A stretch of 64,000 nucleotides of DNA from a virus (lineage: Duplodnaviria; Caudoviricetes). The position numbers and the translations under genes were made by a program. Numbering within the stretch: position 1 is the stretch's first letter; each line of letters opens with the position of its first letter. Below, one piece after another: positions 1 through 64,000 of the stretch. The notes beneath the pieces were generated by a model. That model did not search any database and was not told where the DNA came from. It saw only the letters and a program-made list of their open reading frames with translations. The stretch is taken from positions 1 to 64,000 of the IMG/VR virus record IMGVR_UViG_2902511754_000003. The stretch is one strand, 5' to 3'.

Positions 1-1005
1 ATGGCATCAATAACAAAAAGAAATGGCAAATGGCGGGTACAAATTCGCCGAAAAGGCGTGTCAAAGTCAGAACAATTCCGCACCAAAGCAGAAGCTATCG
101 CATGGGCGGATGAAATTGAAACAAAAATCAAAAACGGTAGATACAACACCGGCATTCCCTACATGACATTTGCCGAAGTTATCGACAAATACATTAAAGA
201 AGTGAGCCGACATAAAAAGAGCTATCGTGAAGAGCGACTACGCCTCTTTCGTCTCATGGATATGCCGATTGGCAGAGTATTACTACAAGATTTATCAGAA
301 AATGACTTTATTTTATGGCGTGATGAACGATTAGCAAAAGTCAGTGCTGCCAGTGTTTTAAGGGAATGGAACACGCTATCGCATATTATGACAATGTCAT
401 GCGGTGAATGGAAATTTTTAAAAGAAAACCCACTCAAAAATGTGCGAAAACCCAAAACACCAAAAGAACGCTCTCGCCGCTATTCGGATCAAGAAATTGA
501 ACGGCTTGTGTTTGTTTCCGGCTATGATTTATCACACGCCCCCATAACCAAACAAAGCAGAGCAGCGGCAGCAATGCTTTTTGCCATTGAAACCGCTATG
601 CGTGCCGGTGAAATTTGCGGGGCAAAATGGGAACATTTGAATGCACAAAATCGGATTTTACATATCCCTACAAGTAAAAATGGTCATCCCCGCAATGTGC
701 CGTTATCTTCCAAAGCTATGGAAATTATCAAAAATCTTGCTTTAATCAAAACGCAAGATTGTGACTTAATCTTTCAATTAAATACAAGATCCCTTGATGC
801 GAATTTCAGAATATTGAAAGAAAGGGCAGGGCTTGCGGAGGCAGATTTGCATTTTCACGACACACGCCGCGAAGCATTGAGCCGTTTATCTGAAAAAGTA
901 GATGTGATGACTTTGGCAAAAATTTCGGGGCATAGAGACATCAAAATTTTATTGAATACCTACTATGCCCCGAAAATGGAAGATGTCGTGAAGTTGCTAG
1001 ACTAA
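1..1005 (+). CDS. int: Tyrosine recombinase/phage integrase
   Basis: R (ETAMRAGEI), K (TSKNG), HxxR (HDTR), GH, Y (TYY) catalytic residues; N-terminal arm-binding-like segment. Confidence 0.95.
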   Translation: MASITKRNGKWRVQIRRKGVSKSEQFRTKAEAIAWADEIETKIKNGRYNTGIPYMTFAEVIDKYIKEVSRHKKSYREERLRLFRLMDMPIGRVLLQDLSENDFILWRDERLAKVSAASVLREWNTLSHIMTMSCGEWKFLKENPLKNVRKPKTPKERSRRYSDQEIERLVFVSGYDLSHAPITKQSRAAAAMLFAIETAMRAGEICGAKWEHLNAQNRILHIPTSKNGHPRNVPLSSKAMEIIKNLALIKTQDCDLIFQLNTRSLDANFRILKERAGLAEADLHFHDTRREALSRLSEKVDVMTLAKISGHRDIKILLNTYYAPKMEDVVKLLD

Positions 1006-1292
1006 AACATCTTTCTGCGTTGTTGGCGATGTTTCGCATATTGCACGATCTCGCCAACAAAATATCGAACTTGGTTTGTGGGTTGATTTAAATCACGCTG
1101 TGACGGAACTTGAACCGGACGAGGAAAAAAAGGATCAGCCGCCACTTCACGCATATGTCTTACTGTGTAACCAAAATATTCAGCCACCTGATTAATATCC
1201 CACAATTCCTTACTATTTTCATGAATAGCTTGACGGGCCAACAAGCCCTCAAGCTCCACTAATTTTTCCATCACTTGTTCATTTGTTACCAT
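1002..1292 (-). CDS. Putative excisionase/HTH protein
   Basis: WDINQVAEYFGYT HTH-like, FPRP motif, convergent with int. Confidence 0.6.
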   Translation of the reverse strand: MVTNEQVMEKLVELEGLLARQAIHENSKELWDINQVAEYFGYTVRHMREVAADPFFPRPVQVPSQRDLNQPTNQVRYFVGEIVQYAKHRQQRRKMF

Positions 1293-1851
1293 AGCTTGCC
1301 CCTAGTAATTTACTTCGTCCTACTCGTCGCAAATCCCCTTCTTTCACAAACACCCCATCAATCATTTTTCCCTTACGGTCTTTGATTTGATTGTAGGCGA
1401 ATTTTAAACATTCAGCACATCCCAAGTATTTATAATCTGCGATAGATAAAATAGAACCAAAAACCCGTAACAAAGATTTTTCTATATTTATTGAGCCTAA
1501 TTTACTTTCAAGATGTGCAATCGAATAAGCTAGGTCAGAAATATGAATTGAAAAATCTAAAATATAGTCCTCTACTGAATATTCTCCTTTTATTGAAAAA
1601 TTGTTTATTGCATCCTCAAAATTAATTTTGCAATTTAATTGTTTATTTAAAATAATAAGCACTACTTCACAATCACCAATGCTGTCTTTTATCTGCTCAA
1701 TATTATTTTTAGAAATTCCTCCGCAAAGCTCGCCAAATTCTTCCATCAATTTAATAAATTGTTTTTGTGGTGTTGAGCCCTCAATCAAATTGCGATCTTC
1801 CGCCCATTGTTCAATGTTTTTGATAAGTTGTTTTAAATCTGCCATTTTCAT
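1279..1851 (-). CDS. MazG-like nucleotide pyrophosphohydrolase
   Basis: KLMEEFGEL...DSIGD motif and C-terminal AYNQIKDRKGKMIDGVFVK. Confidence 0.8.
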   Translation of the reverse strand: MKMADLKQLIKNIEQWAEDRNLIEGSTPQKQFIKLMEEFGELCGGISKNNIEQIKDSIGDCEVVLIILNKQLNCKINFEDAINNFSIKGEYSVEDYILDFSIHISDLAYSIAHLESKLGSINIEKSLLRVFGSILSIADYKYLGCAECLKFAYNQIKDRKGKMIDGVFVKEGDLRRVGRSKLLGASYGNK

Positions 1852-1861
1852 ACTCTCTAAT

Positions 1862-2203
1862 TTATTTATTCAACTGTGCCAAAATTTCGTCCACTGGATT
1901 TAAAATTGCAACATTATGATCTTCTCGATCATATCCAATAAATGGAATGAGTAATTCATTACTCCTCGGTCTATCACATAACATGTTTATAACAATAAGA
2001 CCATCCTCGGTAACATTCATCATTGTTCCCTTTCTTGATGAATTAAAATGGATAAAGTCAGCACCATCTTCAAAAACGTCACATTCTGAAAATCCTTCAA
2101 CAAATTTATAATCTATATAGACTGTTTTATAGCCAACTTTATTTTTACGTGTATTAACTACTGCAACATCTAATTTTAAAAACTTACTCATTTTTAACCT
2201 CAC
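1862..2203 (-). CDS. Hypothetical phage protein
   Basis: ORF in early operon, co-oriented. Confidence 0.6.
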   Translation of the reverse strand: MRLKMSKFLKLDVAVVNTRKNKVGYKTVYIDYKFVEGFSECDVFEDGADFIHFNSSRKGTMMNVTEDGLIVINMLCDRPRSNELLIPFIGYDREDHNVAILNPVDEILAQLNK

Positions 2204-2220
2204 TTTTACCTAATTTTTAC

Positions 2221-4401
2221 CTAATTAACCCTAAAATCCCCCAAACTCTCACCCCAACCAAAGGCTTGAGCCAAAGGAATTTTTACTTCTTCGATGAAAA
2301 CATGGTTGTTTTCACAACAAATCCACCGATAGTCATTAAGCCGTAACCTTCCATATTTGATTAACATATCAATTTGACGAGGTTTTAATGGAAAACCGAT
2401 AGGCAACATCAATTGCTTTACTTGTTGTTCAATTTTTAAACGGTTACAGTTACTGACACAAGTCCAAGCGGCGCGCTGCGCCTTGTTTGTTTCGATAGAC
2501 TCCGAATCGGCAGGCGTGGAAAGCACACCGCCTTTCTTAATCACCCAATTTTTAACTTTGGTGATAATGGTTTTTAAACTAAATCTGTTTTTCACCCCCA
2601 CAATTTTCTTTCTTGTTTCGCCGTATTTATTCGGCTCGGTTTCTTCATACTCAATGCAAATTGGCTGATCGCAACGTTTCACCATTGCCCCGCCTTGCAC
2701 ATTGACATAACTTGCAAAGCAGCTAACATCAGCCACCGCACGTCCGGTGTCTAATACATCATCATCGGCAACAGAAGCCATTGCCTTATCTATCTTGCGT
2801 AATTCACGCCATACAGAAATAGGTGGTGTGCCGTAGAATTGAAATTGACGAATGCCCCAAAGATTCGCCCAAGCACTCACACGCACCACGTTTTCACGCA
2901 AGGTTAAATCTTCCACTTCATCTGATTTTTCATTTGCCTGTTTGCCGGCATAGATATTTTTTGCGATATATTTCGCAATGTAGCCGATGGCAGAACCTTT
3001 TTCAGGGTCGATTTCTTCAATTTTGCAACGGTATTTTTTAGCACCAAATTCATTGCCATTGAGAGCCAATGCTTTTTTACGGAAAAGTTCATTTGCGGTT
3101 TCTTTGTGTTCTGGTGCGACATAAATCAATAAATGCCAGTGCGGTGTTCCATCATGGTGTGGCTCAACACCGCGATAACCAAAAAAGCCAATATCACGTT
3201 TGGCGAATTGCGCACGCAACTGCGCCCATGCTTTTGTTAAATAACGTTGCGTGTCACGAGGGCTTGCTCCTTCCCATTTTTTATTGTTCTGTCCGTTACT
3301 ATGTACTGCGTGAAAAGATGACGGAGCAGTCCACGTCCAAAATAACGGCACAAAATTATGACGGTTTGCCCAATCATCTATGCCACGTAATTCATTAATC
3401 ATTTCATTCCATTTAATCGCAGGATTACTAGATGAACGTTTCCACATATCAATCAATGGCATTTGTTCCGTTGCATCTTCAAGATTTTCAAGCACCATCT
3501 GTTCAAGAAATGCCATGGTTTCCGCACGTTGCGCACGGTAATCACTCAACGCACTTTGCGAAACATAAGGGCTGACTTTTGCCGAAACTGCACCACAACC
3601 AATTTCAACATGTTCTTTTAATCGTTTTTGTGCGGTTTTTAACTGGCGAAACCAATGTTTTTCACAGACGGATTTCTGTAAATCAATGTCGATTTTGTTC
3701 ACATCTAAAAAAGGATTCTCAAGAAAGGCATGCCAGTTCTTGAGTGGAAAACCAATGTCCGCACAGACTTCACCGCATAAGCGGTACATCTCATACGCAA
3801 GATCAGCAAAGTCATCAAGCGTGATTTCACCTTTTGCCTTGCGTTCCGCTTGTTCATTGACAAAATCCGACTGCAAACGGGAAAACAATAAAGCGAGTTT
3901 GTATGCCATTTCTTTTAACTGCGGCTCACTTAACAAATAAAATGGCAACTGCGGAATAGGTTTACCTTTATTAAGCGCAACCGCACGGGAATAGGTATCA
4001 CGTTCGGCAAGCCAATCAAGGCTAATGTGATAATGTTGAAAAACCGCCTTTAATCGTTTGGTTAAAATTTCGCGTAAATAACTATTGGCATAAGCCGCTT
4101 GTTTATTGCCAAATTTAAACCCGATAGAACTGTCATCACCGACCGAATCAAAGGCACGTAACCAAACATTCCGAAAATGTTCACGTTGACGTTTGCGTGG
4201 CAGAACAGAAAGCAGTTTTTCAACATAATCAAACTGGTTTGGTGCAGCAGAAAATAACGCCATTTGCGCACTGGTTGCCTGTGCATGGTCTAAAGTGCGG
4301 TTGATTTTGACCGCACTTTCCATCATCAACGCACGTGCTTCTGCCATCGCATTTTCACGCTTGGCAAGATTAAGATCACGTTCTGCTACCCAGTTCATCA
4401 T
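2221..4401 (-). CDS. A: P2-type replication endonuclease gpA
   Basis: HUH motif (EPHHDGTPHWH), YIAKY tyrosines, WGIRQFQF, PPISVWRELR. Confidence 0.95.
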   Translation of the reverse strand: MMNWVAERDLNLAKRENAMAEARALMMESAVKINRTLDHAQATSAQMALFSAAPNQFDYVEKLLSVLPRKRQREHFRNVWLRAFDSVGDDSSIGFKFGNKQAAYANSYLREILTKRLKAVFQHYHISLDWLAERDTYSRAVALNKGKPIPQLPFYLLSEPQLKEMAYKLALLFSRLQSDFVNEQAERKAKGEITLDDFADLAYEMYRLCGEVCADIGFPLKNWHAFLENPFLDVNKIDIDLQKSVCEKHWFRQLKTAQKRLKEHVEIGCGAVSAKVSPYVSQSALSDYRAQRAETMAFLEQMVLENLEDATEQMPLIDMWKRSSSNPAIKWNEMINELRGIDDWANRHNFVPLFWTWTAPSSFHAVHSNGQNNKKWEGASPRDTQRYLTKAWAQLRAQFAKRDIGFFGYRGVEPHHDGTPHWHLLIYVAPEHKETANELFRKKALALNGNEFGAKKYRCKIEEIDPEKGSAIGYIAKYIAKNIYAGKQANEKSDEVEDLTLRENVVRVSAWANLWGIRQFQFYGTPPISVWRELRKIDKAMASVADDDVLDTGRAVADVSCFASYVNVQGGAMVKRCDQPICIEYEETEPNKYGETRKKIVGVKNRFSLKTIITKVKNWVIKKGGVLSTPADSESIETNKAQRAAWTCVSNCNRLKIEQQVKQLMLPIGFPLKPRQIDMLIKYGRLRLNDYRWICCENNHVFIEEVKIPLAQAFGWGESLGDFRVN
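2446..2472 (-). other. ori: P2-type rolling-circle origin inside gene A
   Basis: Minus strand GCCGCTTGGACTTGTGTCAGTAACTGT resembles the P2 ori (CTCGGAGTCCTGTCAATAACTGT, recalled) and lies at the equivalent 3' position in A. Confidence 0.75.
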
Positions 4402-4418
4402 TGAATCCTTAAATCGCT

Positions 4419-4697
4419 TTAAGCGTAGGCATAAGTCTCTTGGATTTCAGCAATGCGTTTCACTTCGTCGTAGATGCCAGCTAATCTAGCGGCAATGTCG
4501 GCAAGTGATGTCACATCTTCATCCATAATTTCGCAGTACACGAGCGTATCAACCACCCCAAACAAGTCTTTACACACCTGTTCTCCGTTGCATACAATGC
4601 CTGTTGGCGTGTGTTCAATTTTGCACACCGTATAATTTTGGTTTTCATTCAGTTTGAGTTGGTAATTATTTGATAACTCAATAATGTGTTCTTGCAT
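4419..4697 (-). CDS. Hypothetical phage protein
   Basis: Overlapping chain of early ORFs. Confidence 0.65.
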   Translation of the reverse strand: MQEHIIELSNNYQLKLNENQNYTVCKIEHTPTGIVCNGEQVCKDLFGVVDTLVYCEIMDEDVTSLADIAARLAGIYDEVKRIAEIQETYAYA

Positions 4698-4893
4698 TTG
4701 ATAGTTCCTCTTTATCTAACTTTATAAATATCAAGCGGTTGCCTGATTTATCCCGTTTTAAATAGCGTGGCGTACTCATATTGGCAATTGTGCTGGGTAG
4801 CACACCGAATTTTTTGCTTAACTCTTCCGCCGTGCCGTCTCCCAAATTGATGTCGCCCTTATATGCCGCATAAATTTGTACTTTTCTTGCCAT
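4678..4893 (-). CDS. Hypothetical small protein, possible HTH
   Basis: GTAEELSKKFGVLPSTI. Confidence 0.6.
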   Translation of the reverse strand: MARKVQIYAAYKGDINLGDGTAEELSKKFGVLPSTIANMSTPRYLKRDKSGNRLIFIKLDKEELSNARTHY

Positions 4894-4903
4894 TTTTCTG
4901 CCC

Positions 4904-5017
4904 TTATAAAAGTTTTTCCAACCACTCGGCCAACCAATTCAATGCGGCATACAGCACCGCTGCCAACAACATCAACCCAATCACCGCCACAATAAAGCCC
5001 ACAATCACATCAATCAT
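4904..5017 (-). CDS. 37-aa single-TM peptide (not in ORF track)
   Basis: MIDVIVGFIVAVIGLMLLAAVLYAALNWLAEWLEKLL; ATGA overlap with upstream ORF stop. Confidence 0.65.
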   Translation of the reverse strand: MIDVIVGFIVAVIGLMLLAAVLYAALNWLAEWLEKLL

Positions 5018-5259
5018 TTTCTATTTGCTCTCCAGTTTGCCCATTCGCTATGTTTTTCTAATAATTTTTGATGTTCTTCTGCCGCCTCATTGCCACATCT
5101 CATAAACTCTCCAAAAGCGGTGATTGCCTGTTCATCATCGCCTTTTTGGCGGAAATAAATGTAAGCAAAGAGTTTTTCTTGCGCGATCTCTCGCTTTTTG
5201 TAGAATTCTTGAGATTCAAAAATACCGAGTGCTGCCGGTGTAAAAATAACGGTTGCCAT
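5014..5259 (-). CDS. Hypothetical phage protein
   Basis: ORF coupled to neighbours, GAGG RBS. Confidence 0.65.
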   Translation of the reverse strand: MATVIFTPAALGIFESQEFYKKREIAQEKLFAYIYFRQKGDDEQAITAFGEFMRCGNEAAEEHQKLLEKHSEWANWRANRK

Positions 5260-5670
5260 TTATTCCCCTCGATTTTTGTCTATTTGTAAAAACTCCCGTT
5301 TAGTCACAAGCGGTGGGGCAATCTCTTTTCCGATATAACGAATTAACTCAAGCATTCCCGCAATTTTTAACTGCCCATCCATCTTGTAATCGCTAAGTTT
5401 TAAGCCTTGCGAATGCACATTGATTTTGTCGGATGCCAACAAAATATCTTCGCCCATATATGCTTTATCGCCGGCAAGTTTTAGAAAAAAGGCTTTTGCT
5501 TTTGGCGAGGCATCATCAAAATGAGCTTCCACTCGAAACTTGCTTTTATTTGCAACATGGCGTGCTTCCCCCCAACTGCGGATTTGTTCCATCTGAATGT
5601 TGTTTAATCGGCAATAAATCTGTGCTGGGCATTCTTCTTCATTGCCAGTGAGATAAGGCATAATTGGCAT
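5260..5670 (-). CDS. Hypothetical phage protein
   Basis: ORF with GGGGG RBS, abuts next gene. Confidence 0.65.
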   Translation of the reverse strand: MPIMPYLTGNEEECPAQIYCRLNNIQMEQIRSWGEARHVANKSKFRVEAHFDDASPKAKAFFLKLAGDKAYMGEDILLASDKINVHSQGLKLSDYKMDGQLKIAGMLELIRYIGKEIAPPLVTKREFLQIDKNRGE

Positions 5671-5684
5671 ATATCCCCCTTCGT

Positions 5685-5954
5685 TTATTTCCCCGTGACG
5701 AAATCAACCCATTTCTTAAACCAACGTTTCACAGGGTTTCGCCATCTCGCCATTTCTAATTCCGCCACACGATCATGCAAGGATTCGTTTAATAAAACCT
5801 GTTGCGCATTTAAGCCGACTTGATGTGTGATATGACGTTCCAACACCTTCACTTTCAGCTCCAATGCTTTCACGGTTTTGTTTAATTGCCACACATTCAC
5901 CCGTTCACGTTTACGAGTATTACGGCTGTCGTAGGTATATTTTTTGCTTGTCAT
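5685..5954 (-). CDS. Hypothetical coiled-coil phage protein
   Basis: GGAG RBS, heptad-like segment. Confidence 0.6.
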   Translation of the reverse strand: MTSKKYTYDSRNTRKRERVNVWQLNKTVKALELKVKVLERHITHQVGLNAQQVLLNESLHDRVAELEMARWRNPVKRWFKKWVDFVTGK

Positions 5955-6045
5955 TTGCTCAAACTCCTAAATTTGGGTTGCAAAAATCCTGTCGATTGAT
6001 TTTCATCAAACGACAAGGGTTAAAAATTAAAGGGAAAATTAACGA

Positions 6046-6291
6046 TTAATCGGTGGCGATTTCTAACTGACGATCATCAATTAGCTTTAACGGCTTATTC
6101 GCCATCAACGCCTCTGGGCGTTCGTTATAAGTCGGCGTTCTCACCCGCGTGATTTGGCTGGTGACTTTCAACTCCGTCCCGCAATTGTTGCAATAAGCAA
6201 TCACATCAATCACCAACAACCCGATTTTTTCGGAAGTCCGAACCCGAATATTATTGCTTCCGCAGTTCGTACATTTATGATCTACATTCAT
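6046..6291 (-). CDS. ogr: Ogr/Delta-like C4 zinc-finger late activator
   Basis: CTNCGS...IRVRTS...CNNCG; P2-like context and matching late-promoter motif. Confidence 0.65.
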   Translation of the reverse strand: MNVDHKCTNCGSNNIRVRTSEKIGLLVIDVIAYCNNCGTELKVTSQITRVRTPTYNERPEALMANKPLKLIDDRQLEIATD

Positions 6292-6344
6292 TCACACACC
6301 TTTGTTATACTTATTTATGATTTGCCTACATATAAGGAGCTACA

Positions 6345-6584
6345 ATGCCTAAAAAATACGATCTCAATAAACTCATTGAATTACAGAAAGAAATTATCAA
6401 GCTCGCAGACCCTTTAACTTCAGAAGATTTAGCTAAGATAGGATTTGTTTTGTTAAATCTTCGAGCCGTTTACGAGTTTGATTTATCTCACCCTCAACCC
6501 CCTCGGGTAATTCGTGCGTTGGATCAAGAAATGCCAGTGATTTTAAAAGCGTTGCAAGATTATCTTGAATCATCAGCAAATTAG
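6345..6584 (+). CDS. Hypothetical protein (antisense moron)
   Basis: AAGGAG RBS; overlaps 3' end of 6433-7110. Confidence 0.5.
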   Translation: MPKKYDLNKLIELQKEIIKLADPLTSEDLAKIGFVLLNLRAVYEFDLSHPQPPRVIRALDQEMPVILKALQDYLESSAN

Positions 6585-7110
6585 CCTGATGTTGTAACAA
6601 TCTCCCCTCGGCAAGCCTTGCCTCTTCCCGCAAACGGAATAAGGATTCAAGCCATTCCGTCCTTTTTTTGGGGCTATGATGAACATTATTTGTTTGAAAC
6701 ACCTGCTTAATGCTTAACAATTCTTCCTCAAATTGGGCTATGCCAGCTTTTTTCACATAGGTCAGGGCATAGTCCAACATTCTGATGTCTTGTTCGCTAA
6801 ACGTTTTTTTTACTTGCTCCGCCCATTTATATTCTTTTTGTTGGAAATAACAGGCAAAATCACCGACACATTTATGCGTATTATCATCTGTATATAAAGC
6901 AGATTTACGCTCATAAGCCTTTAACAAATTGCGTTTGGCTCGTTCAAAGTCGATTTCGGCTTTTGCACCTTCCAATCCATGCTTTTCGATAACTTTAAAT
7001 AGGCAATCTGCGACCATTAAATCATGGTCGCTCATTGATTTTTCTAGCCATTTAAGGCTTTTTTCTTTAAATGCTATTTCACACATACACACACCCTTTC
7101 TTCTACTCAA
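6433..7110 (-). CDS. Hypothetical protein, first gene after cro (start probably ~7083)
   Basis: Long ORF co-oriented with the early lytic operon. Confidence 0.55.
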   Translation of the reverse strand: MSRRKGVCMCEIAFKEKSLKWLEKSMSDHDLMVADCLFKVIEKHGLEGAKAEIDFERAKRNLLKAYERKSALYTDDNTHKCVGDFACYFQQKEYKWAEQVKKTFSEQDIRMLDYALTYVKKAGIAQFEEELLSIKQVFQTNNVHHSPKKRTEWLESLFRLREEARLAEGRLLQHQANLLMIQDNLATLLKSLAFLDPTHELPEGVEGEINQTRKRLEDLTKQILS

Positions 7111-7472
7111 AAACCTTTCTCAATTGTTCATCAACATTGTTTGCCATAATGCCTATGCCAAAATGTGTACTAACACACCTGAAAGAAAAACAACTAACGC
7201 TGCGATATACGCTATGTTTAAACGATTATTAAATTTCATCATTAATTGGTCTCTCTTTGCCGCCATCTCCACCCTCACTTTTATCTTATTGAGTGATAAT
7301 CCTACGCTAACAATACAAAACTATGCGTTTACGCAAGGTCACCTTCGTTGGTTTATTGGTTTACTGATGGCGCTGTTTACTTATAAAGAACGCCATTACA
7401 TCAAAAACGAAATTGAGCGTTTTGTTCGTTGGATTAAAGCGCTTTAGCTTTCTTCTCAAAAACCTTTCTCAA
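7106..7472. repeat. 18-bp direct repeat CTCAAAAACCTTTCTCAA at 7106-7123 and 7455-7472
   Basis: Exact match read directly. Confidence 0.8.
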
Positions 7473-7685
7473 CCCGTCATAAATCGTCTGCCAATCCACA
7501 TCCGGTCGCAATTCTGTTGGATTCACTTCAAAATTTGTGGCTTGCAGAATGGGCGGAATATATTTCACGTCCATGTTTGCACCAGAACGCCATTTAAAGA
7601 CCGTTGGCTGACTTACATCGCAAGCTTTAGCAACAATAGCCTGACTTCCACATATTTTAGTTGCAGCTATCACTCCTGAATTCAT
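7434..7685 (-). CDS. cro: Cro-like (YdaS-type) repressor
   Basis: GSQAIVAKACDVSQPTVFKW HTH, ELRPD motif, divergent from cI; start taken at MNSG. Confidence 0.85.
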   Translation of the reverse strand: MNSGVIAATKICGSQAIVAKACDVSQPTVFKWRSGANMDVKYIPPILQATNFEVNPTELRPDVDWQTIYDGLRKVFEKKAKAL

Positions 7686-7689
7686 AATA

Positions 7690-7782
7690 ATACCATAAGT
7701 TATTAATCTTAATTGCATATTAATAGCTAAAGTTATTATTGTCAATAACTAATAGTTTATTTATTTTTATAACTTAGGTTAT
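7690..7782. promoter_or_regulatory. cI/cro operators, consensus ATAAC-N4-GTTAT
   Basis: 7769-7782 perfect; 7723-7736 and 7690-7703 one mismatch each; between divergent cro and cI. Confidence 0.65.
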
Positions 7783-7807
7783 ATAATTAAAACTAAGGAG
7801 AATATTT

Positions 7808-8503
7808 ATGACCACTTTAGCAGACCGACTTGCAACTCTTATGGCTGAAAAAGGCTTATCACAGGCTGAATTAGCACGAATGATAGGTATAAAACAGCCA
7901 TCTGTTTTTAAGATCTTGAGCGGTCAAACATTAAATCCTAAAAACATCGTTGAAATTGCGACCGCACTTGGTGTGAACGTGCATTGGCTGAAAACAGGGG
8001 AAGGGGAGCGAGAAGTTAACGATAAAGTAATCACCGCACTTTATACGGAAGAACAGGACGAGCAACATCATTTACGGGTTGATTTATTAGATGTGCAGTT
8101 GGCGGCAAATTCAACAGGCATAATTAATAGTGATTATCCGGAAGTGTTGTCCCGCCTTTATTTCACAGAAGAAGGCGTGCAACGTTTACTCGGACGAACA
8201 ACAACACAAGGGATTTATCTCTTTAGCGTGCCGACCGACAGTATGATGCCGACCATTATGCCCGATGATTTAGTGTTTATTGATACCAAAATTAATGAAT
8301 ATATAGGTGATGGGGTTTATGCCTTTAATCTGAACGGCGAACTCTATATTAAACGCCTACAACGTTTGCCGACCGGTATTTTTCGGGCGTTAAGTGATAA
8401 TCCGCTTTACCCCCCGTTTGATATTACAGACGAATTATTCGACACCGCTGTGATTATTGGCAAGTTTATTCGGGCGGTAGAGTTGAAAGCGAAGGTGTTG
8501 TGA
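7808..8503 (+). CDS. cI: CI-like repressor (HTH + S24 peptidase)
   Basis: LSQAELARMIGIKQPSV HTH; DSMMPT Ser and IKRL Lys catalytic motifs. Confidence 0.95.
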   Translation: MTTLADRLATLMAEKGLSQAELARMIGIKQPSVFKILSGQTLNPKNIVEIATALGVNVHWLKTGEGEREVNDKVITALYTEEQDEQHHLRVDLLDVQLAANSTGIINSDYPEVLSRLYFTEEGVQRLLGRTTTQGIYLFSVPTDSMMPTIMPDDLVFIDTKINEYIGDGVYAFNLNGELYIKRLQRLPTGIFRALSDNPLYPPFDITDELFDTAVIIGKFIRAVELKAKVL

Positions 8504-9009
8504 TGAAACATTTTGTTTATATGAATTGGCATAAAGAAGTGAATGCCTATACGTTGGAGAATCACAAAGAAAACGATGATTATTTTATTGGCTATGTTTC
8601 GCAGAAAAAACGGGTGATAACTTTTCGCAAAGATAGAATTATCAAAGAATTCTTAAATTATGAAGATGCACAAAATTATGCGGAGAACTTACCTGCAGAA
8701 ATATTTGACCTGTTTGATAGAAAACTAAATGAAATAAAAAGCACACCAACTACACCAATTCAACATCCTCTCACTTTTTGTTTCACAGGCTTTGGAAAAT
8801 CGCAAAAGCAAGCATTGATGACTTTAACCTCTGAAGTTGGGTTACGAGCTATCACCGATGTTACATCAAAGTGTGATTATTTAGTCATGTGTGAAAACTC
8901 AAAAACGATTGGACCGGCAAAATTAGCAAAAGCACAGTCATTTGGCATAAAACTGATTTATGAAAATCAGTTTTTTCATTTAATTGAAACAGGGGAGATT
9001 CCCGAATGA
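8500..9009 (+). CDS. WYL-like + BRCT domain protein
   Basis: N-terminal TFRKDRI (WYL-type RxFRxDRI); C-terminal FCFTGF...VTSKCDYLV...GPAKLAKAQ BRCT. Confidence 0.75.
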   Translation: MMKHFVYMNWHKEVNAYTLENHKENDDYFIGYVSQKKRVITFRKDRIIKEFLNYEDAQNYAENLPAEIFDLFDRKLNEIKSTPTTPIQHPLTFCFTGFGKSQKQALMTLTSEVGLRAITDVTSKCDYLVMCENSKTIGPAKLAKAQSFGIKLIYENQFFHLIETGEIPE

Positions 9010-9686
9010 AAAAATTATTTGTATTAACGCTTTGTGCGATAGCGGTAACAGGTTGTAAAACTGAAATTGAGAAAGATGTGTCATTAAATACATTGCTTAA
9101 TGAACCCATCAAAACTGAAACAGCTTTATTGAATGTAGAAGTATCTGCCTGCGGTGCTCGCGAAGATAGTCGAAAACCATCTGATAGCTTAATCAAAATT
9201 CAACAAAAGATACCTGCTGTGTTCACTCAAGCTAAATACAAGGAGTGCTATCAACAAAATATGAACTCTTACGCTAGTTTTGAGATCCCTATCGGTATAG
9301 GCGTTGCGCCTGAAACTGGTGAAATTAAAGATGAAATTACCATTTATAGTGTAGGTGATAGAAAACTGAATGTAAGAACAGATCAACAGTTAGCAAAAAG
9401 AATCCGTGATTTTGTCAAATCGGAATATATTTCTAATTTGGAAATGATCGTGTCATTGAATGTGATTAACGATACACAACAAGATCAATCTTTCACAGTG
9501 CTTTCGTCTTATATTGAGGGGATGCCCGTATCTTATTTCCCTAATTTTCCTTTAAAAAAAGGTGAAAAAGTTAATATCCGTTTATCAAATGTAGCGGCGG
9601 ATATGTTATGGAAAAATGAAAATCAAAAATTAAATTACACAACAATTTTGACTACACCATTCAATCTTAATGAAATTTCAAAATGA
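9006..9686 (+). CDS. Lipoprotein, unknown function
   Basis: MKK signal + lipobox VTGC. Confidence 0.8.
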   Translation: MKKLFVLTLCAIAVTGCKTEIEKDVSLNTLLNEPIKTETALLNVEVSACGAREDSRKPSDSLIKIQQKIPAVFTQAKYKECYQQNMNSYASFEIPIGIGVAPETGEIKDEITIYSVGDRKLNVRTDQQLAKRIRDFVKSEYISNLEMIVSLNVINDTQQDQSFTVLSSYIEGMPVSYFPNFPLKKGEKVNIRLSNVAADMLWKNENQKLNYTTILTTPFNLNEISK

Positions 9687-9907
9687 AAAAACTTCCCCTC
9701 ATTTTAACCGCACTTTTTCTGATTTCTTCCCCTGTACTTGCCAAGGGGAAGAAAGCGGATGCGGAGCAATTTAGTTGTAATGATGGCAAACGCACCTGCA
9801 AAGATATGGATAATTGCGATGATGCCAAATTTCATTTACACCAGTGTGGTATGAAAAAACTTGACCGTGATCGTGATGGTGTGCCTTGTGAGAGTATTTG
9901 TGGATAG
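9683..9907 (+). CDS. Secreted Excalibur Ca-binding domain protein
   Basis: Signal peptide, Cys pattern and LDRDRDGVPCE. Confidence 0.85.
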   Translation: MKKLPLILTALFLISSPVLAKGKKADAEQFSCNDGKRTCKDMDNCDDAKFHLHQCGMKKLDRDRDGVPCESICG

Positions 9908-10434
9908 GGGAACGGATGAATATAGATCGTAAATTACAAAATTGTGTATTACAATTTTTGAAAATGTCCTATGATAATTTTTTGGAAGATCGTTTTATTT
10001 ATGCAGCTTGCATTGATGGTATTGGTATTCCTGAATTTGAAGATTATGGAGCACAACTTGCGTTTTATTCATCCATCAAAATTGATAAAACCACAATAAA
10101 ACATTTGCGCGAAAATCTTACTTATCTGACTGCTCACGAATTATTAGAGAAAAAAGGCTCAAGTTATCGCATTACACACAAAGGCATTGATTTTATAGAA
10201 GATGACGGCGGATTATCCGCCATTCTAAATATATCAACGATAAAACTTCATCCTAGCACTTTAGATTTAATCACTGCGGCGATTGATGGTTCAAGCCTAA
10301 ACCCAAGCGATAAGCAGAAAATGATTGATCAGCTAAAATCGCTTCCTGCCGATGCCATAAAACAAATTCTGACGGAATTAGTGAATAAGGGAGTGGGTTA
10401 TCTACCGGCATTATTCGCATCACTTTGTACGTAG
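9898..10434 (+). CDS. Hypothetical winged-helix-like protein
   Basis: LTYLTAHELL...YRITHKGIDF wing motif. Confidence 0.6.
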   Translation: MWIGERMNIDRKLQNCVLQFLKMSYDNFLEDRFIYAACIDGIGIPEFEDYGAQLAFYSSIKIDKTTIKHLRENLTYLTAHELLEKKGSSYRITHKGIDFIEDDGGLSAILNISTIKLHPSTLDLITAAIDGSSLNPSDKQKMIDQLKSLPADAIKQILTELVNKGVGYLPALFASLCT

Positions 10435-10577
10435 TATAGAGTCCTTCTTTTCCGTGTTTTTCCAATACAGCCACTCCGATGTCCTTGCCTAAATTCAAGC
10501 AAAACCCTTCGGCTTGGCTGTTAATATTAAAAAATGTGCCGTTGGTATGAAATAAAACGCTTTTTATCATGCCCATT

Positions 10578-11756
10578 TCATTTTTCCTCTTTCTTTACTG
10601 CTACTTCTTCCGCCTCAACCTTCAACTCACACTCCACCTGCGAAGTATAACCATCTTTAGAAATACTATGCGAAACCTTAGTAATTAACCAATCCGTCCC
10701 ATCAATTTCTTGTTTAAACCCGTTCAACTGCACTGGTGTTTCCGGCATTAAATCCGGTATGCCGTAGGCGAGGGTGATGCTAAAACTTGCGACCCCACGT
10801 TTGAGCTTATCAAAAGCGGATTTTGCCGCATTGATTGCGGAGGCTTCTGTGGCGTAGGTGTGGCGTAGGGTTTTGATTTGATCGCTATTGCTTGTTACCG
10901 GCTCTTGTTGTTCAACGCTGTTGTATTTCCGCTTGCTCAATCGTCTGCCTTTCACCGTACCGTTTTTCAGCGTTCTGCCTTTTGTCATCCGCTGTTTTTT
11001 CACAATCTTGGTGTTGGCATCAACGATGAGCTCGCCCCGTTTGCCGGTGTCCGTATTGTGCCAATAGGCACGCACGGCTTTGTAATTATCGCTTTCGGCA
11101 ATGCTGAAATTGTAGCTGTCGCCTTCCGATTTAGTGATTTGAACCGCTGGAATGGGGTTGCCTGTGGCGGTTTTGGCTGCGCCCAATGGCATAAACAGCA
11201 ACACGCCATTTTTCACCGTTGCCATTGCGCCATATTCTTCTGCAAGGCGTGTCAGTAAATTAATGTCGCTTTCGTTGGTTTGGTCAATGTGCGAAATGGT
11301 TTGTTCGGTATATTCTTTGGCACATTGGCTTTCCAATTTATTTTCTTTGGCGATTTGGTCAATCAATGCACCCAATTTTATGCCGTGAAATGACCGCTCT
11401 TTTTGTTCTCTCAAACTGCCCTTTAAATCTGCCGCACGAGCGCGAATAGTGAGGCTATCCGGCGCACCGGAAAACTGCACTTCATCAACCAAATATTTTC
11501 CTTTATCAATCAACGGCTCACCTTGCCAGCCTATCGCCACTTGAATGGTAGCATTGCGAGGGGGAAGGGCGAGTTTGCCGTCGTGGTCGGAAAGCTGCAA
11601 ATCAAGCATATCCGCTTCAAAGCCCCGATTGTCCTCAATCTGCATACTCATTAAACGGTCAGCGACAGTTTGGGTGATGTCGTTCTTCTGTTTGTCCTGT
11701 GTGATCACCACTACAGAAAATTTAGGTGTGCGGTGATTGGTGGCAAACTCAAACAT
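10578..11756 (-). CDS. D: Late control/baseplate hub protein D
   Basis: IEDNRGFEADMLDL, HIDQTNESD motifs. Confidence 0.92.
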   Translation of the reverse strand: MFEFATNHRTPKFSVVVITQDKQKNDITQTVADRLMSMQIEDNRGFEADMLDLQLSDHDGKLALPPRNATIQVAIGWQGEPLIDKGKYLVDEVQFSGAPDSLTIRARAADLKGSLREQKERSFHGIKLGALIDQIAKENKLESQCAKEYTEQTISHIDQTNESDINLLTRLAEEYGAMATVKNGVLLFMPLGAAKTATGNPIPAVQITKSEGDSYNFSIAESDNYKAVRAYWHNTDTGKRGELIVDANTKIVKKQRMTKGRTLKNGTVKGRRLSKRKYNSVEQQEPVTSNSDQIKTLRHTYATEASAINAAKSAFDKLKRGVASFSITLAYGIPDLMPETPVQLNGFKQEIDGTDWLITKVSHSISKDGYTSQVECELKVEAEEVAVKKEEK

Positions 11757-12193
11757 TAAAATGCTCCCATTATATTTTGCGCAAGCTCAATCAATAGTGG
11801 ATCATCAGTACGTTTTAAATTAAGGGTAAAATCAATGGCGCGTGCCGTGCCATCTCCAAATAGTTCGGTTCGGGTTTCTTGGATTGATTCGATGACAAAG
11901 AACCCCATCACCATAAAATTTGCCCCTTCAATCAGCGGAAATGCCGCACCGCTTTCCGCCATTAATTCCAACATGGTAAGGCTTAATGTTCCACCCGTGA
12001 TTTCAGGAATGAGTCTGCCACTAATCGTGACGGTTTCAGAATCTTTGCCGGTAAACTGGGTTTTCGGCATTTGCCCCACAACGGAATTGGTGGGATGTCG
12101 CCACGATGATTGACGGTCAAAACTTTGAAAAGGCACGGTTTGACGGGTAAACACAAACACGCCAAGGGCAGCAAGGGCGGAGTTTTGAAGCAT
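11756..12193 (-). CDS. U: Tail protein U
   Basis: LGVFVF..QTVPFQ, TITISG-like, PLIEG; upstream of D. Confidence 0.9.
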   Translation of the reverse strand: MLQNSALAALGVFVFTRQTVPFQSFDRQSSWRHPTNSVVGQMPKTQFTGKDSETVTISGRLIPEITGGTLSLTMLELMAESGAAFPLIEGANFMVMGFFVIESIQETRTELFGDGTARAIDFTLNLKRTDDPLLIELAQNIMGAF

Positions 12194-12197
12194 GATA

Positions 12198-12398
12198 CTA
12201 TCCTTCGGATTGAGATTTATCAGAAGTCTTGATTGTCATACTAACAAGCAAAACATCAATGAAAACGAGCCAACCCCAACCCTCAATTCTATGATACATC
12301 AGGAACGCTGCAAAACCTGACACGGCAATAATGGAAAGAAAATAGAAAAGAAAAATAAATACAGATTTCATTGAGAACCTCATAAAAAGTGCGGTCAA
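12198..12398 (-). CDS. Small two-TM membrane protein
   Basis: Hydrophobic segments. Confidence 0.55.
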   Translation of the reverse strand: MTALFMRFSMKSVFIFLFYFLSIIAVSGFAAFLMYHRIEGWGWLVFIDVLLVSMTIKTSDKSQSEG

Positions 12399-12427
12399 AA
12401 AATCCCTTGATTTCTGACCGCTCTTGA

Positions 12428-12526
12428 TTAGTGAAAAAGAAAAGCAATGCTAAAGATAACAATCAGCCAAAAGCAGAGAAGTGCGGCCAACAAAATGCGC
12501 CAAATCACATAACGGGGTTTTGCCAT
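12428..12526 (-). CDS. 32-aa hydrophobic peptide (not in ORF track)
   Basis: MAKPRYVIWRILLAALLCFWLIVIFSIAFLFH. Confidence 0.5.
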   Translation of the reverse strand: MAKPRYVIWRILLAALLCFWLIVIFSIAFLFH

Positions 12527-12533
12527 TAAATAA

Positions 12534-12725
12534 TCAATCACTTTCTGTCTCATTTCGTTCTCTCGCTTTTTCCCGCCATTGCATAAGCTCGCTAAATGTC
12601 ATCTCGTCAAAGGCTTGTGGTTGCCAGTGGAAAATCAGGGCAATATCTGCCATGGCATCTTCCACCGTGGCAGCGATTAAGATTACTCGGTCGGATCTTC
12701 CGTTTCCGAGTTCTTCCCTAAAAAA
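12534..12725 (-). CDS. E': E' extension reached by -1 frameshift (tail assembly chaperone E+E')
   Basis: T6 run (plus-strand A6 at 12720-12725); -1 frame open to ...MADIALIFHWQPQAFDEMTFSELMQWREKA. Confidence 0.85.
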   Translation of the reverse strand, partial: FFREELGNGRSDRVILIAATVEDAMADIALIFHWQPQAFDEMTFSELMQWREKARERNETESD

Positions 12726-12979
12726 CCGACAGCCGCCGCAGATAATTCGGTGAAATCTGCCACTTCCATAGTGTCAAAATCAGCTTTGTGTAAAACAGGT
12801 TGTGTTACGCGCGGCAATAATTTTTGCAATGAATCGACATCCATTTGCAACACATCAAACATTTTCAAGCCTTTTAGTGCCGGCACAGTGGGTTTAATCA
12901 CGGTGATGTCGGTGATTTTCTTGTCACCACGTATAATCGGCAAGCTAAGTGTAATAATTTTTGAGGTTTCGTTTTTCAT
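12683..12979 (-). CDS. E: Tail assembly chaperone E
   Basis: Follows FII; start taken at MKNETS. Confidence 0.88.
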   Translation of the reverse strand: MKNETSKIITLSLPIIRGDKKITDITVIKPTVPALKGLKMFDVLQMDVDSLQKLLPRVTQPVLHKADFDTMEVADFTELSAAAVGFLGKNSETEDPTE

Positions 12980-13074
12980 AACATAATTTCCGTTTTTAAA
13001 TTGGAAATTTCCAAAAATAATGTGGAAATTTCCAAGAGTGAATAAATGCCCCTTTCGGGGCAAGGTGTGTGAAA

Positions 13075-13581
13075 TTAAATGCCGATGGCTGCACGGTGTT
13101 CCGCTAAGCGGTCTTTACCGTCCACGATAAACACGGAATTGAGCAGATCAATTTCGATAATATCTTTGCCGTTTTCGATGATTTTGTAATAAGTCAAAGG
13201 CACAGTGTAGCTTTGTTCGGTGTCATCGCCCGATTTACTGGTGCCATTGTCGATTTCACCAAAACGACCACGCATAACAAGTTCAATACTGGTGACTTCT
13301 TCGGTGTCATCTTGTTGATATGCACCGGCAAAACGTAGCGGTGTGCCGTCAATCGCTCCGCCAAATTGTTTCAAAAGCTCGGTCATATAACCGCCCATTT
13401 TGAATTGTGCTTCAAGGGCTTCAACACCGAGATTGACTTTAACCGGTCCGAACATACCGCCGGCACGGTATTCTTCCAGTTTTAAAGCGAGTTTAGGTTG
13501 AGTGATTTCGGTGACTTGACCACGATAGGAATTGCCGTCAGCCAAGAAATTCATCAGTTTTAATTTACTGGGTAAAGCCAT
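13075..13581 (-). CDS. FII: Major tail tube protein FII
   Basis: MALPSKLKLMN, EEYRAGGM motifs. Confidence 0.95.
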   Translation of the reverse strand: MALPSKLKLMNFLADGNSYRGQVTEITQPKLALKLEEYRAGGMFGPVKVNLGVEALEAQFKMGGYMTELLKQFGGAIDGTPLRFAGAYQQDDTEEVTSIELVMRGRFGEIDNGTSKSGDDTEQSYTVPLTYYKIIENGKDIIEIDLLNSVFIVDGKDRLAEHRAAIGI

Positions 13582-13584
13582 TTG

Positions 13585-14769
13585 TTACGCTCCTACTTTT
13601 GCGATGTTGGCTGCAAATTCAACCAAATATTCATCGCTGATATATTGGTTAAAGCCAAGCTGTTCTAATGGTGGCACAGGGCAGTAATCATAAGAGACAA
13701 TCAATTTCGCATCTTTTAAGGTTGCTGCGGTGTTTAATTCAGGATTGATAAAGGCTTTGCCGCCAACCAAATAACCTTTCGCCACAAACTCACGCCATTT
13801 CGCATTGATTGCTTCCACAATCTCTTTTACAAGATTGACGGAAATATCTTTATCTACCGCCCAATCGAATGATTGCGCAATAGTGTCTTTCAGCACTTGT
13901 GCGGTGCGGGTGTAGTTTTCGTAGATGAACAATTTGTCGGCAGAACAGGTACGCAAGCCCCAGAATTTGTAGCCGTTGTAATTGATACAAGCGGTAATGC
14001 CTTGTTCATTGAGATAATTCACATCCGTTGCGGAATCATTAATATCAAAGGAAAGTGGCTTAGTAACACCTGTCACACCGTTTAAGCCTTTGTTTGAAAT
14101 GGAGGTATGCCAGCCAAATTCTTTGTCTTGATACGCACGCATCGCTGCAGCGCGGGTAACGGCATAGTCAATTTCTGTCTGTTTGGTATGCGGGTTGAAG
14201 GAAAGGAAGTCACCAAAAATCAACATCAATTCACGTTGCGAGAATTGGCGGCGATAAGTAACGGCTTGTTCTTTTGTGTTGCAACCGTAGCAAGAGGCAT
14301 AGACAAAACCGTTGAGTTTTTGCGCTACGCTAATTAATTCAGTGGTGACATCTTGCGAATCATATTTCGGTACACAGAAAATGCGGGGTTTAACACCACA
14401 AACGGCGGCAGATACTAAAAAGGCTTTCAAGCCGGTGTAATTGCCTTCATCATCCACACCGCCGATCACGTTGGCTTTCATTTGTGATTCATCGTCACTT
14501 TCTTCCACACGGATCACAATGACTTTACAATTGACAATATCTAAAATGCCGTCTAATGCACGGGAAAGTGTGCCGGTTTTGCCTGCTTTGGCAATCATTG
14601 ACGGTGTAATGCCGGTGAGTAAGGTCGGTTTATTGAGTGGGAAGGTGTCATTGTCTGCATCAGGTGCTGTCGCAACTAAGCCAATGACGGCAGTGGATGA
14701 TGTCGTCAAGGTGCGCAAGGCTTCGGAAATTTCCGTAACTTTGACACCGTGTAGATATTCTTCAGACAT
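13585..14769 (-). CDS. FI: Tail sheath protein FI
   Basis: YLHGVKVTE, WGLRTCS, YDYCPVPPLEQL. Confidence 0.95.
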   Translation of the reverse strand: MSEEYLHGVKVTEISEALRTLTTSSTAVIGLVATAPDADNDTFPLNKPTLLTGITPSMIAKAGKTGTLSRALDGILDIVNCKVIVIRVEESDDESQMKANVIGGVDDEGNYTGLKAFLVSAAVCGVKPRIFCVPKYDSQDVTTELISVAQKLNGFVYASCYGCNTKEQAVTYRRQFSQRELMLIFGDFLSFNPHTKQTEIDYAVTRAAAMRAYQDKEFGWHTSISNKGLNGVTGVTKPLSFDINDSATDVNYLNEQGITACINYNGYKFWGLRTCSADKLFIYENYTRTAQVLKDTIAQSFDWAVDKDISVNLVKEIVEAINAKWREFVAKGYLVGGKAFINPELNTAATLKDAKLIVSYDYCPVPPLEQLGFNQYISDEYLVEFAANIAKVGA

Positions 14770-14814
14770 AATTTAGCCCTATGGTTTCAGATTGAAATAT
14801 AAAAAAGCAAGGCT

Positions 14815-14873
14815 ATTTTGTCGGAAGCTGTGAGGGAGTGCGAGTGGGGGAAAGTGTGAGGGGATAATTAACA
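14815..14873 (-). promoter_or_regulatory. Late promoter PF (TGT-N13-ACA activator site)
   Basis: Minus strand TGT-N13-ACA-N10-CTCGCA-N18-CAAAAT, same spacing as upstream of V and O. Confidence 0.75.
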
Positions 14874-14903
14874 AAATGCGGTCAGTTTTGACCGCATTTT
14901 TTG
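14874..14903. terminator. Hairpin AAAATGCGGTCA/TGACCGCATTTT, probable bidirectional terminator
   Basis: Inverted repeat flanked by A/T runs after 14904-15176. Confidence 0.65.
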
Positions 14904-15176
14904 TTATGCAAAATCCTGCGGATATTGTTTGCGCAAAATCTCGCTTTCATAGGCTGTTTTACAGTGATTTTTGTCAAAGAACAGCCCATTAATCACACGA
15001 TATAACACACGCCAACGTTTTTTAGGCTTACTTTGCGTTAAAATAGTGCGACGATAAGTGCGGCTAGATAACGTTTCATCTGCACCGCCGCCTGTGACTG
15101 CATTGAAGAGTTGGTCAATCGCAATAATGACGTGATAACCCCAATTCTTCATTTTTTGTTTTATAGTTTTTGCCAT
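14904..15176 (-). CDS. Conserved phage protein downstream of tail fibre genes
   Basis: IAIDQLFNA..GG.ADETLSSR..R; HC..AYESE. Confidence 0.75.
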   Translation of the reverse strand: MAKTIKQKMKNWGYHVIIAIDQLFNAVTGGGADETLSSRTYRRTILTQSKPKKRWRVLYRVINGLFFDKNHCKTAYESEILRKQYPQDFA

Positions 15177-15745
15177 TGTTCAATCTCCTGTTCAATTTTG
15201 TCTAAGTCTTCCAATGTTTCAGCTTGCTCAATATGGGTTTCAAAATTTTGTTTAATCGCAAAAAGTTTACCCATGACGATAGCGAATAAATCTGCTTTTT
15301 CGATGACTTTCTTTTTCAGCTCTTCAATATTTTCTAAGTCGTCGCGACCTTCAAAAATTGCCGTTAAAATCATTTCTGGCAATTCATTTCGTGCCTCTCG
15401 CTCTTGGCGGTAAAAACTGTCAATCTCGGCTTGGGAATAGCCTTGCAGATACTGTGCTTTGAATTGGTCGGTTTTATCCGCAATGCGTTGTAAGAGGGCG
15501 GTTTTGCGTTGGGTGAAAAGTGCGGTTATTTTGGTTTTTGAAATAATCCACGTCTTACCGTTCCAGTCGTGTTCTTCCGAGGGGCGTTTTTCAACCAATC
15601 TAAATTTACTTTTAAAAAAAACCGCACTTTTTCTTGCTAATTCGCTTTCATCTTCAACTTCCGCCAAGAAATAATCTTCTAGATTTTCCGGTTCCGGAAA
15701 TATAACGAATTGTGAAATATCACTTTTTAAAAAATAAACTTTCAT
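15161..15745 (-). CDS. Putative tail fibre assembly protein
   Basis: Directly after fibre gene; GGAG RBS at MKVYFLK; P...HDWNGKTW motif. Confidence 0.7.
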   Translation of the reverse strand: MKVYFLKSDISQFVIFPEPENLEDYFLAEVEDESELARKSAVFFKSKFRLVEKRPSEEHDWNGKTWIISKTKITALFTQRKTALLQRIADKTDQFKAQYLQGYSQAEIDSFYRQEREARNELPEMILTAIFEGRDDLENIEELKKKVIEKADLFAIVMGKLFAIKQNFETHIEQAETLEDLDKIEQEIEQWQKL

Positions 15746-15747
15746 TT

Positions 15748-17808
15748 TTAAACTCCTACCACGACTTTTTTTATAACCGGTTTTCTTGCGCCACTTGGCG
15801 TTAGTGTAAGTGCTCGACCGGATTTTGTGAGTTTTACAGCCATTGAAAAATTGTAGTCTCCACTCGCACCCCCTGCATCTTGGTCGCCAATATGTGTGTT
15901 GTTGCAGTTGCCAATCGGTGCGGATAACCACATGTCGTTGATTGTTCCCGCTCCCGTTGATTTCGTTACACATACAAACAATGTGCCGGTATCAGCAGGC
16001 AAATTAACGGTTATTGCATTATTGCTTGAGCCTTGCCATAACAATTGTTCATTTGTTTTTATATCATCAAGTAATGCAACCGTGCCGCCTTTTTTCCTCA
16101 AAGAAACCGTATTAATATTTGTTCCGTTTGCTTCCCTATACACGATAGTTAGCATGCTCTCTGCGGAGTGGGGATTCCCTTCAAATCTGACATAGCGACC
16201 CGATAAATTTTTTAGGTTGAATCCAGCCCAATCCGAACCATCTAGAATCATCCCCGGTGCGACAAGTGTTTTATTTGAGTAAACAGAATTCGCAAGTAAT
16301 TCTAATGCGGTGTTGTCTGTGTAGTTGACTACAACAACATCATTACTCGTACTATTTCGTAGCCCGACAGCATATTTATTCACTCCGTTTCTTTGACCTT
16401 TAAGCAATGAATCAGTCGTATCAATGATTAAATTTCCTGTCATTGTGCCGCCTGTTCTCATGAGCGCACTATTTAATGATGCGCCGTATTTGGTCACGAC
16501 ATCCCCTTTAGTCCACAACCTTGACTCATCAAGAGAGGCATTAAATTCAGCGGCATTGGGTTTGCCACCTAAATGTAAACCACCATTATTATTGAAACCG
16601 ATAGCGCATATTTCATTGCCAATCACTGAATCGCCACTTAAGTGAATTTTCTTCGACCAGTTATTGCCACCTATTCGATAGACTTCTCCCGAACTGTTAA
16701 TTCCCAGCATTCCGCTCATCGTATCGCCCGATTTTGACACTTTGTCTAAGCCGTCGATACGTTTCCAGTCATTCCAACCTTGATTAGCATTTCTGCCTCG
16801 TGCGTAAATATGATTGACATCAAAGGGGGTATAAAGCTGTTGTGCGCCATAACCCGAGCTTCCCGTTACTATCAACATCCCCGCTTGTTGTATCGGATAA
16901 TGTCGATCCGATGTTGAGTTGGAATTTAAAGATTGCCCGTAAATACCGGAGGCTGTAAAACTGTTTAAATCCTCGTTTGATAACGCAAGTCCAAATGCAC
17001 GTCTATTTGCATTGTTGTTAGCATTATCAGCCGCATTTTTCGCTTCCACGGCTTTATCATAAGCCGTTTTAGCTGCTAAACTTGTCGCCACCGTATCAGA
17101 TGACGCACTATTAACCGCATTGGATTTTTTGCTGTTGGGAATGTAGTTATCCAACAAACGCCGCAATCCGTCATAAAGCCCTTTGAGTTTTTTAATCGCT
17201 TTTAATGTCGGGGCTTTGGTTTCATCATCGCTGTTGTCGTCATTTGAGAGCTGAACAATACCGGCTTTTTCCGTATTCGCACGATCAATTTCGTGAGTGT
17301 GACCACTTTCATCAAATCCGTTTTGTGTTTCTGCGGTGATAGTTTTAGGGTTTAGTTGTTGGCGTGTAACAAAAATCACGCTGTGATCAATGCTCAATGT
17401 GACTGCATCTGATGATGAAACTTTGAGAATCATGCGTAATACTTGAACTTTTCCGCTACCACTGCTTTCGGTCGGTTTAAAACTTTCTGGGCAGTTGGCA
17501 TAGGCAACCAGTTTGTTTTGATTATCAAATACGCCCATTTCGCGAATATAGAAACCGCCCACATTTTCAGGAATGGTCAGTTCGACAACCACTTGTTTAT
17601 TGTTGCGAGGATCGAGCGAAACTGCACTTACCGGCGCACGGTGTTTTTCACGTGCAAGTGCGGTGCGATTGGCTGTTGGGGTAACGACTTGTCCGTTCCC
17701 GTCACCCACGGCAAAGGTGGTGAGTTGTAACGGCTGTTTACTGCTTAATGCGTTGGCAAAAGCGGTTGTGCCGTAATCCGTCAAAATTGCAAAATATTGT
17801 GAAGCCAT
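15748..17808 (-). CDS. H: Tail fibre protein H
   Basis: P2 H-type N-terminus (FAVGDGNG, REMGVFD), GIVQLS repeat, knob-like domains. Confidence 0.92.
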   Translation of the reverse strand: MASQYFAILTDYGTTAFANALSSKQPLQLTTFAVGDGNGQVVTPTANRTALAREKHRAPVSAVSLDPRNNKQVVVELTIPENVGGFYIREMGVFDNQNKLVAYANCPESFKPTESSGSGKVQVLRMILKVSSSDAVTLSIDHSVIFVTRQQLNPKTITAETQNGFDESGHTHEIDRANTEKAGIVQLSNDDNSDDETKAPTLKAIKKLKGLYDGLRRLLDNYIPNSKKSNAVNSASSDTVATSLAAKTAYDKAVEAKNAADNANNNANRRAFGLALSNEDLNSFTASGIYGQSLNSNSTSDRHYPIQQAGMLIVTGSSGYGAQQLYTPFDVNHIYARGRNANQGWNDWKRIDGLDKVSKSGDTMSGMLGINSSGEVYRIGGNNWSKKIHLSGDSVIGNEICAIGFNNNGGLHLGGKPNAAEFNASLDESRLWTKGDVVTKYGASLNSALMRTGGTMTGNLIIDTTDSLLKGQRNGVNKYAVGLRNSTSNDVVVVNYTDNTALELLANSVYSNKTLVAPGMILDGSDWAGFNLKNLSGRYVRFEGNPHSAESMLTIVYREANGTNINTVSLRKKGGTVALLDDIKTNEQLLWQGSSNNAITVNLPADTGTLFVCVTKSTGAGTINDMWLSAPIGNCNNTHIGDQDAGGASGDYNFSMAVKLTKSGRALTLTPSGARKPVIKKVVVGV

Positions 17809-17810
17809 AA

Positions 17811-18353
17811 TTATCCTTGTGGGTAAATGGTGATAACTTCGCCCTCTTGTTGCCCGACAAATGTGTTAAGTGAGCCGGTAGGCGAGATAGCGATAGCAAG
17901 CTGTATTAAGTGGCGTGAGACAGGTTTTACATCATTGACCAGTCGCACTAATTCGTTATAAGTTTGTTCGTTTAATCCGCTTTCAGGGACTTCAACAGTA
18001 AGACTAAATGTACCGGGTCTGCCTTGTGGTTTGGCGTTAAACCACTCCGTTAATTCGATAAGATAACCGATAGGTTCAATCACCCGTTTAACGGCGGCAA
18101 TCGTGCCTTTGTGTTTATGTACAAAGTAGGATTGTTTGATCGCAATACGTTTTACTTCTTCTGTCCAATGTTCGTTCCATTTATCAACGGAAAACGCCCA
18201 TGCAAGATAGGGGAGCAGTTCAACAGGGCAGCGGTCAGGATTGATTAAATCCGCAATAATGATGGGATTTTCAACCGCACTTTTGAGAATTTTCGCCGCC
18301 CGTTTTTCAAGGGGTGTCGAACCGATAGGCAATAAATGATTAGTAATCATCAC
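17811..18353 (-). CDS. I: Baseplate/tail protein I
   Basis: CPVELLPYLAWAFSVD, HKHKGT. Confidence 0.93.
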   Translation of the reverse strand: MMITNHLLPIGSTPLEKRAAKILKSAVENPIIIADLINPDRCPVELLPYLAWAFSVDKWNEHWTEEVKRIAIKQSYFVHKHKGTIAAVKRVIEPIGYLIELTEWFNAKPQGRPGTFSLTVEVPESGLNEQTYNELVRLVNDVKPVSRHLIQLAIAISPTGSLNTFVGQQEGEVITIYPQG

Positions 18354-19254
18354 TGGTTACTACCTCAAGATGAATGTCGGTACAATAAGCGGATTTTGAG
18401 CTTGGTAGCACAATGTCGGCAGAGGGACTTAATAGTTCCACACGTTGCACCCCCTCTAAATGTAATGCGGCATAAATACCGGAAAGGCTAATATCACGAC
18501 CTAATCGGCGTTTTTCTTCGGTGTAAGCGGTGAGTTTTTTCAAGGCTTCCGCTTTGATAGGTTCATATTCAGGCCCACGGTATAAATGCAATTTTGCCCG
18601 AATATTGTAAGAGTGAATCACCGCACTTTGCACTGTCACCCGATCACCAATCGGGCGGATATTTTCATCATTGAGTTTTTTACGTACGGCATTTAATACT
18701 TGTTCGCTTGCCGTGCCTTGCCCGATTCGGCTTAAAATGGTGACAGTCACTTGTGCCGGTTCGGGTGAAATAACGGAAACATCGGCCACTTCCGGATGCG
18801 CCGATAAGGCGTGAAACACATAAGCGGAACGAGGCCCAGCGACAGAAAGCCCCTCAAAAGCTAGTTGAGTACGCAAACGTAGCGAGGTGTCATCTTCTAA
18901 AATAGCGAGTATTTTAGGTGTTACGCTGTTGTCTTCCGTTTGAATAATTTGTCGTTGTACATTGAAGTTAGCAGCAATGACATCAAGATCCGAACCGGTT
19001 GCATACGCTAACATAGTCGCTTGTGCCGCTTGGTTAATGCGGGAGCGTTCAAGCAATTGCAGATAAACGACTTCTTGTAAAAGTTTAGTGATAGGTTCGC
19101 TTTCAAGGTTTAATCGTGCGCGCCAAAAATCCTGTTCTTCTTGCGGGAAAAGGGCGATAAATTCCGCTTTTCGTTCAGTAAGCAAGGTTTCAAAATTTAA
19201 GTCTTCAAGCACTTTGGGTGCATTAAGTTTGGATAAATCGACAAGTTCGCTCAT
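18340..19254 (-). CDS. J: Baseplate J
   Basis: LESEPITKLL, SVAGPRSAY. Confidence 0.95.
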   Translation of the reverse strand: MSELVDLSKLNAPKVLEDLNFETLLTERKAEFIALFPQEEQDFWRARLNLESEPITKLLQEVVYLQLLERSRINQAAQATMLAYATGSDLDVIAANFNVQRQIIQTEDNSVTPKILAILEDDTSLRLRTQLAFEGLSVAGPRSAYVFHALSAHPEVADVSVISPEPAQVTVTILSRIGQGTASEQVLNAVRKKLNDENIRPIGDRVTVQSAVIHSYNIRAKLHLYRGPEYEPIKAEALKKLTAYTEEKRRLGRDISLSGIYAALHLEGVQRVELLSPSADIVLPSSKSAYCTDIHLEVVTSDDY

Positions 19255-19592
19255 TGTTTGCCACCGAGTAAGAGTTGTTCGTTGCGAATTTCTTGGTTAT
19301 TTTTGCGATAACGCACGACATAGCTTGCGGTAATGCCGCGTTCGGTTAGTTGCGGTTTAAATTGCGTAATCTGTACACGGGGTTCCCATCGGTTGATCGC
19401 CGTAACGGCGCAAGCGGCAAGCTGTAGTAATAAAACGGTGTTAATCGGTCGGTCAATCAACATCGGAATCAAGCTGCCATATTCCCGCCGCTGAATTCGT
19501 GAGCCAATGGGCGTGAGTAAAATATCGGCGATAGATTGTTTGATATGCGAACTTTCATCAGTTAAGCGTTCACCGGTGTATCTATTCATCAT
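19251..19592 (-). CDS. W: Baseplate wedge W (gp25-like)
   Basis: ILLTPIGSRIQRREYGS, WEPR. Confidence 0.93.
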   Translation of the reverse strand: MMNRYTGERLTDESSHIKQSIADILLTPIGSRIQRREYGSLIPMLIDRPINTVLLLQLAACAVTAINRWEPRVQITQFKPQLTERGITASYVVRYRKNNQEIRNEQLLLGGKQ

Positions 19593-20185
19593 TAAACTTT
19601 TGCGGTTGTGGTTCTTGCTCTTTCGCCTTGGGCGATGTGTACGTGATTTTGCAGGCTGATTGCTCCGCCTTTAATATCACCGCTTGCCGTTACGCTGCCT
19701 TGTGTGCTGATATTGCCTTTTGTGGTGCTTGTACCGCTAGTTGAGAGTGAGCCGTTAATATTGACATTACCTTTGATGTTCACTGTCGGGCAGAAAATAT
19801 CAATTTGTTCACTGGCATTGATAAAGGCGGATTTTATCCCGGCCACATTTAATCGCCCACTTGCTTGGTTGTATTCAATGGTTGCGCCGTCGGCAAATTG
19901 AATGACGTGCAAATCGGGTGAATGGCTTGGGCTGTTTTGCGTGTAAAGCCCAACCAGCACACAAGCCGTGGTAAATTCACCGCTTGCCGCTAAAATCACA
20001 CATTGCTCGTTCACAGTCGGCGGCGACCACGTTTTTGTCGTGCCGGCACGGAGCGTAATAAAAGGTAAAAAATCTGTCAGAATTTGACCGCTCTTTACCC
20101 GCACACGGGCTGTCGCATAATCTACTTCGGCAATGGTGCCAAAACGAATCAGGTTATCTAATCGGCGGTTGAATTCGGCGGACAT
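19592..20185 (-). CDS. V: Baseplate spike V
   Basis: NLIRFGTIAEVD, WSPPTVNEQ, C-terminal HVH iron site. Confidence 0.95.
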   Translation of the reverse strand: MSAEFNRRLDNLIRFGTIAEVDYATARVRVKSGQILTDFLPFITLRAGTTKTWSPPTVNEQCVILAASGEFTTACVLVGLYTQNSPSHSPDLHVIQFADGATIEYNQASGRLNVAGIKSAFINASEQIDIFCPTVNIKGNVNINGSLSTSGTSTTKGNISTQGSVTASGDIKGGAISLQNHVHIAQGERARTTTAKV

Positions 20186-20217
20186 AAAGCCTTTTTTCAG
20201 TTGTAATAAATAGCGTT

Positions 20218-20276
20218 ATTGTTGGCGAGATGTGGAATAAATGCGAGGGTGGGGAAGTGTGAATTTTGGGGTAACA
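20218..20276 (-). promoter_or_regulatory. Late promoter PV
   Basis: TGT-N13-ACA-N10-CTCGCA-N18-AACAAT. Confidence 0.75.
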
Positions 20277-20322
20277 AAAAAGCAAGCCTGGTTAGCTTGC
20301 TCAGTATCAGGAATTGTAGCAG

Positions 20323-20625
20323 TTAGGCAAGGATTTCAATGCCTTTATGTTGGACTAATGTTAAAAGTTTTAACGCTGTGCCGGTGGGTTTTTTTACCCC
20401 TCTTTCCCATTCGGAAATCATATTTTTACTCACGTTAAGATAATGAGCAAAGACTGTTTGTGAAACACGCTCTTTTTCTCGAATAGCTTTGATTTCGTCC
20501 GGTGTAAATGTTGGCACAGGCGTTATACATAATTCATCAAATTTTTTCATGGTTTTTTTGTCCATTAATCCGGCTTCGTGTAAATCTGCCGCATTCTCAT
20601 GGATCATTGCTAATAATTCACTCAT
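20323..20625 (-). CDS. XRE-HTH antitoxin (HigA-like)
   Basis: IKAIREKERVSQTVFAHYLNVSKNMISEWERG; coupled to upstream RelE-like gene. Confidence 0.85.
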   Translation of the reverse strand: MSELLAMIHENAADLHEAGLMDKKTMKKFDELCITPVPTFTPDEIKAIREKERVSQTVFAHYLNVSKNMISEWERGVKKPTGTALKLLTLVQHKGIEILA

Positions 20626-21001
20626 TTTTTACCTCCGGTAACACTTCAATAAGTAACCCGTTTTGGATTTGTAACTCAATTTGTTGCGGTGTAAATGTTG
20701 CATAAACTTTGGCTAATTCTTTCAGTGCGGTAAGTTCTTGCGGTGAAATATTATCACGCACATTTTTACTAATTCCGGCAACAAAATAGTTATTTTCATT
20801 AATACGATAAAAGATAAAGGAACGGAAACCACCACTGCGCCCTTGACCTTCCCTTGCGAGACGTTGCTTAATAATATTGCCTCCTAAATCGGCATCAATT
20901 AAACCTTGTTCTGCTCGCATGATCGCTTTGAGTAGCTCGTTATCTAAAATATGGTTTTTTTGTGCGAATTTATCAAAGGCTTTGGTTTTAAAAATTCTCA
21001 T
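20618..21001 (-). CDS. RelE/ParE-family toxin (HigB-like)
   Basis: MRIFKTKAF, DADLGGNIIKQR, GRSGGFR. Confidence 0.85.
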   Translation of the reverse strand: MRIFKTKAFDKFAQKNHILDNELLKAIMRAEQGLIDADLGGNIIKQRLAREGQGRSGGFRSFIFYRINENNYFVAGISKNVRDNISPQELTALKELAKVYATFTPQQIELQIQNGLLIEVLPEVKNE

Positions 21002-21082
21002 TAGTGGTTCATTTTGTCATCTTTAAGAGTATATTAGCAAATTAATAAGCCCACTTCAATAAAAAGGGCTTTCGCCCTTTGG

Positions 21083-23968
21083 TTAAACACGATCTCGTAA
21101 AATGCTCCGTGAACGTGCTTGTTCTTGGTTTTGGATTTGCCTAAATTTTTGTTCAATAATGCGTCCAATATCTTTTTCATTCATGCCCGGGGCAGCATTG
21201 ATGGTGATTTGCACATTCATCGGCTGTGCAACTTGAGTAGTAACAGGACGTGCGGAAATTGGCGACCGGTGATCTACTTGCACCGGTGCGGCTGTGGCGA
21301 CACTGATACCTAACCCGCCTGCAATCAAGGCTTGTTTGCCGTAATTGAGGGCGTTTAGGGTGTGAATGCCAAGGCGTGAGGTCGCCTCTTTTGTCATCAC
21401 ATATTCGCCACCGTGAACGATGCCCATCGGTTGATATTTGCCACCGTTGCCAGTGTAACCGCCTTTAGAAAATCCTGTCATTGCTGCCATCTCTGCCGTT
21501 TTTTGGATTTGTTCTGCATGTTGTTTTGACACAAGCGTTGTGGCAATATCACTTACGCTTGGCATATTATCAACAACCCACTTGATACTATCCATCACCC
21601 ATTGCAGCGGTTTAGTGACTAAATCAATACCTGCAGCAAGCCATTCACCGAATTTTTTCCCCGCACTTGCGGCGGCATCTAGATCATCTCTGGTGCTTTG
21701 AACCGGTGAGAGTAAATCAGTAAACCATTTTACTGCTTTTTCAATCCAACCGACCACAACACCAAACAGATCGCCCAACGGCTTGAATTTTTCAATGACA
21801 GGGGCTAGACCTGATTTTAGACCTTCCCAAAAGCCACCAAAGAAACGTTTTACTTTTTCCCAATTTTTATAAATTAATATACCTGCTCCTACAAAAGCAG
21901 AAACTAATAACCCGATAGGAGAAAGTAAGAAACCTAATAGAGAACCGATTCCCAGTAAGATCATTCTAATTGGCGAAAATGCTACTCTAAGAATGGTTTT
22001 TAATACATTAAGCCAAAATGATAGATTTTTTGCATTTTTAACGATATTGATGAATGCCGTTGGAATTTTTTTTAATGTGCTATAAAACGCAATAGATTTT
22101 CCGATGATTGTCGTTTTTGTTCCTGATAAGGCATTGATTGTTGTTTTATAAGAAAACAAATGTTTGTTGGCAATAATGCTTGATAGTGACACTTTTTTCA
22201 GTGTTTGGTTAAATAAACCGCTTACACCGGTCAAGTGACCTAATTCTAAAATTAAGCGTGCAACCGGATAAAATAAAAAACTCATAGCAAAACTTAATGC
22301 ACCTAGTGCTGTGATTGTCATTGCAATGGCAGCAGCCCATTTCAAAATTTTAGCAGTAAGTTCAGGATTGGCTTTTATCCATTCGTTTACTTTTCTGATT
22401 AATTCTGTGAATGATTGAGTAAGTCCACGTATATCAGTTTCAATTGTTTTGTAAATTGCAATACCAACGGATTCACGAGCAGATTCAAGACTTTTCAGAT
22501 CACCTATTAAGTTGTCAGCCATCACTTTTGCCACTTGTTCAGCTCGACCGGCAGAGTTTTTTAATTTTTCGGTCATTTCCTGAATACCGTTAATACCGGC
22601 TTGATTGACTAATTCAACCATTGCTGTTGCGGCTTCTGTTCCAAAAATGGCTTTGTAATATGCCATTCTGTCGCCTGATCCCATTTTGGCGGTTTTACGC
22701 TCTATATCCACTAGGATATCGGTCAGCGCACGCATATTACCCTTACTATCTTTTGCGGAGACACCAAGTTTGGCTAATGCTTTGGCTGCTTGTTTCGGTG
22801 GTCCAGCAAGGCGTAACATGGCTGAACGTAATGATGTACCGGCTTGAGAGCCTTTAATCCCTACATTCCCTAATAATCCCACCATGGCTGACATGGTTTC
22901 AAAATTTTGTCCAGTGGAAACAGCGTTAGGACCAAGATATTTCATTGTGTCCCCCAAGGTTTCAAGCGTTGTATTAGTGCTTGAAAAAGTGGCTGTAAGT
23001 ACATCCGACACTCTTCCAAATTCATTTGTTGGAATTTTGAATCCTGATGAAATATCTGAAGCAATATCCGTTACTCGACCCAAATCGTCCATTCCGGAAG
23101 CAATAGCCATATTTAAAGTATGTGGGGTTGCTTCCAGTATTTCTTGATCATTGAATCCAGCCATTGCTAAATATCCTTGACCTTGAGCAACTTGCCCTGA
23201 TGTAAATTGGGTTTTTGAACCTAAATCAATTGCCTGCTCTCTTAGTTTTTCAATCCTTTTAAGATCTTCCTCTTTTGTTTTATCTAAATTTGTTAAAGCA
23301 ATAACTTTAGAGAAATCTTTTTCAAAGTCTAATGCTGGTTTCAACATAATCCCTGCGACAGCATTTCCCGCCGTACCCGCAATGACAGAACGTTGTCCAA
23401 AGGTTCGGAGTTGATCGCTTTTATTCTTAATATTATTGACACTATTTCGATAAGCCTGATTTCTTGCTTGCCGTTGTTGCAATTTTTTCATTGCCGCATT
23501 TTGTTTTTCAATTGCAGCAGTGGCTTGATTGATTTTGTCTTTAAGTTTTTGTTGGCTTTCTTTGAATTTTGAAGTATCAAAACCACCCTGTTTTAAAGAT
23601 TGGCGTAATTGATTTAATTTTCTACGCTGACTTTCTTGTGCTTGCGCCATTTTATGAGCCGACTTATGAGCGGCTTCCACTTGGCGTTTTAATGCAGCGG
23701 TAGGGTTTGCCGTATTCCGTAATTGTTCGGTTAATTTTTTGGCTTTCTCACGGGCATTAACTAATTCCTGATTATTTTTTTGCAGTGAGTTTTGTAATTT
23801 TTTGAAAGAATCTGCCGTTTTTTCTTGCTGTTTTAATTTGTTCAATTCCCCCGTTGCCCCTTTTACCGCTTTATCTAATTTTTCAATCTGTTTTTGTACA
23901 CCACGCAACGGCGTTGTTATTTTATCAACGGCTTCTAAAATAAACTTGAGTTCTAAATTTTTCATCAT
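21083..23968 (-). CDS. T: Tape measure protein (TP901-type core)
   Basis: Coiled-coil N-terminus, GQGYLAMAGF, GIKGSQAGT; 961 aa. Confidence 0.93.
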   Translation of the reverse strand: MMKNLELKFILEAVDKITTPLRGVQKQIEKLDKAVKGATGELNKLKQQEKTADSFKKLQNSLQKNNQELVNAREKAKKLTEQLRNTANPTAALKRQVEAAHKSAHKMAQAQESQRRKLNQLRQSLKQGGFDTSKFKESQQKLKDKINQATAAIEKQNAAMKKLQQRQARNQAYRNSVNNIKNKSDQLRTFGQRSVIAGTAGNAVAGIMLKPALDFEKDFSKVIALTNLDKTKEEDLKRIEKLREQAIDLGSKTQFTSGQVAQGQGYLAMAGFNDQEILEATPHTLNMAIASGMDDLGRVTDIASDISSGFKIPTNEFGRVSDVLTATFSSTNTTLETLGDTMKYLGPNAVSTGQNFETMSAMVGLLGNVGIKGSQAGTSLRSAMLRLAGPPKQAAKALAKLGVSAKDSKGNMRALTDILVDIERKTAKMGSGDRMAYYKAIFGTEAATAMVELVNQAGINGIQEMTEKLKNSAGRAEQVAKVMADNLIGDLKSLESARESVGIAIYKTIETDIRGLTQSFTELIRKVNEWIKANPELTAKILKWAAAIAMTITALGALSFAMSFLFYPVARLILELGHLTGVSGLFNQTLKKVSLSSIIANKHLFSYKTTINALSGTKTTIIGKSIAFYSTLKKIPTAFINIVKNAKNLSFWLNVLKTILRVAFSPIRMILLGIGSLLGFLLSPIGLLVSAFVGAGILIYKNWEKVKRFFGGFWEGLKSGLAPVIEKFKPLGDLFGVVVGWIEKAVKWFTDLLSPVQSTRDDLDAAASAGKKFGEWLAAGIDLVTKPLQWVMDSIKWVVDNMPSVSDIATTLVSKQHAEQIQKTAEMAAMTGFSKGGYTGNGGKYQPMGIVHGGEYVMTKEATSRLGIHTLNALNYGKQALIAGGLGISVATAAPVQVDHRSPISARPVTTQVAQPMNVQITINAAPGMNEKDIGRIIEQKFRQIQNQEQARSRSILRDRV

Positions 23969-24037
23969 TTACTCGCTTTTTCTTGACATTTCAGAAATAA
24001 AGGTTAAATAATAGGCAAACTAAATAAGGAGAGAACT

Positions 24038-24343
24038 ATGGAAATTTTTGTTTTGCTCATTGTTGTACCTATTGTTATCGGGCTATTTGTTGCGTTTGGT
24101 GCGGCTGTTTTTGCAGTGATCAGTTCTCTTATTATTGGTGCAATTTCACTGGCTGTCAGTTTTTGGTATGTAACGCTTTCTATAATGCTCGTATTCCTTG
24201 CTCCGATAGTTTATTTAAATGGTTGGTTGGCTTGGTTTTTAATTCCTCTCGCTATTGTAGCCATGGCTGTTTTCTTTGCCCCACTATCAGAAGAACAAAA
24301 AGCCAAAATTCAACGAGCAAAAGAATCGTTGAAAAATTCCTAG
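24038..24343 (+). CDS. Multi-TM membrane moron antisense to late operon
   Basis: AAGGAG RBS, upstream TTGACA, highly hydrophobic. Confidence 0.7.
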   Translation: MEIFVLLIVVPIVIGLFVAFGAAVFAVISSLIIGAISLAVSFWYVTLSIMLVFLAPIVYLNGWLAWFLIPLAIVAMAVFFAPLSEEQKAKIQRAKESLKNS

Positions 24344-24801
24344 ATACTTAATTGCTGTAATATCAGCTTTTCAATTTCAGCCACATCATCATTCCCAAAG
24401 CCCAACAATTCCCGTTGGGCGTATTGCACTTTAAAATCCTTGTTTTTTGACGGGCTTGATTTCAACCCGTATTGATGCACTGCCGCAATGGCTGCACCTG
24501 AGCCGTTAAATCCCACCGAAACTTCATTGCCATTCGACCGCACTTTTAAATGCTTGGTGGTGCGGAGCTTGGCAAACATGGCTTTGCGTTTGATTCGTCC
24601 TTGCTTTTGCCTGAAATTTTTACGGGGTTTACGGGGTTCAAATGCCGAACCATCGGGATTTTGTTGTCGTGCAATGCGTGCCGATTGGCTTTTTCTTAAC
24701 GCTTGCCCGATGTTGCGTGCCAGTTGTCTTCGAGCCTGTGGCGACAGATTATTGACAAGGGCGGTCAATTTCCCTTGGATTTCTTGTACCGTTGCCATCA
24801 T
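24340..24801 (-). CDS. S: Tail completion/virion morphogenesis S
   Basis: RIARQQNPDG, IAAVHQYG, QRELLG. Confidence 0.92.
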   Translation of the reverse strand: MMATVQEIQGKLTALVNNLSPQARRQLARNIGQALRKSQSARIARQQNPDGSAFEPRKPRKNFRQKQGRIKRKAMFAKLRTTKHLKVRSNGNEVSVGFNGSGAAIAAVHQYGLKSSPSKNKDFKVQYAQRELLGFGNDDVAEIEKLILQQLSI

Positions 24802-25265
24802 GCTTTACCCTCAAAAATCAAATTATCCCAAGTCTGCAAATAAACTTTTACCAAGCGTGGATCCTCAAGTACCGGTTCTTTTGCATAATTCAGTTGCACG
24901 CTGTCGCCGTCTTTTTTTGAGATCACACGCTCGGTGAGTTTGATTTCAAAACTGATGTCTGCGGTGTCGTTATTGTTGTAATCCACCTGAAACTTAAAGG
25001 AATTTTCACGCAGTTGGGGATTTTCAAAGATTTCCGGTTGATTGGTGCGTAGATAGGCAATCATCGGCACAACCAATGAAGCAATGTCACCGGCATAATC
25101 GGTCACAATGATGTTCAGTGTGTAGCGATATTCAAAACTAAATGAGCTTGCTCCGGTAGCGATGATTTGTCCGCCATCCGTGTAGAGCTGTAATTTGTCG
25201 GGATTTTCAATAAAATCCGGCAAACTTTGCTCAAGGATTTTGCGCAGTTGGTTGGGCTTTTTCAT
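24798..25265 (-). CDS. R: Tail completion R
   Basis: MKKPNQLR, SFEYRYTL, LTERV. Confidence 0.92.
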   Translation of the reverse strand: MKKPNQLRKILEQSLPDFIENPDKLQLYTDGGQIIATGASSFSFEYRYTLNIIVTDYAGDIASLVVPMIAYLRTNQPEIFENPQLRENSFKFQVDYNNNDTADISFEIKLTERVISKKDGDSVQLNYAKEPVLEDPRLVKVYLQTWDNLIFEGKA

Positions 25266-25477
25266 TTTCTAACATTCCGTTGGCGTTTTTCTTCCTGTTC
25301 TTGGCATATCACGCAACGGGTGACACCCTGAATGGTTTGGCGGCGTTTTTCGGGAATGGGGGCATCGCAATCTTCACAGTAAAGTCGGCTGACTGCCTTA
25401 AACGTGCGGTGTTTTTTCAGGGCGATTTCACGTGCCATTTCTTCAAGTTGTTGTGCACGGTCAAATTGATCAGTCAT
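25262..25477 (-). CDS. TraR/DksA C4 zinc-finger protein
   Basis: CEDCDAPIPEKRR...CVICQ. Confidence 0.88.
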   Translation of the reverse strand: MTDQFDRAQQLEEMAREIALKKHRTFKAVSRLYCEDCDAPIPEKRRQTIQGVTRCVICQEQEEKRQRNVRK

Positions 25478-25739
25478 TGGTTTTTTCCTTTTGATTAAAA
25501 TCTTCAATACATTTTTTTAAGCTGTGATTTTCAACCACGCATAAATTTAAACGGTGCTGTGCCTGTTGGTAGGCTTCCGCCAGTTCGCCGTTGGTGCGGA
25601 TTTGTGGCGAAAATTGACCGCACTCTGCCGTTTGTGGGCAGAGTATCGGTTGTTTAATGATTTGCGGAGCCGTTGAGCACGCCGCGCACGCTGTCAGGAA
25701 TAGGGCTGTCAGCCCAAGTTTGATGTTGTTTAAGTGCAT
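25470..25739 (-). CDS. o-spanin (Rz1-like lipoprotein)
   Basis: LTACAAC lipobox region, overlaps lysB. Confidence 0.8.
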   Translation of the reverse strand: MHLNNIKLGLTALFLTACAACSTAPQIIKQPILCPQTAECGQFSPQIRTNGELAEAYQQAQHRLNLCVVENHSLKKCIEDFNQKEKTND

Positions 25740-26004
25740 TTTTTAGATCCTGTGTTTGTTGGGTTTGTTGATGTTTTAGGGCATTAACGGCTTGGGTCAG
25801 TTGCTTTTGCTGTTCGGCAAACTGTTGCACGTGTTCATTTAATGCCATGTAAGAAGCCTGCCATTTGGCTTTGAGCTGTTCTTCTTTCACCATTTCAGCG
25901 TGCCAGTGATTGGCTTGCCAACCTTGAAACAAGATGAGCAGTAAGAGCAGCAACGGGCCAACTAATAACACCCATTTTTCTTCTGAACTTAAGAAGTTAA
26001 ACAT
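25654..26004 (-). CDS. lysB: i-spanin LysB-like
   Basis: N-terminal TM, coiled coil, WADSPIP. Confidence 0.8.
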   Translation of the reverse strand: MFNFLSSEEKWVLLVGPLLLLLLILFQGWQANHWHAEMVKEEQLKAKWQASYMALNEHVQQFAEQQKQLTQAVNALKHQQTQQTQDLKNALKQHQTWADSPIPDSVRGVLNGSANH

Positions 26005-26507
26005 AGGGCTTTCTCCTGTTGTCGGCGTTCAATTAAACCTTTTAGCGGTTTTCCATTTGCATAAATCCAACGTTCAAACTGACCGCACATAGCTTTGCTG
26101 TAACCTTTTCTTGCCATTTTAAAAAGCGTGCTGTTTTTGAGTTTGCCACATCCAACATTGAAGGTGATCGAGGTTAAGGCATCAAATGCCCCTTGGGGCA
26201 TGGCTTGCCCGTTGGCATAAGTGTTGACGCATTTTTCCGCCTGTTGTACGCCTTTGGCAAAAGCATTGGCGATTTCTTTGTCAGTGTAAATTTTGTTGGG
26301 AATAATTTTTTCTACGGCTTCCGTTGTGCCAATGCCAAAGGTTAGGACATCAGCAGGGCAGTGATAGGGCTTTCGTTGGCAGCCTTCGGCATTGCCAATG
26401 AGCAATAATCCTTTTTCCGAGGTGCGGATCTCATTGCCGTGTAAAGCCACGGTTAAACCAACAATGGCGGCGATACCACACGCCCATTTAGCGCTTTTTC
26501 TTATCAT
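25989..26507 (-). CDS. GH24 lysozyme with SAR-like N-terminus
   Basis: EGC...CPADVLTFGIG; Gly/Ala-rich N-terminal helix. Confidence 0.92.
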   Translation of the reverse strand: MIRKSAKWACGIAAIVGLTVALHGNEIRTSEKGLLLIGNAEGCQRKPYHCPADVLTFGIGTTEAVEKIIPNKIYTDKEIANAFAKGVQQAEKCVNTYANGQAMPQGAFDALTSITFNVGCGKLKNSTLFKMARKGYSKAMCGQFERWIYANGKPLKGLIERRQQEKALCLTS

Positions 26508-26715
26508 GGAGTTTTCCTTCTACTTCTAATTTTCTTAATTCAAAATCTTTTTTCTTGTAATACCAATTCACCACCCATGTAGCGATGGTGACGATAATCC
26601 CGACGATAACGCCGACATCGGCAAGCGTAACATTGCTGAACATATTGCTGATAAATCCCATAAATGCGGTAAATCCGCTTGATACATAAGGTGCGTGGCT
26701 TTGAATATCTTTCAT
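26488..26715 (-). CDS. Holin (HP1-type)
   Basis: TM segments, basic C-terminus VNWYYKKK, upstream of lysozyme. Confidence 0.82.
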   Translation of the reverse strand: MKDIQSHAPYVSSGFTAFMGFISNMFSNVTLADVGVIVGIIVTIATWVVNWYYKKKDFELRKLEVEGKLHDKKKR

Positions 26716-26717
26716 TT

Positions 26718-26927
26718 TTAGCTCCAAAGTTGCAGCGTATCTTGTGCCACGCTGATTTTTTCGGCGTTAGGATCGGGCAAATTCACTTCTGTGCCGATAG
26801 GGATTATTGGCAAGTGCATTAAATGCGGATTCAGTTCGCATGCGATTTCTAAATAACCTTGGCTTTTTCCCAAATGTCGATAAACAATGGCATCGAGATT
26901 GTCATTTTGTTGTGCGAGAACTTTCAT
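26718..26927 (-). CDS. X: Tail protein X
   Basis: LysM-like, C-terminal TLQLW. Confidence 0.92.
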   Translation of the reverse strand: MKVLAQQNDNLDAIVYRHLGKSQGYLEIACELNPHLMHLPIIPIGTEVNLPDPNAEKISVAQDTLQLWS

Positions 26928-27436
26928 TAGATCAGCTCCACGTCAATTCTTCGGCGTTTCAACATATCGCTAATAGCAAAACGGGCATCTCGGCGGAGTT
27001 GGTCGATGCTGTCTTTAAGTTGTTCCATTTTCTTTTCGCCCTCATGGGTGCTGTCGTAGCTGGCATAGCGTTCGTATAAATTGGCAACGGCAAGGCAAAT
27101 GACGGCACGTTGATAACGTTGCACCAAAATGCTTTCGTCATTTATGCGTGGAGCCGGAATACTTTCCAAATGACCGTATTTATCATTTTCCAGTTGAAAT
27201 GCGCTCAATTCTTCATTGACCGATGCCATCGCCTCAATCAGAGAATCTTTTAAGCGAAATTCGGTGACTGTGCCGTCAAGTCGCATTTGATTACGGCATT
27301 GCGAAATCGACAAATCAGGGAAAAAGGGTTCATTACTAATTAAATCATCGGTGTTAGGGTAGGTTTCGACCTGTTTTTGCACTGCGCCCATTTCATAATC
27401 GGGGGCAAGTTTGATTGAGATTGCACCGTCTGACAT
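26927..27436 (-). CDS. L: Head completion protein L
   Basis: FFPDLS, YQRAV, RFAISD. Confidence 0.9.
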   Translation of the reverse strand: MSDGAISIKLAPDYEMGAVQKQVETYPNTDDLISNEPFFPDLSISQCRNQMRLDGTVTEFRLKDSLIEAMASVNEELSAFQLENDKYGHLESIPAPRINDESILVQRYQRAVICLAVANLYERYASYDSTHEGEKKMEQLKDSIDQLRRDARFAISDMLKRRRIDVELI

Positions 27437-27641
27437 TGTGTTTACCTATAAAAAAGCGGGGTGGGGATTCATCAAGTGCGGTGTAAATTTAAGAAAACTT
27501 GACCGCACTTTGAATCCGCCCCGCGGCTGCGTGGTTTGTTTGGGTTATCGGAAAATCATTCCGTAAAGCACAATAAATGCGCTTGCTAAATACAATTTAA
27601 GAATTAAACTGTCGTAAGATTTTTTATTCATAGGATTTCCC

Positions 27642-27869
27642 ATGTCGAAAGATAAATTAATTGTTGCTATCAATTATTTCGGTAGTTTTTGTATTGGTGT
27701 ACTTGAATTTATCGCACGAGGTGATACAAAAACATTTGAGATATTTGGATATTCAATTAACACGCAACAAATTCATTTTCTTTCAATGATGATTTTTATG
27801 TATTTGACCTTGTTGAATTGGTCAATGGTTTCCAAATGTTTAAAAAGAATCTTGTCTAAATTCCTTTAA
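27642..27869 (+). CDS. Small membrane moron antisense to head operon
   Basis: AT-rich, two hydrophobic segments, AGGA RBS. Confidence 0.6.
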   Translation: MSKDKLIVAINYFGSFCIGVLEFIARGDTKTFEIFGYSINTQQIHFLSMMIFMYLTLLNWSMVSKCLKRILSKFL

Positions 27870-27870
27870 A

Positions 27871-28521
27871 TTAAGATTCAGCCTTTTCAAGCTGTTTTCT
27901 TAATTTTTTGATTTCACCTTTTACGCCGATTTTTTGATCTAAACCGAGGGCTGATTCAAGGTATTGCAAGGCTTGTTCGGGATTTTTTGCTGCAGTAAGC
28001 AATCCCAATTCACGCAATAATCTCGCTCGGCTTTCGTCCGGCATATCGCAATCGGTGGTAATGCGGTTTGCCTGTTCCAAATATGCCACGTTAAAAGGTT
28101 GATTTGCCGCTTGTGCCGCTTTGGCTGCATCGGCAAATTCTTCGGCGATAAGTGTGCCTAAGGTTCGGCTGAAGGGTTCAGGCAGTCGCAAATCGTGAAA
28201 AACGGCATAGTCGGCAATGGTTAAGGCAAGGTGATATTCGCCACAGTCAATCGCCCAGACACACCACGTCATCACCACATTATCTTGTTTGCCTGTGCCG
28301 GCAGATAATGCCCCTTCAAGCCAAGGCAGATAATCCGGCAAAATGCGTTTTTTAAAGGCTGCTTTACGCACCGTGGATTGAATTTGTTTCAAATCCTTTT
28401 TGTGGCGGGCAAGCAAGCGGAGCATTTTGTCGTATTCGCTAAATTGGCTTAAATCCTCGGTTTCTGCCGCATTGGCTAAAGCGGCAGAGACTTCCAGGAA
28501 ATGACGTTTAGTTGGGCGCAT
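27871..28521 (-). CDS. M: Terminase endonuclease subunit M
   Basis: MRPTKRHF start, YLPWLEG, WAIDCG, DMPDESRA. Confidence 0.92.
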   Translation of the reverse strand: MRPTKRHFLEVSAALANAAETEDLSQFSEYDKMLRLLARHKKDLKQIQSTVRKAAFKKRILPDYLPWLEGALSAGTGKQDNVVMTWCVWAIDCGEYHLALTIADYAVFHDLRLPEPFSRTLGTLIAEEFADAAKAAQAANQPFNVAYLEQANRITTDCDMPDESRARLLRELGLLTAAKNPEQALQYLESALGLDQKIGVKGEIKKLRKQLEKAES

Positions 28522-28525
28522 TGGC

Positions 28526-29581
28526 TTATTCCGTTGTGCCGTTAGTGGTTTCGGTAGCCGGTGCATCAACAATCCGGATGTTTTTCGCCAATGCCACTGC
28601 TTCATAGTTTTCGACCACGTATGCTTCATTTGAAGATAAATAGTCTTCCACTCGGTTGCGTTCCGGCTTGTCTTTAAAGTGACGGCGCACTTTGCCTTCT
28701 TGGACGTAGATTGACAAGTTATCCAATGCGGTAATCAGCACCGTGCCTTTCGGGAAATACGGCACAGACACCGCCTGTAAACCGCCCACCCGTTTTTGAC
28801 TGATGACCGTATCACCGGCGACTTGCTCACTTGGCTTTTCTTGGTTGATTAATGGGAAGTATTTATCCGCTAATAAATCGCTACCCATAATCGCTACTAA
28901 TTTAGTGTCGTCACGGTATTGTGCGGGAATAAAGTCTTCTTTGAGGGCGAACACAAAGGCATCAAGATTTTTGTAAGTTTTCCCTGTGCCGATTTCGATT
29001 TTGCCGCTGCCTTTGGTTTCTTCCGTCATCACACGGGCTGTGGCTTTGGTTTCAATTTGATGTAACCAGCCGACATTGACATCTTGCAATAATGGGTTGG
29101 CGGTAAGGTCTGTTGTGGTTGCAACACTTGAGCCGTTAAACCCGATCATAATACGGTCGTGTGCAATGCGTTCGGCTTTGAGATTGCCAATACGGGCGGC
29201 AAAATCAGGAAATTTCGCCCAACTATCCAAGGTGGCATAGTTTAAATGGGTGTCAAAGTTGGTTTGCTCACAAGAGTAGGTGTTTTCTTCAAGACTGTGA
29301 ATGTCTCTTGTTTCACGCTCTTTTTTGTTGGTATCGGTGCGGCTTGCAATCGGGCCTAATACGCCTAAACGCAAGGTCGCCCCCTTCATTTCGGTGACCA
29401 TCACCACATTAATGCGTTTTAGAAAATCGGAGTTTTCCAATACGGCATTTTCGAGTTTTTGTTGAATGGTTGGCTCAACGGTGAACTGACCGCCTGCGGC
29501 AACAAATTCTACGGATTCACCATTGTCTGCAGCAACACCGGCGAAATAATGGGCTAATTTGGTTTTGGTAAATTTATTCAT
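28526..29581 (-). CDS. N: Major capsid protein N (P2 family)
   Basis: FTVEPTIQQ, IMIGFNG, NPLLQDVNVGW. Confidence 0.96.
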   Translation of the reverse strand: MNKFTKTKLAHYFAGVAADNGESVEFVAAGGQFTVEPTIQQKLENAVLENSDFLKRINVVMVTEMKGATLRLGVLGPIASRTDTNKKERETRDIHSLEENTYSCEQTNFDTHLNYATLDSWAKFPDFAARIGNLKAERIAHDRIMIGFNGSSVATTTDLTANPLLQDVNVGWLHQIETKATARVMTEETKGSGKIEIGTGKTYKNLDAFVFALKEDFIPAQYRDDTKLVAIMGSDLLADKYFPLINQEKPSEQVAGDTVISQKRVGGLQAVSVPYFPKGTVLITALDNLSIYVQEGKVRRHFKDKPERNRVEDYLSSNEAYVVENYEAVALAKNIRIVDAPATETTNGTTE

Positions 29582-29602
29582 TTTGGCTTCCTGTGGTGAT
29601 GA

Positions 29603-30430
29603 TTAGAAGAAACGTCCGTCTGCTTCGGCTTTTTCGCCCGCCACGAGAGGGCGTTCGGTATAGTCAGCGGATGGTGTTTGTTCAAGTTGGGTAAACTTGC
29701 TTTGAATCGCTTTTTGGGTTTCTTGCATTGTGGCAAATTCCGCTTTTTGTTTTTCAAAATCGGCAGAAAGTGCGGTCAATTTTTCCAAGTTTTCTTTGGT
29801 TTGCTCGGCAAGCAATTCGATGGATTGTTCATGCACGGCAAAACGTTCATCATCGGATTTTTCTTTTTTAGCGAATAATCCTTTGATTTTTTCAAGAATA
29901 GACGGGGATTTTTCCGCTTCTTCCACAAACTCTAATTCGGTTTCAACAGCCGCGGTGAAAAGGTTGTCATCTTTTTCTTTGCGGTTATTGAGTGGGTTGG
30001 CTGTTGCACCGGCAGAGAATTTCAACATTTCGGTGCCGAGGCTTGCCGGATTATCGGTGACGGCAAGACCGACTAAATAAGCCTCGCCGGTGTCGGCAAA
30101 ATTCGGATCACATTCAATGGACGTGTAGATTTTTTGGCGGTCTTTATTGAGTTTGATTAAATCTTCTGTGGGGTCGATTTGAGCCAATAACTGTAATTTA
30201 CCTTCTTTGTTTTCTTCGGTTTTTAATCCAATGACATCACCATAGCATTTGGAATGCGGATCATCTTTCCACATATAACGGAATTTAAGATGTTCAAGAT
30301 TGATACGTGCGCCATATTTTTTAGGGTCGTAATTTGCCGCCATTTGTTCAATCCAACTGCGATTGATCATGCGACCGTCTGTTGTTGCCCCTTCTGTTGC
30401 AACAACAAACCATTTAGAAAGTTTTGCCAT
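29603..30430 (-). CDS. O: Capsid scaffold O
   Basis: VATEGATTDGR, YLVGLAVTDNPASLGTE. Confidence 0.95.
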   Translation of the reverse strand: MAKLSKWFVVATEGATTDGRMINRSWIEQMAANYDPKKYGARINLEHLKFRYMWKDDPHSKCYGDVIGLKTEENKEGKLQLLAQIDPTEDLIKLNKDRQKIYTSIECDPNFADTGEAYLVGLAVTDNPASLGTEMLKFSAGATANPLNNRKEKDDNLFTAAVETELEFVEEAEKSPSILEKIKGLFAKKEKSDDERFAVHEQSIELLAEQTKENLEKLTALSADFEKQKAEFATMQETQKAIQSKFTQLEQTPSADYTERPLVAGEKAEADGRFF

Positions 30431-30468
30431 CGGCTTATCCTTAGTGAATGAGTTCAATAATTGCGCCC

Positions 30469-30567
30469 ATTCTGAAAGACTTTTCACACCTGTGCGAGTG
30501 TTTGCCATTGTTGCTTTTGGTTTCACAAAACGCCCTGAAAGACGACCGCCCTTATACTTTCTACTAT
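30469..30567. promoter_or_regulatory. Divergent late promoters PO/PP sharing one TGT-N13-ACA site
   Basis: Site 30509-30527; -10 boxes CAGAAT (minus, 30469-30474) and TACTAT (plus, 30562-30567) placed symmetrically. Confidence 0.75.
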
Positions 30568-30595
30568 GCCGTTATTAAAATTTAAGAGATAACGC

Positions 30596-32374
30596 ATGAC
30601 AGAACCTATCAACAATACACCTCAACCGGAAACCACGGCAGACACAAAACGCCAAGCACAAGTGATGTATTTTAGCGGATATAAAATTGCAGAAATATCA
30701 CGTCAGTTAAATATTCCGACATCGACGATTTCCAGTTGGAAAGAGCGTGAAAAATGGGATGATTTCGCCCCTGTCGGGCGTGTTGAATTGACCCTAGAAA
30801 GTCGTTTGAATTTGCTCATTCTGAAAGAAAATAAGAGTGGGGCGGATTATAAAGAAATTGATTTACTCGGCCGCCAAATGGAACGCATGGCGCGTGTGAA
30901 AAAATATTCCTTTGGGGAAGGCAATGAAGTGGATTTAAACCCGAAACTTGCCAATCGTAACAAAGGCGAACGCAAGAAAACCGAGCCAAATGCGATCAGT
31001 CCGGAACAGGAAGAATTGTTGATTAATGGTTTTCTTGAGGGAATGTTTAACTATCAACGAGTGTGGCACAAGGCAAAAGAACATCGAATCCGCAATATTT
31101 TGAAAAGTCGTCAGATTGGGGCGACTTATTATTTTGCTCATGAAGCATTCGTTGATGCGCTGACAACGGGCCATAATCAAATCTTTCTTTCCGCCAGTAA
31201 AAAACAGGCGTTGCAGTTCCGTTCTTATATTGTCAATTATGCCAAGCAGACGGCAGACGTGGATTTAAAAGGGGAAACCATCAAACTGCCGAATGGGGCA
31301 GAATTGATTTTTTTGGGGACAAACTCCGCCACCGCCCAATCCTATCACGGCAATTTGTATTTTGATGAAGTGTTTTGGGTGCCGAAATTTGATGTGATGC
31401 GTAAAGTGGCATCGGGTATGGCGGCGCAAAAGATGTATCGTCAAACTTACTTTTCTACGCCCACTACCATTGCACACCCCGCTTATGCGTTCTTTTCCGG
31501 TAAAGCCTTTAATCGCAACCGTGCGAAATCAGAAAAAGTGGAAATTGATATTTCTCACGAAAATTTAAAAAGTGGGAAATTGTGCGCTGATCGCCAATGG
31601 AAACAGATTGTGAGCATTTACGATGCGATGGAAGGCGGGTGCAATCTGTTCAATATTGATGATTTGATTGCAGAAAATAGCAAAGAAGAGTTTGAGCAGT
31701 TGTTTTTGTGTCAATTTGCCGATGATGATAGTTCCGCCTTCAAGTTTGCCGATTTACAACTATGCCAAGTGGATAGCTGGGAAGAGTGGACGGATTATAA
31801 ACCCGAATGGAAACGGCCCTTTGGCAATCGTGAGGTGTGGCTTGGTTATGACCCCGCATTCACCGGCGACCGCGCGGCACTCGCTATTGTTGCCCCGCCT
31901 AAAGTGGAAGGGGGCGACTATCGTGTGTTGCATTGGCAAACCTTTCACGGTATGGATTATGAAGCGCAAGCAAATCGAATCAAACAATTTTGTGATGATT
32001 ATAACGTCACCCGTATTGTGATTGATAAAACGGGAATGGGGTCGGGCGTGTATCAAGAAGTGAGAAAATTTTACCCGATGGCGCAAGGGTTAGATTATAA
32101 CGCTGATTTAAAAAATGAAATGGTGCTGAAAACGCAAAATCTCATTCAGAAACGTCGTTTGAAATTCGACGGCAAAGAAATTATTACCAGTTTTATGACA
32201 GTGAAAAAACGTACCACCGGCACGGGCAGAATCACTTACGTTTCCGACCGGTCGGAAGAAGCCAGCCACGGCGATTTATCGTGGGCGATTATGAATTGCA
32301 TTTTGAATGTGCCTTATGGCTTGGGCGGTGATGTGGCAAACCAAGCGCAAACAACAATCTTTACTTTTGAATAG
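30596..32374 (+). CDS. P: Terminase ATPase subunit P
   Basis: LKSRQIGAT Walker A, YFDE Walker B, GYDP, HGDLSWA. Confidence 0.96.
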   Translation: MTEPINNTPQPETTADTKRQAQVMYFSGYKIAEISRQLNIPTSTISSWKEREKWDDFAPVGRVELTLESRLNLLILKENKSGADYKEIDLLGRQMERMARVKKYSFGEGNEVDLNPKLANRNKGERKKTEPNAISPEQEELLINGFLEGMFNYQRVWHKAKEHRIRNILKSRQIGATYYFAHEAFVDALTTGHNQIFLSASKKQALQFRSYIVNYAKQTADVDLKGETIKLPNGAELIFLGTNSATAQSYHGNLYFDEVFWVPKFDVMRKVASGMAAQKMYRQTYFSTPTTIAHPAYAFFSGKAFNRNRAKSEKVEIDISHENLKSGKLCADRQWKQIVSIYDAMEGGCNLFNIDDLIAENSKEEFEQLFLCQFADDDSSAFKFADLQLCQVDSWEEWTDYKPEWKRPFGNREVWLGYDPAFTGDRAALAIVAPPKVEGGDYRVLHWQTFHGMDYEAQANRIKQFCDDYNVTRIVIDKTGMGSGVYQEVRKFYPMAQGLDYNADLKNEMVLKTQNLIQKRRLKFDGKEIITSFMTVKKRTTGTGRITYVSDRSEEASHGDLSWAIMNCILNVPYGLGGDVANQAQTTIFTFE

Positions 32375-32382
32375 GATTTAAC

Positions 32383-33393
32383 ATGAAAAAATCACGTAAA
32401 AAAATGACCGCACTTTCTTCACAATCGAACGTAGAAGCCTTTAGTTTTGGTGAGCCGATTCCTGTGCTTGACCGTGCGGAAATCCTCAATTATTTCGAAC
32501 CGGTGTTGATGTATCAAAAATATTACAATCCACCGATTAATTTGAGTTATCTCGCCAAGGCTATTAATGCTTCGTCCCATCACCAAAGTGCAATCACCGT
32601 GAAGAAAAACATTTTGCTTTCTACTTGCAAAACGACCGCACTTTTGCCACGCACGCAACTTGAAAAATTGGTGCAGGATTATTTAGTTTTTGGGAATGCC
32701 TACGTTGAAATTAAACGTAATTCTTTTGGTGAGGTGATCGCATTAAATGCACCACTGGCAAAATATATGAGGGTGGGTGTAGAGCAGGGTGTATTTTATC
32801 AAGTAGTAAACGGCTTTGATGAACACAAGTTTGCAAAAGGTTCGGTTTTCAATTTGGTTAATCCTGATGTGAATCAAGAAATTTATGGCGTGCCGGAATA
32901 TTTGGCGGCATTACAATCCGCCTTTTTAAATGAGAGTGCGACATTATTCCGCCGTAAATATTATCTCAACGGCGCACACGCAGGGGCGATTATTTATATG
33001 ACCGACCCAACACAGAACAAAGACAGTGTTGAGGCAATCAAAGAACAAATCCGACAAACCAAGGGAACGGGGAATTTTAAAAATTTATTTATCAATATTC
33101 CAGACGGAAAAAAAGATGGCATACAGGTCATTCCGCTTTCCGATGCGGTGGCAAAAGATGAATTTCTTAATATCAAAAACACGAGCCGTGATGATGTGTT
33201 AGCTGCGCACCGTGTGCCGCCGCAACTGATGGGGATTATTCCGAATAATACCGGCGGTTTTGGTGATGTTGAAAAGGCGACTAAGGTATTCTTCGTCAAT
33301 GAGATTATTCCGCTACAAGAGCGGTTAAAAGAAATTAATGCGATTGTAGGAAAAGAAGTCATCACTTTCAGCGAATACAAACTGTTTGAATAA
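32383..33393 (+). CDS. Q: Portal protein Q (PBSX family)
   Basis: FSFGEP, QEIYGVPEY, AHRVPPQLMG. Confidence 0.96.
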   Translation: MKKSRKKMTALSSQSNVEAFSFGEPIPVLDRAEILNYFEPVLMYQKYYNPPINLSYLAKAINASSHHQSAITVKKNILLSTCKTTALLPRTQLEKLVQDYLVFGNAYVEIKRNSFGEVIALNAPLAKYMRVGVEQGVFYQVVNGFDEHKFAKGSVFNLVNPDVNQEIYGVPEYLAALQSAFLNESATLFRRKYYLNGAHAGAIIYMTDPTQNKDSVEAIKEQIRQTKGTGNFKNLFINIPDGKKDGIQVIPLSDAVAKDEFLNIKNTSRDDVLAAHRVPPQLMGIIPNNTGGFGDVEKATKVFFVNEIIPLQERLKEINAIVGKEVITFSEYKLFE

Positions 33394-33417
33394 AAACAGA
33401 TCCTTTTAAAATAAAAA

Positions 33418-33442
33418 TGCCCGTGCTTACCACGGGTTTTTT
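33418..33442 (+). terminator. Intrinsic terminator after Q
   Basis: CCCGTG/CACGGG stem + T run. Confidence 0.8.
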
Positions 33443-33581
33443 ATTGCCAGAACAAAGCTGTTTTTTTCTCTGATTTATTTAATTCCGCCCCTGTTTATTA
33501 TATCAAACTACCCCATAACACAAAGGCGAAAACCTTATTTTTCCCCTGATTTTTAACCACTTTCACGCACGAAAAATCGCA

Positions 33582-33600
33582 AGCAAACCTTCGCCACGCC
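33582..33600 (-). other. cos: Putative cos site
   Basis: Minus strand GGCGTGGCGAAGGTTTGCT resembles recalled P2/186 cohesive ends (GGCG(A/T)GGCG...), located downstream of Q. Confidence 0.6.
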
Positions 33601-33828
33601 CGCACACTAAATGTGTGGATTTCAACGCAAATTGCGATCCTTATTAAAGCCTTTTCAGATATAGTGCCTTTTAGATCCTTTTATTTAGATCTTTCAACGC
33701 AAACCAACGCAGAAAAACGCAGTTTTTTAGATCCTTTACTAAGGAATTAGATCATTTTAAAATTTTGGGTGCAATTTAGCGTGATTTTCTACATGTTAAG
33801 GTTTTGTTTTTATTGAAAACGGAAAAAT

Positions 33829-33842
33829 GACCCTAGGCACCA
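33829..33842 (+). other. att-like core resembling a tRNA 3' end (GACCCTAGGCACCA)
   Basis: CCTAGGC-A-CCA acceptor-stem pattern at the prophage junction, 33 bp from the int2 stop. Confidence 0.6.
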
Positions 33843-33874
33843 AATTTAAAAAAAAGTCGTAAGTTATTGATAAA

Positions 33875-34966
33875 TCAATGGTTTACGGCTTTTTTATTTG
33901 TGCTTTTTTCGTTTATTTCGTCATTTTCTGCGGTGATTTTTGAAGTGTCGATCGCAGAGTTTGACGTAAATTTGACGTGGTTTGCGTATCTCAACAAATG
34001 GTCAGCGTTGAGATGTGCATAACGTTTTACCATTTCCAAGGTTTCCCAACCCCCCAAATCTTTTAGCACCATCAATGGGGTGCCATTTTGAACATGCCAG
34101 CTCGCCCAGGTGTGACGCAAATCATGGAAACGGAAATTCTCAATTTTGCACCGTTTGAGTGCGCGTTTGAAATCGTAGGCATCAATTTCGCTGATTCGTT
34201 TTCCTTTTCCACGGTGAAAGACATAAGGTGAAATACGCTCAAATGTTCGCCTTTTCAAAATAGCCATTGCTTCGCCGCCTAATAACAAAGATCTTGCTTT
34301 GCCTGATTTGGCAATATCGCTTGTTACAATGGCTACTTGTCTTTCTATGTCAATTTTATCCCATGTTAATGTGAGGATCTCACTCGCTCTTGCGCCGGTG
34401 GCGAGAGCAAATGCGCAGACATCTTTCATCCATTCCAGTTGTAATGCATTGATTAAGCTTTGCGCTTTTGTTTGGCTTATCCATCGTACTCTTATTTTAG
34501 GTTCTCTGTTGCGTGGAATGTGCGGTATGCTATCAATCCAACCTGCTTTTTGTGCAAGGGATAGTACACGCATAATAGAGGAGCGGTAACGATTTTGGGT
34601 GGAAGGAGAAATTGGCTCTTTTGTGCCTGTTTTGTGAGTGGGGAGGGCGTTTAGAATATCATCGGTTGTTAAAGAGCTAAGTAGCCGTCCTGATAATGCC
34701 TCACGCCAATATTCCACATGGCGGATTTTAGTGGTGAAATCCTTTTGCCCTTGTGAAATCTCGAGGAAACGAATTAACGCCTCTTCGATTGTTCTTTCCG
34801 GCTTTTTGTTGAGTTTTTCAACTTGCCAAAGTTCGTGTTTTAACTTGTCGTGATATTCTTGCGCGAGCCTTTTTTCAGTTGTTTTAGCAGAGCATCTAAT
34901 TCTTTCTCCGCTCGGTGTGGCAATATCGATTTGCCATATCCCGTTTTTTGATTTTCTGATCGACAT
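33875..34966 (-). CDS. int: Tyrosine integrase of prophage 2
   Basis: TGARASEI, AKSG, HDLRHTWASW, GW, RYAH; start MSIRK with GGAG RBS. Confidence 0.95.
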   Translation of the reverse strand: MSIRKSKNGIWQIDIATPSGERIRCSAKTTEKRLAQEYHDKLKHELWQVEKLNKKPERTIEEALIRFLEISQGQKDFTTKIRHVEYWREALSGRLLSSLTTDDILNALPTHKTGTKEPISPSTQNRYRSSIMRVLSLAQKAGWIDSIPHIPRNREPKIRVRWISQTKAQSLINALQLEWMKDVCAFALATGARASEILTLTWDKIDIERQVAIVTSDIAKSGKARSLLLGGEAMAILKRRTFERISPYVFHRGKGKRISEIDAYDFKRALKRCKIENFRFHDLRHTWASWHVQNGTPLMVLKDLGGWETLEMVKRYAHLNADHLLRYANHVKFTSNSAIDTSKITAENDEINEKSTNKKAVNH

Positions 34967-35172
34967 TTTCTTTTCTCCGAATCGCCGACCTGTATATCTC
35001 GGCATAAATTATTCTTCTTTTTCTTACTTTGTTCAAGAACTGATTTTTCTACAAGCCAAATCTTTGAAGATTTCATTTGAAAAAATCCCCATTCTTTTTT
35101 ACGGGCAAAAACAGTAGAGTAGCTTAAATTCAGTAGTTTTGCCGCTTGCTTGACTGTTAATGTCTGCTCCAT
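34840..35172 (-). CDS. Excisionase-like HTH overlapping int 5' end
   Basis: LTVKQAAKLLNLSYSTV. Confidence 0.7.
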   Translation of the reverse strand: MEQTLTVKQAAKLLNLSYSTVFARKKEWGFFQMKSSKIWLVEKSVLEQSKKKKNNLCRDIQVGDSEKRKCRSENQKTGYGKSILPHRAEKELDALLKQLKKGSRKNITTS

Positions 35173-35359
35173 ATTTTCTCCACTACTTCAAAATATCCGG
35201 CACCTCAACAACTTTTAGCTGTTCAGGTGTCTTGTCTTTGTACTTAAGATAATAGTTGACGATCTCGGTCGCTTGCTCTTCCGTTACAGTTCTATGAGTT
35301 TCTTGGACCACCGTCCAAATATGTCTATATTGGCATTCAAGCACGACGTATCGTGTTAA

Positions 35360-35548
35360 TTATTTGGGCTGTTCCGGCAAAGGTTGCCAGTATGTTACGT
35401 TTGCATAAGAGTTACTTGGAAAGGTGAACCACTTATCATTAACTCTTTCTGCAACAAAAATACATAAATGATTGCAGCATAAAACTTGTTGAAAATTATC
35501 CGGCAATCTATCCTCAACACTGATCCAGCCGTTATTGTTTTCACTCAT
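35360..35548 (-). CDS. DUF551-like protein
   Basis: GWISVEDRLP...VTYWQPLPEQP. Confidence 0.85.
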   Translation of the reverse strand: MSENNNGWISVEDRLPDNFQQVLCCNHLCIFVAERVNDKWFTFPSNSYANVTYWQPLPEQPK

Positions 35549-35590
35549 TTTTTAAGTCCTCTTTGTTTGTTAATTTCATTATTTGTTTTC

Positions 35591-35719
35591 CTAAAAAGCC
35601 TGTTCAATTCTATGTATAGGTGCCATTTTTCCGTCATAATCATTACCAAGTTCTAAGTGCCACGCCAAGCTGATAAATACCAACGCTATCAGTGTAATTT
35701 TTACCTTTCTAATGCTCAT
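35591..35719 (-). CDS. 42-aa membrane peptide with DYDGK motif (not in ORF track)
   Basis: MSIRKVKITLIALVFISLAWHLELGNDYDGKMAPIHRIEQAF; AAGGA RBS; paralog at 39679-39789. Confidence 0.75.
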   Translation of the reverse strand: MSIRKVKITLIALVFISLAWHLELGNDYDGKMAPIHRIEQAF

Positions 35720-35744
35720 TTTCTGTTCCTTTTGCTGAATCTAA

Positions 35745-36136
35745 GGTGCAAGAAACCGCCACACGATTTTCACGGGGAAAAGTGCGGTCGGTTTTGATTA
35801 AGTTTTAGATTACTTGGTAGTTATTGGACTTTGGGTTGTAATTGTTGAGATGTTTTAGCACTCGCCAATTACTCTCATAGTCATATTGGAAATCAGCCGT
35901 GAGGCGTTTCAGGAGTTGATGAACTTCCCGAATAGTGTGCTTATATTCGTAGGCTTGTCCGTAGATTGCACCGGAATATTTTGAACCGATAGTTTCCATT
36001 GCCGGATAAATCATTCGGCAAGTTTCTGTGCCTCGTAAGGCGATAAACCATATCCACGGCAGTAGTTGAAGTTCGTACTCGGTAAATTCAAAAGTGAATT
36101 TCTTTTCGGGTTCGGGTAAGGCGAGCTGTTTTGGCT
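35745..36136. repeat. ~390-bp near-identical repeat with 39815-40206; its first 52 bp also identical at 44929-44980
   Basis: Direct comparison, constant offset 4070. Confidence 0.95.
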
Positions 36137-36476
36137 CAAGTTGATATTTTCCTGTTTTGCGGATTTGGGGTAGCACTTCTTCAAATACCCACGCTTCAAA
36201 AGGTTCAGCTTCGGGCTTTCTGCTTTTGATGATCAAGCGGTATAAATTTGGTTCGTTGATGTAAACTAATTCCTGATTTCCCTTTTCTGTAAGGGTGTAA
36301 CGTTTCGTTACACCCTTTGCTTTGCAATGATCTTGCAATGCTTTACGTGAATTTGTGTAGCCTAAAATATCGCAAACGTCCGCTCCACAGAACCAATGTT
36401 CTTGATTTGGATCTGTGATAACACGAACTGCATTTGAATTAAAATTGAAAGATTGGAATTGAATTTGATTTGACAT
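35805..36476 (-). CDS. Antirepressor-like: Bro-N + P22_AR_C-like domain
   Basis: VRVIT...WFCGADVCDILGY...INEPNLYRLI Bro-N; shared C-terminus. Confidence 0.88.
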   Translation of the reverse strand: MSNQIQFQSFNFNSNAVRVITDPNQEHWFCGADVCDILGYTNSRKALQDHCKAKGVTKRYTLTEKGNQELVYINEPNLYRLIIKSRKPEAEPFEAWVFEEVLPQIRKTGKYQLEPKQLALPEPEKKFTFEFTEYELQLLPWIWFIALRGTETCRMIYPAMETIGSKYSGAIYGQAYEYKHTIREVHQLLKRLTADFQYDYESNWRVLKHLNNYNPKSNNYQVI

Positions 36477-36724
36477 AATGTAATCCTATTACTATTTGTT
36501 GAAACAAGCCATTTTTCAGAATGGCGGTCAGGAGGCTGAAAAACCCCGTAATAGGAAAGGGCTGGACGTATTCCCCGAAGGTATTGTATTAGTCGCCCTC
36601 CCGACCATAGTCAGGATTACGGATATAAAAAAATCGCCTTGTGGCGATTAGTGAACTATCCGCCTATTACATTAAGGTTTTCAGACCTTAGGCGGATAGT
36701 AAAACAAAACCCCGTGGATTGCAA
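36477..36724 (-). ncRNA. C4/CI-like antisense RNA control region, copy 1 (sRNA ~36627-36693)
   Basis: TTGCAA-17-TACTAT promoter, hairpins, U run, downstream complementary targets. Confidence 0.75.
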
Positions 36725-36740
36725 CGGGGTTTTTGAAAAT

Positions 36741-37145
36741 TTATTCATCTTCGTTTCGTCTTTGTTGTTCCAGTGTGGTTATTTTACCACGTCCGAAACC
36801 TGCGATATAACCAGCTAATAATGCACCACCAATTTTAAGCACCTCTAGAGCAAAAGCAGTATTATCTGTAAACATTGATACAAAAATAACGGCAACAACC
36901 GCAACAATAACAATACCGATAATAATATTGCGTTGTGTGTGCATTTTGGAAACTGCTTTTATTTGTTCGTTCCTGTCGCCTTTTTGTGCGTCAATGCTTG
37001 CCAGTGCAATCTTTTCATTGGATTTTATACGCTCTTGTTCAACTGCTAATTCTTTTTCTTTCACGGCTTGATTAGCTTGTTGTACTTTGACTAAATCTCG
37101 CATTGTGGCGAGAAGTTGAACGTCTGTTTGTGGCTTTGGATTCAT
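36741..37145 (-). CDS. Coiled-coil + two-TM membrane protein
   Basis: Sequence composition; coupled to 64-aa upstream ORF. Confidence 0.75.
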   Translation of the reverse strand: MNPKPQTDVQLLATMRDLVKVQQANQAVKEKELAVEQERIKSNEKIALASIDAQKGDRNEQIKAVSKMHTQRNIIIGIVIVAVVAVIFVSMFTDNTAFALEVLKIGGALLAGYIAGFGRGKITTLEQQRRNEDE

Positions 37146-37146
37146 A

Positions 37147-37341
37147 CTATCTCAACGGGCAAAGTTGTGGTGTTTTGTAAGTGATCTGGAATGAACCGTA
37201 ACCACTTGAACCGATTGTAGGTGGTACAAAAGTAACAGATTGGATATTGTTATTTACACTCGCTTTTTTCGCTTCATTCAAGTACTGCTTGGCTGAAACA
37301 TTGCGAGTTTTTCTAGGAACAAGCAATTTTGTTTTAGTCAT
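37147..37341 (-). CDS. Hypothetical 64-aa protein
   Basis: MTKTKLLVPRK start with AAAGG RBS. Confidence 0.6.
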   Translation of the reverse strand: MTKTKLLVPRKTRNVSAKQYLNEAKKASVNNNIQSVTFVPPTIGSSGYGSFQITYKTPQLCPLR

Positions 37342-37391
37342 AATAAATACCTTTGGTTGTGCGAAAATCCCTTGTGAAATAGGGTTTCTAT

Positions 37392-37470
37392 GAAAAGAGC
37401 CACTTAATGCGACTTGCTGACATTCTGTTGAAAGTGGGTTTAGTTTAGTCTGAATTGGGGGCGGTGTCAA
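37392..37470 (-). ncRNA. Promoter + ~50-nt two-hairpin leader/sRNA, copy A
   Basis: TTGACA-17-TAAACT; homologous to 41636-41716. Confidence 0.6.
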
Positions 37471-37519
37471 ATTTTTCAAAAGCAAAACCACTTATTAAAA
37501 TGTGAGATATGCCTCAAAA

Positions 37520-37756
37520 TTAAAATGATTTTGTTGAAGATGAAAATCGCTGTGCTATTCTTTTGATCGCCTTTGCTAACCACGAGGTATCTTTTACTGG
37601 AATGTGAATTGATTGCGTAATTTCGCCTTCGTAGGTTGCTTGGGAAACTGCCTTTATTTTTTCTTTGGCTTGCTTTGGCGTATCGGCAAAGATATTGATA
37701 ACCCAAGTTTGACCCTCAAAATGATAAGTAAAGGTATATTCTTTCATTTGGTGCAT
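37520..37756 (-). CDS. Hypothetical phage protein
   Basis: ORF co-oriented with left arm. Confidence 0.65.
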   Translation of the reverse strand: MHQMKEYTFTYHFEGQTWVINIFADTPKQAKEKIKAVSQATYEGEITQSIHIPVKDTSWLAKAIKRIAQRFSSSTKSF

Positions 37757-37767
37757 AAGGAGCTCCT

Positions 37768-37950
37768 ATGTATTTTGAAATTTATAAAGATGCGAAAGGT
37801 GAATTTCGCTGGAGATTGAAAGCAGGTAATCACCAATCTATAGCGACAAGTGGTGAAGGCTATACAACAAAGCAAAGTTGCCAACACGCCATTGGCGTTA
37901 TTAAAACTGTAAATGAACAAACAGAAGTTAAAGACTTGACTGTTGCTTAA
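37768..37950 (+). CDS. YegP/DUF1508-family protein
   Basis: YFEIYKDAKGEFRWRLKAGNHQSIATSGEGY; AAGGAG RBS; terminator 37956-37978. Confidence 0.88.
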   Translation: MYFEIYKDAKGEFRWRLKAGNHQSIATSGEGYTTKQSCQHAIGVIKTVNEQTEVKDLTVA

Positions 37951-38041
37951 AATTTAGCCCTGTAATAACAGGGCTTTTATAAAATGAAACTGTGCATAAG
38001 AGCGGTTAGGTTAATTGCGGTTTGTATCAACAACCGGCAAC

Positions 38042-38311
38042 TCAACAAACGCATTGAGCGGTTGTGGTGTTGTTTGTCTTTTCGTCAATCCAAGCCAATA
38101 AGTCTTTAAACTCATCGTAGTAACGGGCTTGCTTAGTTGCTTCTTTAACAACAAAGTCACGCATTTCGCTATCTGAAAGTAGCCAGTATTTTTTAACCTG
38201 TTCAATCGCTCTTAATCGGTTAGGTCTTCTAAGATTAAAATTGTCGTGTATGTACTTACAAAACAATTCAGAGAAAAACGAATAAGCTATACTGATATGC
38301 ATTTCGTTCAT
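38042..38311 (-). CDS. Hypothetical phage protein
   Basis: Coupled to 38311-38967. Confidence 0.55.
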   Translation of the reverse strand: MNEMHISIAYSFFSELFCKYIHDNFNLRRPNRLRAIEQVKKYWLLSDSEMRDFVVKEATKQARYYDEFKDLLAWIDEKTNNTTTAQCVC

Positions 38312-38967
38312 TAATCCGCTCCTAAAATTCTGCTCTTCGCCACTTCGATCAATAGTTGATACTCGCGTTTGGTTTTCTCGTCATGTACTTTCGCCGATTT
38401 TGCTAAAAACTCATCGACTGTGCCGGTAAAACAACCTCTTGTAACGATTAAGTCATCCTTGCCATTAAACACTGTGAGTGTACCGTTCTCGGTACCGACA
38501 TTACTCGCCCAGAAAATCATTTTTCGCTCGGAAACAATGGCGCAAGAACTAACCCGAGCGTTGCCATATACCCGAGCGTTGCCATATACCCGAGCGTTGC
38601 CATATACCCGAGCGTTGCCATATACCCGAGCGTTGCCATATACCTCAGCGTTGCCACATACCTCAGCGTTGCCATATACCTCAGCGTTGCCATATACCTC
38701 AGCGTTGCCATATACCTCAGCGTTGCCAAATACCCGAGCGTTGCCATATACCCGAGCGTTGCCATATACCTCAGCGTTGCCAAATACCCGAGCGTTGCCA
38801 CATACCCAAGCGTTGCCAGATTGATCTAAATTTTTCTCTGCTTCGATATAGCCGCCAAGTTCGCCGGCAACTACTGCACCAAAAGAGATTAGGGCTTTAA
38901 TGCGATATAGCGTTCTGCCCAAATATTCTTTGGTGTCATCTTTCAACAGTTCGTATTTCTTTTGCAT
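38311..38967 (-). CDS. Hexapeptide (GNAxVY) repeat protein
   Basis: 15 tandem hexapeptides between conserved flanks. Confidence 0.9.
   Translation of the reverse strand: MQKKYELLKDDTKEYLGRTLYRIKALISFGAVVAGELGGYIEAEKNLDQSGNAWVCGNARVFGNAEVYGNARVYGNARVFGNAEVYGNAEVYGNAEVYGNAEVCGNAEVYGNARVYGNARVYGNARVYGNARVYGNARVSSCAIVSERKMIFWASNVGTENGTLTVFNGKDDLIVTRGCFTGTVDEFLAKSAKVHDEKTKREYQLLIEVAKSRILGAD
38548..38817. repeat. 15 x 18-bp tandem repeat
   Basis: Units such as ATATACCCGAGCGTTGCC / ATATACCTCAGCGTTGCC. Confidence 0.97.
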
Positions 38968-39024
38968 TTTGTTTGTCCTATAAAAAAGCCCACGGTTAAG
39001 TGGGCGGTGTGGTTCAGAATGGGA

Positions 39025-39669
39025 TTAGCTCATTTCCTGAATGAGCTGTTGATAATATTCTTGGGCAGCACTAACACGTTCTTTGATTTTGTCGATGATG
39101 GCGTTATCACGTTTGACGGTCACGGTAGTGATCCGTTTGTCTTGCGGAATTTGTTCGACTAAATCAATGTAGCGTTCGGGGCTATCATAACTACTGAGCA
39201 TTTCGTAAGGAGTAGGGAAGAGGACAAAATCAATTTGTGCTTCTTCACAATCCCATAGCCACATATAGCCTTGCATTTGAATGTCATAACCGGCTTTTTT
39301 CGCTTTATCTTCGGCTTCGTCTGTAAAGAACGGGTGAGTGCCAATATCCCACGAGCATTTTGTATCAATAATGAGCTTGCGAGAGGGAACGTAAATATCA
39401 CACTCTCCCGTGATCCATTCATTCTCTCGGCGTTCAGTGTTTTTCTTGAGGGGCAAGCCTCGTTTTCTGCCACTTAATTTAATGGCTTGTTCTTCCAGAA
39501 GATTCCCTTTTTCGGTGTATTTGTTGCCTTCAAAATCTTGATAACCGAACAGATCGAATTTAGCGATCTTTCTGACCGCACTTTTGGCGGTGTCGGAAAG
39601 TCCTTCTCCGCCTCTCTTCTGTGGCATTAAGTCAGCAAGACCTGAACATCTGGCTTTGAATTGGTACAT
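39025..39669 (-). CDS. YqaJ/lambda-exo-like PD-(D/E)xK exonuclease
   Basis: ITGECDI...IIDTKCSW, QMQGYMW. Confidence 0.8.
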   Translation of the reverse strand: MYQFKARCSGLADLMPQKRGGEGLSDTAKSAVRKIAKFDLFGYQDFEGNKYTEKGNLLEEQAIKLSGRKRGLPLKKNTERRENEWITGECDIYVPSRKLIIDTKCSWDIGTHPFFTDEAEDKAKKAGYDIQMQGYMWLWDCEEAQIDFVLFPTPYEMLSSYDSPERYIDLVEQIPQDKRITTVTVKRDNAIIDKIKERVSAAQEYYQQLIQEMS

Positions 39670-39678
39670 CGTTATTCC

Positions 39679-39789
39679 TTATTGTTGAATGTGAGAAATT
39701 TTCCCATCGTAGTCGTGGGTGAGATCCAGTTGATATGCGCTGATAATCACAAACACGGCAAGCACAATTTTTAAACCTTTCTTGAACAT
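39679..39789 (-). CDS. 36-aa membrane peptide with DYDGK motif (not in ORF track)
   Basis: MFKKGLKIVLAVFVIISAYQLDLTHDYDGKISHIQQ; AAGGA RBS; stop overlaps exo RBS. Confidence 0.75.
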   Translation of the reverse strand: MFKKGLKIVLAVFVIISAYQLDLTHDYDGKISHIQQ

Positions 39790-39874
39790 TTTTTCTTCCT
39801 TTTGCTGAAATTTGGGTGCAAGAAACCGCCACACGATTTTCACGGGGAAAAGTGCGGTCGGTTTTGATTAAGTT

Positions 39875-40567
39875 TTAGATTACTTGGTAGTTATTAGATT
39901 TCGGGTTGTAATTCTCGAGGTGTTTTAGCACTCGCCAGTTACTCTCATAGTCGTATTTGAAATCGGCTGTAAGGCGTTTCAGTAGCTTATGAACTTCCCG
40001 AATAGTGTGCTTATATTCGTAGGCTTGTCCGTAGATTGCACCGGAATATTTTGAACCGATAGTTTCCATTGCCGGATAAATCATTCGGCAAGTTTCTGTG
40101 CCTCGTAAGGCGATAAACCATATCCACGGCAGTAGTTGAAGTTCGTACTCGGTAAATTCAAACTTGAATTTCTTTTCCGGCTCGGGCAAGGCGAGTTGTT
40201 TTGGCTGATTTTTCTCAATTAGAATTTTTTCAATTTGTTCATCACACCAAATAGCAAATTCAACATTTAACCAACGAGCAAATGGAACAGCAAGACGACG
40301 GTGTAGCCAAGTGCCTTGTTGAGATAAATCTTTACCACCTTTGATTGTTTTTACGAAGTGGGATTTCCCTACTTTGGCAGCGTTACCAGATTTTCTGGTT
40401 TCGGTCTTTTTGCAAAGGGTTTCAATATATTCTTGAGTTGTCGGTAACGTTAGCCAGTCATTAGGACGTTTATTAAAATGTTTTGCAATAGCCGTTGCAT
40501 TAAGATATGCGTCATCTTGGAAGAAAACTTGAGTGCCGTTGTAATCGGCGGTGATGATATTTGTCAT
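39875..40567 (-). CDS. Antirepressor-like: KilA-N + P22_AR_C-like domain
   Basis: YLNATAIAKHF..RPNDWL, GTWLH..LAVPFARWL. Confidence 0.88.
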   Translation of the reverse strand: MTNIITADYNGTQVFFQDDAYLNATAIAKHFNKRPNDWLTLPTTQEYIETLCKKTETRKSGNAAKVGKSHFVKTIKGGKDLSQQGTWLHRRLAVPFARWLNVEFAIWCDEQIEKILIEKNQPKQLALPEPEKKFKFEFTEYELQLLPWIWFIALRGTETCRMIYPAMETIGSKYSGAIYGQAYEYKHTIREVHKLLKRLTADFKYDYESNWRVLKHLENYNPKSNNYQVI

Positions 40568-40814
40568 TTTGACTCTCCACTTGATATTTTCGATAATTCA
40601 CCATTTTTCGACAAATGGTGCCGAGAGGTTCGAAAGCCTTCAAGTGGTTAGGCTGGACGTATTTCCCTTGCGGGTATTGTATTAGTCGCCCTCTCGACTT
40701 AACGAGATTTCGGCATAAAAAAGACCGCACTTTGGCGATCCGTTTACTACCGCCACTTGAAAAAGGTTTCGACACCTTGGGGCGGATAGTAGTATAAAGT
40801 GTTGGGGTTGTCAA
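40568..40814 (-). ncRNA. C4/CI-like antisense RNA control region, copy 2 (sRNA ~40717-40783)
   Basis: TTGACA-17-TACTAT; same fold as copy 1 with different loop/target motifs. Confidence 0.75.
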
Positions 40815-40815
40815 A

Positions 40816-41613
40816 TTAGACTTCATTTTTATCTAAAATATCAATTAAATTTTTGATGTGGTAAAGCACGATTTTGTCGTCTACCGTGTGAACCATTACA
40901 TCAACAATAAAGAGTTTGTGGTAGGGGTGTTCTCGCATTACCATCGTCTGTTTAAGCTCGTTTGTTTCAAAACTCACTTTAATCGCTTTTTTAGTAAAGG
41001 CTTCGATAATAGCTTTGTCGATCTGTTTATCTGCAGCTGTAACGGCTAATTGCATTACACAACCTTTTTGCAATCCGACAATCGGTTCTTTCATTTCATC
41101 CATTTTCTTGCCGATTAGATGCTGTAATGCATTCGCTTTCATATTGTCGGCTTCAAAGTGAATATGAATACCACCATCAACTTTGATTGAGCCGATAGAA
41201 ATGCTTGCTTTTGGGTCATTTGCAACAGGTTCTAAGGCGTGGCTTAGATGGCGCAATTCGCTTACATTTATATTGTCGGGCTGTGGTCGCTTTCCTTGTA
41301 GCCAGCCGTATGTTTGAGCAAGACGTTCTCCAAACTCAAAAATAGCATTGCTATGTTCAATAAGTGTGTAAGTTGCGGCAACATAAGTTCCTAACTCGAC
41401 AATAATGCTACCTTTGGTAATTTGTGTAACGTAGATGTTACTATCACAAGGTTGTAAATTTTGTTCTGGTGTAGAGTTTTGAATAAAGCGTGAATATTCT
41501 TTTGAAATGCCATCTAAACTTTGACATAAGGTGGATAACTCCACTGGTTTATCATTATGTAAGTAAATTTGTAATTTCATATTCTCATCGATTACTGTAA
41601 ATGGTTCTGTCAT
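40816..41613 (-). CDS. Hypothetical 265-aa moron protein
   Basis: GAGG RBS at MTEPF, own promoter/leader. Confidence 0.8.
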   Translation of the reverse strand: MTEPFTVIDENMKLQIYLHNDKPVELSTLCQSLDGISKEYSRFIQNSTPEQNLQPCDSNIYVTQITKGSIIVELGTYVAATYTLIEHSNAIFEFGERLAQTYGWLQGKRPQPDNINVSELRHLSHALEPVANDPKASISIGSIKVDGGIHIHFEADNMKANALQHLIGKKMDEMKEPIVGLQKGCVMQLAVTAADKQIDKAIIEAFTKKAIKVSFETNELKQTMVMREHPYHKLFIVDVMVHTVDDKIVLYHIKNLIDILDKNEV

Positions 41614-41635
41614 AACACGCCTCAAAATTCAGATA

Positions 41636-41716
41636 CAAAAAAAGCCACTTAATTGTGGCTTGCCGACTTTCTGTTGAAAGTAGGCATAGTCTAGAATAAA
41701 GGGCGGTGGGTGTCAA
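41636..41716 (-). ncRNA. Promoter + ~50-nt two-hairpin leader/sRNA, copy B
   Basis: TTGACA-17-TAGACT; ACTTTC-AACA-GAAAGT and AAGCCAC/GTGGCTT + T run. Confidence 0.6.
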
Positions 41717-41720
41717 ATGT

Positions 41721-42131
41721 TTAGATTAGTGATTGTCGAATAATTAGCTCTTGGTGTGCTGAAATATCGTCTGATTGCAATGCACATTGTTGAATATATT
41801 TTAGATGTTCATTAACTAATATTCCACAATGAAATAATTCAGAATTACCTATTCGATTGCCCAATTCATTTTTATCAAGTTCATAAAATTCATCAAAACA
41901 AATCCAAGTATTTTTACTCAGTATAGGGTTACTATTTTGTGGCAAAAAGAATGCTTGATGCGTATTTAACTGACAACCATATTCAAGGGTATATCTCCAC
42001 CCCTTTGAAGTGGTTTTAGCTACAATCAATTTTTGTGATGTCATACCCAAAATAATTAGGTATTTATCACGCTCTCCGCCATCATTAAACTTGAATTTAG
42101 GATGAAATAAGATTGAACCCAACTGAAGCAT
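41721..42131 (-). CDS. Putative PemK/MazF-like toxin
   Basis: GSILF..F.F.DG..RDKYLIILG......VAKTTS; coupled to Panacea gene. Confidence 0.6.
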   Translation of the reverse strand: MLQLGSILFHPKFKFNDGGERDKYLIILGMTSQKLIVAKTTSKGWRYTLEYGCQLNTHQAFFLPQNSNPILSKNTWICFDEFYELDKNELGNRIGNSELFHCGILVNEHLKYIQQCALQSDDISAHQELIIRQSLI

Positions 42132-42688
42132 TACTTTAACACCTCAAGCAGTGCTAGACGTTCAATACTGTCCTTGTGCATTGACTCCCTATTTTGGCTT
42201 GGTAATGCTAACTCATAAGGAATTATTTCTTTCTTTTTGCCTTCAACTTCATAGATTTGATGCCACGGTAAACGTTCAAGGTGGGTTGCTTCGATCATAT
42301 CATCAGCAAATGCATTTTTATATTGCTGTGCTAATGTATTAAGTATTTTTAATTCTCGTTTAGAAAAATGGGTTTGATCAAATTCAGACAAGGCATTAAA
42401 TTTCAGCATTTCTTGTCTTCCTTTACGGATGGGAATTTGTTCAATTTTGATTTTAGCTAGAAAATCGGCTTCTGGCTGTTTAATTTCTTCATGTAAATCG
42501 ACAGGTACAGGTCCCATTTTCCAAGCAGAATAATCAAGCCCTGTTACGGAACGCCCTACTTGTTTGTAATGCTCAAAATCAAGGAAATAAAGCAACTTAA
42601 AGAGCTTTATTTTCCCTAACTTTTCAACATTTTGAGAAAAAAAAGTAATTACTTGTAACAATTTTTCTCTATTGTGAGTGATGAGCAT
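42131..42688 (-). CDS. Panacea/DUF4065 (SocA/GepA-like) antitoxin
   Basis: KIKLFKLLYFLDFEHY...TGLDYSAWKMGPVP; TH.E.PW. Confidence 0.88.
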   Translation of the reverse strand: MLITHNREKLLQVITFFSQNVEKLGKIKLFKLLYFLDFEHYKQVGRSVTGLDYSAWKMGPVPVDLHEEIKQPEADFLAKIKIEQIPIRKGRQEMLKFNALSEFDQTHFSKRELKILNTLAQQYKNAFADDMIEATHLERLPWHQIYEVEGKKKEIIPYELALPSQNRESMHKDSIERLALLEVLK

Positions 42689-42763
42689 TGATTTTCCTCT
42701 TTTGACTAGTGTGGTTATAGTACTTAATTTTTAATTTTAAATAAAGAATAAGAATTTCTGACG

Positions 42764-43702
42764 TTATAGTTTCTCCAACTTCTCCAATTCGTCATACTGT
42801 TCTTTGCTGAACTCATACATCCCACTATCACACAATTCTTGTAGTGTGGTTTCACCGTTGATGATGTTTTGTTTGCATTGTTCAAAGGTTTCCTCATCAA
42901 CAACTGTAATGATGTTATCCTCTTCTTTTTTGCCGCCCTCTTGCTTGTCCATTTCATCAATGCGGTATTTGTCGTTTCCATTTTCAATTTCAACCGCTCT
43001 TGCGATTTGTTCCTGACGTTCTTCCATTGGCATTTTACTGAGAACATATTTAATGGCTTTCCCAATGTACATTTCCAAATTCCACAAGGTGTAAGGCGAA
43101 TAGCTGCCATTTTTCTTGCTTGGGCTGACTCCGGCAATTTGTAGGATTTTGCCAAAACTCACAAAGCGGTGAGAAATTTCATTGTTTTCTTTTGTGGAAA
43201 CCAAAACGCCACGGAGATGACCTTCAACCCAAGCCGGTTCATAATCTTTTTGGTTATCAACATCAGGGATATGTTTGACGACAGTGTCAAATCCATCGCT
43301 TACCATTTCAAATTGATCGCAGTCAAAAATAGGTGTCGCACGTAAATTAATGCCGGCACGTTTGGCTAATAATTGCCATCCTTTGTAGCCAATCTGAAAT
43401 TCGGCATCTTTTTTGTACTTAACGATATAAGCAAGCCCCATATTTTTATTGAGTGGCAAGTCTAATTCTGCCGCTTGTAAACCGGACTTCACAATGCTTT
43501 CAGGGGTACAATAGACAAGCGAATCATCAAGCGCCACATTGAGTAATGTGGCTGCAAATTTCTCTTTCTTGTTTGGATCTGAGAGCAAACTTTTAATTCG
43601 GCTTTGGATACCTGCACTACCAATATAATGTTTGATATCGACTTTTCGTTGTTCTATCGGCGTTAGTTTTTTTTCTTTGCTTTCTGTTTTGTTATCTGTC
43701 AT
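42764..43702 (-). CDS. recT: RecT-family single-strand annealing protein
   Basis: QAAELDLPL...AYIVKY...FQIGYKG. Confidence 0.85.
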   Translation of the reverse strand: MTDNKTESKEKKLTPIEQRKVDIKHYIGSAGIQSRIKSLLSDPNKKEKFAATLLNVALDDSLVYCTPESIVKSGLQAAELDLPLNKNMGLAYIVKYKKDAEFQIGYKGWQLLAKRAGINLRATPIFDCDQFEMVSDGFDTVVKHIPDVDNQKDYEPAWVEGHLRGVLVSTKENNEISHRFVSFGKILQIAGVSPSKKNGSYSPYTLWNLEMYIGKAIKYVLSKMPMEERQEQIARAVEIENGNDKYRIDEMDKQEGGKKEEDNIITVVDEETFEQCKQNIINGETTLQELCDSGMYEFSKEQYDELEKLEKL

Positions 43703-43714
43703 TTTTCACCTCAC

Positions 43715-44008
43715 TTAATCAGGGGCATACTCATTCATTCGTTTATCTAGACGTTGCTTTGCTACATAAGCAATAGCTCGCTCTCGCACTTCGGTGAGCT
43801 TATAAAAAGCACCGGAACCGATAGCTAAATCGTGCAATGCTAACTCTTCATCGTTGTAGGCAATGTATTCATTAATCGCATAAATAACGTTTTCATCTTC
43901 ATTTTCAGCATCGGCTTTGATGGCTTCTATTTCTTGTTCGAGGGCAATTTCATAGCCGGCGAGGTTGTCTAGGTGTTCTTGATGGGCTGTGGCGAGAAAA
44001 GGTTTCAT
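43715..44008 (-). CDS. Hypothetical acidic phage protein
   Basis: ATGA-coupled ORF. Confidence 0.7.
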   Translation of the reverse strand: MKPFLATAHQEHLDNLAGYEIALEQEIEAIKADAENEDENVIYAINEYIAYNDEELALHDLAIGSGAFYKLTEVRERAIAYVAKQRLDKRMNEYAPD

Positions 44009-44490
44009 TTTGCTTGCTCCTGTGTGGCTTTTACCATTTCTGCCAACATTGCGAACATTGCCGGTTCAAGTACAATGGTGCGTGCGCTTGCACGGCGGTC
44101 TAAATGTAGGCGGATGTTGCCGTGTTTATCCACTAAATAACCGGTTAATCCATAAGGCGTGAAAGGCTTGCGATGTGGTTTTCGTGCCGGTTTTTGCAGC
44201 GTGGCTGGCTTCGGTGTTGTTCCTGTTAATTCAATTTTGGGTGATTCGGGTTTAACAGGTTTTGGTTCAATTTTTTTCATATTCGTCTTTCCTTTTTCAT
44301 AATGCGGAATTTTTGTACTATTTAATAAATTGAATGAATCAATTCGTTTGTTTAAGGCGTTAATCGCAACCATTTCGTTCATAAGAGGATAAGTGCGAAT
44401 TTCCCGTTTATTATTTACCCAGAGTTCACCGTGATATTTTTTCGAATCAGCATTAAAAAGAACGTGCATTTTGTAACTTTCAACTTTCAT
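44005..44490 (-). CDS. Hypothetical phage protein
   Basis: ATGA-coupled ORF. Confidence 0.7.
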   Translation of the reverse strand: MKVESYKMHVLFNADSKKYHGELWVNNKREIRTYPLMNEMVAINALNKRIDSFNLLNSTKIPHYEKGKTNMKKIEPKPVKPESPKIELTGTTPKPATLQKPARKPHRKPFTPYGLTGYLVDKHGNIRLHLDRRASARTIVLEPAMFAMLAEMVKATQEQAK

Positions 44491-44894
44491 TTTTTAGCCC
44501 TCAAAGTGCGGTCAATTTCCGCTTGTTTTTGAGCGGTATAAATTCGCAGTTCTTGTTCTGCTTGTGGGGTTAAATTAGGCGGTAAGCAAAGCCCGTTTTC
44601 ATACACACCGCCTTTCAGTTCGCAACGGGTTTCAAGGCTGATTTGTTCGCTGACTTCGTTATTGTGCCAGTCGGTTGGGTTGCCCCACGCTTGAGAGACA
44701 CTAAAAATGGCAATCACTACGATTGCGGTGGCGAGTAAAACAAGTGCGCCTTTGCCAAGAAAGGCGAGAAATTCAAAGATTGATTTGTGCATAATGGTGT
44801 CCTTTTTCGGTGGCTCGTTAAGAAATACGGTGCGAGAGCGCATTGCGGTTTGGTTTCGTTGTTGCCGCTTACGGCGTTTTTGTCGTTTGTTCAT
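44487..44894 (-). CDS. Hypothetical membrane-anchored protein
   Basis: Basic N-terminus, one TM segment, CELKGG...C. Confidence 0.7.
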   Translation of the reverse strand: MNKRQKRRKRQQRNQTAMRSRTVFLNEPPKKDTIMHKSIFEFLAFLGKGALVLLATAIVVIAIFSVSQAWGNPTDWHNNEVSEQISLETRCELKGGVYENGLCLPPNLTPQAEQELRIYTAQKQAEIDRTLRAKK

Positions 44895-44988
44895 TTTGTT
44901 TCCTTTTTAATCAATTTACTGAATTTAGGGTGCAAGAAACCGCCACACGATTTTCACGGGGAAAAGTGCGGTCGGTTTTGGTTGAGTT

Positions 44989-45630
44989 TTAGAAATTTAT
45001 TTTGATCGCTTTTAAATCAAATTGGCGTAAGTGTTTTAGTACTCGCCAATTCGTCATTGGATCAATGTCAAAACTTGCGGTTAGTCGGTTTAAGATTTGG
45101 TTGGTTGAGCGTAGCACGCTTAAATATTCGTAAGCCTGTCCGTAAATTTGTCCGCTCATATTTGAACCTAAAACATCAAAGGCTTTTTCAATGTGTTGGA
45201 ATGTGCCTACGCCACGTTTGAAAGCAAACCAGAGCCAAGCAAGTTCTTGAAGCTCATACTCGGTAAATTCAAAGGTGAATTTCTTTTCAGGTTCGGGTAA
45301 AGCAAGTTGTTTCGGTGGCTCAATCTGATTTAAGAACGCTCTGAGGACGACAAGGTGAAAAGCAGGGCTTATCCATGCAGCGTAGGCGATAACGAGTTCT
45401 TTACAGGCGTATGTGCCACCTTGTGAACCTCGAATTATTTTAAATGTACAGATCTGTACATTTGAATTTTCACTCTCAATTGCTGAAATAAGATCTTTTG
45501 TTTGATCTAAGCGAAGAAAATGAGAGGGGCGATGTTTTTCAGCTCCGCCACTAAGAGAGTGAAGATCATTTAAAGCGTAAAGGTTATCAAGAGTGCGGAT
45601 TGAAGTGTTAAGAATAGTTAGATTTGACAT
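44989..45630 (-). CDS. Antirepressor-like: KilA-N + P22_AR_C-like domain
   Basis: YALNDLH...KHRPSHFLR, GTYACKELVIAYAAWISP. Confidence 0.88.
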   Translation of the reverse strand: MSNLTILNTSIRTLDNLYALNDLHSLSGGAEKHRPSHFLRLDQTKDLISAIESENSNVQICTFKIIRGSQGGTYACKELVIAYAAWISPAFHLVVLRAFLNQIEPPKQLALPEPEKKFTFEFTEYELQELAWLWFAFKRGVGTFQHIEKAFDVLGSNMSGQIYGQAYEYLSVLRSTNQILNRLTASFDIDPMTNWRVLKHLRQFDLKAIKINF

Positions 45631-45898
45631 ACTTTGTTCCTTCTACGAAAAGAAATGGTGATCGAGTGGTTCGTAGGCTGAACAAAGACAGCTGGACGTA
45701 TTTCCCGAAGGTATTGTATTAGTCGCCCACTCGATCATAGATTGTAAATTACCTTTTTGTACAAAAATTGTGGGAAAGAGAAAAGAGATCACAAATTTTG
45801 GACACAAAAAAATCACGCTGACGGGGTGAATTACCGCTTTGTTTATAAGGCTACGACACCTTGGAATAAATCCTACCCTTGAACGTTGGGATTGTCAA
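45631..45898 (-). ncRNA. C4/CI-like antisense RNA control region, copy 3 (sRNA ~45806-45864)
   Basis: TTGACA-17-TAGGAT; same fold, third motif pair. Confidence 0.72.
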
Positions 45899-45911
45899 GG
45901 GTAGGGCGAGA

Positions 45912-46373
45912 TTATGCCCGCTCCATTCCTGCGTAGGAACCAGCAAATAGCTCTTTCTGTGCTGCAACCGCTAAGAAGTGGCTGCGATCGCGATAGAGTG
46001 AATTATTGGCAACACGGTTATCAATGTTGTGGAGTAGATATTGCGGAATGCTGATATTGATTCGTTGTTTTTTTCCGAAAAATTCAGACACATCAATATC
46101 AACTAATAACCAAGTGTCGCAATACTCATAATCTTCGTGTTTTTGATATTCGGCAAAACCGAGATCTTTGATTGTAGAAAAATCAAAGCCTGTTTCTGCC
46201 ATATCTTCAAGAACAAGGTGAATAGCGTCCGTTACCATTGGCAAAATATCTTCAATTTTGTCAGCGGCACTAATGCAGTGGTAAAGGTCGTTAGACAATG
46301 CGGGAACATAAAGCCCGATTGCGGTTTTATCATCTTTCGGCATTTCAACGCCGATAGTAAATAACATAAGCAA
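45912..46373 (-). CDS. hicB: HicB antitoxin
   Basis: Partial RNase H fold N-terminus + RINISIP ribbon-helix-helix. Confidence 0.88.
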   Translation of the reverse strand: MLMLFTIGVEMPKDDKTAIGLYVPALSNDLYHCISAADKIEDILPMVTDAIHLVLEDMAETGFDFSTIKDLGFAEYQKHEDYEYCDTWLLVDIDVSEFFGKKQRINISIPQYLLHNIDNRVANNSLYRDRSHFLAVAAQKELFAGSYAGMERA

Positions 46374-46395
46374 GCTCCTTGTTAGCTCGGCGGAG

Positions 46396-46578
46396 CTAAA
46401 GCCCCGCCGATTTTTTGATGGATTTTAAAGTTCCGATGGCTAAATCCTTTTTCGGGTGGGGAACTGGAAAGGTTTTTCCGGTTTTAGGCGAGTACCAAAT
46501 TTGATGATCGCCTTTTCCCATTCGTTTGAGATAACAGCCGTGAGCTTTAAGCTCCGAGATTAAGTCAGCTGAGTGCAT
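46396..46578 (-). CDS. hicA: HicA toxin
   Basis: KGDHQIW...VPHPKKDLAIGTLKSI; promoter TTGAAA-17-TATAAT upstream. Confidence 0.92.
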   Translation of the reverse strand: MHSADLISELKAHGCYLKRMGKGDHQIWYSPKTGKTFPVPHPKKDLAIGTLKSIKKSAGL

Positions 46579-46664
46579 GCTTCCTCCTGTTGTCTTAATC
46601 TGGAAATAATTATACACACAACAAACACATGTTTCAATGAGTTTAATAATTTTAGGGAGAAATA

Positions 46665-47222
46665 ATGCGAGTGAAACCACTCAAACCGAAGAAATGCAAA
46701 GTGTGCAGTAAAGAATTTACTCCGTTTAACTCAATGCAAAAGGCTTGTTCTCCAAAATGCGCAATAGAGCTCGTTCGAAATAACTCACAGAAAGCCCGAG
46801 AGAAAGCGGAGATGCAAAGGCTAAGGGAACGTAAGGTTAAATTAAAAAGTCGCTCAGAATGGCTGAAAGAGGCGCAATCGGTATTTAATAAATTCATTCG
46901 TCTGAGGGATAAAGACGAGCCTTGTATCAGTTGTGGTCGCTATCATCAAGGGCAATGGCACGCAGGACATTATCGCAGTGTTGGGGCTGCACCTGAATTA
47001 AGATTTTGTGAGTTGAATGTCCATAAACAATGCCAACCGTGCAATAACCATAAAAGCGGAAATGTGATTGAGTATCGAATTAATTTGGTAAGAAAAATCG
47101 GTGCAGATAAAGTCGAGTGGCTCGAACGCCAAGACCACGATCCGAAAAAGTACACGATCGAAGATTGCAAAGAAATTATTCAGTATTACAAAGAACAAAT
47201 TAAAGGGATGACTGATGCGTAA
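46665..47222 (+). CDS. ninG: NinG/Rap recombination endonuclease
   Basis: CKVC..CSPKC, CISCG, HAGHYRS, QCQPCN. Confidence 0.92.
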   Translation: MRVKPLKPKKCKVCSKEFTPFNSMQKACSPKCAIELVRNNSQKAREKAEMQRLRERKVKLKSRSEWLKEAQSVFNKFIRLRDKDEPCISCGRYHQGQWHAGHYRSVGAAPELRFCELNVHKQCQPCNNHKSGNVIEYRINLVRKIGADKVEWLERQDHDPKKYTIEDCKEIIQYYKEQIKGMTDA

Positions 47223-47721
47223 ATTTAGCGATTTAACTTTAACAAGTGAGCAAGAACGATTTGTTGATGAATGGATGTACAAATGGGGAGCTTGGGTGCG
47301 TTCCGGTAGGCTTAATAAGGCTCAAGTGAATATTATCGCTAGATTAATGCAATCGGTAATTCCGGCTGAGCCCAGTGAGCCAATTTGTAATGATGATGAA
47401 GGAGTTATGATTAGTCAGGTTGTGGAACAATTCTTTGTAAAAAATGACCGAATTTTACATTTTATTTTGTTTGCTTACTACGTAAATAAACGTACTGTAA
47501 ATTTTATTGCCAATAAACTACGTGAAAATTGCGGAGAGATTCAAATGCAGCCTTGTGCAGGTAAACCAAATATTCGAGTGCCTAGCGCGCTTACTATGCG
47601 TAGAAAAATTGAAAAAGAATTGATGTTTGCAAAATCAATAATTCACGAATTGCTTGTAACTGGTTTTGTATTGTTGCGAACTGGTCGAGAAAATGCAAAA
47701 AATATTAAAATCACTTATTGA
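47215..47721 (+). CDS. Q: Antiterminator Q-like protein
   Basis: WGAWVR motif; between ninG and late promoter/lysis genes. Confidence 0.8.
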   Translation: MRKFSDLTLTSEQERFVDEWMYKWGAWVRSGRLNKAQVNIIARLMQSVIPAEPSEPICNDDEGVMISQVVEQFFVKNDRILHFILFAYYVNKRTVNFIANKLRENCGEIQMQPCAGKPNIRVPSALTMRRKIEKELMFAKSIIHELLVTGFVLLRTGRENAKNIKITY

Positions 47722-47746
47722 CTATCTTGATAACTTGATATACTAT
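47718..47746 (+). promoter_or_regulatory. pR'-like late promoter
   Basis: TTGACT-17-TACTAT overlapping Q stop. Confidence 0.75.
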
Positions 47747-47797
47747 TTCAGTATATGGTGGTCGTTGTGTAACTGATGTTCACCGAATGAATTTAGT

Positions 47798-47830
47798 AGC
47801 CCTGATTGGTTTAACCCGTCAGGGCTTTTT
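47798..47830 (+). terminator. tR'-like terminator
   Basis: AGCCCTGA/TCAGGGCT + T run. Confidence 0.8.
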
Positions 47831-47889
47831 ATTTGAGATGAATTAATCTATAACCGTTTATTATTCGTCCATTTAGATAAGGACAAATT

Positions 47890-48414
47890 ATGTCATTTGA
47901 GAAACGAAAAAAGCTCGCTGATTTAAAAGCGGATAGCAATGCATTATTTGAACATCGTTTAGCTGTTTTGCTTGAGAAGAAAAAGCAAGTTGTTTCTTCA
48001 ATACGTGACGAAGCGATTTACTTTCTTAATGAGCAAGGATTTTCTATCAATAAATCTGTCTTAGTGAATTCTCCACTACAAGTAGAGGCTGATTACAAAG
48101 GCTCAATGAAAATTAAGATTGTGCTTTCAGATCCTGCTGATAGCTTTATGGGAGCTGATATTATTCTTGATGTTGATTATTTAAAGCAAAAATTTGAGTT
48201 TACTGTAGATTTATTTAGACAATCATTTGATACCATTTGGGAAGATGATTTAGACAAAGCAATTTTAGACTATATCAGCCAAAATGAGAAAATTTCTGAA
48301 CTCAATGCGGCAGATATTAACGGGAATTATAAAATCACTTTAATTAAATCACAAAATCAAAAAACGGAATTTGAAAATATTTCCGATGTATTGAAATTCG
48401 TTTTAGAAATGTAA
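47890..48414 (+). CDS. Hypothetical AT-rich moron
   Basis: AAGGA RBS, inserted before lysis cassette. Confidence 0.75.
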   Translation: MSFEKRKKLADLKADSNALFEHRLAVLLEKKKQVVSSIRDEAIYFLNEQGFSINKSVLVNSPLQVEADYKGSMKIKIVLSDPADSFMGADIILDVDYLKQKFEFTVDLFRQSFDTIWEDDLDKAILDYISQNEKISELNAADINGNYKITLIKSQNQKTEFENISDVLKFVLEM

Positions 48415-48546
48415 AGAAGGAAAGACGGGGCTAGTGCTAGACGCTATCGGTGGAGAGGGTTAGAAAGTGTACATATCTAATTTTTCAGTGCTTCCGTGAG
48501 CTTAAGGCTCGACCGAATTAAAAATTAATTGATGAGATAACTTACA

Positions 48547-48573
48547 AGCTCAGTTTGATAACTGGGCTTTTTT
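48547..48573 (+). terminator. Intrinsic terminator upstream of holin
   Basis: AGCTCAGTT/AACTGGGCT + T run. Confidence 0.7.
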
Positions 48574-48590
48574 ATATAACAGGTTTTATT

Positions 48591-48914
48591 ATGCCGACTA
48601 AAGATCCAAATAGCTGGGAATCTTTTTTACGCTGGCTCCCTTTGGTGATTATTGGGTTATTTGCCGGCGTAGCGAAATATGCAAGTGATATTCAAGCCGG
48701 AAAGCTCCACTTTAGCGTGGGGCTTTTTTTATGCCAAGTGGTTGTATCTATGTTTGCCGGTTGGATTGGTGGATTGTTATGTTTATATTCCGGTTTAGGG
48801 CTTGAGCTTACCTGTGTTGGTGCTGGACTTGCTGGTTACGGTGGGGGCGCAGTGCTTAATGCAATTTGGCGCGGTTTCTTCGTGTCTAAACTGGGGATTA
48901 AAGATGAAAATTAG
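48591..48914 (+). CDS. Holin (LydA-like)
   Basis: Three TM segments, GAGLAGYGG, upstream of lysozyme. Confidence 0.8.
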   Translation: MPTKDPNSWESFLRWLPLVIIGLFAGVAKYASDIQAGKLHFSVGLFLCQVVVSMFAGWIGGLLCLYSGLGLELTCVGAGLAGYGGGAVLNAIWRGFFVSKLGIKDEN

Positions 48915-49347
48915 TGAAAAAGGAATTGAATTTATTCGTCAGGCAGAGGGTGAGAAATTAACTGCATATCCTGACATTGTTGGGGTTTGGACGATTGGTG
49001 TCGGGCATACCGGATTTGTGGATGGAAAATCGGTCTCACGTGGAATGACAATTACGAAAGAAAAATCCAAAGAGATTTTGATTGCGGATTTAAAGCGTTT
49101 TGAACGTGCGGTCATTTCTGCCGTTAAAGTTTCCCTCACTCAAAATCAGTTTGATGCACTTGTTAGCCTTGCATTTAATATTGGCGAAGGTGCTTTTACC
49201 CGTTCAACGCTGGTGAAAAAACTCAATGCCGGCGATTATAAAGGCGCAGCGGAACAATTCCTTGTTTGGAAAAATGCCGGTGGGCGAGTGTCACAAGGTT
49301 TACTCAATCGGCGTAAACGCGAGAAAGCGATGTTTGAGGTGTCTTGA
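48904..49347 (+). CDS. GH24 lysozyme
   Basis: EG...AYPDIVGVWTIGVGHT, QNQFDALVS, GLLNRR..E. Confidence 0.95.
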   Translation: MKISEKGIEFIRQAEGEKLTAYPDIVGVWTIGVGHTGFVDGKSVSRGMTITKEKSKEILIADLKRFERAVISAVKVSLTQNQFDALVSLAFNIGEGAFTRSTLVKKLNAGDYKGAAEQFLVWKNAGGRVSQGLLNRRKREKAMFEVS

Positions 49348-49733
49348 TGTGGTGGATGTTTATTATTAAAAAACTCAGTGCAAATCTATTGGCTTACGGT
49401 TTCAAGCACCTGAATAAGATTGCGGTATTTTTTGTCGCCATCTTTGTTATGGCGTTACTTTATATACAACACGCAAATAAATTAAATATCGAGCGTCAAT
49501 CTGCGGTGATTAATTCGTTGCACGAGAAAGTGATTCAGCGGGACAAGATTATTGACGAATTACATGAAGATGTTGGCGAGCAACGCAAAATAGCTGAAAA
49601 GCGTTTAGAGCAAGAACAAACGATTCGGGAACAAAGTTATGCGCAAATTCAATCTATTAAAAAAATGCTGGAAAGTAATCAATGTAGCGATGTTACTTTG
49701 CCTGCCGGTGTTGTTAACGAATTGCGCAAGTAA
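49344..49733 (+). CDS. i-spanin (Rz-like)
   Basis: TM + coiled coil after lysozyme. Confidence 0.75.
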   Translation: MMWWMFIIKKLSANLLAYGFKHLNKIAVFFVAIFVMALLYIQHANKLNIERQSAVINSLHEKVIQRDKIIDELHEDVGEQRKIAEKRLEQEQTIREQSYAQIQSIKKMLESNQCSDVTLPAGVVNELRK

Positions 49734-49950
49734 GCCTGAAATTGAGTATCGTACGATTGCTTTTTCACCACCGGTGAGTTTGCTCGCACCTTGTATGCAG
49801 CCAACATTTCACGGTTCAACTTTTGGGGAAACGGTGGAGTATGCCTTGTTGCTTAAACAAGAGTTAAAGTTATGCGGCAATAAGGTTGAAGGGATTCGGG
49901 AATATGTAGAGGCAAGAAAAAGTGCGGTGGAAAATGGGAAAGAAAAATAA
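49639..49950 (+). CDS. o-spanin (Rz1-like lipoprotein; start probably 49690)
   Basis: LLTNC lipobox, Pro-rich, overlaps Rz. Confidence 0.75.
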   Translation: MRKFNLLKKCWKVINVAMLLCLPVLLTNCASKPEIEYRTIAFSPPVSLLAPCMQPTFHGSTFGETVEYALLLKQELKLCGNKVEGIREYVEARKSAVENGKEK

Positions 49951-49991
49951 CTACCCAAATTTTTTAGGGGGATTTGTTTTAAGGATTTTCT

Positions 49992-50537
49992 ATGCTGGAC
50001 GTGAAAGGAAAATCCACGTCTAAAGGGCGTGGGCAGCCTACAAAATATAAACCGGAGTATGTAATCCAAGTTGAAAAACTGTGTTTACTTGGGGCAACAG
50101 ATAGAGATATAGCAGATTTTTTTGAAGTTGCTGAATCTACCATCAATAACTGGAAAATTGAATATCCTGAATTCTTGGAGTCCATAAAAAAAGGGAAGTT
50201 ATTAGCAGATGCAAATGTAGCAAATAGTCTCTATAAAAGAGCATTAGGCTATGAAGCTCCTGATATTGATATTCGGGTGATTGAAAATAAAATTGTCGAA
50301 ACGCCGTTAATTAAGCATTATCCACCCGATCCAACATCAGCTATTTTTTGGCTCAAAAACAGACAGCCTGATAAATGGCGGGATAAGCAAATACAAGAAG
50401 TCTCTGGTGTAGATGGCAGTGCGGTACAAATCGAAGTAAAAAAGGAAATCGATCTTTCGGTATATTCTGATGATGAACTTAGACTTCTTAGAAAGCTTAA
50501 ACATAAACAATCTGAATTTGGAGTTAGCGAGGCGTAA
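49992..50537 (+). CDS. terS: Terminase small subunit
   Basis: GQPTKY, GATDRDIADFF HTH, AIFWLKNR. Confidence 0.88.
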   Translation: MLDVKGKSTSKGRGQPTKYKPEYVIQVEKLCLLGATDRDIADFFEVAESTINNWKIEYPEFLESIKKGKLLADANVANSLYKRALGYEAPDIDIRVIENKIVETPLIKHYPPDPTSAIFWLKNRQPDKWRDKQIQEVSGVDGSAVQIEVKKEIDLSVYSDDELRLLRKLKHKQSEFGVSEA

Positions 50538-51924
50538 TCTATTTGATTTTACCCTTGAGACGAAACCCGACTTTGTGACGGGGTGGTTTAATGAAATCGT
50601 AGCCAAAGAGTTACAGCAATTCTATGAAGATGTAAAAGCGGGTAAGCAGCCTCGATTAATGATATTTGCTCCGCCCCGTAGCGGAAAAAGTGAATTATTT
50701 AGTCGCCGTTTCCCTGCATGGGTATTTGGTAAAGATCCTGATTTACAGATTATTGCTTGTTCCTATTCTGCCGATCTTGCAAGCCGAATGAATCGTGATG
50801 TGCAGCGAATAATGGATGATGAAAGTTATCACGGTATTTTTCCTAATTCATCATTAAATGAAAAGCGTATTGCAACTGTATCCGGTCAGCCTTTACGCAA
50901 TAGCGAGATTTTTGAAATAGCAGGACACCGTGGTGCATATCGTTCTGCCGGTGTGGGTGGAGGTATCACAGGTATGGGGGCTGATATAGCAATTATTGAC
51001 GACCCTGTAAAAGATGCCAAAGAAGCCAATTCTCAAACCGTGCGTGATAGCGTGTGGGATTGGTACACTACGACACTTTATACCCGTTTGTCGCCCAATA
51101 GTGGCGTTCTGCTGGGAATGACAAGATGGCACGAAGACGATCTAGCCGGACGGCTTATTGAAGAAATGAAAAAAGACGGCGATCAGTGGCGAATTGTTTC
51201 TTTTCCCGCAATTGCCGAACAAGATGAAGAATTTCGCAAAGAGGGGGAGCCGTTACATCCTGAACGATTTAATTTAGAACGTTTGATCAAGATAAAAAAA
51301 GCGGTGGGTTCTCATACTTGGAACGCCTTGTATCAACAACGCCCTACAAGTAAAGGTGGAGGCATAATCAAAGGGGCTTGGTTCCCTCGTTATCAAGTAC
51401 CGCCGATTATTAAAATTAAAGGTATTTACGCTGATACGGCTCAAAAAGCAAAAGAACACAACGACTACTCCGTATTTCTCGTTGCCGGCAAGGGGGCTGA
51501 TGGAAAAGTTTATATTCTTGATCTGATTCGAGGTAAGTGGGAGGCCCCCGAACTTGAGCAAAAACTCAAGGATGTTTGGAATCATCAAAAATCAATTCGA
51601 AATACTGGTTATCTCTCTCGTGTAAACATTGAGGATAAAGCAAGCGGTACATCGTTGATTCAACGTATTCAGCGTGAAGCAAGAATACCAATTAAGGCTA
51701 TTCAGGTTGATGCCGATAAATATACTCGAGTGCTTGGTGTTCAAGGGTATATCGAAAGCGGTTATGTGTGTTTACCTGAAAATGCTTACTGGGTAAAAGA
51801 CTTCGTTGCAGAATGTGAAGCATTTACCGCAACAGATAGTCACGCCCACGACGATCAGGTTGATAGCCTAGTAATGGCTATTGCTGATTTGCTTGGAAAA
51901 CCAAAATCCCTACTGGATTGCTAA
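50470..51924 (+). CDS. terL: Terminase large subunit
   Basis: APPRSGKSE Walker A, IIDD Walker B, DDQVDS nuclease motif. Confidence 0.95.
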   Translation: MMNLDFLESLNINNLNLELARRNLFDFTLETKPDFVTGWFNEIVAKELQQFYEDVKAGKQPRLMIFAPPRSGKSELFSRRFPAWVFGKDPDLQIIACSYSADLASRMNRDVQRIMDDESYHGIFPNSSLNEKRIATVSGQPLRNSEIFEIAGHRGAYRSAGVGGGITGMGADIAIIDDPVKDAKEANSQTVRDSVWDWYTTTLYTRLSPNSGVLLGMTRWHEDDLAGRLIEEMKKDGDQWRIVSFPAIAEQDEEFRKEGEPLHPERFNLERLIKIKKAVGSHTWNALYQQRPTSKGGGIIKGAWFPRYQVPPIIKIKGIYADTAQKAKEHNDYSVFLVAGKGADGKVYILDLIRGKWEAPELEQKLKDVWNHQKSIRNTGYLSRVNIEDKASGTSLIQRIQREARIPIKAIQVDADKYTRVLGVQGYIESGYVCLPENAYWVKDFVAECEAFTATDSHAHDDQVDSLVMAIADLLGKPKSLLDC

Positions 51925-53222
51925 TTATGAAAATTAATGACAATTTACAATCTTTTGCTTTAAAACTCGGTGTAAAACAGGAAAAAACCACCTATGTTAG
52001 AAGCTCTACACTTACCGAAGATAGAGAACAGCTTAATGCACTATGGGCTGAAAATTGGGTTGCCCGTAAAATTTGCATAAAACGCCCACAAGACATGGTT
52101 CGCCGTTGGCGTGATGTGTACTCAAACGATTTAGAGGCAGAGCAACTTGAAGCCTTCGAAAAGTTAGAACGGAAACTAAAATTGCGTGAAATCCTCGGTG
52201 AAGCGTTATCGTGGTCAAGCTTATATGGCTCTGTGGCAATTTTAATCGTTACCGATACGCTAAATTTGAATGTTCCACTACAACCAACAGAGCAAATTAA
52301 GCGGTTAGTTATTCTGCCCAAATGGAAAATATCGCCTTACGGGGAGAAAGATGAAGATGTACTCTCGCCTAATTTTTCAGGTTATTCTTACTATCAAATT
52401 AATGGTGCATTAAGTGTACATTACTCAAGATTAGTTATTTTAAATGCGGCCAAATCCCCCTTATCTGATGAAGATATTTGGGGGATTTCTGATTTAGAAG
52501 CCGTAATTGAAGTGTTAAAACGATTTGATGGTGCAAGTAAAAATATCGGCGATTTAATATACGAGAGCAAAATTGATATTTTCAAGATAGCGGGGCTTTC
52601 CGACAAAATTAGTGCTGGTATGGAAGCTGATGTAGCGAAAGCAATTAGTGCTGTTCAAGATATTAAATCTGCGACAAATAGCCTACTTCTTGACCCTGAA
52701 AATGAATACGAACAAAAAGAGCTTAGCTTTGGCGGATTGAAAGATCTGTTGGTTGAATTTCGTAATGCCGTAGCCGGTGCTGTGGATATGCCGGTTACGA
52801 TTTTATTCGGGCAAAGTGCGGCTGGATTCGCAAGTGGTCAAGAAGACATTGATAACTATCACGAAAGTGTACACCGATTGCAAGAAGAGCGATTACGACC
52901 CGTGTTAGAACGTATAGATCCTTTGTTGTGCAATATGGCATTCGGAAACTATCCGCAAGATTGGTGGTTTGAATTTGTACCGCTGAAAGAACTCACTCAA
53001 GAACAACAAATCAATATGTTGAATACCTTTGCAAGTGCGAGCAATGTCTTTATTCAAAATGGGATATTAACCGAAAATCAGATAGCAAACGAACTTAAGG
53101 AAAGTGGCTTGTTTGCTAATATTTCTGCCGAAGATATTGAGGATATGAATAATGTTGATGAATTTGCCGGAGATTTTGAAAAATCAGAAGAGATGGAAGG
53201 CACGGAAATTCAAGCCGGTTAA
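51918..53222 (+). CDS. Portal protein (DUF1073-type)
   Basis: After terL; MPVTILFGQSAAG, D..NY. Confidence 0.88.
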   Translation: MLIMKINDNLQSFALKLGVKQEKTTYVRSSTLTEDREQLNALWAENWVARKICIKRPQDMVRRWRDVYSNDLEAEQLEAFEKLERKLKLREILGEALSWSSLYGSVAILIVTDTLNLNVPLQPTEQIKRLVILPKWKISPYGEKDEDVLSPNFSGYSYYQINGALSVHYSRLVILNAAKSPLSDEDIWGISDLEAVIEVLKRFDGASKNIGDLIYESKIDIFKIAGLSDKISAGMEADVAKAISAVQDIKSATNSLLLDPENEYEQKELSFGGLKDLLVEFRNAVAGAVDMPVTILFGQSAAGFASGQEDIDNYHESVHRLQEERLRPVLERIDPLLCNMAFGNYPQDWWFEFVPLKELTQEQQINMLNTFASASNVFIQNGILTENQIANELKESGLFANISAEDIEDMNNVDEFAGDFEKSEEMEGTEIQAG

Positions 53223-54534
53223 GAGCAGTAAGCGGACAGAAATTTGGTATCATCAACAGCTTAAGGTATTCGTCAAAAATATGACGAGCAACATTGAAAG
53301 GGCTTTGCAACGACCGCAAAGTCCTTTTTTTATGGATAGTGCTGATGGGTTCCAGGCGATCAGTAAACAGGCTTTATTGGATTACCTGAAAAAATACCAA
53401 GAAAAAGACCGCACTTCTGAGGCTGAATACATCGCTCAAGGGTTTGTAAGCCGTGGAAATATCCAAAACCAAAGGGAAGTATCAACAAATCTTAAAAATC
53501 AAACAGGCGTTGATTTAGCAGCGTATTTAAACAATAGCCCGAATATCAAAGAGAAGTTGGAGATGACGCAATTATGGAACGTTTCTCTTATTTCTAATTT
53601 GCAGGCAGATTATTTAAACAAAATCAACAATGCGGTGACCCAGTCTGTTTTATCCGGTGGGGATATTAAGGATTTAGCCGCTCAAATTAAGGAAATCGCA
53701 AAAGTATCTGAAAAGCGTGCTGCATTAATTGCACGAGATCAGACATCAAAATTTAATGCTGCATTGACACAGGCTCGCCACGAAGATTTGGGTGTTAAAA
53801 AGTATATGTGGAGCACTGCGGGTGATGAGCGTGTGCGAGATAATCATGCTGAAAAAGATGGGCAGATTTTTGAATATGCTAATCCACCTGAAGATACCGG
53901 ACATCCAGGGCATGATATAAACTGCCGATGTGTTCAGATTGCCGTGTTTGATGAGGTGCACGAAAAGCAAATCAATGAGCAGTTGGAGAAGCAAGATGCC
54001 GGTAAGGCGATTGCAATAGAGGCGTTTGATTTTCAGGCTAAGGAAATTGCTAAAGACGATGTTGCATTATCATTTGTAAAGAACCGTAACTTATCTAAAC
54101 CTGAAGCGGTGATATTGCGAGAATATACAGGACATTCCGCACAACAAATTAACGCTGACTTGCGCAGTAACAAACCTAGCTTAAAAACATTATCATTTGC
54201 CAGGATCTTAAACCGTGCATTAAATAAATTACCGTCTTATAAAGGTAAGGTATGGCGTGATGTTGATTTGCCAGAGAAAGTGTTGGCACTATACTCTGTT
54301 GGTGAAATTGTTACTGAAAAAGGATTTGTAAGCTCAAGTCGTGATGAATTTGAGCGGTTTGATTCTGCACGTCCTCATAGACTTCTTATTCATAGTAAGA
54401 ACGGTAAGATTATTGAGAAAATAAGTATTCTCCCGTTAGAGTATGAGGTATTATTTAGATCAGGAACAAAATTTAAAGTGCTTAAACGAACCCAAAAAAA
54501 AGAGTATCTGCTCATTGAGTTACAGGAGCTTTAA
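53152..54534 (+). CDS. MuF/SPP1-gp7 head protein fused to a C-terminal ADP-ribosyltransferase
   Basis: IARDQ, WSTAGDERVR, H, NCRC (MuF); YT..INADLR, VWR, FVSSS, EYEVLF (R-S-E ART). Confidence 0.88.
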   Translation: MLMNLPEILKNQKRWKARKFKPVKSSKRTEIWYHQQLKVFVKNMTSNIERALQRPQSPFFMDSADGFQAISKQALLDYLKKYQEKDRTSEAEYIAQGFVSRGNIQNQREVSTNLKNQTGVDLAAYLNNSPNIKEKLEMTQLWNVSLISNLQADYLNKINNAVTQSVLSGGDIKDLAAQIKEIAKVSEKRAALIARDQTSKFNAALTQARHEDLGVKKYMWSTAGDERVRDNHAEKDGQIFEYANPPEDTGHPGHDINCRCVQIAVFDEVHEKQINEQLEKQDAGKAIAIEAFDFQAKEIAKDDVALSFVKNRNLSKPEAVILREYTGHSAQQINADLRSNKPSLKTLSFARILNRALNKLPSYKGKVWRDVDLPEKVLALYSVGEIVTEKGFVSSSRDEFERFDSARPHRLLIHSKNGKIIEKISILPLEYEVLFRSGTKFKVLKRTQKKEYLLIELQEL

Positions 54535-54792
54535 ATGCGCAAAGAATATACTGACCCTGATATTTATAAAAGAAACCTCGATCGCCACATGAATAGTGAA
54601 AATATTAAGCGATCTGAATACTTAATGATGTGGATGTATCAATTGCTTACTGCAGAAACAAAATTTGGTACACGAGAGGCCGTGCTTTATCGGGTTCAAA
54701 AGCGTTTTACTGGCGATGTAAGCTTTGATGAAGCTGTGGAAAAAATGGATAAATTAATCTCAGAGGCAGAAACAGAAGAATTAATGCAGTAA
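54535..54792 (+). CDS. 85-aa protein, candidate immunity to the ART
   Basis: Abuts toxin stop; followed by terminator 54852-54877. Confidence 0.65.
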   Translation: MRKEYTDPDIYKRNLDRHMNSENIKRSEYLMMWMYQLLTAETKFGTREAVLYRVQKRFTGDVSFDEAVEKMDKLISEAETEELMQ

Positions 54793-54851
54793 ATTTATCC
54801 AATACGGTCGAATTGTCACAATACAGTTCGGTCTTTTTGTTGAATTTTTAT

Positions 54852-54877
54852 AACCCGCTTGAATTGGCGGGTTTTTT
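54852..54877 (+). terminator. Intrinsic terminator
   Basis: AACCCGC/GCGGGTT + T run. Confidence 0.75.
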
Positions 54878-54890
54878 ATTGGAGAAAATA

Positions 54891-55988
54891 ATGAAATTCA
54901 CAGATAAAACAGAACAAGCCAAAACACAGCGAACCATCACAAAAGATGGTTTTTTAGTCGTGCCGGCAATAATTTCCAAGGTGGGAGTATTTGATTATTT
55001 GGCAACGGAGCTTGGCTTGAAAGAAGATGGCATTAAGAAAGTCGCTCGAACAGAAAAATCCTTGTTTAGCGATGAAACAATCAAAAGTTTCGAGAATGCC
55101 ACTTTGACCATTGGTCACCCGAAAGAAGATGTGAATGCGAAAAACTGGAAACAGCTTTCTGTGGGCGTGGTTCGTAACGTAAAACGTGTTGGCGATGAGT
55201 TAACAGCGGAAGCATGGATTTATGATGAAAATGCCATTAAAACCGTGCAGGAGCAGGGGGTTGAACAATTATCTTGCGGGTACGATTGCGACATTAAACC
55301 GTCAACTGTGCAAGATGCAGATTTTGAGATGTCGCCGATGATCGGCAACCATGTAGCGATTGTGGCAAAGGGTCGCTGCGGTGGAGAAGTCAAACTTGCC
55401 GATGAGGATAAAACATTTATGAGTAAAACAGAAAAATTCATTGATGCATTTTTAGGTGCGTTCGGTATTAAGTTATCAGACGAACAGAAAAAGCAGATTG
55501 AAGAAGATGAAGAGCAAGGGAAAGAGGGTAAACCGGAAGAAGGTAAAAAGCCTGAAGATCCTAAAGCGAAACCGGAAGAAAAAAACGAAGAAGAGAAGGA
55601 GAAAAAAATGGCAGATGCCGACTTACAAAAACGCATTGATGAGCTGGAAGCGGAAAACAAGCAGCTAAAAGATGCCAAAGCAAACACGGAAAGCGAACAA
55701 AAACGTATTGAGCTTTTAACCGATGCGAAAGCAAGCTTTGCTGAAGTGAAATTTGCCGATTCCGCAACCGTGCGTGAAATTCAAGAAAGTGCTGTCATTT
55801 CTACAGGTATTTTTGCCAAAGATGAAGCAGCGAAATTATCCGATGCTGAAATGGCTGGAGCTTATCAAGCCGCCAAAGCAACGGCAAAAAAATTAGCCGA
55901 ACGATCATTAGGCAGCGTGCTATTAAAAGATGGCAATGCGGTGGCAAAATCGTTTGATTTCAACACTTACAATGAAGGAGCAAAATAA
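54891..55988 (+). CDS. Head protease/scaffold (DUF2213-type)
   Basis: QLSCGY, NHVAIV..GRCG; acidic/Lys-rich scaffold region. Confidence 0.88.
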   Translation: MKFTDKTEQAKTQRTITKDGFLVVPAIISKVGVFDYLATELGLKEDGIKKVARTEKSLFSDETIKSFENATLTIGHPKEDVNAKNWKQLSVGVVRNVKRVGDELTAEAWIYDENAIKTVQEQGVEQLSCGYDCDIKPSTVQDADFEMSPMIGNHVAIVAKGRCGGEVKLADEDKTFMSKTEKFIDAFLGAFGIKLSDEQKKQIEEDEEQGKEGKPEEGKKPEDPKAKPEEKNEEEKEKKMADADLQKRIDELEAENKQLKDAKANTESEQKRIELLTDAKASFAEVKFADSATVREIQESAVISTGIFAKDEAAKLSDAEMAGAYQAAKATAKKLAERSLGSVLLKDGNAVAKSFDFNTYNEGAK

Positions 55989-56437
55989 TGGCATTTGCAC
56001 TTAATACGGCGGTTGCTACCGCAGGAAATATCGGAAAAGGCGGGTTAGCCAATTCTAAATCTATTGCTTATATGAATGACGGAGAAACACCGTTGCTTGC
56101 CGGGCGTTTTGTTGCGTTATCTGCAAATGGTGTCAAAGTATTAACAGCCAAAACAGATACTCTTGCTGGCGTTGTTGTTCGCAATGTGATTAAAGATGAA
56201 ACACCAAAAGGTGAGCTTTGTGATGTCATGCATATTGGCACGGCGGACAGCATTTGGGTTGAAATTGCCAAAGGCGCAACTGTTGAGCGAGGGAATAAAG
56301 TCGTTGTGGTTGCGACAAAAAACGGAGAAAAAGAACCCGGTACGATTCAGGCGGAAGCCGATGAAGCAAACGGCATTACAACCGATTATACCGTGATTAC
56401 GGTTGCCGACGGCATTGCTGAGATCACTCGTCTATAA
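55988..56437 (+). CDS. Head decoration/cement protein
   Basis: Between protease and capsid genes. Confidence 0.65.
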   Translation: MAFALNTAVATAGNIGKGGLANSKSIAYMNDGETPLLAGRFVALSANGVKVLTAKTDTLAGVVVRNVIKDETPKGELCDVMHIGTADSIWVEIAKGATVERGNKVVVVATKNGEKEPGTIQAEADEANGITTDYTVITVADGIAEITRL

Positions 56438-56463
56438 CATTATTAACAAGAGGTAAAAAATTT

Positions 56464-57369
56464 ATGCCACATATTAACGTGCTACGCTCGGCATTAACCG
56501 AAGTGCAAAGCGGAATTAACCGTACTAAATATCCTGATATTGTGTTTCCAAAATTTGTTTTTATTAACTCAAGTGGTAGTGAACTTGCCGATGAAATTTT
56601 GAGTTTTAGCTCAGATGTTACTGGTGATTTAGATAGCGGCTTGATTTCTCTGAATACCAGCGTATTCGATCAAGTTGGCGTTACCTTCAATCATACCAAA
56701 GTGCCGTTGGTCACTTGGATGAAATTGGTTGAATGGCACCAATTTGAGTTGAAAAAAGCGGCAGCATTAGGGGTTTCCGTGAATACAGAAAAACTCTATG
56801 CCCTTAACCAAAACGCACATCAAACCTTGCAAAAAGTGGCGTTTTTAGGCCACGCAAGAGATACCCGATTACAAGGCTTACTAAATTCAGACAAGATTGA
56901 AGTTTACAAGCCGACAACCAAGGGCAAAGTAGGTGATTTAGATTATAAAAAAGCAGTCGATTTCTTTGAAGAAATTTTCTTGCGCTCGGTAGAGAAGACT
57001 TATCGTATTGCTGTGCCGGATACCTTTGCTATTGACAGCGCGGATAAAGCTCACCTTGCTTTATTAGAACGTCCAAATTCGGATAAATCGGCCCTTGAAT
57101 GGTTGGAAGAAAAGTTACAAGGTGCGGCAGGTAAGCCAATCAAAATTGAAGCTTTACCGTCTAACTTTGGCAAAATTGCAAGTGAAGGCAAAACGCGTGC
57201 GATTGTTTATACCAATGATAAAAACTATGTCGAAATGAACGTACCGAAATCCCCGACAGTAATCGGTGCAGAAAAAAAAGATTTAGTGACTTATCAATCC
57301 GGTCTAACAATGGTATTTGGTGGAGTTAACTTTAAAGAACCTGATGCTGCTCTTTATATTGATTATTAG
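56464..57369 (+). CDS. Major capsid protein (DUF2184-type)
   Basis: Position, size, AFLGH..TRLQGLLN, GGV..KEP.A..YIDY. Confidence 0.85.
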   Translation: MPHINVLRSALTEVQSGINRTKYPDIVFPKFVFINSSGSELADEILSFSSDVTGDLDSGLISLNTSVFDQVGVTFNHTKVPLVTWMKLVEWHQFELKKAAALGVSVNTEKLYALNQNAHQTLQKVAFLGHARDTRLQGLLNSDKIEVYKPTTKGKVGDLDYKKAVDFFEEIFLRSVEKTYRIAVPDTFAIDSADKAHLALLERPNSDKSALEWLEEKLQGAAGKPIKIEALPSNFGKIASEGKTRAIVYTNDKNYVEMNVPKSPTVIGAEKKDLVTYQSGLTMVFGGVNFKEPDAALYIDY

Positions 57370-57378
57370 GAGTAAACA

Positions 57379-57741
57379 ATGCCAACAGTAGAAGCTTATA
57401 ATTTAACCCTGCGCTATCCCGAATTTGAAGAGATCGATCATAACCGAATCGATCTTTTTTTATTAGATGCAAAAATGGAAGTAAGTCAAGTGCGATGGGG
57501 GAAGCTCTATCAACGTGGCGTGTTGGCATTGGCAGCCCACTTATTACGTCTTTCTCTCTGGACTACAGAAATGGACGGCGGTGCGAACCGTAATATCGCA
57601 AGTGAAAACGCAGGTGAATTATCGGTGAGTTATGTCGCACCGGCACTAACAGGTACAGATGCGGATTATCAGCTCACGGCGTACGGGCAAGAATACTTGC
57701 GATTGCGCCGTTTGGTTGGTATTGGTGTGATGGTGGCTTAA
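57379..57741 (+). CDS. Head-tail adaptor (DUF4054-type)
   Basis: YPEF, LAAHLL, TAYGQEY. Confidence 0.85.
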   Translation: MPTVEAYNLTLRYPEFEEIDHNRIDLFLLDAKMEVSQVRWGKLYQRGVLALAAHLLRLSLWTTEMDGGANRNIASENAGELSVSYVAPALTGTDADYQLTAYGQEYLRLRRLVGIGVMVA

Positions 57742-58254
57742 ATGGCAGTACAGATTATTGGTGGATTAAATCAAGCATTGCAGTTGATTGATCAACTAAA
57801 ATCAGTGAAAGATAAAGCGATATATGTGGGAGTACCCGCGGAGAAAAATAGTCAAGTGGAAGGCGGTATTAACCTAGCTACATTGGCGATGATTTTACAA
57901 CGTGGTGGCACTATTGTTCCAAAGCAAGCAAAAGCATTAGCTTTTGGAAAAGGTAAGAAAAGATTTTTTGCAAAATCGGTTTTTATTCCTGCGCGTCCCT
58001 TTATTGAGCAAACCATTAATGAAAACCGAGAAAAATACGTGGCGAAATTAGCGAAGTTCATTCAGCAGGGAAAAACACCGTTGCAAGCGATGAATTTGGT
58101 GGCATTAATGGCGGAAGGCGATATTAAAGAAGCAATGCGAGATAAAAAACTTTGGGCTCCAAATAGTGCTCTAACTGTAGCGATAAAAGGCTCAAGTACG
58201 CCGCTAATTGATAGTGGGAATTTACGTAAATCTATTACAGGACTTGTCAAATGA
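57742..58254 (+). CDS. Neck/virion morphogenesis protein
   Basis: IPARPF, PLIDSGNLR.SI. Confidence 0.8.
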   Translation: MAVQIIGGLNQALQLIDQLKSVKDKAIYVGVPAEKNSQVEGGINLATLAMILQRGGTIVPKQAKALAFGKGKKRFFAKSVFIPARPFIEQTINENREKYVAKLAKFIQQGKTPLQAMNLVALMAEGDIKEAMRDKKLWAPNSALTVAIKGSSTPLIDSGNLRKSITGLVK

Positions 58255-58622
58255 GCTTAATTAATCAATCAACACGATTTCAAAACAGCAAATTTCGTCA
58301 ATCTGTTATTGTTAAACGCTTGCAAGGCGAACATTCGGCGGATGGATTTGGTGCGGAATATCACAATGAGAAAATGACAGCAATTGTCGTTCCTGCATCG
58401 CCCAATGATGTGTTGCTTTTGCAGGAAGGTGAGCGGTATATCCCATCAATCAAAATCTACACGATGAGCCAGCTACATATTGGCGATTTGGTGGAGTATC
58501 GCGGCGAGACTTACAAAATCAAAACCGCAGCTAACTGGGGAGATTATGGATACTACAACAATATCGGCGTTCGACACAGCGAAACTGCGAAAGTGGATTC
58601 AACAGGCTTTGAAGTTACCTAA
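58251..58622 (+). CDS. Head closure/neck protein
   Basis: Position; L.EGER, Y.GETYKI. Confidence 0.7.
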   Translation: MSLINQSTRFQNSKFRQSVIVKRLQGEHSADGFGAEYHNEKMTAIVVPASPNDVLLLQEGERYIPSIKIYTMSQLHIGDLVEYRGETYKIKTAANWGDYGYYNNIGVRHSETAKVDSTGFEVT

Positions 58623-59049
58623 TGGCGCAGTCATTGGTGGGTGGCTGCCTGAAAATCATCTGCCAGCTTTCATTACGGTGGATTTATTGACGGTAAATGA
58701 AATAGGGCAGGCAACAAGAGATTTTGACGGAAAACGCGAACGTATTACACAATCAATGCAAAGTACGGTGAACATTTCTTGTTTTGGTAAAAATTCTGTT
58801 GCGCAATGTCACAAGGTCAAAGCCATCTTTCAGAGTTCTGCGTTTCTCTCGTTTCTTAAATCGCAACACTGGGGCGTGATTCGCTTTTCTGATGTGCGAA
58901 ATCTTACCTCTACAGTGGGGGCGGATTATGAAGAGCGAGGGCAATTTGATGTCATTTTCAGCCATCATCACATTGTTGATACACCGCTCGATCCTATTCT
59001 ACGCGTGGAACAACGCACAAACAACTTAACCCAACAAATAGGAGAATAA
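58546..59049 (+). CDS. Tail terminator-like neck protein
   Basis: GGGGAG RBS at MDTTT, precedes sheath. Confidence 0.65.
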   Translation: MDTTTISAFDTAKLRKWIQQALKLPNGAVIGGWLPENHLPAFITVDLLTVNEIGQATRDFDGKRERITQSMQSTVNISCFGKNSVAQCHKVKAIFQSSAFLSFLKSQHWGVIRFSDVRNLTSTVGADYEERGQFDVIFSHHHIVDTPLDPILRVEQRTNNLTQQIGE

Positions 59050-59054
59050 GCCTT

Positions 59055-60563
59055 ATGGCATTATCAATTTCTCAAATTGTGAACGTGCAGCTTAATACTG
59101 TGCCGAAATCGGCTGCGCGTAAATCATTTGGCATTGTGGCGCTGTTTACACCAGAAAGTGGTCAGGTGTTTACAGATGCTACTACTCGATATGTCTATGT
59201 AAATAATCAAAAAGATGTAGAGCAATTATTCGGTACAAACTCAGAAACGGCAAAAGCTGCTCAGCCGTTTTTTGCTCAAAGCCCACGTGCGAAACAATTA
59301 ATCATTGCGCGTTGGCAGAAAAATTCTGTGACTATTCCATCAACCTCTAATGCATTACGCGGCGCAACGCTCTCCGATGATTTGGAAACGTTCAGAGCTG
59401 TTGTAAATGGTCGTTTTTCGGTAACGGTTGGCTCTGAAATTAAAAAAGTGGGAGGCTTAAATTTCTCTCGTTTAGCTGATTTCAATGCGATCGCTGAGCA
59501 AATTCAGCAAAAATTGACTGAGCTTTCTGTTAATGTGAGCGTAACTTATGATTCAGTCGGGAATCGCTTTATCATTGAATCTACTGCTGATGGTGAAAGC
59601 AAAGACACGGAAATTTTTTACGCAATCAATGAGCCGGGCGAGGGTGAATATATTGGTGGATTATTGAAGTTGGAAGACGGTCAAGCTGAGTGTGTAATTG
59701 GTAAAAACCAAGTTTCGATCATAGCTGAAAAACTCGAAGAAGCCTTGTTTAATGTGGCTGAAGTTGAGAATGGCTGGTATGGCTTTACTTTTGCGGCGCA
59801 GTTAACCGATGCACAGGTGGAAGCAGCAGCCAAATATGCTCAAACGAACACTAAAATGTTTGGCGCGAATGTCATTCGCGAAAGCCAGTTAGAGTGGTCA
59901 TCGGATAACGTTTACAAGAAATTGTATGATGCAGGTTTAGATCATACGTTGGCAATGTTTGATAAAAACGACTTTTACCCGGCATCCTCCGCGTTGGCTC
60001 GATTGTTATCAACCAACTTCGCAGCAAATAATTCAACGATAACGCTTAAATTTAAGCAACAACCGACTATTACAGCAGATGAAATCACTGCAACCGAATT
60101 TGCGAAAGCAAAACGCCTTGGCATAAACGTTTACACTTATTTTGATGACGTGGCGATGATTGCTGAAGGTTCTGTGATTGGTGGTAAATTTGCTGATGAG
60201 ATTGTGATTCTAGATTGGTTCACTGATGCTGTTCAAAAAGAAGTGTTCGCACGTTTATATAAGTCGCCAACTAAAATCCCACTCACTGATAAAGGGCAGG
60301 CAATTTTAATTTCAGCGGTGGAAAAAGTCTGTCTGGAAGGTATCAACAATGGCGCATTTGCTCCAGGTGTGTGGAATGGTGACGGTTTTGGCAATTTAAG
60401 CACAGGCGACTATCTTGAAAAAGGCTATTATGTTTGGGCTGCACCGATGGATACGCTATCCGATAGTGACCGTGAACAGCGTCGAGCAACACCAATTCAA
60501 ACTGCGGTGAAATTAGCCGGAGCAATCCATTCAAGTGATGTAATCGTGAATTACAATCGATAA
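59055..60563 (+). CDS. Tail sheath protein (DUF3383-type)
   Basis: SQIVNV, TLKFKQQP, LAGAIH. Confidence 0.9.
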   Translation: MALSISQIVNVQLNTVPKSAARKSFGIVALFTPESGQVFTDATTRYVYVNNQKDVEQLFGTNSETAKAAQPFFAQSPRAKQLIIARWQKNSVTIPSTSNALRGATLSDDLETFRAVVNGRFSVTVGSEIKKVGGLNFSRLADFNAIAEQIQQKLTELSVNVSVTYDSVGNRFIIESTADGESKDTEIFYAINEPGEGEYIGGLLKLEDGQAECVIGKNQVSIIAEKLEEALFNVAEVENGWYGFTFAAQLTDAQVEAAAKYAQTNTKMFGANVIRESQLEWSSDNVYKKLYDAGLDHTLAMFDKNDFYPASSALARLLSTNFAANNSTITLKFKQQPTITADEITATEFAKAKRLGINVYTYFDDVAMIAEGSVIGGKFADEIVILDWFTDAVQKEVFARLYKSPTKIPLTDKGQAILISAVEKVCLEGINNGAFAPGVWNGDGFGNLSTGDYLEKGYYVWAAPMDTLSDSDREQRRATPIQTAVKLAGAIHSSDVIVNYNR

Positions 60564-60571
60564 CTAACCAA

Positions 60572-60600
60572 AAGCCAAGTATAACCTTGGCTTATTTTTT
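60572..60600 (+). terminator. Hairpin between sheath and tube genes
   Basis: AAGCCAAG/CTTGGCTT + T run. Confidence 0.6.
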
Positions 60601-60611
60601 AAGGGAAAACT

Positions 60612-61043
60612 ATGGCAATTTTCGATCCAAAACAAGTGGTCGTTTTATTGGACGGCAAAGAGATTGATGACTGGGCGGATGGTTCAGATGTAATCAGTGC
60701 ATTGAATCAAGTTGATGCGGGCCAGTTGATTATTGGTGCTGATGGTTCAGGCGTTTTTATCGCAAACCCTGATAAATCCGGCAAGTTGACATTAAAAATC
60801 AAGCAGCACTCACCGGATAACGCCTATCTGAATAAGCTGTTTAATCAACAAAAGAACAGTATTAAAACCTTTATGCCGTTTACTTTAGCGATTCGCGATC
60901 TTATCAATGATGATGTAGTGACTGCAACAAAAGGTTACTTCACTACGCCAACGCCATACACGCGTGGTAATGGTTACAATGCACAAACATGGACGATTGT
61001 GTTTGAGCAAATGACAATTAACCTTGAACAAGGGGTGCAATAA
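60612..61043 (+). CDS. Tail tube protein (DUF3277-type)
   Basis: IGADGSG, LTLKIKQHSP.N. Confidence 0.88.
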   Translation: MAIFDPKQVVVLLDGKEIDDWADGSDVISALNQVDAGQLIIGADGSGVFIANPDKSGKLTLKIKQHSPDNAYLNKLFNQQKNSIKTFMPFTLAIRDLINDDVVTATKGYFTTPTPYTRGNGYNAQTWTIVFEQMTINLEQGVQ

Positions 61044-61450
61044 TGGATCAATCAAAACAAATCACTATTGAGAACGTTACCTACACAATGACACCGGCTA
61101 ATGCGATGGCTGCGTGGACTGCCTTGAAAAATGCGATGAAGCTGTTGCAGTCGGTTGATTTATCTTCTTTAGGGGATGGTAAAAAACTCGGTGCAAATGT
61201 GCTAACTACCGTACTGGCTAATCTTGGTGATCCAAGTGTGAAAGCGTTAGAAGATATTGTGTTAAAACACACATCTTGTGAACAAGACGGCAAACAATAT
61301 CGCCTATCCGAACGATTTGATAGTCACTTTAATCAATATCGTGGCCATTTAATTCCGGTATTGAAAGAGGGGTTAATGTATCAATTCGCTGATTTTTTTA
61401 TCGGTGGGGGGGGATTGCTGAACGGTATGGCGAACAATCTCAAGATGTAG
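61043..61450 (+). CDS. Tail assembly chaperone
   Basis: Between tube and tape measure. Confidence 0.8.
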   Translation: MDQSKQITIENVTYTMTPANAMAAWTALKNAMKLLQSVDLSSLGDGKKLGANVLTTVLANLGDPSVKALEDIVLKHTSCEQDGKQYRLSERFDSHFNQYRGHLIPVLKEGLMYQFADFFIGGGGLLNGMANNLKM

Positions 61451-61620
61451 AAGTAAATCAATCTGAAAGTAAGGTTGACTGGTTCGTATTTACGCCAATT
61501 GTTAAAAATTTCTGTTCACTTAATGAGTTAAGGTCGGTTTATTCAATAGCCGACCTTTTATCTTTCCATGAAGTAATCGTTGAAATGAATCAAATGGAGC
61601 AACGCAATGCTACTCGATGA
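61393..61620 (+). CDS. -1 frameshift extension of tail chaperone (G-T type)
   Basis: T7 (61393-61399) and G8 (61406-61413); -1 frame open: ...VDWFVFTPIVKNFCSLNELRSVYSIADLLSFHE... Confidence 0.75.
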   Translation, partial: FFYRWGGIAERYGEQSQDVEVNQSESKVDWFVFTPIVKNFCSLNELRSVYSIADLLSFHEVIVEMNQMEQRNATR

Positions 61621-63721
61621 ATTATTGATTAAGATCGGAATTGATGCCGACAGCCAAGCGATACAACAGTTTGAGAAATTTCTTAAATCGATTGGTGACG
61701 GAACAGAAGAAGCGGCAGAAAGTTTGGGTGAGTTCGCACGAGCCATTGAAGATGCGGTAAATGAAGCAACTGAACAGGTTAAAGATATGCCGGAGTTTTC
61801 CGGATATATTGAATCGCTCGAAAAGTTGCTGGTCGAAACCGAAAATCTCTCACAAGATGAAGCATTAGACGCTTGGATAAATAAACTCATTGAAGGTGAC
61901 GAATTGCTGTCTGCTTTTGGTGAAGGGTTTATTGAAAATAGCGAAGAGCTTGAGCAAGAGTTAAAAAAAACCGGTATTGGCGCAGAACACGTTGGCGTTG
62001 TTATCGGTAAGCTCAAATCTGCAATTGAGCAGAAGAAAAAAGCAGTCGAGCAAGACACAAAAGCAGTCGGTGAAAATACAGAAGCTGAAAAGGAAAATGC
62101 TGAAAGTGCGGACGATTTAGCCAATAAAATGATTAGCCTATGGGCGACAAAATACGGTGCTGATGGACTAATCGAAAAGTTTGAATTGCTTGGATTTAGC
62201 ATTAGTAAAACTACGCTCAAAGTTGCGGCCTTTGGTGCGGCTTTTTATGCTGCGACTATAGGTGTAAAAAACTTTGTTGATGCGAATCTTAATGCGCTTG
62301 ATGAAATCAAACAACTTACCGCCGTAACAAATGAATCTGCCAATCAGATTTATCTTCTTGGAAAAGTAGCAGAGGTAAACGGCTCATCCGCTCAAGCTGC
62401 ACAATCGTCAATTGAGGGATTATCCCGGGTGATTGGTGAAGCGGCTGCTGGTATTGGTCGAGGGGCTAAATCCTTTGAGCAATACGGATTAAGTGCGAAA
62501 AAAGCCAACGGCGATGTGAAAACCTCAAGCGAAATGCTGGGTGAAATTTCTGACAAAATGCAGAAGATGAGTGAGCAAGAGCAAATTTCGATGCTTGCCA
62601 AGCTCGGCATTGATGGCTCAATGATCCAAACCTTGCGTCTTGGTAATGATGAATTACGGGAGCAAATCGAACTCGCAAATGCGCTGACACTTGGTGTAGG
62701 TAATGCTGAAAATGCGGAAACTGCTGCAGCATTTAAAGATGCATTAACTCAAGTTTCGCAAGTCCTAACCGCTATCGGTGAATATCTTGCGCTCAGAATC
62801 GCCCCTTCTATTCAACGGCTCGCTGAGCGGTTTACAAAATGGTTTACCGAAAATAACGAGTTTGTAAAAACGGTATTAAATGGTTTTGGCAAAGTACTTT
62901 CATTTTTGTTTGAGCTTGCCGCCGCTATTGACAACGTAGTTGAGCATACTATCGGCTGGAAAACAACGATTTATATTGTAGGGGTGGCGTTGTTATGGCT
63001 TAGTCGCAAAATGTTGCTTGCGTTTGCAACTAACCCAATCGGTTTAGTGATTGCAGCAATTGCTGCTTTATTCCTACTTGTTGATGACTTCATCACTTAT
63101 CTTGAGGGTGGGGAGACCGCACTTGGAGACTTTTAGAAACCATTTAAGACTGCGCTTTTATGGGTCAAAACCACATGGCAAAACTTTGTTGATAATTTCA
63201 GTGTAGATCCGATTGGTGCAACATTATCGCTTGTTACTGATTTAATCAAACTACCGTTTGAGCTTGGTTTTGCACTTGTTATTGGGCTGTGGAATCTTTT
63301 TACCGGAGAACAACTTGATTTAGATGTTATTGAAAAAGGTTTTAATAAAGTCACAGACTGGATTAAAGATCCGTTCAGGAAGGCGTTTGATTGGGTGAAA
63401 GGTTACTATGACCAATATATTGCCCCGATTGTTGATACAGTGAAAGGTTGGTTTGGTAGTGATGAATCTGCGCCAACGGGAACGGTGAGTCAAAACACGC
63501 AAGCTTATGATGCAATGATGTTTGATCCATCTTATGCAGCAGCGCCACAAGTTGCGGCCGCGGGTGTGAGCAGACAAACATCGAATGCTGATAACAGTGT
63601 GAAGAACAGTAATAACAAAATCACCATTACGCAAAACATTCAAGGTGCTGAAAATCCTAAGATGATTGCCGATCAAGTGGTGAGAGCGGTTAATAATCAA
63701 TTGTCACCTATTGTGGGGTAG
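61607..63721 (+). pseudogene. Tape measure gene interrupted by an in-frame TAG at 63134-63136
   Basis: Frame stays open after the stop (KPFKTALLWVK...) and joins ORF 63395-63721 in frame. Confidence 0.8.
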
Positions 63722-63722
63722 T

Positions 63723-64000
63723 ATGCTTAATTTTGCTCAAGTATCCAATCGTCGAATTGGCAAGATTACGTTTGATGTTGTTTCGAGTGAAGATCATCAG
63801 TCGAATTTATCCATTACTGAAAATCCTATTGAATCTGGTGCGGCAATCGCAGATCACGCAGTTATTCAACCTAAACAGGTGACGATTAACGGCATTATGG
63901 TTGATCACGATCATAACGGATTTGGTGCGGATATTCCATATCTTGGCAATATTCGTGGAGGTGTTGATTTTTTAAATCGTTTGCCGCTACCGATTAATGT
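63723..64000 (+). CDS. Baseplate/Dit-like tail protein, partial
   Basis: MLNFAQVSNRRIGKITFDVVSSEDHQSNLSITENPIESGAAIADHA..., runs off window. Confidence 0.8.
   Translation, partial: MLNFAQVSNRRIGKITFDVVSSEDHQSNLSITENPIESGAAIADHAVIQPKQVTINGIMVDHDHNGFGADIPYLGNIRGGVDFLNRLPLPIN

Follow-up and report, generated by a model that had tools for sequence, protein, structure and literature searches.

How are several antirepressor genes within a single prophage controlled, and does each of them answer to an RNA switch of its own? This question was raised by the window, that is, the whole 64,000-nucleotide stretch of DNA analysed here, in which the initial annotation had placed C4-like antisense-RNA modules in front of three antirepressor genes.

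Organization of the cassettes

Within the window, the cassettes all lie on the minus strand, 5' of the ORFs starting at 36476, 40567 and 45630 (Table 1). They had been taken as the only three in the prophage; the provirus, a Pasteurellaceae prophage, contains four, the last one on the plus strand past the end of the window, and Pasteurellaceae prophages commonly carry several such cassettes each. The parts follow a single order: a sigma-70 promoter, a leader with motifs a1 and b1 that ends in a hairpin and a T-run, an RNA of 80-87 nt in which motif b' lies in a hairpin loop and motif a' in a junction, a tail resembling RCCA, the targets a2 and b2 on the Shine-Dalgarno sequence of the cassette's own antirepressor gene, and that gene. 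As had been proposed, the modules precede antirepressor genes: the encoded proteins contain P22_AR_C plus an N-terminal Bro-N or KilA-N domain (Pfam E-values of 1e-19 to 1e-29), and the genes are, judging by these domains and the PHROG anti-repressor Ant label, of the antirepressor type (P22 Ant-like). The C-terminal halves of antirepressors 1 and 2 are nearly identical, and a conserved element at the 3' end of each gene probably either delimits the cassette on its 3' side or terminates it. The ORFs scanned in 33.9-48.4 kb included no recognisable repressor gene.

Table 1. Positions of the cassette parts (window numbering, except for cassette 4).
Feature	Position	Strand	Details
Cassette 1 promoter TTGCAA-17-TACTAT	36696..36724	-	overlaps terminator of upstream gene (36733-36706)
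Cassette 1 a1/b1 leader	36627..36695	-	ends in intrinsic terminator hairpin 36649-36632 plus T7
Cassette 1 a1 CTGAAAA	36684-36678	-	loop of small hairpin
Cassette 1 b1 GTAATAGG	36670-36663	-	
Cassette 1 c4-like RNA	36519..36605	-	Rfam sRNA-Xcc1, 56.0 bits; 3' tail CGCCA
Cassette 1 b' CCTATTAC	36555-36548	-	hairpin-2 loop
Cassette 1 a' TTTTTCAG	36543-36536	-	junction
Cassette 1 target region	36477..36519	-	carries a2 and b2
Cassette 1 a2 CTGAAAAA	36519-36512	-	loop of hairpin formed with CCA tail
Cassette 1 b2 GTAATAGGA	36492-36484	-	covers Shine-Dalgarno
Antirepressor 1	35805..36476	-	223 aa, Bro-N + P22_AR_C; PHROG anti-repressor Ant
Cassette 2 promoter TTGACA-17-TACTAT	40786..40814	-	
Cassette 2 a1/b1 leader	40717..40785	-	terminator hairpin 40741-40722, then T-run
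Cassette 2 a1 TCGAAA	40772-40767	-	
Cassette 2 b1 TTCAAGTGG	40761-40753	-	
Cassette 2 c4-like RNA	40612..40698	-	sRNA-Xcc1, 67.1 bits; tetraloop GCAA, tail ACCA
Cassette 2 b' CCACTTGAA	40647-40639	-	
Cassette 2 a' TTTCGA	40635-40630	-	
Cassette 2 target region	40568..40611	-	carries a2 (two copies) and b2
Cassette 2 a2 TCGAAAA, two copies	40611-40604 (hairpin loop) and 40593-40587	-	
Cassette 2 b2 TCAAGTGG	40584-40577	-	overlaps SD GGAGAG
Antirepressor 2	39875..40567	-	230 aa, KilA-N + P22_AR_C
Cassette 3 promoter TTGACA-17-TAGGAT	45870..45898	-	
Cassette 3 a1/b1 leader	45806..45869	-	weak ~4-bp hairpin plus T7 (45812-45806) at end
Cassette 3 a1 TCGTAG	45856-45851	-	
Cassette 3 b1 AACAAAG	45843-45837	-	
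Cassette 3 c4-like RNA	45653..45735	-	sRNA-Xcc1, 57.0 bits; tail CACCA
Cassette 3 b' CTTTGTT	45687-45681	-	
Cassette 3 a' CTACGA	45676-45671	-	
Cassette 3 target region	45631..45652	-	a2 and b2 flank SD AAGGA
Cassette 3 a2 TCGTAG	45648-45643	-	
Cassette 3 b2 AACAAAG	45638-45632	-	
Antirepressor 3	44989..45630	-	213 aa, KilA-N + P22_AR_C
~90-nt conserved element at 3' end of each antirepressor gene	35720..35809, 39790-39879, 44904-44993	-	hairpin plus TTTCTTG
Cassette 4 c4-like RNA	G000:C1:68098-68181	+	sRNA-Xcc1, 60.3 bits; same provirus, outside window

The sigma70 promoter with a 17-bp spacer claimed for each cassette was present in all three, and those of cassettes 2 and 3 ranked near the top of the promoter-like sites scanned. 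The leader RNA had also been said to end at a hairpin followed by a U run; this was convincing in copies 1 and 2, but in copy 3 the stem in front of the T7 has only about 4 bp, and the leader of copy 4 ends in the same manner. Behind a1/b1, a hairpin plus a run of at least six T was found in 38 of 44 related loci. In cassette 3, a spacer of 70 nt separates the leader T7 from the RNA. The promoter scan showed no convincing promoter belonging to the c4-like RNA itself, and since this RNA sits 3' of the terminator, its synthesis would depend on read-through. The leader ORF assigned to copies 1 and 3 did not hold up: its ATG is at the 5' edge of the RNA with no Shine-Dalgarno sequence, and in relatives it appears in two frames relative to the invariant core. 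Moreover, between the targets and the antirepressor gene the cassettes contain no leader ORF of the icd or orf45 type, and thus the coupling step of P1 and IsrK is absent.

The small RNA and its recognition motifs

All four RNAs reached the gathering score (53 bits) of the Rfam family sRNA-Xcc1 (RF02221) and covered model positions 1-87, with E-values of 1e-7 to 6e-10 for the three window copies, and a covariance model built from 34 related cores gave exactly these four matches in the provirus. The conserved core described earlier in each copy was therefore recovered, but with another role. The upstream terminated hairpin had been read as the small RNA and the core as its target; it is in fact the core that is the small RNA. 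The core matches sRNA-Xcc1 and stands where c4 does in the annotated P1 record. The element upstream of it corresponds to a1/b1, the IsrK-like part. Northern blotting and mapping of its ends showed the founding member of sRNA-Xcc1 to be a stable 88-nt RNA (PMC2996969).

The RNA folds into an outer stem around two hairpins, exposing b' in the loop of hairpin 2 and a' in the 3' junction, and behind the outer stem come the tails ACCA, CACCA, CGCCA and CACCC. When 34 distinct core sequences were compared, 99.5% of cells were paired, against 27-43% with the partners slid; compensatory changes were observed at 8 pairs, none of them outside the outer stem and hairpin 2, and none of 500 shuffles reached the observed covariation score. 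These compensatory stem changes across relatives bear out the suggestion that the RNA structure is under selection. The swap between UUCG and GCAA tetraloops on which that suggestion drew was seen among the copies, and GAAA, GUAA and others occur in relatives.

Every recognition motif listed by the initial annotation was found in the three copies, complementary as it had described, and the two motifs per copy, which differ between copies, covary with their own targets. The longest cognate matches (b/a) in the four copies were 9/8, 8/6, 8/7 and 7/7 nt, whereas non-cognate ones did not exceed 6/6, and copies 1 and 2 have 6 nt of their a motifs in common. When the variable part of each RNA was hybridized in silico to the leaders with RNAduplex, the diagonal was strongest for all four. 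The covariation set comprised the 44 distinct related loci, with 29 specificities. Here, b' matched b2 over a mean of 7.0 nt in cognate and 4.5 nt in non-cognate pairs, and b1 over 7.4 and 5.1 nt, respectively (permutation p <= 1e-4 for both); a1/b1 match a'/b' just as closely as a2/b2 do. The Shine-Dalgarno sequence is overlapped by b2 in 4/4 copies, 5-10 nt 5' of the antirepressor start codon. Collectively, the Rfam E-values and the covariation across relatives exclude a chance origin of the cassettes, whose anatomy, RNA structure and motif-target covariation are demonstrated.

Comparison with known immunity RNAs

The Rfam C4 and c4-a1b1 models belong to clan CL00128, and the P1/P7 immI region has the order a1/b1, c4, a2/b2, icd, ant; sRNA-Xcc1 is in no Rfam clan. 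In the annotated P1 record, promoter, a1, b1, a terminator-like hairpin, c4, a2, b2 and RBS can be followed, with the tail CCACC. The cassettes share this order of parts, with a2 right behind the RNA, b2 at the RBS and an antirepressor gene downstream, and their RNA has the topology of P1 c4 and of the Rfam C4 consensus, with an outer stem, a tetraloop hairpin, a second hairpin with b' in the loop, a' in the 3' junction and a CCA-like tail. However, the outer stem is 9 bp here and 17 bp in C4, and hairpin 1 is here extended with an invariant internal loop. Unlike in P1 immI, no icd leader ORF is present and a2/b2 lie directly on the antirepressor Shine-Dalgarno sequence, no C1-type operator was seen at the promoters, and the provirus has four modules where P1 has one. 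The search with the Rfam C4 model (RF01695) that had been recommended gave no match, at E <= 1 on 14 kb or E <= 10 on 291 nt, with P1 scoring 68.8 bits; c4-a1b1 (RF03163) and isrK (RF01394) had no match on the same stretches, and P1 gave 51 and 35 bits. Conversely, the subfamily model from the 34 related cores did not find P1 c4. Because of these results in both directions, kinship with c4 is architectural and not demonstrated.

An 'IsrK-C4 immunity system' has been described as common to P4, P1, P7 and N15, and Barquist et al. regarded the P4/N15 arrangement as structurally homologous to IsrK and C4 (PMC3632133). P4 (seqA, CI RNA, seqC) and N15, with its CA RNA, likewise have a processed small RNA between upstream and downstream target copies; those systems work by premature transcription termination, whereas the target overlaps the Shine-Dalgarno sequence here, and P4 controls replication genes and not an antirepressor. 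The Gifsy-1 region isrK - orf45/STnc1160 - anrP of Salmonella (Hershko-Shalev et al. 2016, PMC4825925) is similar in its promoter, short terminated RNA complementary to the downstream RNA, and read-through that gives a processed RNA and the antirepressor mRNA; it differs in that activation by the short RNA was shown there, and the cassettes have neither an isrK model match nor an orf45-type coupled ORF. The 'Group 1' C4-like sRNAs of Acinetobacter baumannii (PMC5320573) also occur in many copies per genome, with differing a'/b', and are processed from longer transcripts; unlike the present RNAs, they match the Rfam C4 motif and were assigned no targets in that study, whereas here each copy has an obvious cognate target beside it. 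The family that the four RNAs match in full and above its gathering score, sRNA-Xcc1, came first from a Xanthomonas campestris integron; the papers searched describe it as an sRNA that acts in trans, is linked to virulence and has predicted targets in the host or in plants (PMC2996969; PMC12189769). One paper noted it upstream of a phage ORF6N gene, and no link to c4-type control of antirepressors was found in the searchable literature.

Proposed control of the antirepressors and competing readings

Each cassette is, in our view, likely to be a self-contained module of antisense-RNA immunity, of the P1 c4 / P4 CI ('IsrK-C4') type. Inferred in this view are the expression and processing of the RNA, its repression of translation, the orthogonality of the four copies and the function of a1/b1. 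The promoter, at which no operator was recognised, would give a short a1/b1 leader transcript; many transcripts would end at the hairpin plus T-run, and those reading through would contain both the antirepressor mRNA and the 80-87-nt RNA with its three-way junction. This RNA would then be released, much as c4 and CI are, by RNase P cleavage at its 5' end and by trimming at the RCCA-like tail. Once accumulated, it would pair through the hairpin-2 loop b', with its anti-SD CCU, and the 3' junction a' with its own b2 and a2. This would cover the Shine-Dalgarno sequence, so that no antirepressor would be made in the lysogen, or from an incoming phage with the same code. In the summary given in PMC5320573, c4 occludes the RBS through b' and is processed by RNase P. 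The upstream a1/b1 would be a target mimic whose most probable role is to tune the system: it might do so in trans, as a terminated decoy RNA, or by pairing with a'/b' within the unprocessed transcript. Since each RNA is born with at least one a1/b1 mimic, repression would need the processed RNA to outlive the leader.

The earlier idea that a'/b' pair alternately with the upstream copy or the RBS copy resembles the Gifsy-1 IsrK mechanism (PMC4825925) and is a live possibility. A reading close to it makes the terminated a1/b1 RNA the main trans regulator: the core would close the RBS in cis, and the short RNA would release it and turn the antirepressor on. In Gifsy-1, the short terminated IsrK does activate translation of its own read-through mRNA 5' of anrP, with the processed stable RNA STnc1160 downstream (PMC4825925); the isrK model gives 35 bits on the a1/b1 stretch of P1, the match of a1/b1 to a'/b' equals that of a2/b2 with a terminator-like end behind in most loci, and in the minimum free energy fold of the copy 2 leader, a1/b1 are base-paired to a'/b'. 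Nevertheless, we regard this reading as unlikely as the main mode of control, given that the core, with its compact, covarying three-way junction and its RCCA-like tail, resembles c4 and CI, which are processed and act in trans, that the founding sRNA-Xcc1 is a free 88-nt RNA, that the isrK model finds nothing at the cassettes, and that translational coupling would lack an upstream ORF. It is compatible with the c4-type module as an extra layer.

Control could instead act on transcription, the processed RNA pairing with a1/b1 and a2/b2 while the transcript is being made and so causing premature termination rather than a ribosome block. The portions of PMC4825925 and PMC3632133 on these phages describe CI RNA of P4 pairing with seqA and seqC to cause termination, and an N15 antirepressor controlled by a small processed RNA; in the cassettes, b1 is followed by a terminator at a distance of 8-12 nt, and CCGCC / GGCGG / TCGCC / GGCGA in copies 1 and 2 could pair alternatively. 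The overlap of b2 with the Shine-Dalgarno sequence in every copy, together with the anti-SD CCU in b', is a signature of translational occlusion, and no terminator was found from a2/b2 to the start codon, making this a rather improbable explanation. Rho-dependent polarity after a translational block would have the same outcome as P4/N15-like termination and is indistinguishable from it by sequence. Very improbable, in our judgement, is a main role as trans regulators of host genes with the local complementarity secondary, as proposed for the homologues in Xanthomonas and Xylella. The sRNA-Xcc1 papers report many predicted host targets and HrpG/HrpX control (PMC2996969; PMC12189769), but their target lists are computational predictions, and a host target could not track the changes of a variable loop that covaries with sites less than 120 nt to either side in 29 independent specificities.

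Under the c4-type reading, the four different a/b codes predict independent action, with every cassette addressing its own paralogous antirepressor; the absence of cross-talk proposed earlier is a prediction from sequence. As in P1/P7, where this is the basis of heteroimmunity, few bases set the specificity. Other prophages, whose flanking sequences differ, were also found to carry the same code, and in one related locus (L140) the antirepressor that goes with it differs from that of copy 2 at its N-terminus; this fits immunity groups. These antirepressor locks are real, yet they represent a largely known kind of phage control.

Cassette anatomy and genomic setting

On the minus strand of the window, three units lay upstream of antirepressor ORFs, each consisting, in this order, of a sigma-70-type promoter, a short leader, a conserved structured core, and a Shine-Dalgarno with the start codon of the gene. 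An Rfam scan of the entire window gave exactly three matches above the gathering score, all of them to sRNA-Xcc1 (RF02221), at 56-67 bits. The three cassettes of the initial annotation were thus recovered, but a search of the full provirus record (73,763 bases) detected a fourth copy outside the window. A covariance model trained on 34 related cores and run without filters returned these four copies and nothing more in this record. The three window promoters had the 17-bp spacer that had been described, and two of them ranked among the best sites in a promoter scan; the remaining one was TTGCAA-17-TACTAT.

Position, recognition motifs and terminal element of each cassette copy
Copy	Antirepressor ORF start	sRNA-Xcc1 match	Strand	a motif	b motif	~90-nt terminal element	Source of match
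1	36476	36519-36605	minus	CTGAAAA	GTAATAGG	35720-35809	Rfam
2	40567	40612-40698	minus	TCGAAA	TTCAAGTGG	39790-39879	Rfam
3	45630	45653-45735	minus	TCGTAG	AACAAAG	44904-44993	Rfam
4		68098-68181	plus	CTCAAAA	TGTTCAA		Rfam search of full provirus record, outside window

The protein downstream of copy 1 had Bro-N and P22_AR_C domains (223 aa; PHROGs label 'anti-repressor Ant'), and the other three were KilA-N plus P22_AR_C proteins of 230, 213 and 219 aa. The C-terminal half was conserved among the four, and the N-terminal domains were divergent. Each antirepressor gene of the window ended in a hairpin-containing element, 90-93% identical among copies, that overlapped the stop codon and contained a bulged hairpin of ~9 bp, then TTTCTTG, with small ORFs after it. 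Since this shared element closes each gene, the cassettes look insulated and portable. It was also found in two related loci, L048 and L121.

Cassettes 1-3 were located in the leftward arm, from the integrase to hicBA, with exonuclease and RecT genes between them. Copy 4 sat among baseplate genes as a moron-like insert (G000:C1:66800-69700; locus L002, L179:2803-5513). In this insert, a 364-aa ORF that matched nothing in Pfam or PHROGs was accompanied by a terminator, by the promoter and RNA of the cassette, and by two antirepressor genes, the KilA-N one and a second of the P22_AR_N type.

The 20 ORFs scanned between 33.9 and 48.4 kb included no recognisable repressor gene. At 45912-47721, the leftward hicB-hicA pair adjoined the rightward ninG and a Q-like antiterminator, with hicA abutting ninG and no repressor, cro or replication gene between the two pairs; the second prophage may be missing its block for immunity and replication. 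A different promoter-leader-terminator unit occurred twice on the minus strand, with 75% identity between the copies, at 37408-37476 and 41654-41722, upstream of the unrelated genes phrog_2711 and phrog_9226. These units had the promoter TTGACA-17-TAAACT or TAGACT and a ~45-nt leader (CTTTCAACAGAAAG hairpin) before the terminator; they gave a weak isrD-like Rfam match (29 bits, below threshold), and no complementary RNA was found for them. An array of ~21 units of an 18-nt tandem repeat (38498-38875) lay inside gene 38311-38967, which encodes a bactofilin / YdcK beta-solenoid repeat protein.

A conserved RNA fold with locus-specific motifs

To collect relatives, we searched with 24 bases of hairpin 1, an invariant part of the core, as the pattern, instead of a 14-mer scan of viral contigs that gave mostly chance matches. 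This pattern retrieved 53 viral-contig loci and 20 genome loci, the named ones being all Pasteurellaceae plus one Gilliamella, and the related set comprised 44 distinct loci. Among 34 distinct cores, standard pairs occupied 99.5% of the cells, versus 27-43% with slid partners; compensatory changes were found in eight pairs, confined to the outer stem and to hairpin 2, and the covariation score was reached by none of 500 shuffles. In agreement with the tetraloop swap noted initially, the hairpin 1 loop varied among UUCG, GCAA, GAAA and GUAA. An unannotated stretch of the Aggregatibacter phage S1249 was 87.6% identical to the cassette 1 RNA region.

In every copy, the loop of the second hairpin (b') and the junction on its 3' side (a') were complementary to two pairs of motifs, a1/b1 in the upstream leader and a2/b2 downstream, with b2 on the Shine-Dalgarno. 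The longest cognate matches (b/a) were 9/8, 8/6, 8/7 and 7/7 nt for copies 1 to 4, and non-cognate pairs reached at most 6/6. When the variable part was run against the four leaders in RNAduplex, the strongest energies fell on the diagonal. Whole-molecule RNAcofold energies showed no clear diagonal; kissing contacts between loop and leader are pseudoknots that cannot form in that model, and therefore that result was set aside in favour of direct complementarity and the RNAduplex energies. Across loci, b' matched its own b2 over a mean of 7.0 nt and the b2 of other loci over 4.5 nt, and the values for b1 were 7.4 and 5.1 nt (permutation p <= 1e-4 for both), bearing out the claim that the motifs covary with their own targets.

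The related set held 29 distinct a'/b' combinations, or codes. The code of copy 2 recurred in L140 and L130, loci of other prophages with different flanks and a different antirepressor N-terminus, and the L115 group is a further example of such sharing. This recurrence fits immunity groups and a portable module running from promoter to Shine-Dalgarno. In two related loci (L129:11200-11600 and L122:1650-2000), the cassettes were decayed or recombinant: past a2 the sequence entered a new promoter, with no b2 or antirepressor gene, and in L129 the upstream b1 was not matched to the b' loop.

The roles first assigned to the two RNAs had to be revised in part. The proposed ~60-70-nt RNA ending in a U run corresponds to the a1/b1 leader, at 56-63 nt from the predicted start, and its terminator was convincing in copies 1 and 2, but copies 3 and 4 had only a ~4-bp stem before the T-run, followed by a 70-nt spacer. 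A hairpin plus T-run after a1/b1 was kept in 38 of the 44 loci. The conserved core, taken for the target, is itself a recognised small RNA, sRNA-Xcc1, and thus more than a mere target. The proposed leader ORF was rejected: its ATG lies on the 5' boundary of the core and, although present in 33/44 loci, falls in two frames when measured against the invariant core; the ORF lacks a Shine-Dalgarno and varies in length. We also rejected a core-specific promoter in the spacer after the T-run, since the sole candidate (45763-45734, 9/12 matches) would begin transcription inside the outer stem. The cassette 1 terminator and spacer (36611-36649, minus strand) gave a weak partial match to AaHKsRNA82 (23 bits, E 0.2), an RNA-seq-derived sRNA of Aggregatibacter whose source paper does not mention phage in its text.

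Comparison with P1 c4 and related systems

The annotated P1 immI region runs promoters, a1, b1, c4 RNA (77 nt), a2 and b2, with a2 three bases past the c4 RNA and b2 ~10 nt before the icd start. On this stretch, Rfam gave C4 at 68.8 bits and c4-a1b1 at 51 bits, and the isrK model reached 35 bits, below threshold, on a1/b1 together with a hairpin resembling a terminator. In the C4 consensus, an outer stem is combined with a hairpin capped by UUCG, a second hairpin whose large loop is b', a junction of 7 nt (a') and the tail CCACC; the sRNA-Xcc1 consensus has the same topology, with the tail CaCCC. With the same part order and RNA topology, the window cassettes reproduce the P1 layout part for part. 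However, the C4 model proposed for the search gave no match at the cassettes, nor did c4-a1b1 and isrK, even at E <= 10 on 291 nt, and our 34-core model did not find P1 c4, so the kinship is architectural, and homology is not demonstrated. Moreover, P1 and Gifsy-1 have an icd/orf45-type ORF, whereas the present cassettes do not.

P1, P7, N15 and P4 have been treated as one class, the 'IsrK-C4 immunity system', with IsrK-like seqA and C4-like CI (PMC3632133), and Gifsy-1 has the same part order ahead of the antirepressor anrP (PMC4825925). The RNA on which the sRNA-Xcc1 family was founded is 88 nt long, and its ends have been mapped (PMC2996969). Collectively, the sequence comparisons indicate that the cassettes are a real, well-supported feature, a structural variant of known phage RNA immunity in four apparently orthogonal copies; the principle behind them is not new.

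Several cassettes in one provirus are not very unusual. Related proviruses had one to four sRNA-Xcc1 matches and five Pasteurellaceae genomes two to six each, sometimes back to back; five lie in tandem in Xylella (PMC12189769), and in A. baumannii there are many C4-like sRNAs that differ from one another in a'/b' (PMC5320573). Back-to-back matches in other Pasteurellaceae (G010:C22:70262-70437, G001:C1:46757-47317, G002:C1:11421-11749) were as close as 7 nt, without room for an intervening antirepressor gene.

Proposed mechanism and its meaning

It is quite probable that the processed core RNA, by pairing through b'/a' with b2/a2, keeps ribosomes from binding its own antirepressor mRNA. Repression would cover cis-encoded copies and incoming copies with the same code. 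The core ends may be generated by RNase P, as reported for c4 (summarised in PMC5320573), and the RCCA-like tails ACCA, CACCA, CGCCA and CACCC fit such processing.

Since a1/b1 is constrained in the same way as the real target, these sequences indicate that it must pair with a'/b' as well. No tested role for a1/b1 was found in the P1 record or the literature searched, and three candidates can be considered. The leader could act in trans as a decoy or activator, for which IsrK is a precedent, or it could be a site for termination control, as the P4 precedent would suggest. It could also be a cis partner in the unprocessed transcript, and a1/b1 is indeed paired with a'/b' in the MFE fold predicted for the copy 2 leader.

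A joint reading, which we regard as tentative and rather doubtful, is that each cassette is a three-site RNA circuit, and the four orthogonal circuits a library of immunity codes. The parts would be a terminated mimic (a1/b1), the antisense RNA (a'/b') and the target (a2/b2), and the threshold for antirepressor release would be set by the decoy-to-antisense ratio, itself depending on terminator read-through and RNA stability. If true, the code library would silence antirepressors of incoming relatives with a shared code, and the prophage could fire four antirepressors independently at co-resident prophages.

The literature searched regards sRNA-Xcc1 as an sRNA linked to virulence, with targets predicted in the host or in plants; this family now gains a concrete, testable mechanism. 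The four natural, compact, apparently orthogonal RNA-target pairs on one scaffold would be a good system for asking what a1/b1 does and how prophages talk to each other via antirepressors. In Pasteurellaceae prophages, those of Haemophilus influenzae among them, c4-type control of antirepressors is widespread and often multiplexed.
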